NCBI RefSeq assembly: GCF_036365525.1
Contig: NC_090404.1
Coordinates: 9,362,001-9,426,000 of the forward strand
Source: Heterodontus francisci
Lineage: Eukaryota
Direction of reading: 5' to 3'
Length of the DNA: 64,000 nucleotides
Every line of letters begins with the position of its first letter. The stretch's first letter is position 1. Shown here piece by piece: positions 1 to 64,000 of the stretch. The position numbers and the translations under genes are program-made. Below the pieces are notes generated by a model that saw only the letters and a list, made by a program, of their open reading frames with translations, searched no databases and was not told where the DNA came from.

Positions 1-526
1 GAAGGGCGACTGAAACCAAAAAGGCGATGAAAAAAGGTATCAAAAGGTTGCGATAGTGAGATACAAACCGTGAAGAGGACATTGTGCAAAGACTAGAAAA
101 CGGCGTGGAGACTCACTAAAGAGTAATTTTAAGTTTATTTACCGGTTTAACGTGTTCATTATTAATTTAAAAAATAACCTGAAGACATTGGAACGCTGTC
201 AAGTTAGCAAGGTGTAACTAAAATATAATATATACAATACATAAAAACTCAAAAACGTGAAAGATGCGAGTTTGAGTCAGTGCAGAGCAAGAGATCAACA
301 CTGCTCCCAAAGGAAACGGATAATATCAGTTCTGCTGTATCTATTGCCTTACCTGGTAAGACGCTTAGCAATCTGACTTGTTAACTGTGCTTTGTTTTAT
401 ACTAGCTACAACTATTCAATTATCACAACCGTTTTGGTGTAGTGTCCTTCAGAATATCGTACAAAAGAAACTGATAAACAATAGCTCTCCGGATTGAAAG
501 AAAAATACTGGGGGAGATTCTGATGG

Positions 527-545
527 TTGCCACCAGATGGCAGCA
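527..545 (+). promoter_or_regulatory. CTCF-binding motif
   Basis: TTGCCACCAGATGGCAGCA closely matches the CTCF core consensus (CCACCAGRKGGCRS). Confidence 0.55.
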
Positions 546-959
546 AACACCGCGTAACCATCCCACAACATCTGTCTACAATTGATGATCTCTGCCAGTA
601 TTCTGCAGGTCACGCACAGTGTCGCCCATTAACTGCTCAGCTGAGGTTCCTGAAGATAATTTCACCTTCTGGCAGGCCTGGGACTTGTCTGTCAGAAACT
701 CGGTGGTTTAAAATTTTCTTGTGCCCCTAGACCGACTCCGATTAAATTGGGTAGTTCACTTGTCCTCAGGGAAGTGGATTCTCCAGCCTGTCTCTGTCAA
801 TCTCGATAGTCCGTCGGTGTATAATATAGACTCAGGTCACTTCTACAAATTCTAACACCCATTCTGTCAATATTCGCACAATCTGGTTTAAGATGATCCA
901 GTGAGAAGTGTGAAATCCATTCGCACCACAAAACATATCCTTTGCCGAGTTATATTTCA

Positions 960-1440
960 CCTTTGGATCTATCTCAGTTATTACATGCACTCGACACGAT
1001 CTCTGTTTATATTACACTGGACCCTGTCTATGTTTAAATTACTCTTGCCCCTGTCCTTGTTTATATTAAACTAGACCCAGTCTCAGTTATAAGCACCCGA
1101 CCATTTCCTGTTCCTATTACACTAGGCCCAATCTCACTCATTGCTGCACGAGACCATGTCTCTGTTCATAATACAGTAGACACTGTCGGTCTTTATGTTA
1201 AAATAGACCCTGTTTCAGTTATTACTGCACTAGACCCAGTATCTGCTTATATTATAATAAGCCCTGTCTCAGTAATTTCTGCATAAGACTTGCCTCTGTT
1301 TATGCTACATCAACCACTATCTTTGTTAGGACTAGGCCACGCCTCTGTTTATATTACATTAGATCTTTTCTCTTTTGTATCACTCCAGGCCGTATCTCAG
1401 ATATTACTACACTAGACCATGCCTCTGTTTATATTCTGCA
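960..1440. repeat. Degenerate ~30 bp tandem repeat (ctctgtttatattacactggaccc-like)
   Basis: Repeated variants of tctgtttatattacactggaccctg; same family as the cleaner array at 30177-30360. Confidence 0.65.
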
Positions 1441-1779
1441 GTACATTATCAGTACCGGTGCAGTGAGATGGAGAGTTTAAAGATACAGAGACAGATACCA
1501 ACCTGACTGCAAGTCAGTGACTCTGAATTGCCCTCATATAACAGAGGCCTGTCACTCAAACCCCGCTCTGCTCAGCCCAGGGCCCCTCACCTACCAAGTA
1601 ACAGCTTTCTGTATTCCAGACTACGTCCCCCAGGTGTGATAGAGTCCACGGGGCGTTGTCAGTATCCAGAATGGTTGTGGTGGGGGCCGTGGGGTGTGGG
1701 GAGTGGCTTCTGTCATGTGCCTGTGTCTTGAATGGTTCCTTCCTGGGCCAGTCTGAGGCCTCTGCTACTGGTGTCCGAG

Positions 1780-2377
1780 TGTTAGCAGGAATGAATCTAG
1801 AAGAATCACTCGACACTCAGGTCTGCTCCAATGTCAAACAGTTTATTGAGTTACGCCAGTGGGGAGCAGGTCACTGGTCTGTCCAGATGCCTCTCCACTG
1901 AACAAAGGAAAATCATCAATACTTATACATTTTCAAACAGTTACTCAGCCCATCCCGGCTGGACATGGTCCAATCACAACGATTATAGATCATATACATT
2001 GATTATTAGAGCCAATAGAAGTGGTTACTAGGCATAGAGAGGCTGCATGACAGGCCCATAGGCAGATAGGGGATTACTCATGATGTTTCCATTCCCCCTT
2101 ATCCATTATCCTTGGTTCTCATGTACGCATAACATCTTATCTTGACCTCATTACAGGCTGGTACCTTTGTCAGCATTCCACAAGGACATCTGCTTTGTCT
2201 TTGTTTAAGTTTGGATTAGTCAGCTCTTGTGTGGAATGTGGTCAAGTTAACTAAGCCCCATGATGCCTTGCAACCTCCTCAATGTTCTTTAAGATTATAT
2301 GTATCTACTTACTCAAATAACATTTGAACTATATGTATTACTGCAGGTGCCTCTGCGCTTGGGAATACCCTACAGCA
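1780..2377 (-). repeat. 3' LTR of the ERV (U3-R-U5, ~598 bp)
   Basis: On the minus strand it starts TG two nt after the PPT and ends ...CTAACA; TATAA at 1923-1927 and AATAAA at 1842-1847; U5/R part repeated at 10859-11058. Confidence 0.92.
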
Positions 2378-2379
2378 AT

Positions 2380-2389
2380 CCCCCCTTTC
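2380..2389 (-). other. Polypurine tract (PPT)
   Basis: Minus strand GAAAGGGGGG followed by AT and then TG of U3. Confidence 0.85.
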
Positions 2390-2536
2390 GGTAGGGAGAC
2401 TAACCCCAGTCTCCTTAACTGACACCATTCAATGTTGTTGTTGTTGTTGTTATTTTCTTTAACCCTTTAAACTCGCCCGGTATTCCCTGCCTCGGACGTG
2501 CTGGCCAGTCACATGATTTCAGGAATTCCGGTCGTG

Positions 2537-4925
2537 CTACATCACATTAATGTGATCCAAATGATTTAGACGCATTGTCTCCCTTGCCTTTGCTCTAATT
2601 TTTATCCTCCTTCGCCGCACATATCGCCTGCATGGTCGGCAGGCCAGTATGCCCCACGTTACAGCCAGTATCAGCTGTACCCCAACTAGCACATGAGAAA
2701 TTATCCGAATCCAGGGGTGGATGTTCACATTCATTCCCCAATCCCAAATCTTCTTCCACCAGCTCTGGTTCTGCAGTTCTGTGTCCGTATCTTTCTCTAG
2801 CTTTTTGATTTTTGTCTGCAGTTGGTGGTAGAGTTTTACGGATTGGCCCACCCTGAGCCTTAATTCCCTTAGTACATCGGCCAGGTGTGGGATGGGGACT
2901 GGTTCTGGGTCCTCGTAATCCTGTAGGTGGTCATGGAGGTAATCAGTGACGTTGATGGTCTCGGTACCTCTACGTCGAACCTGGATAATTCGGGCTTGCC
3001 CTACACTGACGGGTCGTAAGGGCATAAAGCAAAAGTTAGGAAACGGGATAGGGCATTGTAGATTATTGTAGTGGTAGGAACTGTCTGTAGTGGAGACTCA
3101 ATATTTCCCTTTACCACCGTATCCTGTTCTTGCGAAATGCATGATTTCTACGACACAACCGTCTGTCTGATTGAACCCACATTCATCCAATTCTCCCTGT
3201 CCCACTGGGTGTGGACATACTGCTTGCATCCTGGAAGGGAAATTCCATATAGTGTATTGTTCCTGAGTATGGCAGAGGTTTCAGTTAAATAGTAACAGAG
3301 GGGGGTGCTACCCTGTATGACCCCAATATTTTCCAATTGGTAGTGGGGAAATGGCCCTGAGTCCCATGTTACTGTGGGGATCATCAGAACTACCCCCACT
3401 CTTTGCCCAATTCACAGTCTGGGATGACTGGATATACTCTGGTGAGTCCTTTCAGTGTACAATTTTTTTTGAGAGATACAGCACTGAAACAGGCCCTTCG
3501 GCCCACCGAGTCTGTGCCGACCAAGAACCACCCATTTATACTAACCTTACAGTAATCCCATATTCCCTGCCGCCTACCTACACTAGGGGCAATTTACAAT
3601 GGCCAATTTACCTATCACCTGCAAGTCTTTGGCGGTGGGAGGAAACCGGAGCACCCGGCGAAAACCCACACGGTCACAGGGAGAACTTGCAAACTCCGCA
3701 CAGGCAGTTCCCGGAATTGAACCCGGGTCACTGGAGCTGTGAGGCTGCGGTGCTAACCACTGTGCCGCCCCTTTTCTCTCTGCTAATCGAGCTAAATGTG
3801 GGCTGTCTATCCAATCGGGCACCTCCCCCCTTTGGATCTGATCGAGATTGTGTCATATCTGTCCCATAAGCGTGGCAGAGTTGGCCCTGCCTTAGCTTTC
3901 CGGCATCTTCCTTTTCTCTATCTATGAGGTGATTGATGGTCTTGGCATGGGCTTCTAATATCGTAATTCCATCTAATTGTATTCCCATGCCCTCCTCTCC
4001 TAGATTGGCCTGATCTGCCTGATTTTCCTCGGCTCTGTCTAAGAGTTCCTTCATTACTCCTTTAAGTCGTTCTACCTTCTCATTTAGGCCTTGTATGTCC
4101 AGTGAGTTTATGACGGAAGTACCAGTATTGACTCCGGTAGCAACATCGTTAACTACCCCCCTCTTTGTTCTATAAAGCTGATCCTGGCCTCGAAATCTAG
4201 TGGCACCCATGGCATCGGCAGCCTGCTGCATTACAACCTTACTGAATACACTGTACATATTTCTTGCCTGTTCTGTACAATATCCCGGCATTTGTATTCC
4301 GGAGATATTGATCAGAACAGGCACAATTTCGTGTTTAACATTATCATATAATATTTCACCTTCGTTAAAGAGTGCAATTCCATTCTCTGGTCCTTTAGTC
4401 ACTGTAGGGCATGGCAATGTCTCGGGTTGGGTGGTGGTTATTACGGGGCGTGGTGTCGGAGGGGGAGGAAAGCATACATACAAAGATAACGCTGCGGCTC
4501 CCACCTCCTCATAATACCCACATAATCCCACCCCCTTTCTATAGGCAATCGTGGGCTGAGGTCCGGTGGGTGGGGCGCATAATATTCCGAACGCACACCT
4601 ATCAGGTTTCTTTACTTCCTTTCGCAGGATACAGCTGACTCTTGCTGCATCAGTAGAACATTGTATGCACACTTTATCTTCCCCGGAGCGAACCTGTAGC
4701 CATGCATTAAAATAGGTTCTACCTTTACTCCAGTCTCTGGTTGCTGGGGTACATACACCGTCCGTGAAATTATACAAAGCCCCATAGTTCATGTAGTCAT
4801 GTTCCTCTTGTGTTTGTTGCAGCTCCAACGGTGCGTCAGCATTCTCTCGTGCTTCAGTTAATTTCAGAGTTCCTAGTATCACCAGCCCCCCAGAGCTGAA
4901 AGATCCATCGCTTTGGATTCTTAAT
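2537..4925 (-). pseudogene. env: ERV env (F-protein-like class I fusion glycoprotein), frameshifted and SINE-interrupted
   Basis: ORF pieces 3728-4882, 3148-3399 and 2537-3025; furin site RTKR (4160-4171), then fusion-peptide-like GVVNDVATGV and a heptad repeat; C-terminal TM helix (WIRIISHVLVGVQLILAVTWGILAC) and basic tail. Confidence 0.88.
3462..3770 (-). mobile_element. tRNA-derived V-SINE (HE1-like) inserted in env
   Basis: tRNA-like head (ggcggcacagtggttagcaccgcagcctcacagctccag), V-SINE-type core and CR1-like tail; same family as 52179-52510. Confidence 0.85.
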
Positions 4926-5245
4926 CTGGGGGTTTAAACAGAATGACCTGGTCGTCACCAGGTGTTAGTTCTAAGTCTACTCGTTTTCTCATCTGTATGG
5001 ATCGGAAAACATCTATGGCTAATGGTTAAATTCTAGAACTGCACCATCTCTATTTCGTCCAGTTCGGGTCTGTATTGTTGGATTTGTATTAGTGCGCGTT
5101 GTGCCCGGGCCCGTGCGGTGGCCCATTCGAATATCGTCCAGATTCCTATTAATATCACCCGAACATTCCATCCTCTAATGTATTCCACCACGCCTGGTAT
5201 CGCTCAGCATACCAAGCAGTCTCCATGATGGGCACTACCTCGAGT

Positions 5246-8200
5246 TCAGCCATCGTCCCTTTGATTATATCTTTTCAGTTGGGACCAGTGTTTCCACCGG
5301 TCCCTTCCTTTCATATCGACACATACACAAGTATCACTAGTCATGATAATATCGTACGGTCCGGTCCATTTCGGGGCGAATCCCGCCTGTTCGGGGGTGA
5401 CCCGTACCAAAACTCTTTCCCCTGCTTGGGGTGTGGGTTGGTTAATTTTAGCCCTGTTCTGTAACTCTAAGTCCCGTATACTTTGCTGATCCCTTACTTC
5501 CCGTCGTAATTCCTTTAAATGTGAGTCCAAGTGTGTTATGTACTGCCTGATTCGGTCCCGTACGGGTCCCATATCCTCCCCGCCCACTATGATGTTTTCA
5601 GGAAGTTGCATAGCCCTTCCTGTCATGAGTTCGAAGGGGGGTGGGGGGGGGGGGGGTCAAGCCGGGTTGTTCGGTTTGGCATGGCTCTGAGTCTCATTAG
5701 TATACAGGGTAAGACATCTACCCACCCCTTCCCGGTCTCGGAGATGGCCTTCGCTATAGCTGTTTTTAAAGTGTGGTTCATTCGTTCTGCCATTCCTGAA
5801 CTCTGTGGGTGGTAGGGGATATGGAAGCGCTGTCGGATTCCCAATAACCCACAGGCTTGCTTCATGACCTTTCCTGTAAAGTGGGTGCCCTGATCTGAAT
5901 CGATCTGAAGGTGCACCCCCCCCAGGGCGGTATTATGTCGAAAGCAAGAATTCGTCCTACGGTGGAGGCCTCGCCAACCCGAGTAGGGAATGCTTCAACC
6001 CACCGAGTAAATTGATCAATGATTACCAGACAATACCTTTTCCCCCTACTGCTGGCTAAAGGTCCTGTAAAATCAATTTGCAAGTTCTCCCATGGGCCCT
6101 TAGGTCGGGTTTGATGCCCCATTTTTACCTTTATGTGTCTTCCCGGGTTATGTTGTGCGCATATTATACAGCGTTGGCAATACTTCACTACGTCTCTCCC
6201 CATACTGACCCACCATCAGTCTTTAGTCAAGCGGTTTAGCATTCCATCACGCCCGGTAAGGTCTGGTTCATGATATAATTTGAGTAATTCGATCTGTATG
6301 GAAGATGGGGCGACCACTCGCAATTCTTTCCGCCACACCCCATCTCTCCCAATGACTGCCCCTTGACGTTCCCATCGGGATTGCTCCTCTGAGTCCGCCT
6401 CTTCCTGTACTTTTCTAATATTTAATTCTCCCGATCCTAACACGGCTACTTGAATAACCTGTGGCGCAGCCACTTCTGCGGCATTCTGGGCTGCCTGGTC
6501 CGCCAACATGTTCCCCTGTTGTTCTTTACTTACGACCTTCTGGTGTGCTTTAATTGTTATTACGGCTGCGGCGGCTGGGCGCTTAGCTGCTTCCACTAAT
6601 TCTCGAACCACGTTCTCGTGTTTAATGTGACCCCCTCCCGATGTTACACATCCTCGTCTACTCCATGCGGTGTACTATAATCGTGTACTACCCCAAATGC
6701 GTATCTAATGTCGGTAAAAACATTCACCTGCGCGATTTCCTTCTGCTAACTTCAAGGCTTCTGTTAGAGCCACTAATTCAGCGATTTGGGCAGATATTGT
6801 TCCTTCCAGCCCCCCCTTGTGAGAGAACTGTGCCCCTTTGGTCTACCACGGCCCACCCCGTATGAAACTGCCCATTTATATATCGTCGAGATCCGTCAAC
6901 GTAGAGGGTCACATCGGGATCAGTGAGGGGTTCGTCTTCGATTTCTCCCTCTACCTCTTGATCTATTTCTACCCGGCACTGGTGAGGCTCCCCCTCGGCT
7001 ATCATCCCCTCGGCCGGGTTGAGTCCTGTGTCTCTAATGATTTGTATTGATTGATCTTTAGGTAACAGTACGGCCTCCCATGTAGCCCATCGAGCATCGG
7101 ACACTGTTTTTAATCTCCCGGTATTTAACAATTCTACTATAGTATGTTTGGTGTGTATGATTAGTTGTCCTGACATGGTGATGGGCTCGCTAACCTTTGC
7201 GGCCCATGCTGCGCAGTCAAGGGCAGCTACACATCGGCGGAGTCCCCTAACTATCGGGGATTCTTGTGTAGAGTAGTATGCCACTGGTCTCATCTTCCCT
7301 CCCCTTTCCTGGGTTACTACAGCGCTATAGAATCCCCCATCGAGGTCGTAATATATGTGAAATGGCTTAGTCATGTCTGGCAGCCTGAGGGCTGGGGCTG
7401 CCAGCAGTTCTGCCTTTAATTTACTGTATGCTTCCTCCTGCTCTTCTCCCCATTCCACTTGCTCCGTCCCTGGTTTTCACCCTTTTATTAGGCGTTGGAT
7501 AGGCTCTGCCAGGGTAGCGAATTGGGAAATGAAATTTCTATAGTAATTAAATAGGCCCATCACTCGTCGCACCCCCCGCACTGTTAAAGGTCGGGGCATG
7601 TTAGAAATTGCTGTCTTGCGGTCGGCAGGGAGGGTTTTTGCCCCCTGACTTACGTCATGTCCTAAGTATCATACCCGGGTCTGGCCAATCTGTGCCTTTT
7701 TTGGGTTAATTTTAAATCCCGACTCCTCCAGCGCCCTCAACACCGTTGTCAGGGCCCCCAAGTGTTCCCGATTAGTCGTCGAGGCTGTCAGGAAATCATC
7801 TACGTGCTGTAAGATCGTACTATTGTATGGGTTTAGGTCACACTTTTCCAGAGTCTTACTCATGACCCGGTGAAAAATATTTGGGATATTGTGAAATCCC
7901 TGTGGAAGTCTGGTCCAGGTATATTGTTTGCCCTTTGATGTAAAGGCAAATTTTTCCTGGGACTCAGGGTCCAATGGGATTGACCAGAATCCGTGTGCGA
8001 TATCCAGGATTGTAAAAAATCTGATGTTCCGGATTTAAACCATTGAAGATAGTGGCTGGACTGGATAGGATAGGATGCTCTTTCGGCGTTACCTTATTCA
8101 GGGCAGTATAATCTATCGTTAACCGGTAACTCCCATCGGGTTTTTTAACCGGCCACGTGGGGGAGTTTGTAATCGATACTGTTGGCCGGAGAATACCCTG

Positions 8201-8820
8201 CTCTACCAGAACCATTATTATACCCTCGGTCGCCTGCGTAGCTTCCAGTCTAACCGGGTATTGTTTGTGAGGTAGATGTGTTGGTCCAGCAATCCGTTCA
8301 GGTGTAGTTTTGATAGGTCCACAGTCTTGCTTACTCCTAGCCCAGACTCCTGGTGCGGCCTGACATATCGTTCCCAATATCCCATCTTTAACCCAATCCC
8401 TGGCCAAGGTTTTAATGCTGCCTATCGTTGCTGCATTTCTCACTGGGACTCATTTCCCGGTCATCTTGTCTTTATACCCCCTTTCTAGTGGCCCAAGATA
8501 TTTGTCTTTACTGTGCATCTACTATCGTGCCCAGTTCTCTGAGTCGGTCCATACCCATACCCTTCTGGGTTCGGACAGACCCAAAACTGCACTGGTAACA
8601 TTATACCTTCAACCTCTAATATCTACGTTTCACTTTTGTGGGCTGTGATTTTACTGCCCCCTACTCCCTGTATCGTAATACAATGTCGGGTAGTGGGCAA
8701 GGCGGGGTTGGTGGAGGATACTGAGGCCCCCGTATCTATTAACATTTCACATCGCCGGCCCCCTATCGATGCCTCAATCCACATACGAGGATCAGTTCCT
8801 TGCCCGGGGGCCGCTGCCAC
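5246..8820 (-). pseudogene. pol: ERV pro-pol (protease, RT, tether, RNase H, integrase), multiple frameshifts
   Basis: LIDTGASVS (protease); WPVKKPDGSYRLTIDY, LPQGFHN, HVDD (RT); LYVDGS, AELVAL, GNMLADQAA (RNase H); LQIDFTGP, SDQGTHF, PQSSGMAERMN, PKWTGPY (integrase). Confidence 0.95.
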
Positions 8821-10344
8821 TCATTGAGGCAAGGTTGGTTGTCGGGTCAACTGCTGAATGATGTCCAACAACTGTTTATTGCTCATTTTAGTGGCATCCG
8901 TGATCGTCTCGTTAGTTACGTTCCCCGTCCCTTGTCCCTGCCAGGGCCCCTTTCCTTCCTGTCCGCCCCCCTTTGCCCAGCAGTCCTTTATGTCATGCCC
9001 TATTCTGTTACAATTTGTGCATCCTTTACGGCCATTGCGCTTCGGGGCCCTACACTCAGCGCGGCGATGTCCCGGTTTGTTACAGTTAAAGCAGGTCATT
9101 TTTTTACAGAGGCTGTTTTGTACGCCTCAGTCAGAAAGGTAGTTATTTTAAATTTCTGCTGATTATCTACTGCAGTAGCCCAATTTTCCAAATCGTCATA
9201 GTTATAGTAATTTACCAAACCCTTTTTTAGTATTATAAAAGCAAAATACTGCGGATGCTGGAAATCTGAAATAAAAACAAGAAATGCTGGAACCACTCAG
9301 CAGGTCTGGCAGCAGGTCTGGCAGTTTTTAGTATTGCCTGATGAGCGGGGCTTAACCCATCTTTATATAACTGGAGAAAAGCCGGATTTTATTGATCGGC
9401 ATTTGCCATGCCACTGTGTGCTCGGAAAGCTTCGAACTTCCTGGTTCCATATTCCTGCGCCCCCTCCCCTTTGTTCTGTGTCACTCCTCCTATCGAATTC
9501 CAATTTACGGGGATCTGACCTAAGGTGGCTGTTACCGTCTGCCTTAAAAGCAATCAGGTCTAATTCCTGCTGCTGTGGGTCGGCGGCCAGATCCGCACAC
9601 CAGGTACCATCCCGGTGGGCAGCCTGGAGCCGTCCCCATTAGTTCTCAGGCATCTTGGTCTGAACTAACCCTGCAACATCCCGATTATGGAGGTTGTGAC
9701 AGATTTGCATCTCTTTGATTTTCTGCCAGAATATTGCATTGCTATGACGAGGTTTTAAAAGTGACAATCTGTCCAGCAATTTCATGGTGTCTCCGGGGGA
9801 CAAGATCATATATGTCATTCTTAGTTGTGCTGGTCGGGCTGGTTGTCCCGGGTGTCCACCCCTTCCCACTACCCCCCTTTGTGCTGGCGCTCCAGGGACA
9901 TACTCCACCTTTACAGGAGCTGTTTTTACTGCATTCGCCGGAGCGTAAGGGGCCGGGGTCTCGTCTCCTTCCTGATTATAATTATGCGCCTCTTCTTCTA
10001 GGGATCCCCAATCAATATCGTCCTCACTGGGCGGCGCGCTAGGGTGGCCCGTTAGTGCTAGCAGGACCGTTTGTCCGGACATAACGGTTACCTGCTGCTT
10101 TTTGTCCTTTATATACTGATTCCCTCGCTCTGTTAATTTTACATGGGCACGAATAACCAAAACCAGAGCTTTATCATCCTTCTCTTTCTTTTCCTTCTTC
10201 CACCACTCCCGCTGGTCAGCCAGCAGGTCGTGGGGTTTCCAACCTGAGTCAATCATCTTTTCTATTAACTTTTTGTGTTTCTCTGCCAGGTGGTAGGTAA
10301 GGGAACCCTCCGGTCCCCACTCGAGCTCTATCTTCACTGGCCAT
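8821..10344 (-). pseudogene. gag: ERV gag with two CCHC zinc knuckles
   Basis: ORF pieces 9639-10337, 9096-9296 and 8821-9099; CFNCNKPGHRRAEC and CTNCNRIGHDIKDC; PSAPP-like motif; ATG at 10344 is one frameshift from the long ORF. Confidence 0.9.
9235..9324. mobile_element. Short Penelope-derived fragment inserted in gag
   Basis: aaatactgcggatgctggaaatctgaaataaaaacaagaaatgctgg repeat flanked by TSD tttttagtatt (9224-9234 and 9325-9335). Confidence 0.75.
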
Positions 10345-10838
10345 ACTTGGGTAGGATTAGAACCGTTAGAATCTACTCTCAGAGGTCCGCTTTTAACCTA
10401 GCGCAACTTGTAGTAGACCGTCTCCTGGCTAACTGTCGGGTCACAAGTCTGTCCGTATTTCATACAACAAGCTTATGATATATATACACATACATATATT
10501 GCAAACCCTTCTCGACAGTGCCTAAGTCTCTTAACGAACTACCTACCACCGTTTGACCACTGTTCAGATCCTGTTCACAAACGTGGCATTCCTCGGTCGT
10601 GAAACACCACCCGGCCCCGGGATAAGCTTTAGATACTCACCCAGTATTCCTGATGGCATCAACGACCGCCGAATCCTGTTCTCAAGTTCGGGATCAGGCT
10701 CCAGCCAACTCCCCCTTGGTCCCTTTGTTCCCTTCGCCCACTGAAATCCTGGCCGTCACGTGGGACTCAGTCCTCTTAATTCCGGCTCAGGCTGGGTGAT
10801 TGGGATATCACGGTCGCAGAAGAGTTGACTTACACCTG

Positions 10839-10856
10839 ATCCTGCCGACTACGCCA
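10839..10856 (-). other. Primer-binding site complementary to tRNA-Ser
   Basis: TGGCGTAGTCGGCAGGAT is the 18-nt complement of the vertebrate tRNA-Ser(AGA/TGA) 3' end (...ATCCTGCCGACTACGCCA), 2 nt after the U5 terminal CA. Confidence 0.93.
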
Positions 10857-10858
10857 AT

Positions 10859-11058
10859 TGTTAGCGGGAATGAATCTAGAAGAATTACTCGACACTCAGG
10901 TCTGCTCCAATGTGAAACAGTTTATTTAGTTCCGCCAAAGGGGAGAGGCATCTGGACAGCCCAGTGACCTGCTCCCCGCTGGCATAACTAAACAAACTGT
11001 TTGACATTGGAGCAGACCCGAGTGTCGAGTGATTCTTCTCGATTCATTCCCGCTAACA
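10859..11058. repeat. Aberrant 5' terminus of the ERV: fold-back of partial R-U5 plus inverted full R-U5 (no U3)
   Basis: 10859-10945 matches 1780-1866 directly; 10942-11058 matches the reverse complement of 1780-1896; TSD abuts the outer CA. Confidence 0.92.
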
Positions 11059-11574
11059 CCGAGTCTCAGGGCTGCTCCCTGGGGATCATCTTTTAACCAT
11101 TGAGTTCAGAGAGTCTCTGAGCTGATCCACTGAGAGAATCCGTACTCACCTGCACAGGAACATTGATCAGATCTCCTTTTCAATATGTATAATTGTCTTA
11201 TTTTAACCTGCTGCTTTTTTTTCTCTGTTACCTGTCTGAATTCTTTTCAATCTCGCTTTCTATTGATTTCCCGCGACTGTTCATGGCAAAGGGGAGCCTG
11301 GGGGTGTGGAGGGAATAGGGGAGATGGGGAGAAAGCAGCAAAAGGAAAAGCCGAACAGCTGGGGATAAATTGAGCTAAAAGAAAATCCGGTTAAAGCACA
11401 GAAAAAGAAACTGCTGGTTAAAATTGTGCAAGAGTGCAATGAAAGAAAAATCTGAGCAATTCACCAGTGGAAGTGAGTGAGACCCCCAGGGTTGATCATG
11501 CCGGGGCATGTACTCAATGTTTAGAAACTGAGCAATGTACCTGTGCAGCTGAGTGAAGCTCCCCAAGGCTGTAT

Positions 11575-12200
11575 CCACGACTATCAACTTTCTGGGGGTG
11601 ACCATTGACCAGAAACTGAACTGGAGTAGCCGCATTAATACTGTGGCTACAAGAGCAGGTCAGAGTTTGGGAATTCTGCAGCGAGTAACTCACCTCCTGA
11701 CTCCCCAAAGCCTGTCCACCATCTACAAGGCACAAGTCAGGAGTGCCTGACTTGTCTGGATAGGTGCAGCTCCAACAACACTCAAGAAGCTCGACATCAT
11801 CCAGGACAAAGCAGCCCGCTTGATTGGCACACCATCCACAAACATTCACTCCCTCCACCACTGACGCACAGTGGCAGCAGTGTGTACCATCTACAAGATG
11901 CACTGCAGCAATGCACCAAGGCTCCTTAGACAGCACCTTCCAAACCCGCGACCTCTACCAACTAGAAGGACAGGGAGAGAAAATACATGGGAACATCACC
12001 ACCTGCAAGTTCCCCTCCAAGCCACACATCATCCTGACTTGGAAATATTCGCTGTTCCTTCACTGGGTCAAAATCCTGGAAATCCCTCCCTACCAGCACT
12101 GTGGGTGTATCTACACCAGATGGGCTGCCATGGTTGAAGAAGGCAGCTCACCATCACCTATCCAGCACCGCCCACATCCCGTGAAACGCATAAAAAAAAC
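11575..12200 (+). mobile_element. CR1/L2-clade LINE 3' fragment
   Basis: FLGVTIDQKLNWSSRINTVATRAGQSLGILQR...STIYKAQVRS RT C-terminal signature followed by an A-rich end. Confidence 0.75.
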
Positions 12201-12409
12201 AACAGAGGGAGATAAAGATCAGATACAGTGATGCACAGATACACTAACAGGGGAGATAGATAAAGGTGAGACTGAGTACAGTGACACAGAGAGACACCAA
12301 TAGAGGGAGATAGTTTAAAGTCATACTGAGTCTAGTGATGCAACTTGCATTGATGTAGCACCGCATCACCCTCTGCAGGAAGTCCCAAAGGCTTTCAGTG
12401 TGACTAATT

Positions 12410-14260
12410 ATAGATGAACGTGACTACTTTATGCGCATAGATATCAGTAATAGAGAGAAGGTGGCTCTATTGCTTAATTCCTAACATCCTACCCCATGCA
12501 TATTTCTGATACGTCGATAATAGTTTTGCTATATCTGAATCTGCAGTTTTTTTTATTCTTTCATGGGCTGTGGGCATCGCTGGCAAGAACAGCATTTGTT
12601 GCCCATCCCTAATTGCTCTTGCAACTGAGTGGCTTGGTAGGTCATTTCAGAAGGCAGTTAAGAGCTGACCACATTTGCTGTGGGTCTGGAGTCACATGTA
12701 GGCCAGACCAGGTAAGGACGGCAGATCTCCTTCCCTAAAGGAGATTAGTGAACCAGTTGGGGTTTTTTATAACAATCGATCAAAGTTTCATGACATCATT
12801 TACTATCATTATGGCACTAGCTTTCAATTCCAGATTTTTTTGTATTAATTAATTGAACTAATCAATCAATTGAATTGAAATTCCATCAGCTGCCATGGTG
12901 GGATTGGAACCTGTGTCCTCAGGGCATTGTCCTGAGCCTCTGGATTACTGGTGTCAGTGACGCTACTGTCTCCCCTACGTGTAAGAATTTCAATCCACAC
13001 CTTAATGCGTGCCATCCCGTGCTCAAATCCACCTTTGAAATGTAGCAGTTTAATGAGCTCCCTTTGCTCGATGTGCTGGTTGAGAAATCCACTAACAGCT
13101 TCCCGATTACTGCCTATTGCAAGCTTATCTTGACTGGTCAGTATACGTTTTGGGATTCCTACAGCTGCACGCAAAATCTCACACATAGGGCCTGACCTAT
13201 TTGCTCACCGTGCAAACGGGAGGCCAAAATAGGGCACATCAAGGCTATCCTGTGGGATAATGGCTACTCCGATGAGGTCACAGATCATTGTGTATCACAC
13301 CTATTCACGAATGGGCGCAAGGCCTCAAATATCCTGGAATGGTTAAGGTATTTCAAAAATCTGAGCAACAGATGAAGCGAGCCGTTTCATGCTGCTGCAA
13401 TGCGGTAGCAACACGAGTGGTACATTCCACTAACATGGTGCTGCTGTCACGCTGAAATGACGTTCTGTAACGCGGTATATGAATTTCAGTGCCAGTGTAA
13501 GGCCAGGTATGTAGGCTGTAGCTCCCAACAACTGGTAGATCATATCAAACAACACGTCTCTGCGGATGTTCGCAATAGGCAGAGTACTGACGACTCAACC
13601 AGCCCCTACTTGCAAAACTCAGAATGCCACTTAGAACCGAGATGAGGAGCAATTTCATTACTCAGAGGGTTGTGAATCTTTGGAATTCGCTACCCCAGAG
13701 GGCTGTGGAAGCTTAGTCATTGAGTATGTCGAAAGCAGAGATTGACAGATGTCTAAATATCATTAAGGAACACGGGGATAGTGTGGGGAAAAGACATTGA
13801 AGTGGATGATCAGCCATGATCGAAATGCATGTGGGAGCAGACTTGATGGGCTGAATGGCCTACTCCTGATCCTATGTTCCTAACGCAATGTTAGATGCAA
13901 TTCCGTGATTGGATAACATTGCTGTACAATCTCGAGTGTGCTAAGAATTACACTGACGACCAATTTAAGATTATCAGTCAGGCTCGCAATGTGGCTCACT
14001 GACACTGCAAAGAACTACATATATTCATACACAGGGACATGTCCGGGTTTTCTGCCTTTTTTGAATTAAACAAAAGCGTGGGGGGACAATAGTTTCCTGG
14101 TGCATTCTCCATGGCAATCGGAGTCGGCTTGCCAACCAATCAGCACCCTTTTCTCATGTGGGATAAATTGTTCTCCCTTTGAAATTTTGCATTCTTGCAT
14201 CTGTCTTGATGAGTGCAAGACAAAACCTCGACAGCATGTCTCTTTTTTCAGCAATACTCA
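12410..14260 (+). mobile_element. Decayed Penelope-like element (RT plus GIY-YIG) with nested SINE and CR1 fragments
   Basis: YVDNSFAI (RT YxDD remnant, ~12510), LPLLDVLVEK, AVYEFQCQCKARYVG (GIY-YIG, 13457-13645), and a 3' pLTR-like end with a degenerate hammerhead at 14201-14234. Confidence 0.7.
12547..12975 (-). mobile_element. Shark SINE nested in the Penelope element
   Basis: T-rich tail at 12547 and a B-box-like tRNA head in reverse orientation near 12900-12970; interrupts the RT remnant. Confidence 0.55.
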
Positions 14261-15166
14261 AATATCTGTTACTATTCTTTAGTGGATCCTGATTGAAGGG
14301 AAGAATGTTGTCCTGGAGACAGTGTGGCACCATGGGAGATTTAATGTTATTGGTTCAGATTATCCCCGGAAAGACCGTATCCTTTCAGCACTGCACCGAT
14401 TGGAAACCTGGTCAATACACACAGCTTCTGAAGTTGAGGTGGAATCCACAATCTGATTCTGAAACCAGAGTCGTCACTTTAGCCAAGCTGCTACGAAAAT
14501 CCTTAATAAGATAAGATGCCATTTTATATTTACAATTTCACCATGACAATGATTAATACTGCTAAGTTACTGCTAAGCTGCTAATACCACAAAAATATGT
14601 AACTTCAGGGGATAATTTTAGAAAGTTTTAATTGATGCAACTGAAATTCAATAAATCGTGAAATCTGTCAGCAGGGGAGGAGGCCATTCGGCCCATCCTG
14701 TCAGCTCTTTGAAAGAGCTATCCAATCAGTTTCATTCTCCTGGTCTTTCTGCAAAGCCCTGGAACGAGCAGTTACACTAAAACTGAAATTCACAAATCCA
14801 TTTGTGACACTGCAATTTACTTCTTGTCCTTTGCTGCCCTTTCCGTGCCTGCCTGCAATATTGAGCAGCTCTTTCCCCGTCTCCCCTGTCAGTTTCCCGG
14901 AGTCTTTGACCGAAGCCTGTTCACAGGGTTTATTTGATCAGAGTGTGTTGCTGATTCAGAGACCGTTTATACACAATGCACAGATTTCACAAGGTGGTGA
15001 CTGTGATCTTTAAAACAAGCTCCTAGTACAGTTCCCCCTGTGTCCATTGTGCTTCAGGGTGTCTCCTTAATGCTGGAATGTTTTCTGTCACCATCAACAA
15101 TCCCCATCTTGCTGGTGATAATTAACAGACCAGGGTTTCATTCCCACCCCCGGTCTCTAAATGTGC

Positions 15167-15349
15167 AACCATTCCCCTGTCAGGTCTCTGACTGGAACCC
15201 AGCTCGGGATGTTTCCATTCACTGACAGCCAGCTCACCACCTACCCGTCTCACATCACCACTGGGGACACAAGGAAGTGAGGTGAGAGAATCCTGAGACA
15301 GGACAGCAGATTATTGAGGGTGGGGATTAGAACGGGTGTCTTCAAATAT
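15167..15349 (+). repeat. Inverted copy of the V-gene promoter (left arm)
   Basis: About 90% identical to the reverse complement of 16115-16298; includes the ETS/PU.1-like AAGGAAGTGA. Confidence 0.9.
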
Positions 15350-15577
15350 GTGTCTGTGTTGGATCTGTCTGTCTGACTGGATTCTGCAGATTGTTTTCTC
15401 GGCCGCTCCTGGAAACAGTTGGGTGACAGTTTGATCCGAGGTTAATTTGGTTTCCTCTCGGTGTGTGTTTGAGAGCCTGACAGCGCGCTGCACATTGTGG
15501 CTGCATCTGAAGTTACATATTTTTGCGATTCTACGCAACCCCCAACAGACAGGAGCTCCCACCCACAGTCCAAAGGC

Positions 15578-15616
15578 AGTTTTTGTACAGGGGTGAGACT
15601 GCTTTCCATCACTGTG
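15578..15616 (-). other. Recombination signal sequence, 23-bp spacer
   Basis: Heptamer CACAGTG (15610-15616), 23-nt spacer (15587-15609), nonamer ACAAAAACT (15578-15586). Confidence 0.96.
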
Positions 15617-16082
15617 AGGCTGAAGGCGCAGTAATACACGGCAGCGTCAGTCAGCTGCAGCTCCGAGATGGTTAAACTGGTGAATTTAGTCGCTTTCTGG
15701 AGCTTTACAGAGAAACGGATTTTAGCAAAATCTGCTTTATATTCACCACCGCTCGAGTATTTCCTCAGTATAAACTCGGGCTGTGTATCTGGGTGTTGTC
15801 GATACCAGTATAATATATAGCTGCTCATTGTAGTATCATAGGTACAGCTTAAAGTCAACGCTTCTCCTTCTGTCTTAACATCTGAGGGCAGGAGCTGAGT
15901 GACAGAATCTCCATGACTCCGATCTGAAAAACATGTTTAAACAGGAAAAGATCAGACTGACGACTGTTTAAAATTCAGATTTAAACCATGTTTGTGAAAT
16001 GGGAGAAAAGATGAAATGTGTTTAGTCCATAATTACCTGTCAGAAATGCTCCCCACACAACCCAGATGCTGAGCAGCCGCAT
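15617..16082 (-). CDS. T-cell receptor alpha/delta variable gene segment, intact (leader exon 16037-16082, V exon 15617-15923)
   Basis: Leader MRLLSIWVVWGAFLT|GTAATT, AG acceptor at 15924-15925; V domain DSVTQ...LTLSCTYDT...LYWYRQHP...FILRK...LTISELQLTDAAVYYCAFS, then a 23-RSS. Confidence 0.93.
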
Positions 16083-16114
16083 TGTCGCTGTCAGCTCTGT
16101 AAAAGGGGAGTTGG

Positions 16115-16298
16115 ATATTTGAAGACACCCGTTCTAATCCCCACCCTCAATAATCTGCCGTCGTGTCTCAGGATTCTCTCACCTCACTTCCTTGTGTCCC
16201 CAGTGGTGCTGTGAGAGCGGTAGGTGGTGATCTGGCTGTCAGTGAATGGAAACACCCCGAGCTGGGCTACAGTCACTGTGCTTATATGGGGAATGGTT
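16115..16298 (-). promoter_or_regulatory. Proximal promoter region of the intact V gene (right arm of the inverted repeat)
   Basis: Starts 33 bp upstream of the ATG; ETS motif AGGAAGTG; duplicated in inverted orientation at 15167-15349. Confidence 0.6.
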
Positions 16299-18350
16299 CC
16301 GCTGTTGGAGACGTGGCGCTGCATTTTATAAGCTGCGCCCCAAAGTAGGCCGGGCGCAGGCGCGACTTGTGGGCCATGGGAGCTCATTTAAATAGAGCGG
16401 GCGGAATGCCGCTCCGATGACGTAATCGAAACGTTCGGTGCCACCGCGCAGGCGCCGGCGCCATTTTTAAAGAGCTTTAAAGCCCTTCAGATAAATTTAC
16501 ATTTTTAAAGGTCCCGCTGCACGAAACTTGTAAATATAATTTGATTTAAACTTCGAATTCTCTCTCCCACCACCCCCACCCCCACTAAGTTTCCCATAAA
16601 TAAAATGACCTATCCCTCCAGAAAACCACCTTTTAGTGTGTCGAACATTCACCCACCAACGTCAGTACCTTTGGCCCTCAACGCCTTGCCACCATCCCCA
16701 CAACCAATCGGAGCGGTTTTCCTCTCACACCCCCCCCCCCCCACCTCACCCCCACCCCTCCCGTCCTGCAAATTTCACTCCTCCTCCTCTCCTCGCCAGT
16801 GTCACGCCTCGGATCCCGTACGGAGATGGGATGGCCGTCGCTCCCAGGTAAGTGTTTATTCATTACTTTTAATATGATTGGCATATTCAGATGTAGGCAT
16901 CGCCGCCGCCAGTAAAATGTGGTGGGGCCTTCCGGCGTCGGAGAGCTGGTAATATTCAGCCCGTGAGCCCGAGGACTGAAACCCACGGTCTGGTAAAGCC
17001 TTGATTAACCCTTCTATAACCCTGGTTATTGTACCGGAAACGTGAGATTGTTAATCGATTTGGTTAATTCTGGCGTCAATTCTTCCTCTCAAATTCCAGT
17101 CACTTCACCATCAGGACACTGGTAACCGTGACTGCAGTGAGATTTCCCTCACCGAACAGTTAACTAGTGAACTAACAATGATTCTGTAATTTGCCGGAGT
17201 GATTTATAGATCCGTCATATTGGAACGATGATATCTGCTGTTACAGAACGAACAATTGAACAGACATAAACAGAATAAACTCTCACTGTGATTTAAACAG
17301 CATGTCACTGGTTTGTATTTAAAATGCTGTCTAAATCCTTTCTGTTAAATTCTGACATTCTTTGTGCCCGTAATTATTAACTTAAATGTCCATAATCTAC
17401 GGATCTACAGATTTTGGATTTGCAATGCGAGAAAATTGAGAGAGCGGCGCATCGATTTTTGTTTAACAATTTGCCGCTCATCGGCTGATAGTGGCGGGAG
17501 CAGAGCGCAGGGAGCGGGTTCAAAGCCTCCAGGGTGAGGTGTCGGGCGGATTCTCATAACAAGAACCCAACACCAACAGGACATGAAAATCTTCCCTTAC
17601 AACTTTCACTCAGAATCGAAAAAGGAGTGGAGCAGAAAAATAAACAAAATGCAGGCGGTTTTGGTGGGTCTTTCTCTCCTTTGGCATCAATCTCCACTAA
17701 TGGGTGCAGAATCAGATCTCATGTCAGATCAGATATCTCTCATTCACATTTTAATATACTTTTCCCATCTTCTACACCTCCCACTCATAGATCAGAGAGA
17801 GAGACAGCAGCAGAGGGCAGAGCTTCTTGGGGCAGTATCCATTTGTAAGGAACTGAATTAAATAATAAATTCCTCTTCGGAAATTATATAACTCGGCCTC
17901 GCTATAAAAGCTGCGGTACTGCCACATTCATTACGTTTTGGGGGAAAGAAGGCTCGGGACAGGAGTGTTAGCACTATTATGTTATGCAATAATAAGCAAA
18001 ATCTTCCTCAGTGAGGTTGGTTTAAACCAGGGCTGAATCTATGGGCAGTTGGGTTGGAGTGGGTCTGAATGAAGGAACAAGTGTTTATATCTGTAATCTA
18101 AAGAGTGGAAGAAGGGAATGTATACAATTGTGGGTAAAGACTGGAGGTAGGGTGCGATAAGAAACACGTAGGGGAGGAAAGGGCATCAAAAGACTAAAAG
18201 GTGACGAAAGGCATCACAAAGTTGCACTCACAAATCTGCGCAGGTGGACCTCGCCTGTTGATGCTGAAGTTTCTAGTCAGTTGTAGTTTTAAGAATCCCC
18301 AGTGACTCTCACTGTGAAGGCGGAATTATTGCTTCTATTTATCGGTGTGA

Positions 18351-18369
18351 GAGCGCCCTCTGGTGAGCA
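18351..18369 (-). promoter_or_regulatory. CTCF motif just downstream of the V pseudogene RSS
   Basis: Minus strand TGCTCACCAGAGGGCGCTC is a near-consensus CTCF site, ~22 bp beyond the nonamer-like GCAGAAACC (18391-18399). Confidence 0.65.
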
Positions 18370-18430
18370 CTAACTGGAACTCTCAGTGTGGGTTTCTGCC
18401 CGGGATCTGCTGTACCTCGGCGGCAGGAAT

Positions 18431-20429
18431 GGGGCTCATGCCACAGAAATACACGGCGCTGTCAGAGATCAGGGTGTTGCCGATCGTTAGCTCGGTAATT
18501 TTGGCAGTTTTATTAAACGTAGTAGAAAATGAATCAGTGATTTTTTTTAATTTCCAAAATATACTTTATTCATAAAAATCTGTAAAAATACATTACCAAA
18601 CAGTTTCAAACAGCACCAATTCAAAAATTACTAACAGTGCAAAGGTGATCGGTTTCCTTCAATACAATCATGAGTTGCCTCACAACCCTTCCATTTCACA
18701 TTTGTCGTGCCAGATACATTTTTACATTTTACAGGAGACAAAATTTTCCCGATACAATTCGAGGGCTTTCCCATGCATCCAGCTCCTCAGTTCAGCTTGG
18801 TGGGGGGACCTTACACAGTGGTCTTTCCCCATTGAGCCTTTGCTGCGGCTGCCCCAAGCTTTAGTGCGTCCCTCAGCACGTAGTCCTGGACCTTGGAATG
18901 TGCCAGTCTGCAACATTCGGCGGTGGACAACTCTTTGCGCTGGAAGACCAGCAAGTTTCGGGCAGACCAAAGGGCGTCTTTCACCGAATTGATAGTCCTC
19001 CAGCAGCAGTTGATGTTTATTTTAGTGTGCGTCCCTGGGAACAGCCCGTAGAGCACAGACTCCTGTGTTACAGAGCTGCTTGGGAAGAACCTCGACAAAA
19101 ACCACTGCATCTCTTTCCACACCTGCTTTGCAAAGACACATTCCAGAAGGAGGTGGGCAACCGTCTCTTCCGTACCACAGCCACCTCGAGGGAAGCGTGC
19201 GAAGGGGATGAGACTTTGGGCGTGCAGGAAGGATCTGACGGGAGGGCTCTTTTCACCACCAGCCAAGCTACATCTTGGTGCTTGTTTGAAAGTTCTGGTG
19301 ATGAGGCATTCCACCAAATGACTTTGGCGGTCTGCTCGGGGAACCATCCGATAGGGTCCACCATCTCCTTTTCCCATCGGGCCTTGAGGACATTCCGTGC
19401 AGACCACTGCCTGATGGACTGGTGGTCAAAGGTGTTTTCCCGCAGAAATTGCTCCACGAAGGATAGGTGGTACGGCACAGTCCAACTGGATGGAGCGTTC
19501 CGCGGCAATGTGACCAGACCCATCCTTCACAACACTGGGGACAGATAGAACCTCAGCACATAGTGACACTTGGTCTTTGCGTACTGGAGGTCTACACACA
19601 GCTTGATGCAGCCACACACGAAGGTGGTCATCAGGATGAGGGCGACGTTGGGTAAGTTTTTCCCGCCCTTATCCAGAGGTTTGAACATTGTGTCCCTCTG
19701 GACCCGGTCCATTTTAGATCCCCAGATGAAGTGGAAAATGGCTCGGGTGACCGCCACAGCACAGAAGTGGGGTATAGGCCAGACCTGCACCACGTACAGC
19801 AACAACGTGAGCGCCTCGCACCTGATGACCAGGTTCTTACCCACAATGGAGAGAGATCGCTGCCCCCACATGCTCAACTTTTGCTGTACCTTGGCTACTT
19901 GCTCCTCCCAGGTTTTGGTGCATGCCCCGGCCTTCGGAACCATATCCCCAGCACCTTCAGGTAGTTTGACCTGACGGTGAAGGGGACAAAGGATCGGTCA
20001 GCCCAGGTCCCAAAGAACATGAAAATTGATCAGTGATGTCGGTGTTCCTATATACATTCCCTCCAATAAGACGAAGCATGTAGTATGGAGATTTCCCGGG
20101 GTGCTGACTGTACCAGTACACATCAGGGTCAAAGGCGCTTGTGTCCAAGGTGCAGGTTACAGTGACGTTAATTTCTTCTTCAGCAGTTATTTCAACAACC
20201 GGCTTTGTTTCTTGGTGGCCCCATTCTAACATAAAAATAATAGAAATAGCACCATCGTATCATCAACTTCATATTGATCAACATAACTATCATCATCATC
20301 ATCACTATTATTTTACCAACAAAAATATCTGGATTACAGCAGTCAGCGGGAGAATGGATTTTTACTGGGAAGGAAATACTTACTGAGAAGTGATATAATG
20401 ATGAGAAGCTGTGAGAGACGGTTCCCCAT
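18431..20429 (-). pseudogene. TCR alpha/delta V pseudogene split by a Tx1-like LINE
   Basis: Leader MGNRLSQLLIIISLL|GTAAGT (20384-20429); V exon from 20225 (...VTVTCTLDT...VYWYSQHPGKSP...) resumes at ~18524 (TTFNKTAKITELTIGNTLISDSAVYFCGMSP); RSS heptamer is not canonical. Confidence 0.9.
18541..20020 (-). mobile_element. 5'-truncated Tx1/L1-clade LINE
   Basis: RT C-terminus plus CCHC-type zinc region (ETVAHLLLECVFAKQVW), AATAAA and poly-A end; 16-bp TSD with 2 mismatches (gaaaatgaatcagtga 18525-18540, gaaaattgatcagtga 20021-20036). Confidence 0.88.
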
Positions 20430-21663
20430 GATACTTCCTGAATCTGTAACTCTGCAGTGCAGGAAACTCTCTGTCGGAACAGAAATACAGATCCCCGTCC
20501 CACTGCACTGCTGATCCAACCAATGACAGGAATAGACCCGCGGCAGCAATCCCTCCAATAACACAATCGGGTCAGAGCGAGAGCAGCAAACGGAAGCTGT
20601 GGGCGGGGATACCGCAGACTCAAAATTGAGCGAAGTGTGCGGAGACACTCAGCTGGACTCGGAACTGATGGAGCGGGAATAGCAACGGTTGAATCTCCAG
20701 AAGTCTGTGGCCATCCTGCACCTGCTCACTGTTCAATTGACCGGCAACAAATGGAGTGGGAGGGGCATGAAGAGACTGGAATAATAGAAACTTAGAGCAC
20801 GGAATGAGGCCATTCGGCCTATCGTACTTGATCCTCCTTGACAGAGCTCTCCCATTCATCTTTCACTCCCTGCATTTCCACAAAGACCGGCATTTTTCCT
20901 TTTCAAGTTATATACAATCCCCTTTTGAAAGTTACCATTGAATCTTCTTCCGCCATCCTTTTAGGCAGTACATTCGAGATTTTAACAAATCGCAGTGAAA
21001 TAAACCTCATCTTGGCTTGTCTTTTTTATCATTTCTCTTAAATCCGAGTGCTTGGGTTATTAAATTTTCTGCTAGTAGAAACAGCTACGTGTGATCTACT
21101 CTGTGGGCAATTCCTGTGTCTTTAGTCTTGTTCACAAAACAGTCGCTCATCCCAGGTACCACTTTCTCCAATGTTTTGACATTCTTTCCAAATAGTGGTG
21201 CCCAGAATTGGACACAGAACTCTAGCTGATGTCTGAACAGTGATTTACAAAGGTTTAACATCACTTTCTGGCATAAATTTCAACGACTGGGTCTAATGAG
21301 CTGCAATTTAGATTTCTAGGAGACAGTGTCAGACGTTCGTGTTTTTAGCTGTAATTCAATAAACCCTAAATCCACTCAATGGCCCCATTCTAAACCAGAT
21401 TGAACAGAATCCGCCAGCAAAGGGCGCTAAACTCAAAATGGTAATTACAAAGTCATGTGATGCCAGCGCGGAGGCCAATAGGGATCGCAGGCTGAGTGAG
21501 GTCACAGTAGGACCGCCCCCTGCAGTGTGTGGGTGGAACAATGAACTGAACAGGTCACCTCTCTCCCCTTCTCAATCACTGGCTCATTCCATTCCCATTC
21601 ACTGCGAGGGATTTAGTCAGACATGACCTTCTCCACGGTAAATACAGACGAGAATTATTCATT

Positions 21664-22000
21664 TTAGACCTCGCCCATTTCCCGTGGCTCCACACTGATC
21701 CTTAAGGGGACCTTCTCTCTCTCTCTAGCTACCCTTTTACTCTTAATATACTGATAGAATCTTTTAGGATTCGCCTTTATCTTATCTGCCAGGGAAATCT
21801 CATGACCCCTTTTTGCCCTCCTAATTTCCTTCTTAAGTGTACTCCTACATCCCCTATACTCCCCGAGGGACTCGCTCGATCCCAGCTGCCTATACCTGAC
21901 ATATGCCTCCTTCTTTGTCCTAACCAGACCCTCAATAAGGTTGAGGGCAAGGTTCCCTAAACTTGCCATCTAACAGGAACATGCTGGCCCTGAACTCTTC
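21664..22000 (-). mobile_element. CR1 LINE ORF2 fragment
   Basis: KKEIRRAKRGHEISLADKIKANPKRFYQYIKSKR is the typical CR1 linker between the EN and RT domains. Confidence 0.75.
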
Positions 22001-22701
22001 CTAAAAGATATTAATATCAATACAGATGTTAGCCTGGAAATTGGTCTCGGGTGACACGCGTGCCATCGGATCGGCCGCCCGTTCTACGCGGCGCCTGATA
22101 TTCAGTTTCATTTCAGTCAATCGAATCAAATATCAGGCGCTGCCTATACCAGGCGATCAATCCGATACTGTCCTTTCTGTGCCTGAGACCAATTTCTACC
22201 TCATATATTTATGTGTGTTGGGTGGGTGTAATCATTTTTTGTATGGAGGAATATGCTTAATCGTGTTAATAGCTATCAGTAGCTGCGTGAAATTTCTAAT
22301 TGCTCTGGTATTTTGTGGGTAGTATTTGTGTTGAAAGGATGGGGTGACTCTCCCAGAGATAAACTGGGATTGAGGGACAGGAATAAAGGTGAGCAATGGT
22401 GTATTGCACTTTTCACTACTTAGTAACAAACTCTGTTGTGTTAAACTTTGCTAATTGAGTCTTGTGTTGCATTGTGACAATTCCCCAGTTTTTAATGTAA
22501 AGGTTTTTTTTTGCCCTTGCAGCATTTTCAGTTTAGCTTTCACCTCACCTAGTGTTCGTGTTCCAAACAGTCGGGAACTGTGACTTCCCAGTACCGGCTG
22601 ACGGGCTGCCGCAGGGTCCTAATGACCACCAATTATACCTCTCCTCTGATCATTAGAAAAAACTGAAATGAGAGCACATAATGTGTTATATATACGAGTG
22701 T

Positions 22702-23333
22702 ATACGGCAGCGAGGCCTGGACAACGTATGCCAGCCAAGAGCGACGTCTCAATTCATTCCATCTTCGCTGCCTTCGGAGAATACTTGGCATCAGGTGGCA
22801 GGACTATATCTCCAACACAGAAGTCCTTGAAGCGGCCAACATCCCCAGCTTATACACACTACTGAGTCAGCGGCGCTTGAGATGGCTTGGCCATGTGAGC
22901 CGCATGGAAGATGGCAGGATCCCCAAAGACACATTGTACAGCGAGCTCGCCACTGGTATCAGACCCACCGGCCGTCCATGTCTCCGTTATAAAGACGTCT
23001 GCAAACGCGACATGAAATCGTGTGACATTGATCACAAGTCGTGGGAGTCAGTTGCCAGCATTCGCCAGAGCTGGCGGGCAGCCATAAAGACAGGGCTAAA
23101 TTGTGGCGAGTCGAAGAGACTTAGTAGTTGGCAGGAAAAAAGACAGAGGCGCAAGGGGAGAGCCAACTGTGCAACAGCCCCAACAAACAAATTTCTCTGC
23201 AGCACCTGTGGAAGAGCCTGTCACTCCAGAATTGGCCTTTATAGCCACTCCAGGCGCTGCTTCACAAACCACTGACCACCTCCAGGCGCGTATCCATTGT
23301 CTCTCGAGATAAGGAGGCCCAAAAGAAAGAAAG
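22702..23333 (+). mobile_element. RTE (BovB-like) LINE 3' fragment
   Basis: Near-identical to the 3' end of the RTE at 53794-56212; TSD atacgagtgt (22692-22701 and 23334-23343). Confidence 0.9.
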
Positions 23334-24884
23334 ATACGAGTGTGTGTGTTTATGTGTTGTGTCTATGTGTGTGTCAGTATACAAAATAAAACATCCTTAA
23401 TGATTGCAAGGTCATTCCACAAAGATATGTAATTATTTCACCAGATTTTTTTCTGCATTTATTGCCTTTTATTCAAACTGTAATTGCATATTGTTTAATA
23501 CCGTGTAACATAAATATAAATATGGGCTCGTGCAATAATAACAGGGAGATGGACTTAAGGTGAAACTAAAAGAAACACGGCTTTATGCAATATTAATTGA
23601 AACAATACTTTGCAAAATAATAGCTATAAGTGCTCATGGTGTAACATTAACAGAAGCAGCGTCAACTTTAACATAGCAGAAACAGGTTCCTATTGAACAC
23701 TGACAGGTTTATAGTAATAATAATGGAGGTGGGAACTAGAATTGGAATAACAGGCAGGTTTTTTCTAATAATAACAGTGACAGGGTATAAGTGTAACAAT
23801 TACAGTGACAGTGCCGAATACAATAAGAATTGAGACAAGGTCCGGAGTAATAACAACAAAAACGCAGCTTCATTTGAGTGTAACAAAGACAGTGTTTGAT
23901 CCAATACTATCAGATGCAGGATGCAGTGTATTACTGAAGACATCACTGGATCCAGTGTGATGATAACACTGTCAGTATCCAGTGCACCAAAACTAAAGTT
24001 TGGGTCTCATATAATAGTGAGTGCGAGTCAGGGCCTACTGATATAGCAAATGCTTTGCCTAATGCCTGACAACAGAGTCAAGGACCAATGCTATCTGAAT
24101 GAGATAGGATTAATGTAATAACACAGGCAGTGTCCAGTGTAGTGGCAACTGGGAACAGATTATGGCAGCATTGAGTAATTGATGACAGTCTCACCCCTGA
24201 ATCTGAAGGTTGTGCGTTTAATCCCCACTCCAGAAACTCGACCATATAATCTAGGTCGATGCTCCCAGTGTCAGTATAAATGCAAGTCTTTCTGTTCCTT
24301 TGCCCACTATTTTATTAGACTCCGAAGGAGTGAGGGGAATGTCAGACAGAGCAATTCTGGACAATTTCTCCATCCAGCGAGGCAGGGGTTCCCAGGACAT
24401 CATTGCAGGTTTAATGTGCTGCCCACACTTTTTTAAAAAATCTCTTCAACCTTGCTTTTGTGAAGGGAGAGATGACTGCAAGGCCCGGGACAGACTGGAA
24501 CTGTGTATCAATAACAGAGGCTGCTTTTACTGTAGGTATTTTTACACTGAGGAAGACGGGAGGTGGGGGGGGGGGGGGGGCGGGGGTGGCTGCAATTAAA
24601 TACCAGATGTCATAGGAAGACAAGGTGCAGGGAAACAATGATGTTTTGAGTCTAGTGCAGGCTTCTGTGTTATGGTGAGTGAAGCAGGGGTTTGTGTGAT
24701 CAAATAAGAGTGGAAACATCATGACAGAGGCACGTGTGACCGACTCCACCTGACTAAGAGCCGATACACAAAAGGCGTTGACCATGAGGATATGACAGAC
24801 TCCAGAGATTTCTGATATCTGAGGTGACAATGGTGGATCTCTCAGAGGAACTGAAAAGAATCTGTTTCTTTCCACCCTTCTGCA

Positions 24885-25350
24885 GCTGTCAGCTGTGCCT
24901 CCGTTGGTAACACTCTCACCTCTGAGTCACAAGATTCTGGATTCAAGACCCACTCCAGGGCTTGAACACAAAAATCAAGGCTGACACTGTAGTACACTAC
25001 TGAGGGAGTGCTGCACTGCTGCAGGTGCCATCTTTCAGATGAGATATTAAACCGAGGCCCTGCCTGCTTGCTCGGGTGGATGTAAAAGATTCCATGGAAC
25101 TATTTGGAAGAAAAGAAAGGGAGCTATCCCTGAGTCATGGCCAATATGCATCCCTTAGTCAACATCACAAAAACAAATGATCTGGTCATTGTCATATTGC
25201 TGTTTGTGGGAGTTTACAAGTGAACAAATTAGTTTCTGTGTTTTCTACATTACAACAGTGACCACACTTCAAAAGTACTTCATTGGCAATAAAGCATTTT
25301 GAGATGTCCGGTGGACGTGGAATGCAGGATATAAAAGCAAGTCTGTCTAT
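24885..25350 (+). mobile_element. Deu-SINE (SacSINE1-like)
   Basis: tRNA-like head followed by a Deu-domain-like tract (gggagtgctgcactg...tgccatctttcagatgagatattaaaccgaggccc). Confidence 0.7.
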
Positions 25351-26599
25351 TCTTTGCAGTCGCTGTGTTACACAGAAACAAAGCGGCTGGATCTTCTGTT
25401 TAAGGCACATTATGACTGAAAACAATTAAACTTCAAACCCTCACCAGAGGAAAATTCAGAGCACTGCAAAACTGAGTGAGCTGTCCAATTAGCCCCATTC
25501 CCCATAAAGCTGCGAATTAGCTTCCTGTCAGGTATTTATCCAATTCCCTTTGAAAGTTACTGTTCAAACTGCTTCCAGAGCCCTTTCAGACTGTGCCTTC
25601 CAGATCACAACGAATCGCTGTGTTAAAACAAAATTCTCCTCATCTCCCCCTCTGGTTCTGTTGCCAAATATCTTAAATCTCTGGTTGCAAACCCTCCTGC
25701 TATTGGAAACAGTTTCTCCCTATCTACTCTATCAAAAATCCTCCCTAATTTTGTACACTTATATTAAGTCTCCCCTTAACCTTCCCTGCTCAAAGGGGGG
25801 CATCCCCTGATTCTCTTTATGTTTTATATCAATAATCCCTCATTATTTTGAACAGCTCTATTCCATAGGAACACACATTTGGAGAAAGATACGAGAGAGA
25901 GAAAAACTGAAACTTTTAAAAAGGCAGAAACACAAGACGGTGAGAGATAAAAGCTGAGAAATAGAGGAAACAAGGAACACACAGAGAGAATGATATAAAC
26001 TGAAAGGGAGCAAACTACCAGCTCCCGGCTTCAAAGAGCAGAGGGAGCTCAGTGACTGATCCACAGACATTGCCAGTTATGTCCTGGAGTGGAGACTCGA
26101 AACAGAAACAGCAGGTTCATTTGTAAATGTCACCACAATGTGATCTGTGTGACTCTGCACCGACTCTGTGGACAGATATAGGCCGCCTTGGCAGATGTTT
26201 CCACCAGATTGTGGCCCCTGGATTTATTTTCTGCTCAGAAGTGAGATGTGCGGTTTGGAAGCGGCAGCAGAGAAACAGGAAGTTGTGTTGCCTGAGAATG
26301 GAATAGCAGCTGTCAGTTTCATGTTATCATCATGAACAGTCCTCCTGCATGTGAGGGTGGATTCACTCTGACAGCATCAAGAACCAGCACACAGAATACT
26401 TCTGGTCTCAACATTGCCTTCACCTCCATTCTCATTTTTAAAAATAAAACAGATGGGTTTATCTGGGTTTTAATGTATTCACTGAAGGGGAAGATGGGCT
26501 GAGGGTTATCAATGGGTGAAATGAGGGGAAATTAACAAAATTAATTTTCCCCAAAGAGAATAATTAGAAAATAGGAGATTTTACATAAGTCAGGGAATG

Positions 26600-29500
26600 T
26601 CTGAGAGAGAGAGAGCGGAGAGAGTTTCAGTGAGTTAGATGCAGCCTGAAAAAGAGGAGAGAGGTTCAGTGAGTTCAGTGGTGTCTGAGAGAGGAGAGAT
26701 GGTCAGTGAGTTCAGTGGTATCTGAGAGAGGAGAGAGGTTCAGTGAGTTCAGTGGTGTCTGAGAGAGGAGAGAGGTTCAGTGAGTTCAGTGGTGTCTGAG
26801 AGAGGAGAGATGGTCAGTGAGTTCAGTGGTATCTGAGAGAGGAGAGAGGTTCAGTGAGTTCAGTGGTGTCTGAGAGAGGAGAGAGGTTCAGTGAATTTGG
26901 TGGTGACTGAGAGAGGAGAGAGGTTCAGTGAATTTGGTGGTGACTGAGAGAGGAGAGAGGTTCAGTGAGTTCAGTGGTGGCTGAGAGAGGAGAGAGGTTC
27001 AGTGAGTTCAGTGGTGTCTGAGAGAGGAGAGAGGTTCAGTGAGTTTGGTGGTGTCTGAGAGAGGAGAGAGGTTCAGTGAGTTTGGTGGTGACTGAGAGAG
27101 GAGAGAGGTTCAGTGAGTTCAGTGGTGTCTGAGAGAGGAGAGAGGTTCAGTGAGTTTGGTGGTGTCTGAGAGAGGAGAGAGGTTCACTGAGTTTGGTGGT
27201 GACTGAGAGAGGAGAGAGGTTCAGTGAATTTGGTGGTGACTGAGAGAGGAGAGAGGTTCAGTGAATTTGGTGGTGACTGAGAGAGGAGAGAGGTTCAGTG
27301 AGTTCAGTGGTGGCTGAGAGAGGAGAGAGGAGAGAGGTTCAGTGAATTTGGTGGTGACTGAGAGAGGAGAGAGGTTCAGTGAGTTCAGTGGTGGCTGAGA
27401 GAGGAGAGAGGAGAGAGGTTCAGTGAGTTCAGTGGTGTCTGAGAGAGGAGAGAGGTTCAGTGAGTTTGGTGCTGTCTGAGAGAGGAGAGAGGTTCAGTGA
27501 GTTTGGCAGTGTCTGAGAGAGCAGAGAGGTTCAATGAGTTTGGTGGTGTCTGAGAGAGAGGTTCAGTGAGCTCAGTGGTGTCTGAGAGAGGAGAGAGGTT
27601 CAGTGAGTTTGGGGGTGCCTGAGAGAGAGGTTCAATGAGTTCAGTGGTGTCTGAGAGAGGAGAGAGGTTCAGTGAGTTTGGGGGTGCCTGAGAGAGAGGT
27701 TCAGCGAGTTCAGTGGTGTCTGAGAGAGGTGAGAGGTTCACTGAGTTCAGTGGTGTCTGAGAGAGGAGAGAGGTTCAGTGAGTTCAGTGGTGTCTGAGGG
27801 AGGAGAGAGATTCAGTGAGTTTGGTGGTGACTGAGAGAGGAGAGAGGTTCAGTGAGTTCAGTGGTGTCTGAGAGAGGAGAGAGGTTCAGTGAGTTCAGTG
27901 GTGTCTGAGAGAGGAGAGAGGTTCAGTGAGTTCAGTGGTGTCTGAGAGAGGAGAGAGGTTCAGTGAGTTCGGTGGTGTCTGAGAGAGGAGAGAGGTTCAG
28001 TGAGTTCAGTGGTGTCTGAGAGAGGAGAGAGGTTCAGTGAGTTTGGTGGTGTCTGAGAGAGGAGAGAGGTTCAGTGAGTTCAGTGGTGTTTGAGAGAGGA
28101 GAGAGGTTCAGTGAGTTCGGTGGTGTTTGAGAGAGGAGAGAGGTTCAGTGAGTTCAGTGGTGTCTGAGAGAGGAGAGCGGTTCAGTGAGTTTGGCTGTGT
28201 CTGAGAGAGGAGAGAGGTTCAGTGAGTTTGGTGGTGTCTGAGAGAGGAGAGAGGTTCAGTGAGTTCAGTGGTGTCTGAGAGAGGAGAGAGATTCAGTGAG
28301 TTCAGTGGTGTCTGAGAGAGGAGAGAGGTTCAGTGAGTTCGGTTGTGTCTGAGAGAGGAGAGAGGTTCAGTGAGTTTGGTGGTGTCTGAGAGAGGAGAGA
28401 GGTTCAGTGAGTTCAGTGGTGTCTGAGAGAGGAGAGAGGTTCAGTGAGTTCAGTGGTGTCTGAGAGAGAGGAGAGAGGTTCAGTGAGTTCAGTGGTGTCT
28501 GAGAGAGGAGAGAGGTTCAGTGAGTTCAGTGGTGTCTGAGAGAGAGGAGAGAGGTTCAGTGAGTTTGGTGGTGTCTGAGAGAGAGGAGAGAGGTTCAGTG
28601 AGTTCAGTGGTGTCTGAGAGAGAGGAGAGAGGTTCAGTGAGTTTGGTGGTGTCTGAGAGAGAGGAGGTTCAGTGGTGTCTGAGAGAGGAGAGAGGTTCAG
28701 TGAGTTCAGTGGTGTCTGAGAGAGAGGAGAGAGGTTCAGTGAGTTTGGTGGTGTCTGAGAGAGAGGAGAGAGGTTCAGTGAGTTCAGTGGTGTCTGAGAG
28801 AGAGGTTAAGTGGTGTCTGAGAGAGGAGAGAGGTTCAGTAAGTTTGGTGGTGTCTGAGAGAGAGGAGAGAGGTTCAGTGGTGTCTGAGAGAGGAGAGAGG
28901 TTCAGTGAGTTTGGTAGTGTCTGAGAGAGAGGAGAGAGGTTCAGTGAGTTCAGTGGTGTCTGAGAGAGAGGTTCAGTGGTGTCTGAGAGAGGAGAGAGGT
29001 TCAGTGAGTTCAGTGGTGTCTGAGAGAGAGGAGAGAGGTTCAGTGAGTTTGGTGGTGTCTGAGAGAGAGGAGAGAGGTTCAGTGAGTTCAGTGGTGTCTG
29101 AGAGAGAGGTTAAGTGGTGTCTGAGAGAGGAGAGAGGTTCAGTAAGTTTGGTGGTGTCTGAGAGAGAGGAGAGAGGTTCAGTGGTGTCTGAGAGAGGAGA
29201 GAGGTTCAGTGAGTTTGGTGGTGTCTGAGAGAGAGGAGAGAGGTTCAGTGAGTTCAGTGGTGTCTGAGAGAGAGGTTCAGTGGTGTCTGAGAGAGGAGAG
29301 AGGTTCAGTGAGTTCAGTGGCGCCTGAGAGAGAGGTTCAGTGAGTTTGGTGGTGTCTGAGAGAGAGGAGAGAGGTTCAGTGAGTTTGGTGGTGTCTGAGA
29401 GAGAGGAGAGAGGTTCAGTGAGTTCAGTGGTGTCTGAGAGAGAGGAGAGAGGTTCAGTGAGTTTGGTGGTGTCTGAGAGAGAGGAGAGAGGTTCAGTGAG

Positions 29501-29940
29501 TTCAGTGGTGTCTGAGAGAGGAGAGAGGTTCAGTGAGTTCAGTGGTGTCTGAGAGAGAGGAGAGAGGTTCAGTGAGTTTGGTGGTGTCTGAGAGAGGAGA
29601 GAGGTTCGTGAGTTTGGTGGTGTCTGAGAGAGAGGAGAGAGGTTCAGTGAGTTCAGTGGTGTCTGAGAGAGAGGAGAGAGGTTCAGTGAGTTCAGTGGTG
29701 TCTGAGAGAGGAGAGAGGTTCAGTGAGTTTGGTGATGTCTGAGAGAGAGGTTCAGTGAGTTCAGTGGTGTCTGTGAGAGAGGAGAGAGGTTCTGTGAGTT
29801 CAGTGGTGACTGAGAGAGTAGAGAGGTTCAGTGAGTTTGGTGATGTCTGAGAGAGAGGTTCAGTGAGTTCAGTGGTGTCTGTGAGAGGGGAGAGAGGTTC
29901 AGTGAGTACAGTCTGAGAGACAGAGAGGTTTCAGTGAGTT
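26600..29940. repeat. ~3.3 kb minisatellite, 37-39 bp unit (gagaggagagaggttcagtgagttcagtggtgtctga)
   Basis: Directly visible tandem array with unit variants and internal higher-order repeats. Confidence 0.97.
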
Positions 29941-30176
29941 AAGTGACAAACCTGCTTGCCTTGGTAATGCAATGGTCAGTGTGAGATCGCTTTCTCAAGA
30001 AGAGCACACAACCGAATGGGTTGTGAATAATTGTGACTGTTCTTTAAACAATTTGCAATGTTATTACATTTTGAATAAATTGGATTTGAATAAAATGCTG
30101 AAAAACACTTATTGGACATCATTAGCTTGGTGTAATGTATTGCAAGCATTTAGAATTAGGTATTCTTGGCAAGCTG

Positions 30177-30360
30177 TCTCTGTTTTATTACACTGGACCC
30201 AGCCTCTGTTTATATTACACTGGACCCTGCCTCTGTTCATATTACACTGGACCCAGCCTCTGTTCATATTACACTGGACCCTGCCTCTGTTTATATTACA
30301 CTGGGTCCTGCCTCTGTTTATATTACACTGGGTCCTGCCTCTGTTCATATTACACTAGAC
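30177..30360. repeat. 30-bp tandem repeat
   Basis: About 6 copies of cctctgtt(t/c)atattacactgg(a/g)(c/t)cc(a/t)g. Confidence 0.9.
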
Positions 30361-32021
30361 TGTTTGGTATCATATTTTGTTTCACAATGCCCTTGTAAAG
30401 CACCTCAGGACGTTTTATTATGCTGATGGTGCTATCTAAAGGCAGGTTGTTGTTGTTTCAGTGATTGGACTCTGCTGTTAATCACATCCAAGACTGAACC
30501 ATGTTCATTCTGAAAGTGGAGTTTGTTTCTACTGATGTCAATAACCCCAACAACTGGGCTGGAGTTTAAATTTTATATTTACCACAATCAGACTTGTGTC
30601 AAACACACACTTGTTCAATCCTTGATTTTTCCAGGAGAGGAGACTAATTGATGTCCTGTTCCCTACTGTTCCATTTTTGGGCCTTTTCTTCTTTCTAACT
30701 CTAGATTATTTCAGTTCTCAAACCTTCAGTTACTCTCATGGACAAGATCCAGCTTCCCATCCCTTCCAGAGTACCTCTCCAACCTTGTGATCCAGGGAAG
30801 GTGTCAGTAACACACCCGGGATCACTAAACAGAAAACCCAGTCTATTGATCACTTTCAGCAACTGGGCTTAGTGTGTGTCCCACAGCATCTCTCTCACCT
30901 TCGATGTGTGAGTAGATCATCACACCTGCAAACCTGGTTTAAATTTAAACTTAAATCTTCTGAGCAAATGTATTTAACAACAGACGAACACCTCAAATAA
31001 CTGGTAAAATATCAGTGAGTTGCTGTGATCTGGAACGCACAGCCTGAAAGGACGGTGCAAGCAGATTCAATAATAACTTTCCAAAGGTAATTGGATAAAT
31101 ATTTAAAAGGAAGAGTTTGCAGGGCTCTGGGGAAAGGCCAGGGGGGTGGGACTAAATGGCAACTCTTTCAAAGATGCTGCAGGCCCTACACTGCTGCTCC
31201 ATATTGACAGGAGACAGTCTGATGTCCAACTCCCCGAGAATAAAGATCCAAACTCTCTAATAAATCAGTTTTATTTCAAACCATTTGCCCCACTTCCCTG
31301 TCCCCGGGGTACAAACACTGTGAGCTGCTGTGCCCTCTAATTATGGACCTGAGACCGCGCTCCCTGTTTAAAGTGCTGTGGCACCGCCTCCCTGCGGTTC
31401 AATCCTCTGCTGCCCCCACACTCACTTCCCTTCTTTCTGGAGATCTAACTGTTGCACCAGCAGTTAACAGGTTCGTGTGAAATCCTCCATCTGCTCTTTT
31501 CACGCAGACTTCAGCCAATTTATTTAAACCAGGTTTTTATTAAATGAATTAACGGCTGCCTAAAAGTGATCATCTCAGGTCTATCACACTAACATGTTCA
31601 AATGTTGTAGAATCATTACGAATCATTTTCAGACTAGAAACTTAAACCTGCCGTTTCACTTTCAGTCAGTAACAGATCACAGTTTTATACCAATCTGCCG
31701 TCAGTGAAGAGAGATGAGAAAGACCAAAGTGCTGTATGTCCCTCTTAGTGTGACCCAGAAGGACTGTGTCCAGGATGAAGTTCTGTTCCTGCCGTATGAT
31801 CCTACCCCCAGATTGTCCTTTCTGAGCTCCAGCCAGGTGATGGTAAACACTCGGGTAGGAAAGTTAAAAACCTACAACACTGTATTTAAAACAAAGCTGA
31901 TTTATTTCACATTCATCCAGAATATTAAACCTCAGCAACAAATCATGACTGTCAAAATGAATATGGTTCAGTTTTGGATGTGATTAACAGCAGTAATAAC
32001 AGCAGAATCCAACCCTTAAAA

Positions 32022-33467
32022 TCAGTTGTGAACTCGCTGGTGTGTTAGCAGGTGGGATGACTGAGTGAATCTTTTCCCACACACAAAGCAGGTGAATGGC
32101 CTCTCCCCAGTGTGAATTCGCTGGTGACTCAGCAGGTTGGATAAATGAGTGAATCCCTTCCCACACATGGAGCAGGTGAACGGCCTCTCCCCAGTGTGAA
32201 TTCGCTGGTGTGTCAGCAGGTTGGATGAATGGATGAATCCCTTCCCACAGACGGAGCAGATGAACGGCCTCTCCCCAGTATGAATTCGCTGGTGATTCAG
32301 CAGGTTGGATGAACGGGTGAATCCCTTCCCACAGATAGAGCAGGTGAACGGCCTCTCCTGAGTGTGAACCAGCTGGTGTGTCAGAAGATTGGATGAACGG
32401 GTGAATCCCTTCCCACACACAGAGCACATGAATGATCTATCCCCCGTGTGCACTTGCTGGTGTTTCAGAAGGCTGGATGAATTCATGAATCCCTTCCCAC
32501 AGTCAGAGCAGGTGAATGGCCTCTCCCCAGTGTGAACTCGCTGGTGAGTCAGTAGGGCAGATGAACGGGTGAATCCCTTCGCACACACAGAGCATGTGAA
32601 AGGTCTCTCCCCAGTGTGCAAATATTGGTGCGTTAGCAAATCCTCTTTTCTTTTAAAGCTCTTCTCACAGTCAGAACAATTAAAAAGTTTGGTGTTAGAG
32701 TGAACAAGTTGATGTGTCAGAAGATGGGATGATTGAGTGAATCCCTTCCCACACACGGAGCAGGTAAATGGTCTCTCCCCAGTGTGAATACGTTGGTGTA
32801 TCAGCAGATCCTTTTTGCATTTAAAACTCTTCTCACAGTCAGAACATGTAAACGGTCTCTTATCAGTGTGAACAAGTTGGTGTGTCACAATGTGGGATGA
32901 CCGAGTAAATCCCTTCCCACACTCAGAGCAGGTGAATGGCCTCTCCCCACTGTGAATTTTCTGGTGTGTCAGAAGGTTATAAGAATGGGTGAATCCCTTC
33001 CCACATACAGAGCAGGTGAACGGCTTCTCCCCGGTGTGACTGCGTTGATGAATTTCCAGCTGGGATGGGTAACTGAAACCCTTCCCGCAATCCCTGCATT
33101 TCCACGGTTTCTCCATGGTGCAGGTGTCTACCTGTGCCACTCCAGGTTGGATATCAGTTGAAGCCTCATCCACACACACGTATGGAGTTTCTCCCTGATG
33201 TGAATGGTACAGTGGTTTTACTGGCTTGTTAAAGCTCATTCCACAGTCAGTGCACTGGAACACTCTCACTTGGGTGTGTGTGTCTCGGTGCTTTTCCAGT
33301 CACACTGATGTTTGAAATTTTTCCCACAGACAGAACAGACAAACATTTCTCCTTCCACATTCAAAGGCCAATGATATTCAGGTCCTGATGAATCGAGGGA
33401 CTGTGTCAAATCTTGATGTGATGTTTGGTTTGAGTTTCCTGTGCACAAATTCTCCCCTTCTAATACC
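32022..33467 (-). CDS. C2H2 zinc-finger protein (13 intact tandem fingers from MEKPWKC at 33116; upstream part frameshifted)
   Basis: Repeated CxxC...HxxxH with TGERPF linkers; acceptor ccttttacag at 33468-33477; no KRAB-like domain seen. Confidence 0.88.
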
Positions 33468-33799
33468 CTGTAAAAGGAGTTTACAAAAGTCATCACTCTG
33501 AGTACAGGATAGAAATTCAGAACAGACAATTCTAGATTTTATGGAACATTTTTCCCTCTCTTGTTCCCCCAAAGTTGTAAATCCCCGTCCCACACACTCT
33601 CCTGCCTCCCTGTGTTGAAATCGAAACCCATCGCAGCATCTGCACCATTTCGTTCCTCCACTGTCAGTTTTCTCCTTCCCTCTACTCTGACTGGGTTCAG
33701 TTCTCCAGTCCGTGTGCAGAGTGAGAATCAAATCAATGAGTCAATGATTTTCTCTCCTGGTCACTGGGACCCTGAAGCTCCGCCCACTCTCTATTGCAT

Positions 33800-34120
33800 C
33801 ACCAAGATGGCCGCGCATGCCCGTGACACCGCCCTGCCCAAGATGGCGGCCAGCGCTCCCGCTCCCTGGCTTGTAACTGCGGAATAAACAAGGGGCCTGT
33901 AGCCTCTTATAGGGGCCTGAGGCCTACCTCAGCTGCCGTCCGGCAGAACACACAGGTGACGTTATCGGACCGTAAAGCCCTTCAGCAACTTTCTAACCCC
34001 AGCGGCGGGCGGTAGGATCACAGTCTCCCTGCAGTTTCTGAATCTCCCGATTCCACTTCCACCTACCTGCTCCAGAATCGCAGATCCAGCTGGTGACGGA
34101 GCAAGCCTCTTCCGCGCCTG
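33800..34120 (-). promoter_or_regulatory. GC-rich ZNF promoter/first-exon module with YY1 and NRF1 motifs
   Basis: CAAGATGGCCGC (33803) and CAAGATGGCGGC (33839); GCGCATGC and GCGCCTGCGCA; donor GAG|GTAGGC near 33926. Confidence 0.6.
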
Positions 34121-34549
34121 CGCACCGGCCTCCTGGAACAATGATCGGGCGGATTCCACCCCGCGGAGCATTCTGGGAAACCACACCTTCCATTGAATGT
34201 CAATAATTGGGGAATTTACTGATACGACTGAGAAGCAGTTGAAGCGAAATTAAAGCAACTGAATGAAAATGTGAGAGCCATTAATATTTTGAATAAGGAG
34301 ACTAAACTGCCGCCCTCCCAGACAACTTTAAATACAAATTTTAATTTGAACGCACGTCAATGATCCTTAAAAGAACAGTACTCTCCCTCCCCGAGGTTGG
34401 CAGTTAAAGGGACTGACAGAATTAAAGGCAGAGTGTCTCTCTGTGATGAGTCAGGCAGTTTGTTAAAACAAAGTGTGCAGAATAAATTCACTCAGTCAAG
34501 CACCAACATTTACACATTGATAAGACCAGCTCGTTCACACTGTCCAAAG

Positions 34550-34830
34550 ATCTTTTAACTGTTCGAAAAATGAGAAGAGCTTAAAAAGCCAAAACAAAAA
34601 ACCAATCTGCAGACAAATTAAACCACTCACTCAAGGGACAGACTGTTCACCTGCTCTGGCTGTGGGAAATAAATTACTCATTTACTACGAGTTCATATGT
34701 GACTACGGGGGTCAGAATCTGCTATTATTGCTTGTGTTAATCTCATCCAGGTTTGAATCGTCTTAATTCTGACAGTTAAGATGTGTTTATGCCGATATTA
34801 ATAACCCTCAACTGGGCTGTAATTCAATAT
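34550..34830 (+). pseudogene. Highly decayed C2H2 ZNF relic
   Basis: Remnants such as tcttttaactgttc...gagaagagctt and gactgttcacctgctctggctgtgggaaa, plus 3' sequence resembling the ZNF 3' flank. Confidence 0.45.
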
Positions 34831-34949
34831 TCTGCATAGCTAATCAAAGGCTGAAGGGTCAGGTAAAAATCCTGTGTATGCCTCCAATTAGTTTATTTTT
34901 ACTTTTGTGAAATACTTCACTCTTCAAAGGACTTCCTTCAAATACTTTT

Positions 34950-35730
34950 TTTGGAAGGTCTAATGTAGGTGGGAAGTATACAGTAAATGGCAGAACCCTT
35001 AGGGGTATTGACAGGCAGAGAGATCTGGGCGTACAGGTCCACAGGTCACTGAAAGTGGCAGCGCAGGTGGATAAGGTAGTCAAGAAGGCATACGGCATGC
35101 TTGCCTTCATCGGTCGGGGCATAGAGTATAAAAATTGGTAAGTCATGCTGCAGCTGTACAGAATTTTAGTTAGGCCACATTTAGAATATTGCGTGCAATT
35201 CTGGTCGCCACACTACCAGAAGGACGTGGAGGCTTTGGAGAGGGTACAGAAGAGGTTTACCAGGATGTTGCCTGATCTGGAGGGCATTAGCTATGAGGAG
35301 AGGTTGGATAAACTCGGATTGTTTTCACTGGAACGACGGAGGTGGAGGGACGACATGATAGAGGTTTACAAAGTTATGAGCGGCATGGACAGAGTGGATA
35401 GTCAGAAGCTTTTTCCCAGGGAGGAAGAGTCAGTTACTAGGGGACATAGGTTTAAGGTGAGAGGGGCAAAGTTTAGAGGGGATGTGCGAGGCAAGTCCTT
35501 TACACAGAGGGTGGTGAGTACCTGGAACTTGCTGCCAGAGGAGGTGGTGGAAGCAGGTACGATAGCGACGTTTAAGAGGCATCTTGACAAACACATGAAT
35601 AGGATGGGAATAGAGGAATACAGTCCCCGGAAGTGCAGAAGGTTTTAGTTTAAGCAGGCATCAAGATCGGCGCAGGCTTGGAGGGCCGAATGGCCTGTTC
35701 CTGTGCTGTACTGTTCTTTGTTCTTTGTAC
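34950..35730 (+). mobile_element. CR1 LINE 3' fragment
   Basis: [24 protein letters not shown]...RGHRFK...FTQRVV and a 3' tail with tgttctt repeats. Confidence 0.9.
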
Positions 35731-36254
35731 TGAAAGCTACCACAAATGGAGCAAAGCTCCGTTAAACAACTGGTCATAAACTGAATTGAAGCTCCTTCCA
35801 GGTGAATCAGTCCTTCTATGTGTCCTTCTTTCAGTTCAGTATTGTGTATTCACTGCTCACAATATGGTCTCCTCTACACTGGGGAGACCAAACGTTGACT
35901 GGCTCACTGCTTTGTGGAAAACGTCCGTTCAGTCTGCAAGAATAACTCTTGAGCTGCTAACCTCCTCCTCCCTTTCACTGGCTCAAAACCTATTACATTT
36001 CTACCTTTTCCTAGTTTTGAAAAAAGCTCACAGACCTGAAATGTTAACTGTTTCTCTCTACATAGTTGCTGCCAGACCTGCTGAGTGTTTCCAGAATTTT
36101 CTGTTTTTATTTCAGATTTCTAGCACCTGCAGTATTTTTCTTTTGTGTTGAAGGTACAGATTGGGTTTGGTTTATTCTAGGAAAGAACCATTACAGCCTA
36201 GATAGGTCTGCGTCCAGGAGATGGAGGCTGGCCCTCCTTTAAGCTCCTCTGAGA

Positions 36255-36728
36255 CAGCTCAGGATCAGACACTGAACATACTGCACCCCGCACAAATATC
36301 ACAAACTGCCCCGTCCCTGGGGCAGCTCAAGGTCAGACATTGAACACACTGCACCCCACACAAATATCACAAACTGCCCCCTCCTTGGGGCAGTTCAAGG
36401 TCAGACACGGAACATACTGCATCCTACAGGGACATCACAAACTGTCCCCTCCCTGGGGCAAATCAGGGTCAGACACTGAACATACTGCACCCCTCAGTAA
36501 CATCACAAACTGCCCCTTCCCTGGGACAGCTCAAGGTCAGACATTGAACACACTGCACCCCACACAAATATCACAAACTGCCCCCTCCTTGGGGCAGTTC
36601 AAGGTCAGACACGGAACATACTGCATCCTACAGGGACATCACAAACTGTCCCCTCCCTGGGGCAAATCAGGGTCAGACACTGAACATACTGCACCCCACA
36701 GGGACATCACAAACTGTCCCCTCCCTGG
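36255..36728. repeat. 68-bp tandem repeat with a 204-bp higher-order unit
   Basis: ggtcagaca recurs at 36331, 36399, 36467 and 36535; units three apart are near-identical. Confidence 0.9.
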
Positions 36729-37374
36729 GTTAGTCATTGCTGGAGGGATTGCAGCCAGAATATAGGAACAGGAATAACTATTCAGTCCCCTCGAGCCTGC
36801 TGCACCATTCTATTAGGACATGGCTGATTTGCAGCTAAACTCTATTTTCCTGCCTTTGATCTATTTCCTTTGCTATCTTTACCTACATGAATCTAATGAG
36901 TCACATCTTGACAATTTCCATGGCCCCCGTCATTCAACCTTTTGGGGAGATTGATCCAGATTTCCACCACCTTTTGTGTGAACAGTTTATTCCTGATTTC
37001 ACTCCAAGCTCTGATGTTTAGATTGTGCCTCCTTGTTCTGGATTCCCAGCAGAGGAAATAGTTTCTCTGTATCTCCCCTCACAAGCACCTTTATCATTCT
37101 AAAGACCTCCATTAGATCACCACTGAAACTTTCATACCCAAAGGAATACAAACCAAGTTTCTGCAGCCTGCTGACAGAATTTAACCCCTCCCACCCAGGT
37201 GATTCTGTGCTGGACCATCTCCAACACCGATATATCTTTCCTGTGGTTTGGTAAGTGGTGTGGAGGAAGTGGGTGAATAAACCTGGGGGGAATGGCTCCT
37301 GGGTTCACCCCGGTCTGAAAGTACAGTATAAGCGGCAAAAACTGCAGGAGGAACAGCAAGAGCTGGAAACTCTC

Positions 37375-37715
37375 AGCGAGCATCTGCAAATGGAGGAGAA
37401 ATGGGAGTTGGGCAGGGAACGTCTGTAAATGGAGGAGAAATGGGAGTTGGGCAGGGAGCATCTGTAAGTGGAGGAGAAATGGGAACTGGGCAGGGAGTGT
37501 CTGTAAATGGAGGAGAACTGGAGACTGGTCAGGGAGTGTCTATAAATGGAGGAGAACTGGAGACTGGTCAGGGAGTGTCTATAAATGGAGGAGAACTGGA
37601 GACTGGTCAGGGAGTGTCTATAAATGGAGGAGAACTGGAGACTGGTCAGGGAGTGTCTATAAATGGAGGAGAACTGGAGACTGGTCAGGGAGTGTCTATA
37701 AATGGAGGGGAAATT
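37375..37715. repeat. 39-bp tandem repeat
   Basis: About 9 copies of gggagtgtctataaatggaggagaactggagactggtca. Confidence 0.92.
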
Positions 37716-37729
37716 CAAAAACTTTGAAC

Positions 37730-38206
37730 TTCTATAGCAGTTTTCATGACCGTCGGACATCCGAAAGCACTTTACAGTCAATGAAGTAGTTTTCAAGTGT
37801 AGTTAATGTTGAAATGCCAGAAACACGTCAGCAAATTCGTGCACAGCAAGCTCCCACAAATGATAATGTGATAATGACCAGATAATCTGCTTTTGTGATG
37901 TTTATTGAGGGCTAAATATTGCCTTGGACACAGGGGATACCCAACCCCTCACCTCCCCTCCCCTCCCCTCCCCTCATCCCATCCCACACACACGCGCGCA
38001 CACATACACTCTTTTGAAATAGTGTTATTAGATCTTTAACATCAACCTTGGTTTGACATTTCATCTGAAAGATGGCACCTCCAACTGTGCAGAACTCGCT
38101 CAGCACTTGGAGTGTCAGCCTTGATTTTTATGCTCAAGCTTTGGAGTGAAACATGAATACAGATGCTTATGAGTCAGAGGCAACAGTGCTACCAACTGAG
38201 CCATGA
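37730..38206 (-). mobile_element. Deu-SINE (SacSINE1-like)
   Basis: Reverse complement is similar to 24885-25350 (tRNA head at ~38130-38206). Confidence 0.65.
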
Positions 38207-39459
38207 CTGACAACTGGGGACCAATCAGTGAGAATCTGCAAATGAAAGAGAAATGGGGCAGTTGTAAGTGACTTGGGGACAGTTTTTTCCAAGGTAGACA
38301 CAGAAGGAAGGGGAATGTGAGTGGTGAGGGATACAAGGAAGTGAACAGGAGTGGCGTGTGTTGAAGAGAATGAGAAGGGCGAGGTGATACTTGGGATTTT
38401 CTGCTTTACACTCATTTTCCTGTGTTTTTGTTAAAGAAAAGAAAAACTGATGTATTTGAATAAATGCCAAAGTGGCTGAAATAAGCACTGAAAATCATGA
38501 ACGTTAATACTCAACTGAGCCTGCAGTCATTTTACCTTTGTGTTTTTTCCCAATATTGGTTTCAGCATTCTGGATATCATTAGGTGTATAACAATGTGAC
38601 CTTCCGTGAGGACTGGAGGATAGTAACTGGAACTTGACTGAAATAATTGGACACAGATCAATGGCCTCAGTTGTACAGAATGAGGTTGCTTTAAAGGCAA
38701 TAATATTGCAGTTGTATCCAGCAGTAGTCGAACTGCCCTGTACACCACATTCAGGCCCAGAGATTCCTCAGCATTTTCAGAGAGACGTGCAGTCTGGGCA
38801 CAAACTATTTACGAAGCTTAAAACATTGTGCAGACTTGGATGGAAGTGAGATTGTGCTGACGAGAGGAAACTCCAGGCCAGAGTCTCAGACTGAACTCTT
38901 GAAATAAGCTGGGTATTTTTGTAACTCCATCACTGATGTCACTTCCAGCTTGCAATGTGAGAATCAGACTCTCTGAACTGAAATCAACTGTTTTTAATGT
39001 AAAATTTGCTTTTTTTGATTATTGGAGTGGTGTATAGTTGTAAAATGGTTACAATCAAATATCAAATTAATGCCAAAGTGACCAACTAGAAGTTAGAAGT
39101 GGTTTGTTAACAGAAAAGAGAGGAATTCTACAGGAGCCTCATCTGGGACCCTGGTGTTTGTACAATTCATTTGAAATAGAGAAATACAGAACAGGGGGCT
39201 TCTAGTTATCTGAAATTGACTGATTGGAGCAAACTTGAGTTAGAGGACCAGCATAAGGGGGATCATGGTCATCATGATCAAATGAATTATTATTTTTTTC
39301 AAATGCACACTGTGTCAGTCCTTAATTTCTCGAGATGTCCTGTTACCTACTGCTCCATTTATTGGGCCTTTTCTCCTTTCTAACTTTAGATTGTTTCAGT
39401 TCAGTTACTCTCATGGACAAATGCCAGCTCCCCATACTTTCCAGAGTACCTCTCCTCAT

Positions 39460-40140
39460 TTTGTGGTGACCAGAACTGGATGCAATACTCCAGTTGCGGC
39501 CGAACCAGAGCTTTGTAAAGGTTCAACATCACTTACCTGCTTTTGTTCTCAATGCCTCAATTTATGAAGTTCAAGATCCCATATGCTTTGCTAACTACTC
39601 AATATGTCCAGCCACCTTCAAAGATCGATGCACGTGCACCCCAGGTCCCTCTGTTCCTGCACACACTTTAGAGCCATAATGTCTATATTGTCTCACCCTA
39701 TTCCTTCTGCCAAATTGCATCACCTCACACCTGTCTGTATGCAATTCCATCTGTCCCACCACAGATGCTAAACTAACAGGCCTGTAGATGCTAGGACTGC
39801 CCTTACACCCTTCCTTGAATATATGTCACATATGCCACTCTCTAATCCTCTGGCACCTTCCCCATACTGAGGGAAGATTGGAAGATTATGGTAAGCCCTT
39901 CTGTTATCTCCTTCCCTCAATTCCTTTCGCAACCTGGAATGCAGGCCATCCAGACTAGAGGACGTATCTACCCTAAGCATCGTCAGCCTTTCCAATACTT
40001 CCTCTCAATTTTTACCCTATCCACTGCCTCCCTCCACTTCTACCGACATTTTGTCAGCATCCTCTTCTTTAGTCAACACTGATAGAAAGTACTCATTAAG
40101 TATTCTAGCCTTGCCCTGTGCCTCTAAGCATATATTATCC
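39460..40140 (-). mobile_element. CR1 LINE fragments
   Basis: gaccagaactggatgcaatactccag and related CR1 RT remnants. Confidence 0.65.
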
Positions 40141-40500
40141 TGGGACAAAGGCAAAGCATGTGTTGAAAGACAAAGCATTAGTCCAGACAGAGTGCTAATA
40201 GTGGAATAATGAGCAGCTCTGACTGCATGAGAAGCAGGTACGTTGCCTTTGTCCCAGGACAGCTTTATTATTTAATCTCCCTCTGCCCTATCAAAAACCT
40301 TCCCTTTTGTTCTCTCCCCCACTCCCCTCCCCTTGCTTAGAACCCAATACTTTTCTAACCTTTGCCAGTTCTGATGAAAGGTCACAGACCTGAAACGTTA
40401 ATTTTGCTTCTCTCTCCACAGATGCTGCCAGACCTGCTGAGTATTTCCAGCACTTTGTTCTGTTTCAGATTTCCAGCATCTGGAGTATTTCACTTTTATC
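40141..40500 (+). mobile_element. Penelope-derived terminal repeat with a minimal hammerhead motif
   Basis: agttCTGATGAaaggtcacagacctGAAACGTTaatt at 40367-40403, followed by the cagatgctgccagacctgctgag tail. Confidence 0.7.
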
Positions 40501-41519
40501 ATTCATGCCTAGACCTACACTGGCAGGTAAAACCCCAAACAGTTCCTTAGTAAGGATTCCTCTGGTTCCTCACCATATATTTGTCAGGATACTGAAACCC
40601 AGCTTTCGTACAGTCCACTCCTGGAAGCTCCACTCCCTGAGCCTACAACCTTCAGCAGGGTCAGTGGTGGAGCCCCACAGTGGGAATGATTCCAGAGTAT
40701 CTGTCAGGATCGCACCCGTGAATGTTCTGGGTCATGTATTTTTAGTTATTCTGGTGTCTAACACAGACACATCAATAAAGCAAGGACTGAAAACACAATG
40801 CAAGACCTTCTTCATCTGGGGAAAAAAAATGTTGTGTAATTGCCCAAGCAGTTAACAGGCTCCTGTGTCTATTTCAATGACAACTTTATTTATTTTAGCT
40901 AGGTTTATTTTAAATGAGTTAACAGCTGTATTAAAATGATAGACTCAAGACTGACACACAAACATGTTAATTCATCGTAGAATTACCAGTGGTTTTTAGA
41001 CTGGGAACTTAAACCGGACATTTCACTTTCAGTCAGGAACAGATCATAGTTTTACACCAATCTCTGATTTGACAACACGTTTCCAGCATTCACTGTTGTT
41101 CCTCCTGACTCTAAACACAGTTGTAAAGGAGCCTTCCATTCTGTACCCAGGAGCTCTGAACTATGGGAGAGCGCGGCTGGGACACATTTCTTACATTCCT
41201 CAGGATTAACCCACATGGGGACTTTATTCTCAGCAGAGAGATGAGAAAGACCAAAGTGCCGTTTGTCCCTCTCAGCATGACCCTGAAGGACTGTGTCCAG
41301 GCTGAAGTTCTGTTCCTGCCGTATGATCCTCCCCAGAGATTGTCCTTTCTGAGCTCCAGCCGGGTGATACTAAACACTCAGGTGGGAAAGATAAAAATCT
41401 ACAACAATGTGTTTAAAACAAAGCTGATTTATTTCAAGTCTATCCAGAATATTAATAACCACTCTAACTGGGCTGGAGGTTATCAGTAGAAACAGACCCC
41501 AACTATCAGAATACAAATA

Positions 41520-42545
41520 TAGAATATTTATAGCACAGGAAGCCATTCAGCCCATTGTATCTGTGCTGGCTGAAAAAGAGCTAGCCAGCCTAATCCCACT
41601 TTCCAGCTCTTGGTCTGCAGTCCTGTAGTTTACAGCACCGCAAGTGCATATCCAAGTGTTTTGTTAAAATGTAAGGGTTTCTGCCTCTACCACCTTTTCA
41701 GGCAGTGAGTTCCAGACTGCCACCACCCTCTGGGTGAAATGATTTCTCCACTCCCCCCTAATCCTTCTGCCAATTACTTGAAAACTATGTCACCTGATTA
41801 TTAATTCCTCCGCTAATGGAAACAGGTCCTTCCTATCCAATCTTTCATCATAGTGAAAATTCTCCATCCCTGGCACATCTTCATAAATCTCCTCTGTATC
41901 CTCTCTGATGCCATCACACCTTTCCTGTAATGCGGTGACCAGAACTGTACACAGTACTCTAGCTGTTATTTAACTAGTGTTTTATTCAGGTCTAGCATAA
42001 CCTCCCTGCTCTTGTAATAAAAACAGAAAATGTAGGAAATATTCAGCAGGTCTGGCAGCATCTGTGGAGAGAGAAGCAGAGTTAATGTTTCAGGTCTGTG
42101 ACCATTCATCAATAGAAAATGCTGGAAATACTCGTTGCTCTTATATTCTATGCCTTGGCTAATATAAGAAAGTATCCCATATGCCTTCTTAAGTAACTCA
42201 TTTACCTGTCCAGCTACATTCATGGATCTGTGGACATGCACTTCAAGAACCCTCTGTTCCTCTACACTTTTCAGGATCCGCCCACTCGTTGTGTATTCCC
42301 TTGCCTCGTTACCTCACACTTCGAATTCCATTTGCCTCTTTTCTGCCCACCTGACCAGTCCATTGATATCTACATGCAGTCTACAGCTATCTTTTTCATT
42401 ATCAACCACACGACCAATTTTTGTATCATCTGCAAACTTCTTAATCATGGCTCCTACATTTAAGTCTAACTCATTGATATATACCACGAAAAGCAAGCAG
42501 CCTACTGCTGAGCCCAGTGGAAACCCAATTGGAAACAGGTTTCCA
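41520..42545 (-). mobile_element. CR1 LINE fragment with a nested Penelope-derived insert (~42015-42135)
   Basis: KFADDTKIGRVVD RT motif (42314-42496) and CR1 3' sequences. Confidence 0.75.
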
Positions 42546-42652
42546 GTCAGGATTCATTTCTGGGTGTGATTAACAGCAGCAAGAGCAGAATCCAATCCCT
42601 GCAGTCACTCACTAACTTACTGGTATGTCACCAGGTTGGTTGACTGAGTGAG

Positions 42653-44046
42653 TCACTTCGCACAAATGGAGGTGAACGGCCTCTCCCCAGTGTGAACTCG
42701 CTGGTGTATCAGAAGCTCGGTTGAATCAGTGAATTCCTGACCACACTCACAGCAGGTGAATGGTCTCTCCCCAGCATGAATACGTTGGTGTTTCAGCAGA
42801 TCCTTTTTGCTTTTAAATCTCTTCTCACAGTCAGAACATTTTAAAGGTCTCTCATCAGAGTGAACCTGCTGGTGTGTCAGCAGGGTGGATGAATGAGTGA
42901 ATCCCTTCCCACACTCACAGCAGGTGAACGGCCTCTCCCCAGTGTGAGTGCGTTGGTGGTTGAGTAAATTTTTTGTGCTTTTGAAGCTCTTCCCACAGTC
43001 AGAACATTGAAAGGGTCTCTCATCAGAGTGAACCCGCTGGTGTGTCCGGAGATTTGATAAAACATTAAACGCCTTCCCACATTCAAGGCAGATGAAAGGC
43101 CTCTCTCCAGTGTGAACTTGCTGATGTGTATAGAGGCTGGACGAATGAGTGAATCCCTTCCCACACACAGAGCAGGTAAACGGCCTCTCCCCAGTGTGAG
43201 TGCGTTGATGGTTCAGTAAATCCTTTTTACTTTTAAAGCTCTTCTCACAAACAGAACATTGAAAAGGTCTGTTATCAGAGTGAACAAGTTGGTGTCTCAG
43301 GAGGTGGGATGACTGTGTGAATCCCTTCCCGCACACGGAGCAGATAAACGGCCTCTCCCCAGTGTGAGTGCGTTGGTGTGCCAGTAGATCCTTTGTGCTT
43401 TTAAAGCTCTTCTCACAATCAGAACATTTGAACGGTCTCTTATCAGAGTGAACCCGCTTGTGTTTCTGGAGAGTTGATAAAGCATTAAATCCCTTCCCGC
43501 ATTCAAGGCAGATGAATGGCCTCTCTCCAGTATGAATTCTCTGGTGTGTATACAGACTGGACGACTGAGTGAATTCCTTCCCACACATGGAGCAGGTGAA
43601 TGGCCTCTCTCCAGTGTGACTGCGTCGATGAGTTTCCAGTTCAGATGGGTAATTGAATCCCTTTCCACAATCCCCACATTTCCATGGTTTCTCCGTGGTG
43701 CAGGTGTCCTTGTCTCTCTCCAGGTTGGATGATCAGTTGAAGCCTTGTCCACACACAGTACAAGTGTACGGTTTCTCCCCACTGTGAATGGTGCAGTGTT
43801 TTGTCAGGCTGTGTAAATGGTTAAAGCTCAGTCAGTACTCTGGAACACTCTCACTCGGGTGTGTATCTCGGTGCTTTTTCAGTCACACTGATGTTTGAAA
43901 TATTTTCCCGCAGACAGAACAGACAAACATTTCTCCTTCCACATTCAAAGGCTCCTGATATTCAGGTCCTGATAAACTGAGTGACTGTCCAATATTGATG
44001 TGATGTTTGGTTTGAGCTTCCTGTCTGAAAATTCTCTCCTAATCGC
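42653..44046 (-). CDS. C2H2 zinc-finger gene or pseudogene (~12 fingers), paralog of 32022-33467
   Basis: Tandem C2H2 fingers with TGERPF linkers; the MEKPWKC start is ACG here, with an in-frame TGA upstream; acceptor at 44047-44048. Confidence 0.8.
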
Positions 44047-45094
44047 CTGTAAAAGGAATTTACACAGAATTACACAGAATATACAGCTTCGAAACAGGCC
44101 ATTCGGCCCAACTAGTCTGTGCCAGTGTTTATACCCCACATGCGTCTCCTCCCAATCCATCTACCTCATCATAGTCTTTCAGTACATTGATCTACTCCCT
44201 TTGCTCTGATGTTCTCGTCTAGTTTCCTTTCGAGAAATCCAAGCCAGGGGTGTCAAACCTTTTCACGTGGGGGGGGGGGGGGGGGGGGCAACTTTTAAAA
44301 GCCCACCGGCAAACCCCACATCTGTCCAAAGTTTGGAAACTGCTGTTCCTGCTCTGTGTGCCTGTTAGCTATGGGAAGAAGTGTTAACGAGCAATAGGTA
44401 AAGATCTTAACTCAGAAATTCCAATTCAGCTGTGAAACTGACAGTGCAATTTGTTTTAAAGCCAGTCTGCTCGGAAAGAAACCAGTGGGAAATTTCTCAC
44501 CCTGAAATTATCAGTGACGGACCTCAAAACTGTTTTTTAACCACAGGCAAGGATGAGAAACGGCTGCATACAGTTTACATCCATGGGCCGGATGGATACC
44601 TTTGGTGAGCCAGATCCTGGCCTGTGGGCCATATACTGGACAATCCTGATCTAAGCCATTTGCCTCAACCAGATCTTGTGATACGGAGTTCCACATTCTA
44701 CCCACTCTGAGTAAAGGGACCGTGTCTGTTATATTTAAACTTGTATTTATTGCCCCTAAGGTTGGATTCTCCCACAAGTGGAAACAAACATTCTTTCCAC
44801 GTAGACCCTGTCGAACCCATTCATAATTTTAAAGACGTCTATCAGGTCACCTCTAAGTCCTGCCCTTTCAAAAGAAAAAAGCCCCAACCTGTTTAATCTT
44901 TCTCAATAACTAATTATCAGTTTGCCAAAGCAATCACTGCTAGTCCAGGATAGAAATTCAGAAGAGACAAACATTTCACTTGGTTTGAGTTTGCTGTATG
45001 TAAATCTTCCCCTCCTAAGCTCCTGTAAAAGCAGTTTACGAAAACCATCACTGTCTACAATAGAAATTCACATTCCTCCTGCTTCCTTGCCCAG

Positions 45095-45335
45095 GATAAC
45101 TGCGCATGCGCCCTACCGCCCTATAAAAACGGCGGCTGTTAACCCCGGGACTGTCACCAGGAGAAGCCTCACAGCTGTCTCCCCACTCGGTGCGTTTGCT
45201 TCTTATTCGGGGTTTGAGGCCTACACCAGGTGTTTACAAAGCCTCCCCGCCCACCTGCCGACTCAATTCCCCTCCTGCGCTTCTGACTCGCTGCGGATCC
45301 GACACAATGAATTCCTTCCTGCTCCAGCACTGTGC
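45095..45335 (-). promoter_or_regulatory. ZNF promoter-like module (NRF1)
   Basis: TGCGCATGCGC at 45101-45111 in sequence paralogous to the 33800 and 53460 modules. Confidence 0.5.
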
Positions 45336-45339
45336 ATGC

Positions 45340-48060
45340 TCATGCTCCTGTCACAGCCAGCACGGTGCCTTTCATAAATCCAGGTTGACTCTGCCCAATC
45401 ATATTATTTTCTAAGTGTCTCATTATCATATCCTTTAGAATAGAGAAAATGTTAGAATCTACTACTGATATCAAACTAATAGGTCTGTAGTGCCCCATTT
45501 TCTCTCCCCCTCCTTTCTGGGGGATTACATTTGCTACTTTACAGACTGCAGGAACCCTTCCAGAATCCATCAAATTTTGAAAGATAATCACCAATGCACC
45601 CACTATATCCCTATAGCCACCTCATTTAACACTCTGGGATGTCGCTCATCTGGTCCAGGGGATTTATCAACCTTCAATTCAGTTAATTATTCGATCAGTC
45701 CCTCATTTTCACAAGTGCTTTGGTTCCCTAGTATTTCTGGGAGAATTTTGGTAACTTCCTCCGTGAAGACAGACAAAGTAATTGTTTAGTTTCTCCGCTA
45801 TTTCCCTATCCTCCATTATAAATTCTCCTGTCTCCGCCTGTAATGGACCCACATTTGTCCTTACTGATCTTTTCCTTTTCACATATCTAAAGAAGCTTTT
45901 ACAGTCCACCTTTATGCTACTCGCTAGCTTGTATTCACATTCTCCTTTCCCTTCTTTATCAGTTTCTTGGTCATCCTTTGCTGGATTCTAAATTGCTCCC
46001 AATCCTCAGGCTTAACACTTTTTCTGGCAACTTTATAAGCCACTTCCTTTGATCTAATGTAATGTTTAACTTCTTCTGTTAGCCACAGTTGATTCATCTT
46101 TCCCGTTGGGTTTTTGTGTTTTCGAGGAATGGTTATTTGTTGTAGACCATGTCATAATACTTTAAATATTAGCCTATGGCTGTCTGTCAAATCTTTTGGT
46201 GTATTTTCCCAATCCACCATAGCCAACTTACCTCTCATACCTTCAGTTTCTTTTGTTCAGATTTAAGACCCAAGTTTCAGAATGAATTACATCACTTTCA
46301 AATTTAATGTAAAATTCTATAATATTATGGTCACTATTTCCTAAATGCTCCTTTACAGCAAGGTTATTAATTCGCACTTTCTCGTTATATAATACGAAAT
46401 CTGAACTAGCCCGATCCAGAGTTGGTTCTTCAACATTCTGCTCCTGAAAACCATCTCGTACACACTCCAGTAATTCATCCTCCACAGCATTAGTGTTGAT
46501 TAGGTTAACCCAGTCTATATGTAAACTGAAGATGCCCATTATTACTTTATTACCCATGTTACATACACCTCTAATTTCCAGATTTATACCATGCCCAACA
46601 TTACCACTACAGTTTGGTGGCCTATAAACAATTCCCACCAATGTTTGCTGCCCCTTGCTGTTTCTTAGCTTCACCCAAACTGATTCTACATCTTGATCCT
46701 GCGATCCTCTCACAAATGTATTGATCGTGTCCCTAATTAAAAACATTACCCCACGCCCTTGTCCTTTTTTCCTATCTTTCCTAAATGACGATTATCCTTG
46801 ACTATTCAGTTCCCAGTCTTGGTCACCGTGTAAACATGTCTCTGTAATGGCAATTTAATCATACCAGTTCACCTCGATTTGTGTTTTCAAATCATTTACC
46901 TTCTTGCATTCAGAGTGCCCTTAACTTTGTCTTTTTAACATATTCTGCATTCTGATCCTATTTGATGCTTGCCTTCACTTCGTCTGACTTCTAATTTTGC
47001 TTACTACTTCCTGTTAGCAGTTTTGCTTCCCGCCAATCTCCCCTTCCTACCCCACACTCAGATTATCAATTCCCTTATTGCTACGTTGCTCTCTTGCCTT
47101 CTCCTCTCTCTCTCTCTAAATGATCACATCTTCCCTCACTCGATTCCTCGCTCCCACTATTTAGTTTAAAGCCCTCTCCACCGCCCTAGTTACACGACTC
47201 GCCAGAACACTGGCCCCAGCACGTTTTAGGTGAAGACCATCCCAATGGTACAACTTCCACTTTCCCCAGTACTGATGCCAGTGCCCCATGAATGGAAACC
47301 CACATCTCCCACAACTCTCTAATCTTATCCACCCTATTTCAATATGCTCGTGGCTCAGGTAATAATCCAGAGATTATTACCTTGAAGGTTCTTTTTAATT
47401 TAGCCCCTAATTGCTTATATCCCAGCTCAGAACATCTTTCCTAGTCCTATCTATGTCATTGGTCCCCACATGGACCACAACTGGATCCTCCCTCTCCAAG
47501 TTCCTCTCCAGCCCTGAGCAGATGTCCTGAACCCTGGCACCAGGCAGGCAACACAGCCTTCTCACACTTCGTTGCAGAGAACAGTGTCTATCCCCCAACT
47601 ATACTGTCCCCTACTACCACTACATTCCTATTTACCCCTGCTTGAATGGCTTCCTGTACCACGGTGCCATGGTCAGTTTGCTCATCCACCCTGTAGCCCT
47701 CACTCTCACCCATATAAGCTGAAAGAACCTCAAATCTGTTGGACAATTGCAAGGGCTGAGGCTGCTCTACTTCTGCCTTCTCTATCCCCTTCGCTGCTTC
47801 AATCGCAGTGATACCCTCCTGTCCCTGTTCAAATCAGAACTCCCTATCCCAAGGGGTGTGACTGCCTTCTGGAACAAAGTGTCCCAGTAACTTTCCCTCT
47901 CCCTGATGCATCACAGTGGCTGTAGCTCAGCCTCCAGCTCACTGACTTTGAGGCGAAGCTCCTCGAGCCGCAGACATGTTTGCCATGGATCACACTGGCG
48001 TCCACCAGCTCCCACATACTGCAGCCACAACACATCACCTGCCCTGTCATCTTTATAATT
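45340..48060 (-). mobile_element. CR1 LINE 5' portion (ORF1 zinc finger and SGNH esterase, ORF2 endonuclease)
   Basis: MCCGCSMWE...HVC; CLPGARVQDI...VVVHVGTNDI; VGIVYRPPN...LGNSDHNII. Confidence 0.8.
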
Positions 48061-48509
48061 TAATTTTTTTTTTTAAATTTATAATTAATAAACTCCACAA
48101 TACTAAGCCCCACTACGAGTAAGCTTTAATACGGCTGTTAACCCTTCCTACAACTAATGAAACTGTAATAATTTACCTCGGTCTCAGAAGATTCTTAGGT
48201 TTATTATTCAAATTGATGCTAGATTGATTAAATTAAAATTCCCTAGTTTAGATAAGAGAAAATGATCACAACCAATCACTTGTCTTCCATGTTGAAAAGT
48301 CATTGTCAATTCCTCTTTCCTCTGCACCGAATTCCCACCTGAACCAAATTCCCACTTTCACACCTTGACTATATACCACTCTGGTGAAGTCTCCACTCCG
48401 TGTGCCCGAGCGATAACCATTATTAGTGACAGTGGCTATATTTCAGTCAGCATAAGTAAGACTTGACACATGTCAATGTCTGAGCAGTACTATCAAAGTA
48501 CAACAGCAT

Positions 48510-49905
48510 TAGAATCATTGAAAGCTAAAGGCACAGAAAAAGAGGCCACTTGGCGCATCGTGTCTGTGCCATCCGAAGAACGATCCACCTATTCTAATCC
48601 CACCTTCCAGCATTTGGTCCACAGCCCTGCAACTTACGGCACTGGAGGTGCATATCCCAACTCCTTTTGAATGAGTTGAGAGTCTCTGCCTCAACTACCC
48701 TTTCAGGCAGTGAGTTCCAGACCACCCTCCGGATGAAAATGTTTTTCCTCATCTCCCCTCTAATTTTTCTACCAATCACTTTAAATCTATGTCCCCTCAT
48801 CACTGACCTCTCTGCTAAGGTGAATAGACCCTTCACCTCCACTCTATCCAGGCCCCTCAAAACTTTGTACATTTCAATCAGATCTCCCTTCAGCCATCTC
48901 TGTTCAAAGAACAACCCCAGCTTATCCAATCTGTTCTCATAGCTGCATTTTTCCAATCCTGGCAACATCCTCGTAAATCTCCTCTGTACCCTCTCGAGTG
49001 CAATTACATCCTTTCTGTAATGAGGTGAGCAGAACTGCACACAGTACTCAAGTTGTGGCCTAACCAGTGAGTTATACAGTTCCAGCATAACCTCCCTGCT
49101 CTTGTATTCTATACCTCAGCTAATAAAGGAAAAGATTCCATATGCCTTCTTAACCACCTTATTGACATGTCCTGCTACCTTCAGGAATCCGTGGGCATTC
49201 ACTCCAAGGTCCCTGACTTCTTCTCATCTCTCAGTATTTTCCCCATTAATTGTGTATTCCTTTGCCTTGTTTGACCTTCCCAAATATATCACCTCACACT
49301 TCTCCAAGTTGAATTCCATTTGCCACTTTTCTGTCCATCTGACCAGACTATCAATATCTTCCTGCAGCCTACAGCTATCCTCCTCGCAATCCACCACATG
49401 GCCAATCTCTGTGTTGTCTGCAAACTTCTTGATCATGCCTCCCTACATTAACATCCAAATCGTTAATATAGACCACAAAAAGCAGGGGACCCAGTAGAAC
49501 ACCACTGGAAACAGCCCTCCAGTCGCTAAAACAGCCGTCAACAATTACCCTTTGTTTCCAGCCACTGAGCCAATTTTGTATCCACCTTGCTGCATTTCCC
49601 TGGATCCTATGGGATTTTATTTTTTAAACAGTCTGCCATGTGGGACCTTGTCAAAAGCCTTGCTATAATCCATGTAGACCACATCAACTGCACTACCCTC
49701 ATCTATCTTCCTTGTTACTTCTTCAAAGAATACGATCAAGTTCGTCAAACAAGATCTTCCCTTAACAAATCCATGCTGACTATCCTTGATTAATCTAGGG
49801 TCCAAGTGACAGTTTATCCAGTCTCTCAGAATAGATTTCAATAATTTGCCCACTACTGAGGTTAGACTGACTGGCCTGAATTATTCAGTCTATCCTTCGC
49901 TCCCT
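48510..49905 (-). mobile_element. CR1 LINE RT/3' fragment
   Basis: [52 protein letters not shown]. Confidence 0.88.
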
Positions 49906-49909
49906 TTAC

Positions 49910-50480
49910 CATTACGCGCTGGGTATAAGTGCAATCTCCACGTATCCCACTCCCTGGCCCTGCCCCAAGTACCGTTGCATCAGTCAATTCAACACATAAA
50001 AACTTTATTTCTGTGCTCGGGGAATTTCCTCTTATACTTTCTTCACACAGCAAAGCTAAAGAAGACAGATTAATCCAATCATCACCTCGGTATTATTTAA
50101 ACAGCCCAATTACAAAAGATGTCACTGAACCATCTGCCCGTCCAAACCAGGTCAAACTCTCACGATCGTTGGCTTCCCACATTCCGACACCCATCAGCTC
50201 GTAACTACTACAATGCCAGTGCCTGGGCAAAACAAGGAGAACATGGTGCCCCTGGCACCCCGGTGTCTTGTCTAGGATTCTATTGCTTTCTCTGCCCTCT
50301 GTCAGGACCTCTGGAATTCTGCGAGGGTGTTTATCATTAATTCTTACAAAGCAGGCTGTCTGTTTTCATGCTCTGCTGGATTTCTGCTGAACTTTTACCT
50401 TTTGACCATTTGGTCAATGAAGGTCCAAACCAAATGAAGGTCCCATCATGTCACCTCTTAGCCGTTTTTACCCATAGAGT
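49910..50480 (-). mobile_element. Possible LTR remnant
   Basis: Minus-strand TATA-like (50091-50101) and AATAAA (50004-50009) at LTR-like spacing; no clear TG/CA ends or TSD found. Confidence 0.25.
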
Positions 50481-50717
50481 ATCAGAAAAACGATTCAATA
50501 TATAATTCAGTATAAGATTCAGTATAACAATGAAATTAAAGAAATGTACAATCATAGATTTTAAGAGAGTTTCATTAATTAGCAAGAAAACCTAATGTAG
50601 GGATTTCTGAGGATTCTTACAAAATGATGAAACACAGCTCCACACGGTCTGCAGGAATTCCTTCCCACAGTGTGCAGTGACATTCAAACACAGCTCCAGC
50701 AAACCACAGCAAACACA

Positions 50718-51310
50718 ATCCAGACAAAGAGGACATGTGTCCTCCTTATAGAGAAACCAGACAAAGAGGACGTGTGTCCTCCTTATAGAGAAACCAGGCA
50801 AAGAGGACGTGTGTCCTCCTTATCGAGAAACCAGGCAAAGAGGACGTGTGTCCTCCTTATAGAGAAACCAGGCAAAGAGGACGTGTGTCCTCCTTATAGA
50901 GAAACCAGACTAAAAGGACACGTGTCCTCCTTATAGAGAAAAAGACTAAAAGGACGCGTGTCCTCCTTATAGAGAAAAAGACTAAAAGGACGTGTGTCCT
51001 CCTTATAGAGAAACCAGACTAAAAGGACACGTGTCCTCCTTATAGAGAAAAAGACTAAAAGGACACGTGTCCTCCTTATAGAGAAACCAGACTAAAAGGA
51101 CACGTGTCCTCCTTATAGAGAAAAAGACTAAAAGGACACGTGTCCTCCTTATAGAGAAACCAGACAAAGAGGACGTATGTCCTCCTTATAGAGAAACCAG
51201 GCAAAGAGGATGTGTGTCCTCCTTACACAGAAACTGAACAAAGAGAACGTGCGTCCTCCTTTTGGAGAAACTAGACAAAGGGGACATGTTTCCTCCTTGG
51301 AGAGAAATCT
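50718..51310. repeat. 37-bp tandem repeat containing the palindrome AGGACACGTGTCCT
   Basis: About 16 copies of agagaaaccagac(t/a)aaaggacacgtgtcctccttat variants. Confidence 0.92.
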
Positions 51311-52178
51311 AGACATGTTAAAATACTAGTTATTACAATCAATGTTGCAGCTGCTGAAAGGCTGACCGTACTGAGGTTTGTGGAGATGGAGCTGGCAGAC
51401 GTGTTGCACTGAAGTGTGATATCTCACCCCTGAAGAGTCTCTTACTGTCATATTGTAATTCCCTTTTTCTGTTGCCTGGTGTCAGGAATAGAAATCAAAG
51501 GGAGATGATGTCCCACTCTATTCATCAACTATCTGACACATTTCCAAGCATTTCCTTCCTGATTTTACAAAGATCCCGACTCCATTAGTTAACAATGGAT
51601 TGTCAGTCTGCCAAAGTTTAGTGAGGTTTGAAAGGATTCACTGTGAAGCTACACTTACCCATCTGTCTTTGGGCCTGTGTTTGGATTGTGTTGGACAAGA
51701 GTCAAATATCTCACCTACATCCGGTACGTTGTGTGACGTATTAAGACTGGACTTGGAAAATGTTGAGTTTGAACCTGACAATTCTGGAATTGGGAACAGT
51801 CAATGATTTTTGTTTTTCACATAACTATCTAGTGATGAGATCAGTCAAAATAAATTTAAAGATGATGCTGCGATTTACTTAACGCAACTGAATAATTCTA
51901 CAAGGACGCTAGCGCAGTCTTCCTCAGTATTAACCACATCCCCCAATGTGGTTCACCTGCAAATTTTGAAATTGTATTTCTGATCTCAACTCCAAATAGT
52001 TTATGTAAATGGTGAACAACAGTGATCCCAATCCCTGTGGAACACCACTTCCCACCTTCCACCAGCCTGAGTAAATACCTTTAACCCCTACTCTGTTTTC
52101 TGGTTTGTAGCCAGCTTGCTCTCCATTCTGCTGCCTGGTCACTAAGGCCGATTGAATTTCCAGGTACATTACATACTG

Positions 52179-52510
52179 GGGCGGCACAGCGGCGCAGTGG
52201 TTAGCACCGCAGCCTCACAGCTCCAGCGACCCGGGTTCAATTCCGGGTACTGCCTGTGTGGAGTTTGCAAGTTCTCCCTGTGTCTGCGTGGGTTTCCTCC
52301 GGGTGCTCCGGTTTCCTCCCACATGCCAAAGACTTGCAGGTTGATAGGTAAATTGGCCATTAGAAATTGCCCCTAGTATAGGTAGGTGGTAGGGAAAATA
52401 TAGGGACAGGTGGGGATGTGGTAGGAATATGGGATTAGTATAAATGGTGGTTGATGGTTGGCACAGACTCGGTGGGCCGAAGGGCCTGTTTCAGTGCTGT
52501 ATCTCTAAAC
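52179..52510 (+). mobile_element. tRNA-derived V-SINE (HE1-like)
   Basis: A/B-box head, V-domain core (gtggagtttgcaagttctccctgtgtctgcgtgggtttcctccgggtgctccggtttcctcccaca) and CR1-type tail. Confidence 0.88.
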
Positions 52511-52669
52511 GTCTACTCTTTCTGTTCCTTCTTCAAAGGATTCAATAAGGTTGGTCAAGCATCACCTTCCCTTTTGAAATCCATGCTGGCTGCTCTTCAT
52601 TATATTTTCCGTTAGATGTTTTTCCTTTACATCTTTGAGTACAGACATCATCATTCCAACCACTAAAAT

Positions 52670-53310
52670 AGAAGCTAAATACTGCAGATGCTGGAAATCT
52701 GAAATAAAAACAAGAAATGCTGGAAATACTCAGCAGGTCTGGCAGCATCTGCGGAGAGAGAAGCAGAGTTAACGTTTCAGGTCAGTGACCCTTCTTCAGA
52801 ACTGGCAAATATTAGAAATGTAAAAGGTTATAAGCAAGTAAAGCGGGGATGGGGCAAGAGATAACAAAGGAGAAGGTGTAGCTAGGACAAGGTCACAGAA
52901 TAGCTGACCAGAAGGTCATGGAGCAAAGGCAAACAATATGTTAATGCTGTGTTGAAAGACAAAGCATTAGTGCAGATAGGGTGTTAACAGACTGAAAATT
53001 GAATAACCGCAAGTACAAATATGAAAATAAATAGTGGGTAAGCAAACTGAACAAACTAAGATGAAACAAAATAAAACAAAAAAATATATAAAAAAGAATA
53101 ACTAAAGATAAAAGTGGAATACACCTGTTCAGTTCGCAAGCATGACCCTGAGCTTCTGGTCACCAGTCATCTCTGTTCCAATCCCACTCTGCCCTCAGCC
53201 TCCTACACTGTTCTAATGAAGCTCAACAGAAGCTCGAGGAACAGCTCATTTTTCAATTTGGCACTTCAGTCTTCCAGACTCAACACCGAGTTGAAAATTT
53301 CACATAATTT
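52670..53310. mobile_element. Penelope-derived element with a hammerhead motif on the minus strand
   Basis: Minus strand agttCTGAAGAagggtcactgacctGAAACGTTaact at ~52767-52803; 3' GIY-YIG-like remnant near 53200-53300. Confidence 0.65.
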
Positions 53311-53459
53311 CTCTTACAATTCAGTGGGATGTAAACAGTAACCCCGGCACTTACCAGCATCTTAAAGAGTGAGAAAAAATTTGGCTGCAAATTGTGTCCT
53401 AATATCCTATTAAAGGTGTTTACCAAAGTCATTAGGCCCTTGAAGCCCCGCCCACTCGG

Positions 53460-53760
53460 TGTCACCAAGATGGCCGCGCATGCGCTCTACTCCCCGTCCA
53501 GCCAAGATGGCGGCTGCTAACCTCTTCTCGGGAGAAAGTCCCGGAGCTGCAAACGAAGACCTGGAGCTTTTTATTCGGAGCTTGCGGCCTACAACAGATG
53601 TTTCTGAAGTCTCCCCGCTCACCCGCCGGCTCCATTCCTCCCCTGCGTTCCGTCGACACTCATCTGCTGCAAGAGAGTCTCCACCACTCGCACAGCTCTG
53701 ATCAAAGTGACACTACGCATGCTCCAAATACAGTCCAGCACTGCGCCTGCGCACTGGGCT
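53460..53760 (-). promoter_or_regulatory. ZNF-type promoter module (2x YY1, NRF1)
   Basis: CAAGATGGCCGC (53466), GCGCATGCGC, CAAGATGGCGGC (53503), CTGCGCCTGCGCA (~53741); paralogous to 33800-34120. Confidence 0.55.
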
Positions 53761-53793
53761 CCTGCTGTCAATCCACTCCCCATCAACTATTGT

Positions 53794-56212
53794 CTTTTCT
53801 TTTGGGCCTCCTTATCTCGAGAGACAATGGATACGCGCCTGGAGGTGGTCAGTGGTTTGTGAAGCAGCGCCTGGAGTGGCTATAAAGGCCAATTCTGGAG
53901 TGACAGGCTCTTCCACAGGTGCTGCAGAGAAATTTGTTTGTTGGGGCTGTTGCACAGTTGGCTCTCCCCTTGCGCCTCTGTCTTTTTTCCTGCCAACTAC
54001 TAAGTCTCTTCGACTCGCCACAATTTAGCCCTGTCTTTATGGCTGCCCGCCAGCTCTGGCGAATGCTGGCAACTGACTCCCACGACTTGTGATCAATGTC
54101 ACACGATTTCATGTCGCGTTTGCAGACGTCTTTATAACGGAGACATGGACGGCCGGTGGGTCTGATACCAGTGGCGAGCTCGCTGTACAATGTGTCTTTG
54201 GGGATCCTGCCATCTTCCATGCGGCTCACATGGCCAAGCCATCTCAAGCGCCGCTGACTCAGTAGTGTGTATAAGCTGGGGGTGTTGGCCGCTTCAAGGA
54301 CTTCTGTGTTGGAGATATAGTCCTGCCACCTGATGCCAAGTATTCTCCGAAGGCAGCGAAGATGGAATGAATTGAGACGTCGCTCTTGGCTGGCATACGT
54401 TGTCCAGGCCTCGCTGCCGTAGAGCAAGGTACTGAGGACACAGGCCTGATACACTCGGACTTTTGTGTTCCGTGTCAGTGCGCCATTTTCCCACACTCTC
54501 TTGGCCAGTCTGGACATAGCAGTGGAAGCCTTACCCATGCGCTTGTTGATTTCTGCATCTAGAGACAGGTTACTGGTGATAGTTGAGCCTAGGTAGGTGA
54601 ACTCTTGAACCACTTCCAGAGCGTGGTCGCCAATATTGATGGATGGAGCATTTCTGACATCCTGCCCCATGATGTTCGTTTTCTTGAGGCTGATGGTTAG
54701 GCCAAATTCATTGCAGGCAGACGCAAACCTGTCGATGAGACTCTGCAGGCATTCTTCAGTGTGAGATGTTAAAGCAGCATCGTCAGCAAAGAGGAGTTCT
54801 CTGATGAGGACTTTCCGTACTTTGGACTTCGCTCTTAGACGGGCAAGGTTGAACAACCTGCCCCCTGATCTTGTGTGGAGGAAAATTCCTTCTTCAGAGG
54901 ATTTGAACGCATGTGAAAGCAGCAGGGAGAAGAAAATCCCAAAAAGTGTGGGTGCGAGAACACAGCCCTGTTTCACACCACTCAGGATAGGAAAGGGCTC
55001 TGATGAGGAGCCACCATGTTGAATTGTGCCTTTCATATTGTCATGGAATGAGGTGATGATACTTAGTAGCTTTGGTGGACATCCGATCTTTTCTAGTAGT
55101 CTGAAGAGACCACGTCTGCTGACGAGGTCAAAGGCTTTGGTGAGATCAATGAAAGCAATGTAGAGGGGCATCTGTTGTTCACGGCATTTCTCCTGTATCT
55201 GACGAAGGGAGAACAGCATGTCAATAGTCGATCTCTCTGCACGAAAGCCACACTGTGCCTCAGGGTAGACGCGCTCGGCCAGCTTCTGGAGCCTGTTCAG
55301 AGCGACTCGAGCAAAGACTTTCCCCACTATGCTGAGCAGGGAGATTCCACGGTAGTTGTTGCAGTCACCGCGGTCACCTTTGTTTTTATAGAGGGTGATG
55401 ATGTTGGCATCGCGCATGTCCTGGGGTACTGCTCCCTCGTCCCAGCACAGGCATAGCAGTTCATGTAGTGCTGAGAGTATAGCAGGCTTGGCACTCTTGA
55501 TTATTTCAGGGGTAATGCTGTCCTTCCCAGGGGCTTTTCCACTGGCTAGGGAATCAATGGCATCACTGAGTTCCGATTTGGTTGGCTGTATGTCCAGCTC
55601 ATCCATGACTGGTAGAGGCTGGGCTGCATTGAGGGCAGTCTCAGTGACAGCATTCTCCCTGGAGTACAGTTCTAGGTAGTGCTCAACCCAGCGGTCCATC
55701 TGTTTGCGTTGGTCAGTGATTATGTCCCCCGATTTAGATTTGAGGGGGGTGATCTTCTTGATGGTTGGCCCAAGAGCTCTCTTCATGCCATCATACATTC
55801 CTCTGATGTTTCCGGTGTCTGAGGCCAGCTGAATATGACTGCATAGGTGTTGCCAGTAGTCGTTTGCGCAATGCCTAGCTGTTCTTTGTGCAGTACTTCT
55901 GGCTGCTTTAAGTGCTGCGGATGTTAAATCGCTGGGGGCTTTCTTGTAGTTCAAAAGTGCAATGCGCTTAGCGGCTATGACAGGTTCCAGCTCTTCATTA
56001 TGAGATTGAAACCAGTCTGCATTTCTCTTCGCACTTTTGCCGTAGGTGGTCAAAGCTGACTCATAGATGGCGTCTCTGATGTGGGCCCACCTGGTCTCAG
56101 CATCCCCTGTGGGAGTGTTTTGAAGGGCTGTTACAAGTGAATTTAGAAATTTTTGTAACAGCTGTGGGTGAGAAATTCTGCTCGTGTTGATGCGCGGGTG
56201 GCCCTTCTTCTG
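53794..56212 (-). mobile_element. Young 5'-truncated RTE (BovB-like) LINE
   Basis: TSD catcaactattgt (53781-53793 and 56213-56225); uninterrupted RT ORF; short ttttc/aaag-type tail. Confidence 0.95.
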
Positions 56213-56218
56213 CATCAA
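53849..56218 (-). CDS. RTE LINE reverse transcriptase (truncated, lacks the N-terminal endonuclease)
   Basis: NYRGISLLS, QCGFR, FIDLTKAFD, GVKQGCVLAP, LLFADDA, and C-terminal CSTCGRACHSRIGLYSH. Confidence 0.9.
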   Translation of the reverse strand: MMQKKGHPRINTSRISHPQLLQKFLNSLVTALQNTPTGDAETRWAHIRDAIYESALTTYGKSAKRNADWFQSHNEELEPVIAAKRIALLNYKKAPSDLTSAALKAARSTAQRTARHCANDYWQHLCSHIQLASDTGNIRGMYDGMKRALGPTIKKITPLKSKSGDIITDQRKQMDRWVEHYLELYSRENAVTETALNAAQPLPVMDELDIQPTKSELSDAIDSLASGKAPGKDSITPEIIKSAKPAILSALHELLCLCWDEGAVPQDMRDANIITLYKNKGDRGDCNNYRGISLLSIVGKVFARVALNRLQKLAERVYPEAQCGFRAERSTIDMLFSLRQIQEKCREQQMPLYIAFIDLTKAFDLVSRRGLFRLLEKIGCPPKLLSIITSFHDNMKGTIQHGGSSSEPFPILSGVKQGCVLAPTLFGIFFSLLLSHAFKSSEEGIFLHTRSGGRLFNLARLRAKSKVRKVLIRELLFADDAALTSHTEECLQSLIDRFASACNEFGLTISLKKTNIMGQDVRNAPSINIGDHALEVVQEFTYLGSTITSNLSLDAEINKRMGKASTAMSRLAKRVWENGALTRNTKVRVYQACVLSTLLYGSEAWTTYASQERRLNSFHLRCLRRILGIRWQDYISNTEVLEAANTPSLYTLLSQRRLRWLGHVSRMEDGRIPKDTLYSELATGIRPTGRPCLRYKDVCKRDMKSCDIDHKSWESVASIRQSWRAAIKTGLNCGESKRLSSWQEKRQRRKGRANCATAPTNKFLCSTCGRACHSRIGLYSHSRRCFTNH

Positions 56219-56869
56219 CTATTGTAAACTGCAGCTAAAATGAACTTGTGCAATAATACCGTGAGCCTTCTGTCCGGCACCTCAAACATCTTTTGACAAT
56301 CCATCTAGACAACATCCACTGCATTTCCTTTCTCACTACACCGTGCTATTGCCTCAAATAATCTCTGTTGTTTGTCCCGAATGAAACCATTTCGCGAACA
56401 AATGTTGAAATGTTTGCTTCAAATGCAAGGCTTCATCTGTTTTCAGACAGAAAAGGGCCATTTTTCTCCTGGAGTTTGAGTGAAATCAGGTTGAAAATGA
56501 TGCAGGGTTTCAGCCAAGGAGGGAGATCTGGGTTGAGCCCCGCTCACCCTGTGCTGAAAGCCCCACCCCTCATTTACTCTGATTCGTTGGAGGACCAAAC
56601 ACCCGCTCAGTCCTCCAGCCATGCCCCACTCTTCCCATTGGCTTGAAGCTGATGTCAATCATCCTGGCATTGTGTGGTAACCATGGGTAGGCTGATAACA
56701 AATTGTACTGAACATCAAAATATCCCAAGCCGCTTCACAGGAGCATTATAAAACAAAATATGAGACCGAGCCAGTTGACCAAAAGAATGGTCAAAGAGGT
56801 AGGTTTGAACATACGAACTAGGAGCAGGATCCCCTCGAGCCTGCTCAGGCATTCTCTAAGATCAGGGCT

Positions 56870-58752
56870 AATCTGTGGAAGGCTTTTGACAGGATATCAC
56901 ACACCTACACGATGGACGTGCTCTCCAAAATGGGGTTTGGGGAGGGAGTTTGCAATTTAATCAAACTGCTCCACACAAACATCAATAGCGCAGTCTCAAT
57001 CAAGTTTCCCGATCCAATCTGGAGTCAGACAGGGCTGACTTCTCTACCCTGTCTTGTTTGTTTGCTGTATCGAACCTTTTGCTGAGTCCATTAGGAAGGA
57101 TGCGAGCATAAGCGGGGTTACAATCCCAGCCAGTGGAGGCACTCAGGTAAAAACCTCCCTGTGCATGGACGGCATCGCCGTCTTCTGCTCTGATCCGCTG
57201 TCCGTTCGCAGACTGCTGAGCATCTGCGACCAGTTCGAACAGGCCTCAGGAGCCAAAGTCAACCACGGCAAGAGTGAGGCCATGTTCTTTGGGAACTGGG
57301 CCGACATATCCTTTGTCCCGTTCACCGTCAAGTCAGACTACTTGAAGGTGCTGGGGATATGGTTCGGAAGGGCCAGGGCGTGCACCAAAACCTGGAAGGA
57401 GAGAGTAGCCAAGGTAAAACACAAGCTGAGCGTGTGGGAGCAGCGATCTCTCTCCATTGTGGGTAAGAACCTGGTCATCAGGGGTGAGGCGCTCACGTTA
57501 TTGCTGTATGTGGCGCAAGTCTGGCCCATACCCCACTCCTGAGCCGTGGCAGTCACCCGAGCCATTTTCCGCTTTATCTGGAGATCCAAAATGGACCAAG
57601 TCCGGAGGGACACGATGTTCAAATCTGTGGATAAGGGCGGGAAAAATGTACCCAATGTGGCCCTCATTCTGATGACCACCTTCATCCGTGGCTGCATCAA
57701 GCTGTGCGTAGAGCCCCAGTTAGCAAACACCAAGTACCACTATGTGGAGAGGTTCTATCTGTCCCCGGTGTTGCGAAGGATGGGTCTGGTAAAATTGCCG
57801 CAGAACGCTCCATCCAGTTGGACCGTGCCGTACTACCTATCCTTCTTGGGAAAGTTTCTGCGGGAAAACACCTTTGACAACCAATCCATCAGGCAGTGGT
57901 CTGCACGGAATGTCCTCAAGGCCCTACGGGAAAAGGAGGTGGTGGATCCTGTCGGATGGTTCCCCGAGCAGACTGCCAAAGTCATTTCACAGAATGCCCC
58001 ATCAGCAGAACTTTCAAACAAGCACCAAGACATAGCTTGGCTGGTGGTGAGAAGGGCCTTCCCTGTCAGATCCTTCCTGCACGCCCAGAGTCTCGTCCCC
58101 TCCACACGCTGCCCTCGAGGTGGCTGTGGTGGGGAAGAGACAGTTGCCCACCTCCTTCTGGAATGTGTCTTTGCAAAGCAGGTGTGGAAAGAGATGCAGT
58201 GGTTTTTATCGAGATTCATCCCAAGAAGCTCTGTAACACAGGAGTCTGTGCTCTACGGGCTGCTCCCAGGGACGCACACTGAAATAAACATCAACTGCTG
58301 CTAGAGTACCATCAATTCAGCGAAAGACGCTGTTTGGTCTGCCCGAAACTCGCTGGTCTTCCAGCGCAAAGAGTTGTCCACGACCGAGTGTTGCAGACTG
58401 GCACATTCCAAGGTCCAGGACTACGTGCTGACGGATGCACTAAGCTTGGGGCAGCTGCTGCAAAGGCTCAATGGGGAAAGACCATTGTGGAAGGTCCTCC
58501 CACCAAAGTGAACTGGGGGACTGGACCCATGGGAAACACCTCAGGCTGTATATACCAAATATGGGTTTACTGTAAAACGTACATGGCATGTAAAATGGAA
58601 TGGAAGGGTTGTGAGGCAACTCACTCCTGTATCGAAGAAAACGGATTTCCTTTGCACCTTTTGGAATGTCAACTTGGTGCTGTTTTGAACGGTTTTGTAA
58701 TGCACTGTTTATACAGATGTTTATGAATAAAGTATATTTTTGGGGTAAAAAA
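56870..58752 (+). mobile_element. Tx1/L1-clade LINE 3' fragment
   Basis: Same family as 18541-20020; GVRQG and MDG RT motifs, CPRGGCGGEETVAHLLLEC, AATAAA plus A-tail. Confidence 0.88.
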
Positions 58753-58769
58753 ATCTGTTTGTGGACTCG

Positions 58770-61700
58770 ACTCCAATTTCCTGCCCACCTCCCGATATCC
58801 TTTGTTTCCCTTGTTTGTTAGGAATCTGTCTACCTCTGCCTTAAAAAGATTCAATGACCCTGCCTCCACCACTCTCCAGGAAAGAGATTTTCAGACTCAC
58901 AACCCTCAGAGAAAAATTTCTCCTCATCTGTCTTAAATGGGAGACCCGTTATTTTTAAACTGAGTCCCCTAGTTTTAGTCTCTCCCCAAGGGGAAACATC
59001 CTTTCAACACCCACCCTGTCAAGTCCCCTCAGGATCTTATATATTTCTATCAGATCACAGAATCATTACAGTGCAGGAGGCCATTCAGCCCATCATGTCT
59101 GCACCGGCAATCCGGAAACCAATTCCCTCAATTCCATTCCCCTGCCTTCTCCCCATAACCCTGCACATTCATTCTTTTCATAAATGTCTAATTTCCTTTT
59201 GAATGCGTCAATTGAACCTGTCTCCACCACGTTCTCAGGAAGCGCATTCCACACCTTAACCACTTGCTGCGTGAAAAAGTTTTTCTTCAGGTCACTTTTG
59301 CTTCTCCTAGGAAATACTTTAAATCTGTGCCCTCTCGCTCGCAATCCTTTCACAAGTGGGAACAGTTTCTCTCTATCTCCTCTGTCCAGACCCCTCGTGA
59401 TTTTGAATACCTCTATCAAATCACTTCTCAGCCTTCCCTTCTCCAAGGAGAACAGTCCTAACTTCTCCAATCTAAATTAAATTCCTCATCCCTGGAACCA
59501 TTCTCGTGAATCTTTTCTGTACTCTCTCCAATACTCTCGCGTCTTTCCTAAAGTGCGGTGCCCAGAACTGGACGCAATATTCCAGCTGAGGCCGAACTAG
59601 TGTCTTATACTTCCTTGCTTTTGTACTTTATGCCCCTATGTCTCTATTAATAAAGCCCAGGATACTGTATGCTTTATTAACTGCGCTCTCAACCTATCCT
59701 GTCACCTTCAATGACTTATGCACATATACACCTAGGTCCCTCTGCTCCTGCAACCCCTTTAGAATCGTAACCTTTATTCTATATTCTCTCCATGTTCTTC
59801 CTACCAACATGAATCACTTCACATTTCTCTGCATCGAACTTCATCTGCCACCTGTCTGCCCATTCCACCAACCTATCAATGTCCTTTAGAAGTTCTACAC
59901 TATCCTCCTCACAGTTCACAATGTTTCCAAGTTTCATATCATCTGCAAATTTTAAAATGGTGCCCTGTACACCAAGGTCTAGGTCATTAACATACATCAG
60001 GAAAAGCAAGGGTCCCAACACTGATCCTTGGGGAACTCCGCTACAAACCTTCCTCCAGCCCAAAAAACATTCATTAACCACTACTCTTTGTTTCCTGTCG
60101 CTCAGCCAATTTCGTATCCATGTTGCTACCATCCCTGTTATTCCATGAGCTACAAGTTTGCTCACAAGTCTGTTGTGTGGCACTGTATCAAATGCCTTTT
60201 GAAAGTCCATGTACACCACATCAACAGCATTGCCCTCATCAACCCTCTCTGTTACCTCCTCAAAAAACTCCAAGTTAGCTAAACATGATTTTCCCTTAAG
60301 AAATCCATGCTGGCTTTCCTTAATTAACTCGCATTTGTCCATGTGACTACTGATTTTTTCCCAAATTATTTTTTTCTAGAGGTTTTCCCACCACCGAAGT
60401 TAAACTGGCCAGCCTGTAATTGCTGAGCTTATCTTTACACCCTTTTTTGAATAAAGGTTTAATGTTTGCAATTCTCCAGTCCTCTGGCACCATCCCAGAG
60501 TCTAAAGAAGACGGAGAAATTACGGCCAGTGTCTCTGCAATTTCCACCCTTAATTCCCTCAGTATCCTTGGATGCATCTCATCTGGTCCTGGTGCTTTAT
60601 CCACTTGAAGTACAGACAGCCTATATAATACTTCCTCTTTATCAATTTTAAACCCCTCTAGCATTTGACTTACCTCCTCTTTCAACATTGTCTTGGTTGC
60701 ATCTTCTTCCTCGGTAAAGACGGATGCAAAATATTCATTTAATATCTCAGCTATGCGCTCTGCATCCATGTATAAATCCCCTTTTTGGTCTCTAATCGGC
60801 CCCACTCCTCCTTTTACCACCTTTTTACTATTTATATACCTGGAGATCGCCTCTCATCCTTCTAAACTCCAATGTATACAGACCCAATCTATCCAATCCA
60901 ACCTTTCCTCATAAGATAACTGTCTCATCCAGGAATCAGTCAAGTGAAATAAAAACAAGAAATGCTGGAACCACTCAGCAGGTCTGGCAGCATCTGTGAA
61001 AAGAGAAGCAGAGTTAACGTTTCGGGTCAGTGACCCTTCTTCGGAACTGCTTCTCTTTTCACAGATGCTGCCAGACCTGCTGAGTGGTTCCAGCATTTCT
61101 TGTTTTTATTTCAGATTTCCAGCATCCGCAGTATTTTGCTTTTATATCAGTCAAGTGAACCTTCTCTGAACTGCTTCCAATACAATTATATCATTTCTTA
61201 AATAAGATGACCAAAACTGGACACAATACTCTAGATGTGGTCTCATCAATGCCCTGTACAACTGTAACAAAACATCTCTACTTTTATATTTTATTCCCCT
61301 TGCAATAAATGACAACATTGCATTTGCCTTCTTAATCATTTACTGCACCTGCATACAAACATTTTGTTTTTCATGTACTAGGACAATCATATCCCTCTGC
61401 ATTTCAAAGTTCTGCAATCTCTCTCCGTTGATCCTATTCTATTCTATCCAGCCAAAGTGGACAAGTTCACACTTTTCCATATTATACTCCATCTGCCAAA
61501 TCTTTGCCCACTCACTTAACCTATCTATACCCCTTTGCATAATCCTTATGTCCTCTTCACAACATACTCTCCTACCTATCTTTGTGTTAGCAGCAATTTT
61601 AGCAACCATGCATTGGCCTTCATCCAAGCCATTGATATAGATTGTAAATAGTTGAGGCCCCAGCACTAATCCTGCAGCACTCCATTAGTTACAGCTTGAC

Positions 61701-63369
61701 AACCTGAAATAACCCATTTACGCATACTCTCTCTTTCCTCTATCCTCTATCCATGCTAATATGTTACCCCCCTTTAGAATGAGCTCTTATTTTGTTTAGC
61801 AACCTTTGATGTGGCACCTTGTCAAATGCCTTCTGGAAATCCAAGTACACCACATCCACAAGTTCCCCTTTATCCGTGTTCCCTGTTACTTCCTCAAAGA
61901 ACTCTAATAAATTAGCCAAACAATTTCCCTTTCACAAAACCATGTTGACTAGGCCTGTTGCATTGAGATATTCTAAATGACCTGCTATAATCTCCTTAAT
62001 AACAGAATCCAGCATTTTCCCTATGACAGATGTTAAGCTAACTGGCCTGTAGTTTCCTGCTTTCGGTCTTCCTCATTTCTTGAATGGCGGAGTTACATTC
62101 GCTATTTTCCAATCTGATGGTACCTTTCCAGAATCTAGGGAATTTTGGGAAATTAAAACCACTTCTTTGAAGACTCTAGGATGAAGTCCATCAGGACCTG
62201 GGGACTTGTCAGCTTTTCATTCTAGTAATTTTCTCCGTACCCTTTCCCTGGTGATGGTAATTGTTTTAAATTCCTCCCTCCCTTTCAACTCTTGATTAAC
62301 AATTATTTCTGGGATGTTATTTGCATCTTCTAAAGTGAAGAGAGATGCAAAAAAATCTGTTCAATTCCTCTGCCATTTCCTTATTTTCCATTATCAACTC
62401 CTCAGACTCACTCTCTAGAGGACCAAAACTCACTTTACTTACTCTTTTTCTTTTTAATTACCTGTAGAAACTCTTACGATCCATTTTTATATTCCTAGCT
62501 AGCTTTCTCTCATACTCTAATTTCTTTATTATTCTTTTAGTCATTCTTTGCTGTTTTTTTATATTCTCTCCAATCTTCTGACCTGCCAGTACTCTTCACT
62601 GAATTGTACACCTTTTCTTTCAATTTGGTACTATAATTAACTTCCTTAGTTAGCCACGGATGTTGCGACCTTACCCTGGAGTCTTTCTTTCTCACTGGAA
62701 TGTATCTTTGTTGAGTATTATGAAATATATCCTGAAATGTCTGCAACTGCATCTCTACAGACTAATTAATCTAATTTCCCAGTTTAATTTAGCCAGCTCT
62801 GTCTTCAAACCCTCATAATTACCCTTCTTTAAGTTTAAAATGCTAGTCTTAAGTCCACTCTTCTCACCTTTAAACCATATTGTGATCACTGCTACCTAGG
62901 GGCACCTTTACTCTGAAGTCATTCATTACTCCTGTCTTGTTACACATTACCACCTCCAGAGCAGGCTGACCGGCTCTAGAACATACTACTCTAAGAAACT
63001 GTCCCAAAAACACTCCATAAACTCATCTTCCAGACCAACTTTGCCAATCTGATTTGTCCAATCTATCTGTAGATTAAAATCATGATTATACGTTTCTCCC
63101 AAGCCCCCATTATTTCTTCCTGTAGACCCTTTCCTAGTGTGGTTACTTTTAGGGGGCCTATAAACTACTGCCACAAGTGACTTCCTACCTTTACTATTTC
63201 TTATCGCTACCCAAACTGATTCTACATCTTGATTTTTAGAACCAAGGTCACCTCTCTATTGTATTAATGTCATCCTTAATTAACAGAGCTGCCCCTCCAC
63301 CTTTCCCTAGTTTCCTGTCCTTCCAAAATGTCATGCACTCTTGAATATTCAGGTCCCAGCCTTTGTCAT
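58770..63369 (-). mobile_element. Nested CR1 LINE fragments
   Basis: Several CR1 ORF2 pieces (GVPQGSVLGPLLF, KFADD, KAPGPDEMHPRIL, YRPP endonuclease). Confidence 0.85.
60949..61145. mobile_element. Fold-back Penelope-derived insert
   Basis: 67-bp perfect inverted repeat (60945-61011 and 61047-61113) with TSD atcagtcaagtgaa (60935-60948 and 61146-61159). Confidence 0.85.
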
Positions 63370-63990
63370 TGTGGGAGCAATTTTGCTGAGTTTTGCTTCT
63401 ATACCTATTATTTTGTAGACAGATTAATATAATCCTAGTGAGAACGTATACACATATTCTCTCTTATATGAGTTGAAAGTATAGCCACACATTGATACAA
63501 AATGGAGTTTTATCCCGAGGCACTGTGGGACAGAGCTCACAGTTGGCGCCTGGTACAGCATAACACAGATAACGAGAGGGGGCCCCCTCTTATCAGTGAA
63601 TCTACAGACTGCCCGGCACCTTCAGGAATGCAGGCCCATTTAAGGTGATAATTGGGAGACTTCAGGATAATGGATGGGACCTGAGCTCATCAACTGATGA
63701 TCAGGGCCGGCATAAGCTGATCATGTTGCCACATGATGACTAATCAATGATTTAATTGGTACTATGTGTAATGTATGTAATCAATAACCATTCTGATTGG
63801 ATTGTGTCCAGCCAGGATGGGCTGAGTAACTGTATATCCGTTGTGGATTTCCTTTGTTCTACAGAGTAACACTGGACCGCTTTTAGGTAAGGTGTGCTCT
63901 CCATGATATCATGCATAAAGTCTGTTTATTCTCAAAGTCGGAGTCCGGAGAATTTGTTGAATCATTGGGTTAACTGGATTTTCTCCAACA
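63370..63990 (+). mobile_element. Solo LTR (different family from the ERV at 1780)
   Basis: TGTGGGAG...CTCCAACA termini with 5-bp TSD GTCAT (63365-63369 and 63991-63995), inserted in CR1. Confidence 0.85.
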
Positions 63991-64000
63991 GTCATCTTGC

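Follow-up and report, generated by a model that had tools for sequence, protein, structure and literature searches.

The Env of lokiretroviruses (Loki) resembles F, whereas Wang and Han (PMC7947760) detected no overall resemblance to other retroviral Env that reached significance; they gave four scenarios for the origin of Env and could not decide between them. A 64,000-nucleotide stretch of the shark Heterodontus francisci (contig NC_090404.1, positions 9,362,001 to 9,426,000, forward strand; hereafter the window) contains an env gene that an earlier reading made from the letters alone, the sequence-only reading, had described as F-like and assigned to a loki-like or otherwise deep-branching endogenous retrovirus (ERV). 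The locus raises the question of whether lokiretroviruses extend to sharks or whether a retrovirus of another kind carried an Env of this type.

Provirus structure and the decayed env gene

The provirus occupied positions 1780..11058 (about 9.3 kb) of the minus strand, on which all of the features described below are also located. It had TG...CA termini, its blocks aligned to four sister copies, and it was bracketed by a 5-bp target-site duplication, CCGAG, at 1775-1779 and 11059-11063. The 3' LTR of about 600 bp (1780..2377) was delimited by alignment to both LTRs of copy L036. The primer-binding site (10839..10856) was complementary to the 3' end of host tRNA-Ser(AGA), an assignment based on six exact genomic matches, of which the two that were checked were both tRNA-Ser. 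The 5' end (10859..11058) was rearranged and had no full LTR, consisting of about 106 bp of the U5 end and an inverted 120-bp U5 copy, so that the provirus has inverted termini of about 120 bp. Because the clean target duplication brackets the provirus, the 5' end was integrated in rearranged form. Copy L035 (953-1144), on another contig with unrelated flanks, had the identical 5' structure. Copies L036 and L037, unlike these two, had ordinary LTR pairs that were 98.9% (805-1429 and 9179-9803) and 98.2% (163-732 and 9431-10000) identical, respectively, indicating that some copies of the family are comparatively young.

The gag gene (8824..10397), delineated from open frames and Pfam, was broken, carried two CCHC zinc knuckles outside of which nothing was matched, and contained an inserted 90-bp repeat (9234-9323). 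The pol gene (5246..8820), in which Pfam recognized PR, RT, tether, RNase H and IN with its C-terminal domain, was disrupted by stops and frame changes. Comparison of the sister copies showed that gag and pol share one frame and are separated by an in-frame TGA (8821..8823) in all five copies examined (the window, L033, L035, L036 and L037), which is likely to be a UGA read-through site.

Elsewhere in the window were a 37-bp minisatellite array (26500-28100), two arrays with an 84-bp period (31984-33123 and 42648-43787) that, from the period, look like exons of C2H2 zinc-finger genes, and a perfectly complementary pair of 626-nt segments 30 kb apart (22703-23328 and 53796-54421), which represents either a repeat of very recent origin or an artefact of the assembly.

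The env gene spanned 2537-4933, between pol and the 3' LTR, and was read mainly from two open frames. The first frame (4933-3851) encoded a Cys-rich N-terminal beta domain (about 4471..4783), a candidate receptor-binding module, followed by a Pro/Thr hinge (4417..4468), an F2-like segment (4172..4416) with a Cys-Pro start, two strands, a Cys and a helix, as defined by profile alignment and the model of a relative, and the furin site RTKR (4160..4171). Beyond the cleavage site, the region 3771..4159 comprised a Gly/Val/Thr-rich fusion peptide (4159-4097), the long helix of the first heptad repeat (HRA) and a conserved Cys at 3874. The fusion peptide is weakly hydrophobic, P0155, an intact relative, having a Kyte-Doolittle mean of 0.39 across 20 aa. 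The beta-rich Cys domain (3098..3461), located by tblastn against the open frame of copy L005, was broken by frame changes and a stop. The second frame (3097-2537) encoded the end of this domain, the second heptad repeat (HRB, about 2884-2768), a TM helix (about 2716-2645) and a basic cytoplasmic tail. Between the two halves of the gene was a SINE (about 3462..3770) with a poly-A tail at its low end, which we take to be of the HE1/V-SINE type. The insert is a repeat, with other copies in the window at 52189-52322 and 52446-52509, and the sister copies align on either side of it. The env features named in the sequence-only reading were all recovered where it had placed them, and its estimate of about 390 aa for the ectodomain after removal of the SINE compares with approximately 400 aa from furin site to TM in P0155.

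Three points had escaped that reading: the further breaks of the window copy (frame changes near 3851-3870, 3393-3399 and 3220-3223, as well as two stops, one of them below 3851-3870), the lack of a visible Met in its signal-peptide region, and the weak hydrophobicity of the fusion peptide. Compared with a protein annotated in Heterodontus francisci, the env pieces of the window copy showed 81-86% identity. Probing the 6.0-Gb genome of this species with 190 aa of env yielded 3362 candidates, and all of the 150 that were scored matched env (61-100% identity), so that there are at least 150 copies. The longest open env frame among the scored copies was 643 aa (L005), and none of the 150 had a full-length open env. 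The gag-pol-env order was identical in four sister proviruses, and env adjoined both IN and the 3' LTR in all four of those fetched. Relative to the L005 frame, dN/dS was 0.12-0.26 for the env core and 0.23-0.36 for the N-terminal domain in nine of twelve comparisons, the other three having been dropped (locus in the other orientation, fewer than 20 codons aligned). These values indicate purifying selection on env during the spread of the family. The window copy cannot make the protein and is a fossil of a family whose env still worked when it spread.

On two contigs of the assembly G000, C40 for RT and C29 for env, dozens of related matches were packed into a few megabases, a pattern suggestive of tandem or segmental amplification.

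Homology and predicted fold of the envelope protein

Profile A4, built from 53 sequences, was compared over its whole length with group profiles by HH comparison. The two Loki Envs were matched with P of 98.6 and 98.3 (E of 1e-15 and 2.5e-14, 329-396 columns). The next groups were epsilon (P 94, with a WDSV-like first row; the match to the WDSV-like Env of L079 had P 94.7 over 192 columns), foamy (90), SnRV (86-88) and paramyxovirus F (82), while beta (11), baculovirus (8), gamma (4), alpha (1.5) and delta (1) scored low and column-shuffled targets gave P of 0.5 or less. L079 was taken as WDSV by motif match, and the remaining reference groups were labelled by motif and length. The two Loki references are contigs that carry the Loki RT motif, and L038 was taken as SnRV since its RT motifs are identical to those of the SnRV row, both according to the supplement of PMC7947760.

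When segments were compared separately, the Loki match persisted (P 96 for the beta-rich domain, P 90 for the fusion peptide with HRA), whereas matches to SnRV, WDSV, foamy and paramyxovirus F had P of at most 24. Since the beta-rich domain is matched by itself, the Loki match is not a coiled-coil artefact; the SnRV, WDSV and foamy matches, which fade by segment, are whole-length signals. The whole-length links of WDSV/WEHV and foamy Env were also backed by Foldseek. The weaker signals appeared only with depth: BLAST with one sequence against SnRV Env fell short of significance (E 0.11), a shallow profile, A2, gave P of 2.6 to SnRV Env, which was detected only with the deeper A4, and single paramyxovirus F sequences gave P of 8 or less against A4, a 34-sequence profile being needed for a signal. 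On the profile evidence, the Env is homologous to lokiretrovirus Env, its closest named relative. The Envs of the walleye epsilonretrovirus and SnRV (L079 and L038) also appear to contain an F-type core.

The fold was predicted from an intact relative, P0155, which is 53-57% identical to the window env pieces. The AlphaFold2 model, made with the 53-row alignment, had a mean pLDDT of 65 and a pTM of 0.39. It showed two long F2-like strands and a helix, then a helix of about 100 residues after the cleavage site and, in the C-terminal part, two beta-rich domains, HRB and TM. Of the 36 PDB rows shown by Foldseek, 34 were paramyxovirus or pneumovirus F and two were foamy Env; the best match among them was a postfusion-like hPIV3 F (E 2e-8), at the low TM-scores (0.14-0.28 by query, rmsd 15-41 Å) that characterized the matches to F. 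Against BFVD, WEHV1 Env (E 4e-11) and WDSV Env (E 4e-9) were matched (entries Q9WHI8 and A4GTG3 among them), the matches listed also included lispivirus glycoproteins, baculovirus F and paramyxovirus F, and none of the 50 rows shown was a gamma-type Env. ESM features pointed to Fusion_gly/Baculo_F. None of the 53 family members matched Pfam PF00523, whereas both Loki Envs did; Pfam found no F family in the env pieces and relatives; and a PDB sequence search with an env piece or profile returned coiled-coil noise and no F protein. The ISD and CX6CC motifs, both present in 11 of 11 gamma Envs, were absent from the two long family members, P0155 and the 643-aa L005 frame, bearing out the earlier impression that gamma-type motifs were missing; together with the gamma profile score, this sets the protein apart from an ordinary gamma-type Env. 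The Env core is thus predicted by modelling to have the F-type class I fusion fold, and profile and fold searches agree on an F-type Env with Loki Env as the best named relative.

The known systems differ in what they share with the shark protein. Loki Env has the furin site, fusion peptide, coiled coil, beta-rich Cys domain and TM in common with it, the homology extending across about 400 columns with 18-19% identity, but has 7 Cys compared with 19-20, a more hydrophobic fusion peptide, and no counterpart of the N-terminal domain of about 110 aa and its hinge. SnRV Env is homologous in its C-terminal half and has its own N-terminal region of about 480 aa with further basic sites. The WDSV/WEHV Env is about 1200 aa long. 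Paramyxovirus and pneumovirus F (PF00523) have the predicted fold and the F2-furin-F1 order at about 16% identity, but the shark Env carries its own N-terminal domain in place of a separate attachment protein. Foamy Env (PMC11468914; PDB 8rm0 and 8rm1) likewise combines an F-related fusion core with a built-in receptor-binding module, but is about 990 aa long compared with about 700 aa in the shark family.

The N-terminal Cys-rich domain is absent from both Loki Env and F, and evolved at about twice the dN/dS of the core. The slot is modular, since in relatives a V-set Ig domain occupies the same position (P0215 scoring above the Pfam cut-off and P0189 weakly). Domains of V-set or Ig-like type preceding the F core were seen in P0215, P0189 and P0173. 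The shark domain had no sequence match to the Ig domains of these relatives and no match in the Atlas, and was modelled with low confidence as five strands (pLDDT 53). DUF1349 was rejected as an assignment at 21 bits, far under the cut-off of 32. Exposure on the hinge, faster evolution, absence from Loki Env and F, and the Ig slot in relatives make this domain the best candidate for receptor attachment.

F proteins are made as a precursor that is cut, F2 remaining disulfide-linked; HRA then extends with the fusion peptide and HRB folds back. By analogy with paramyxovirus F and foamy Env, the shark precursor would trimerise and be cut by furin at RTKR, and the N-terminal part (Cys-rich domain, hinge and F2-like segment) would stay attached through a disulfide that joins the Cys of the F2-like segment to the one with which HRA ends. 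Binding of the receptor would be followed by extension of HRA, insertion of the fusion peptide and the return of HRB along HRA to give a six-helix bundle. Attachment and fusion would then be carried out by one protein, with no separate G/HN partner.

Polymerase placement and distribution of the family

In the RT and IN trees the family was represented by sister copy L033, whose natural pol frame, 1047 aa long, was 85% identical to the window over the window RT piece. The careful RT tree, with 35 rows including two Loki references, reproduced the published topology, in which Loki is sister to all others, and a quick-mode tree of 77 rows agreed. The shark family, with other shark and fish elements, fell within the non-Loki retroviruses (100/97) but in neither the foamy clade (100/100) nor the gamma/epsilon/alpha/beta/delta clade; WDSV/WEHV RT falls in the epsilon clade. 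Grouping of the family with Loki was rejected (AU p=6e-5). SnRV was the nearest named virus by RT (233 bits, next 193) and a clade with it was neither recovered nor rejected (AU p=0.147), the fork being open in the tree and SnRV the sole Huo reference. RNase H scored 77-113 bits to gamma/epsilon/SnRV versus 18-29 bits to Loki/foamy, as scores without a tree. The family has the dual RNase H (tether and RH), which is common to all retroviruses and therefore not diagnostic of Loki. In the IN tree the family was not sister to Loki (AU p=2e-7).

The virus is not a lokiretrovirus, since none of RT, RNase H and IN groups with those of Loki, and of the earlier suggestion of a loki-like or otherwise deep-branching ERV the second part holds while the first does not. 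As judged from its polymerase, the backbone is basal, SnRV-grade and non-Loki. An extension of true lokiretroviruses to sharks would fit with Loki Env being the best named Env match and with the IN core scoring highest to Loki among the named references (164 bits, next 159), but is very improbable given the two AU rejections and an RNase H that is not of the Loki type. Moreover, none of the three Chondrichthyes genomes screened in PMC7947760 was positive. The sequence-only reading had listed the known Loki hosts without sharks.

An in-frame stop lies between gag and pol in both SnRV and the shark family (TAG and TGA, respectively). SnRV IN is distant from that of the family. The family differs from foamy virus in RT, RNase H, the gag-pol read-through layout and the zinc knuckles; its Gag, with two zinc knuckles, also distinguishes it from Loki. 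ERVs related to SnRV have been reported across vertebrates (clade Huo, PMC6001957) and in a chimaera (CmiERV lineage I, PMC4422223).

Mustelus asterias, or a species near it, has intact Env relatives of 699-722 aa. When 1.84 billion proteins were searched with a profile, 61 matches were obtained; the 20 that were looked up, as proteins alone, were from sharks (10), a skate (1), coelacanth (2), frogs (4) and entries without an organism (3). P0180, from a sawshark annotation, has an env piece of the family fused to a Niban-1-like protein and is likely a gene-model artefact. The combination of an F-type, Loki-related Env with a non-Loki backbone is real and reproducible: it is widespread in cartilaginous fish, with homologues of the Env in coelacanth and frogs. 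The locus is very probably a decayed ERV with a basal non-Loki polymerase, a Loki-homologous F-type Env and a likely receptor-binding N-terminal domain.

Origin and significance of the F-type Env

Two accounts of how the Env came to be shared deserve serious consideration. In the first, which we consider a real possibility somewhat short of an even chance, the common ancestor of Loki and the other retroviruses had an F-type Env that was passed on vertically, kept by Loki, foamy virus, SnRV-grade ERVs and exogenous epsilonretroviruses, and later replaced elsewhere by gamma/beta-type Env. The F-type signal in four deep RT lineages (Loki, foamy, SnRV and WDSV/WEHV) and the homologues in sharks, skate, coelacanth and frogs are consistent with this account. 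However, the Env is closer to Loki and the RT closer to SnRV, so that the Env order departs from the RT order; Env identity is below 21%; and the epsilon ancestor has been argued to have had a gamma-type Env (PMC9967133).

In the second account, which is plausible without being probable, env, perhaps with IN, was exchanged between Loki and the basal ERV group, Loki being the recipient of a 3' IN+env block. Loki IN nested at moderate support with basal ERVs of frogs and coelacanth (93/84, or 90/92 when three more are included), unlike in the RT tree, and holding Loki out of this group was disfavoured (p=7e-4 and 0.045); these were post-hoc tests, chosen after seeing a tree that is unrooted and based on 212 columns, and the IN branches were not starred. 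Replacement of IN in Loki has already been reported (PMC7947760). Against the exchange, the IN of the shark family does not come out as sister to that of Loki, and the frog and coelacanth elements are known here from their pol. The basal frog and coelacanth ERVs among which Loki IN nests (L061 and L062) are annotated 'NYNRIN-like'.

Capture of an RNA-virus F gene, or host domestication of an env, with no working retroviral env would account for the Mononegavirales glycoproteins among the structural matches, but is hardly credible for a gene that lies between IN and the 3' LTR in every sister provirus fetched, is dispersed in at least 150 copies, is far closer to Loki Env than to paramyxovirus F, and is broken in the window.

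Parts of this picture were known. Earlier papers describe SnRV-related ERVs in a chimaera (PMC4422223), link foamy Env to F (PMC11468914), describe walleye Env as distinct from gamma-type (PMC9967133) and expect more F-like proteins in Retroviridae (PMC12583693), and a vertebrate ERV analysis has been announced for a later report (bioRxiv 2023.10.26.564294). SnRV-like ERVs in cartilaginous fish are thus already known, as are the individual parts by kind. The full-text literature searched held no account of an Env of F type or related to that of Loki in ERVs of sharks or of SnRV grade, although an earlier notice is possible. Passages of PMC10699275, PMC11521997, PMC13709493 and bioRxiv 2024.03.17.585361 contributed nothing further on this subject. 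What is new is the combination of a Loki-related Env with a non-Loki backbone, and the bridge that it forms between deep retroviral Envs.

Loki-type Env is likely more widespread among ancient retroviruses than reported. Because a non-Loki retrovirus has a Loki-homologous Env whose profile also reaches SnRV, WDSV/WEHV and foamy Env, independent acquisition of this Env by Loki alone is unlikely. It may tentatively be proposed, as a whole that is somewhat doubtful, that the F-type fusogen is the ancestral retroviral Env, that the shark family bridges Loki to the SnRV, walleye and foamy Envs, that swappable attachment domains, Cys-rich or V-set Ig, were added at its N-terminus in different lineages, and that Loki took its IN+env block from the basal group.

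The finding bears on the open question of the origin of retroviral Env. For the Env of SnRV and of fish epsilonretroviruses, to which no fold had been assigned, it suggests one, and it shows an F core with an exchangeable N-terminal candidate attachment domain. With a family that has intact natural members, the choice between an ancestral F-type Env and an exchange of env becomes testable.
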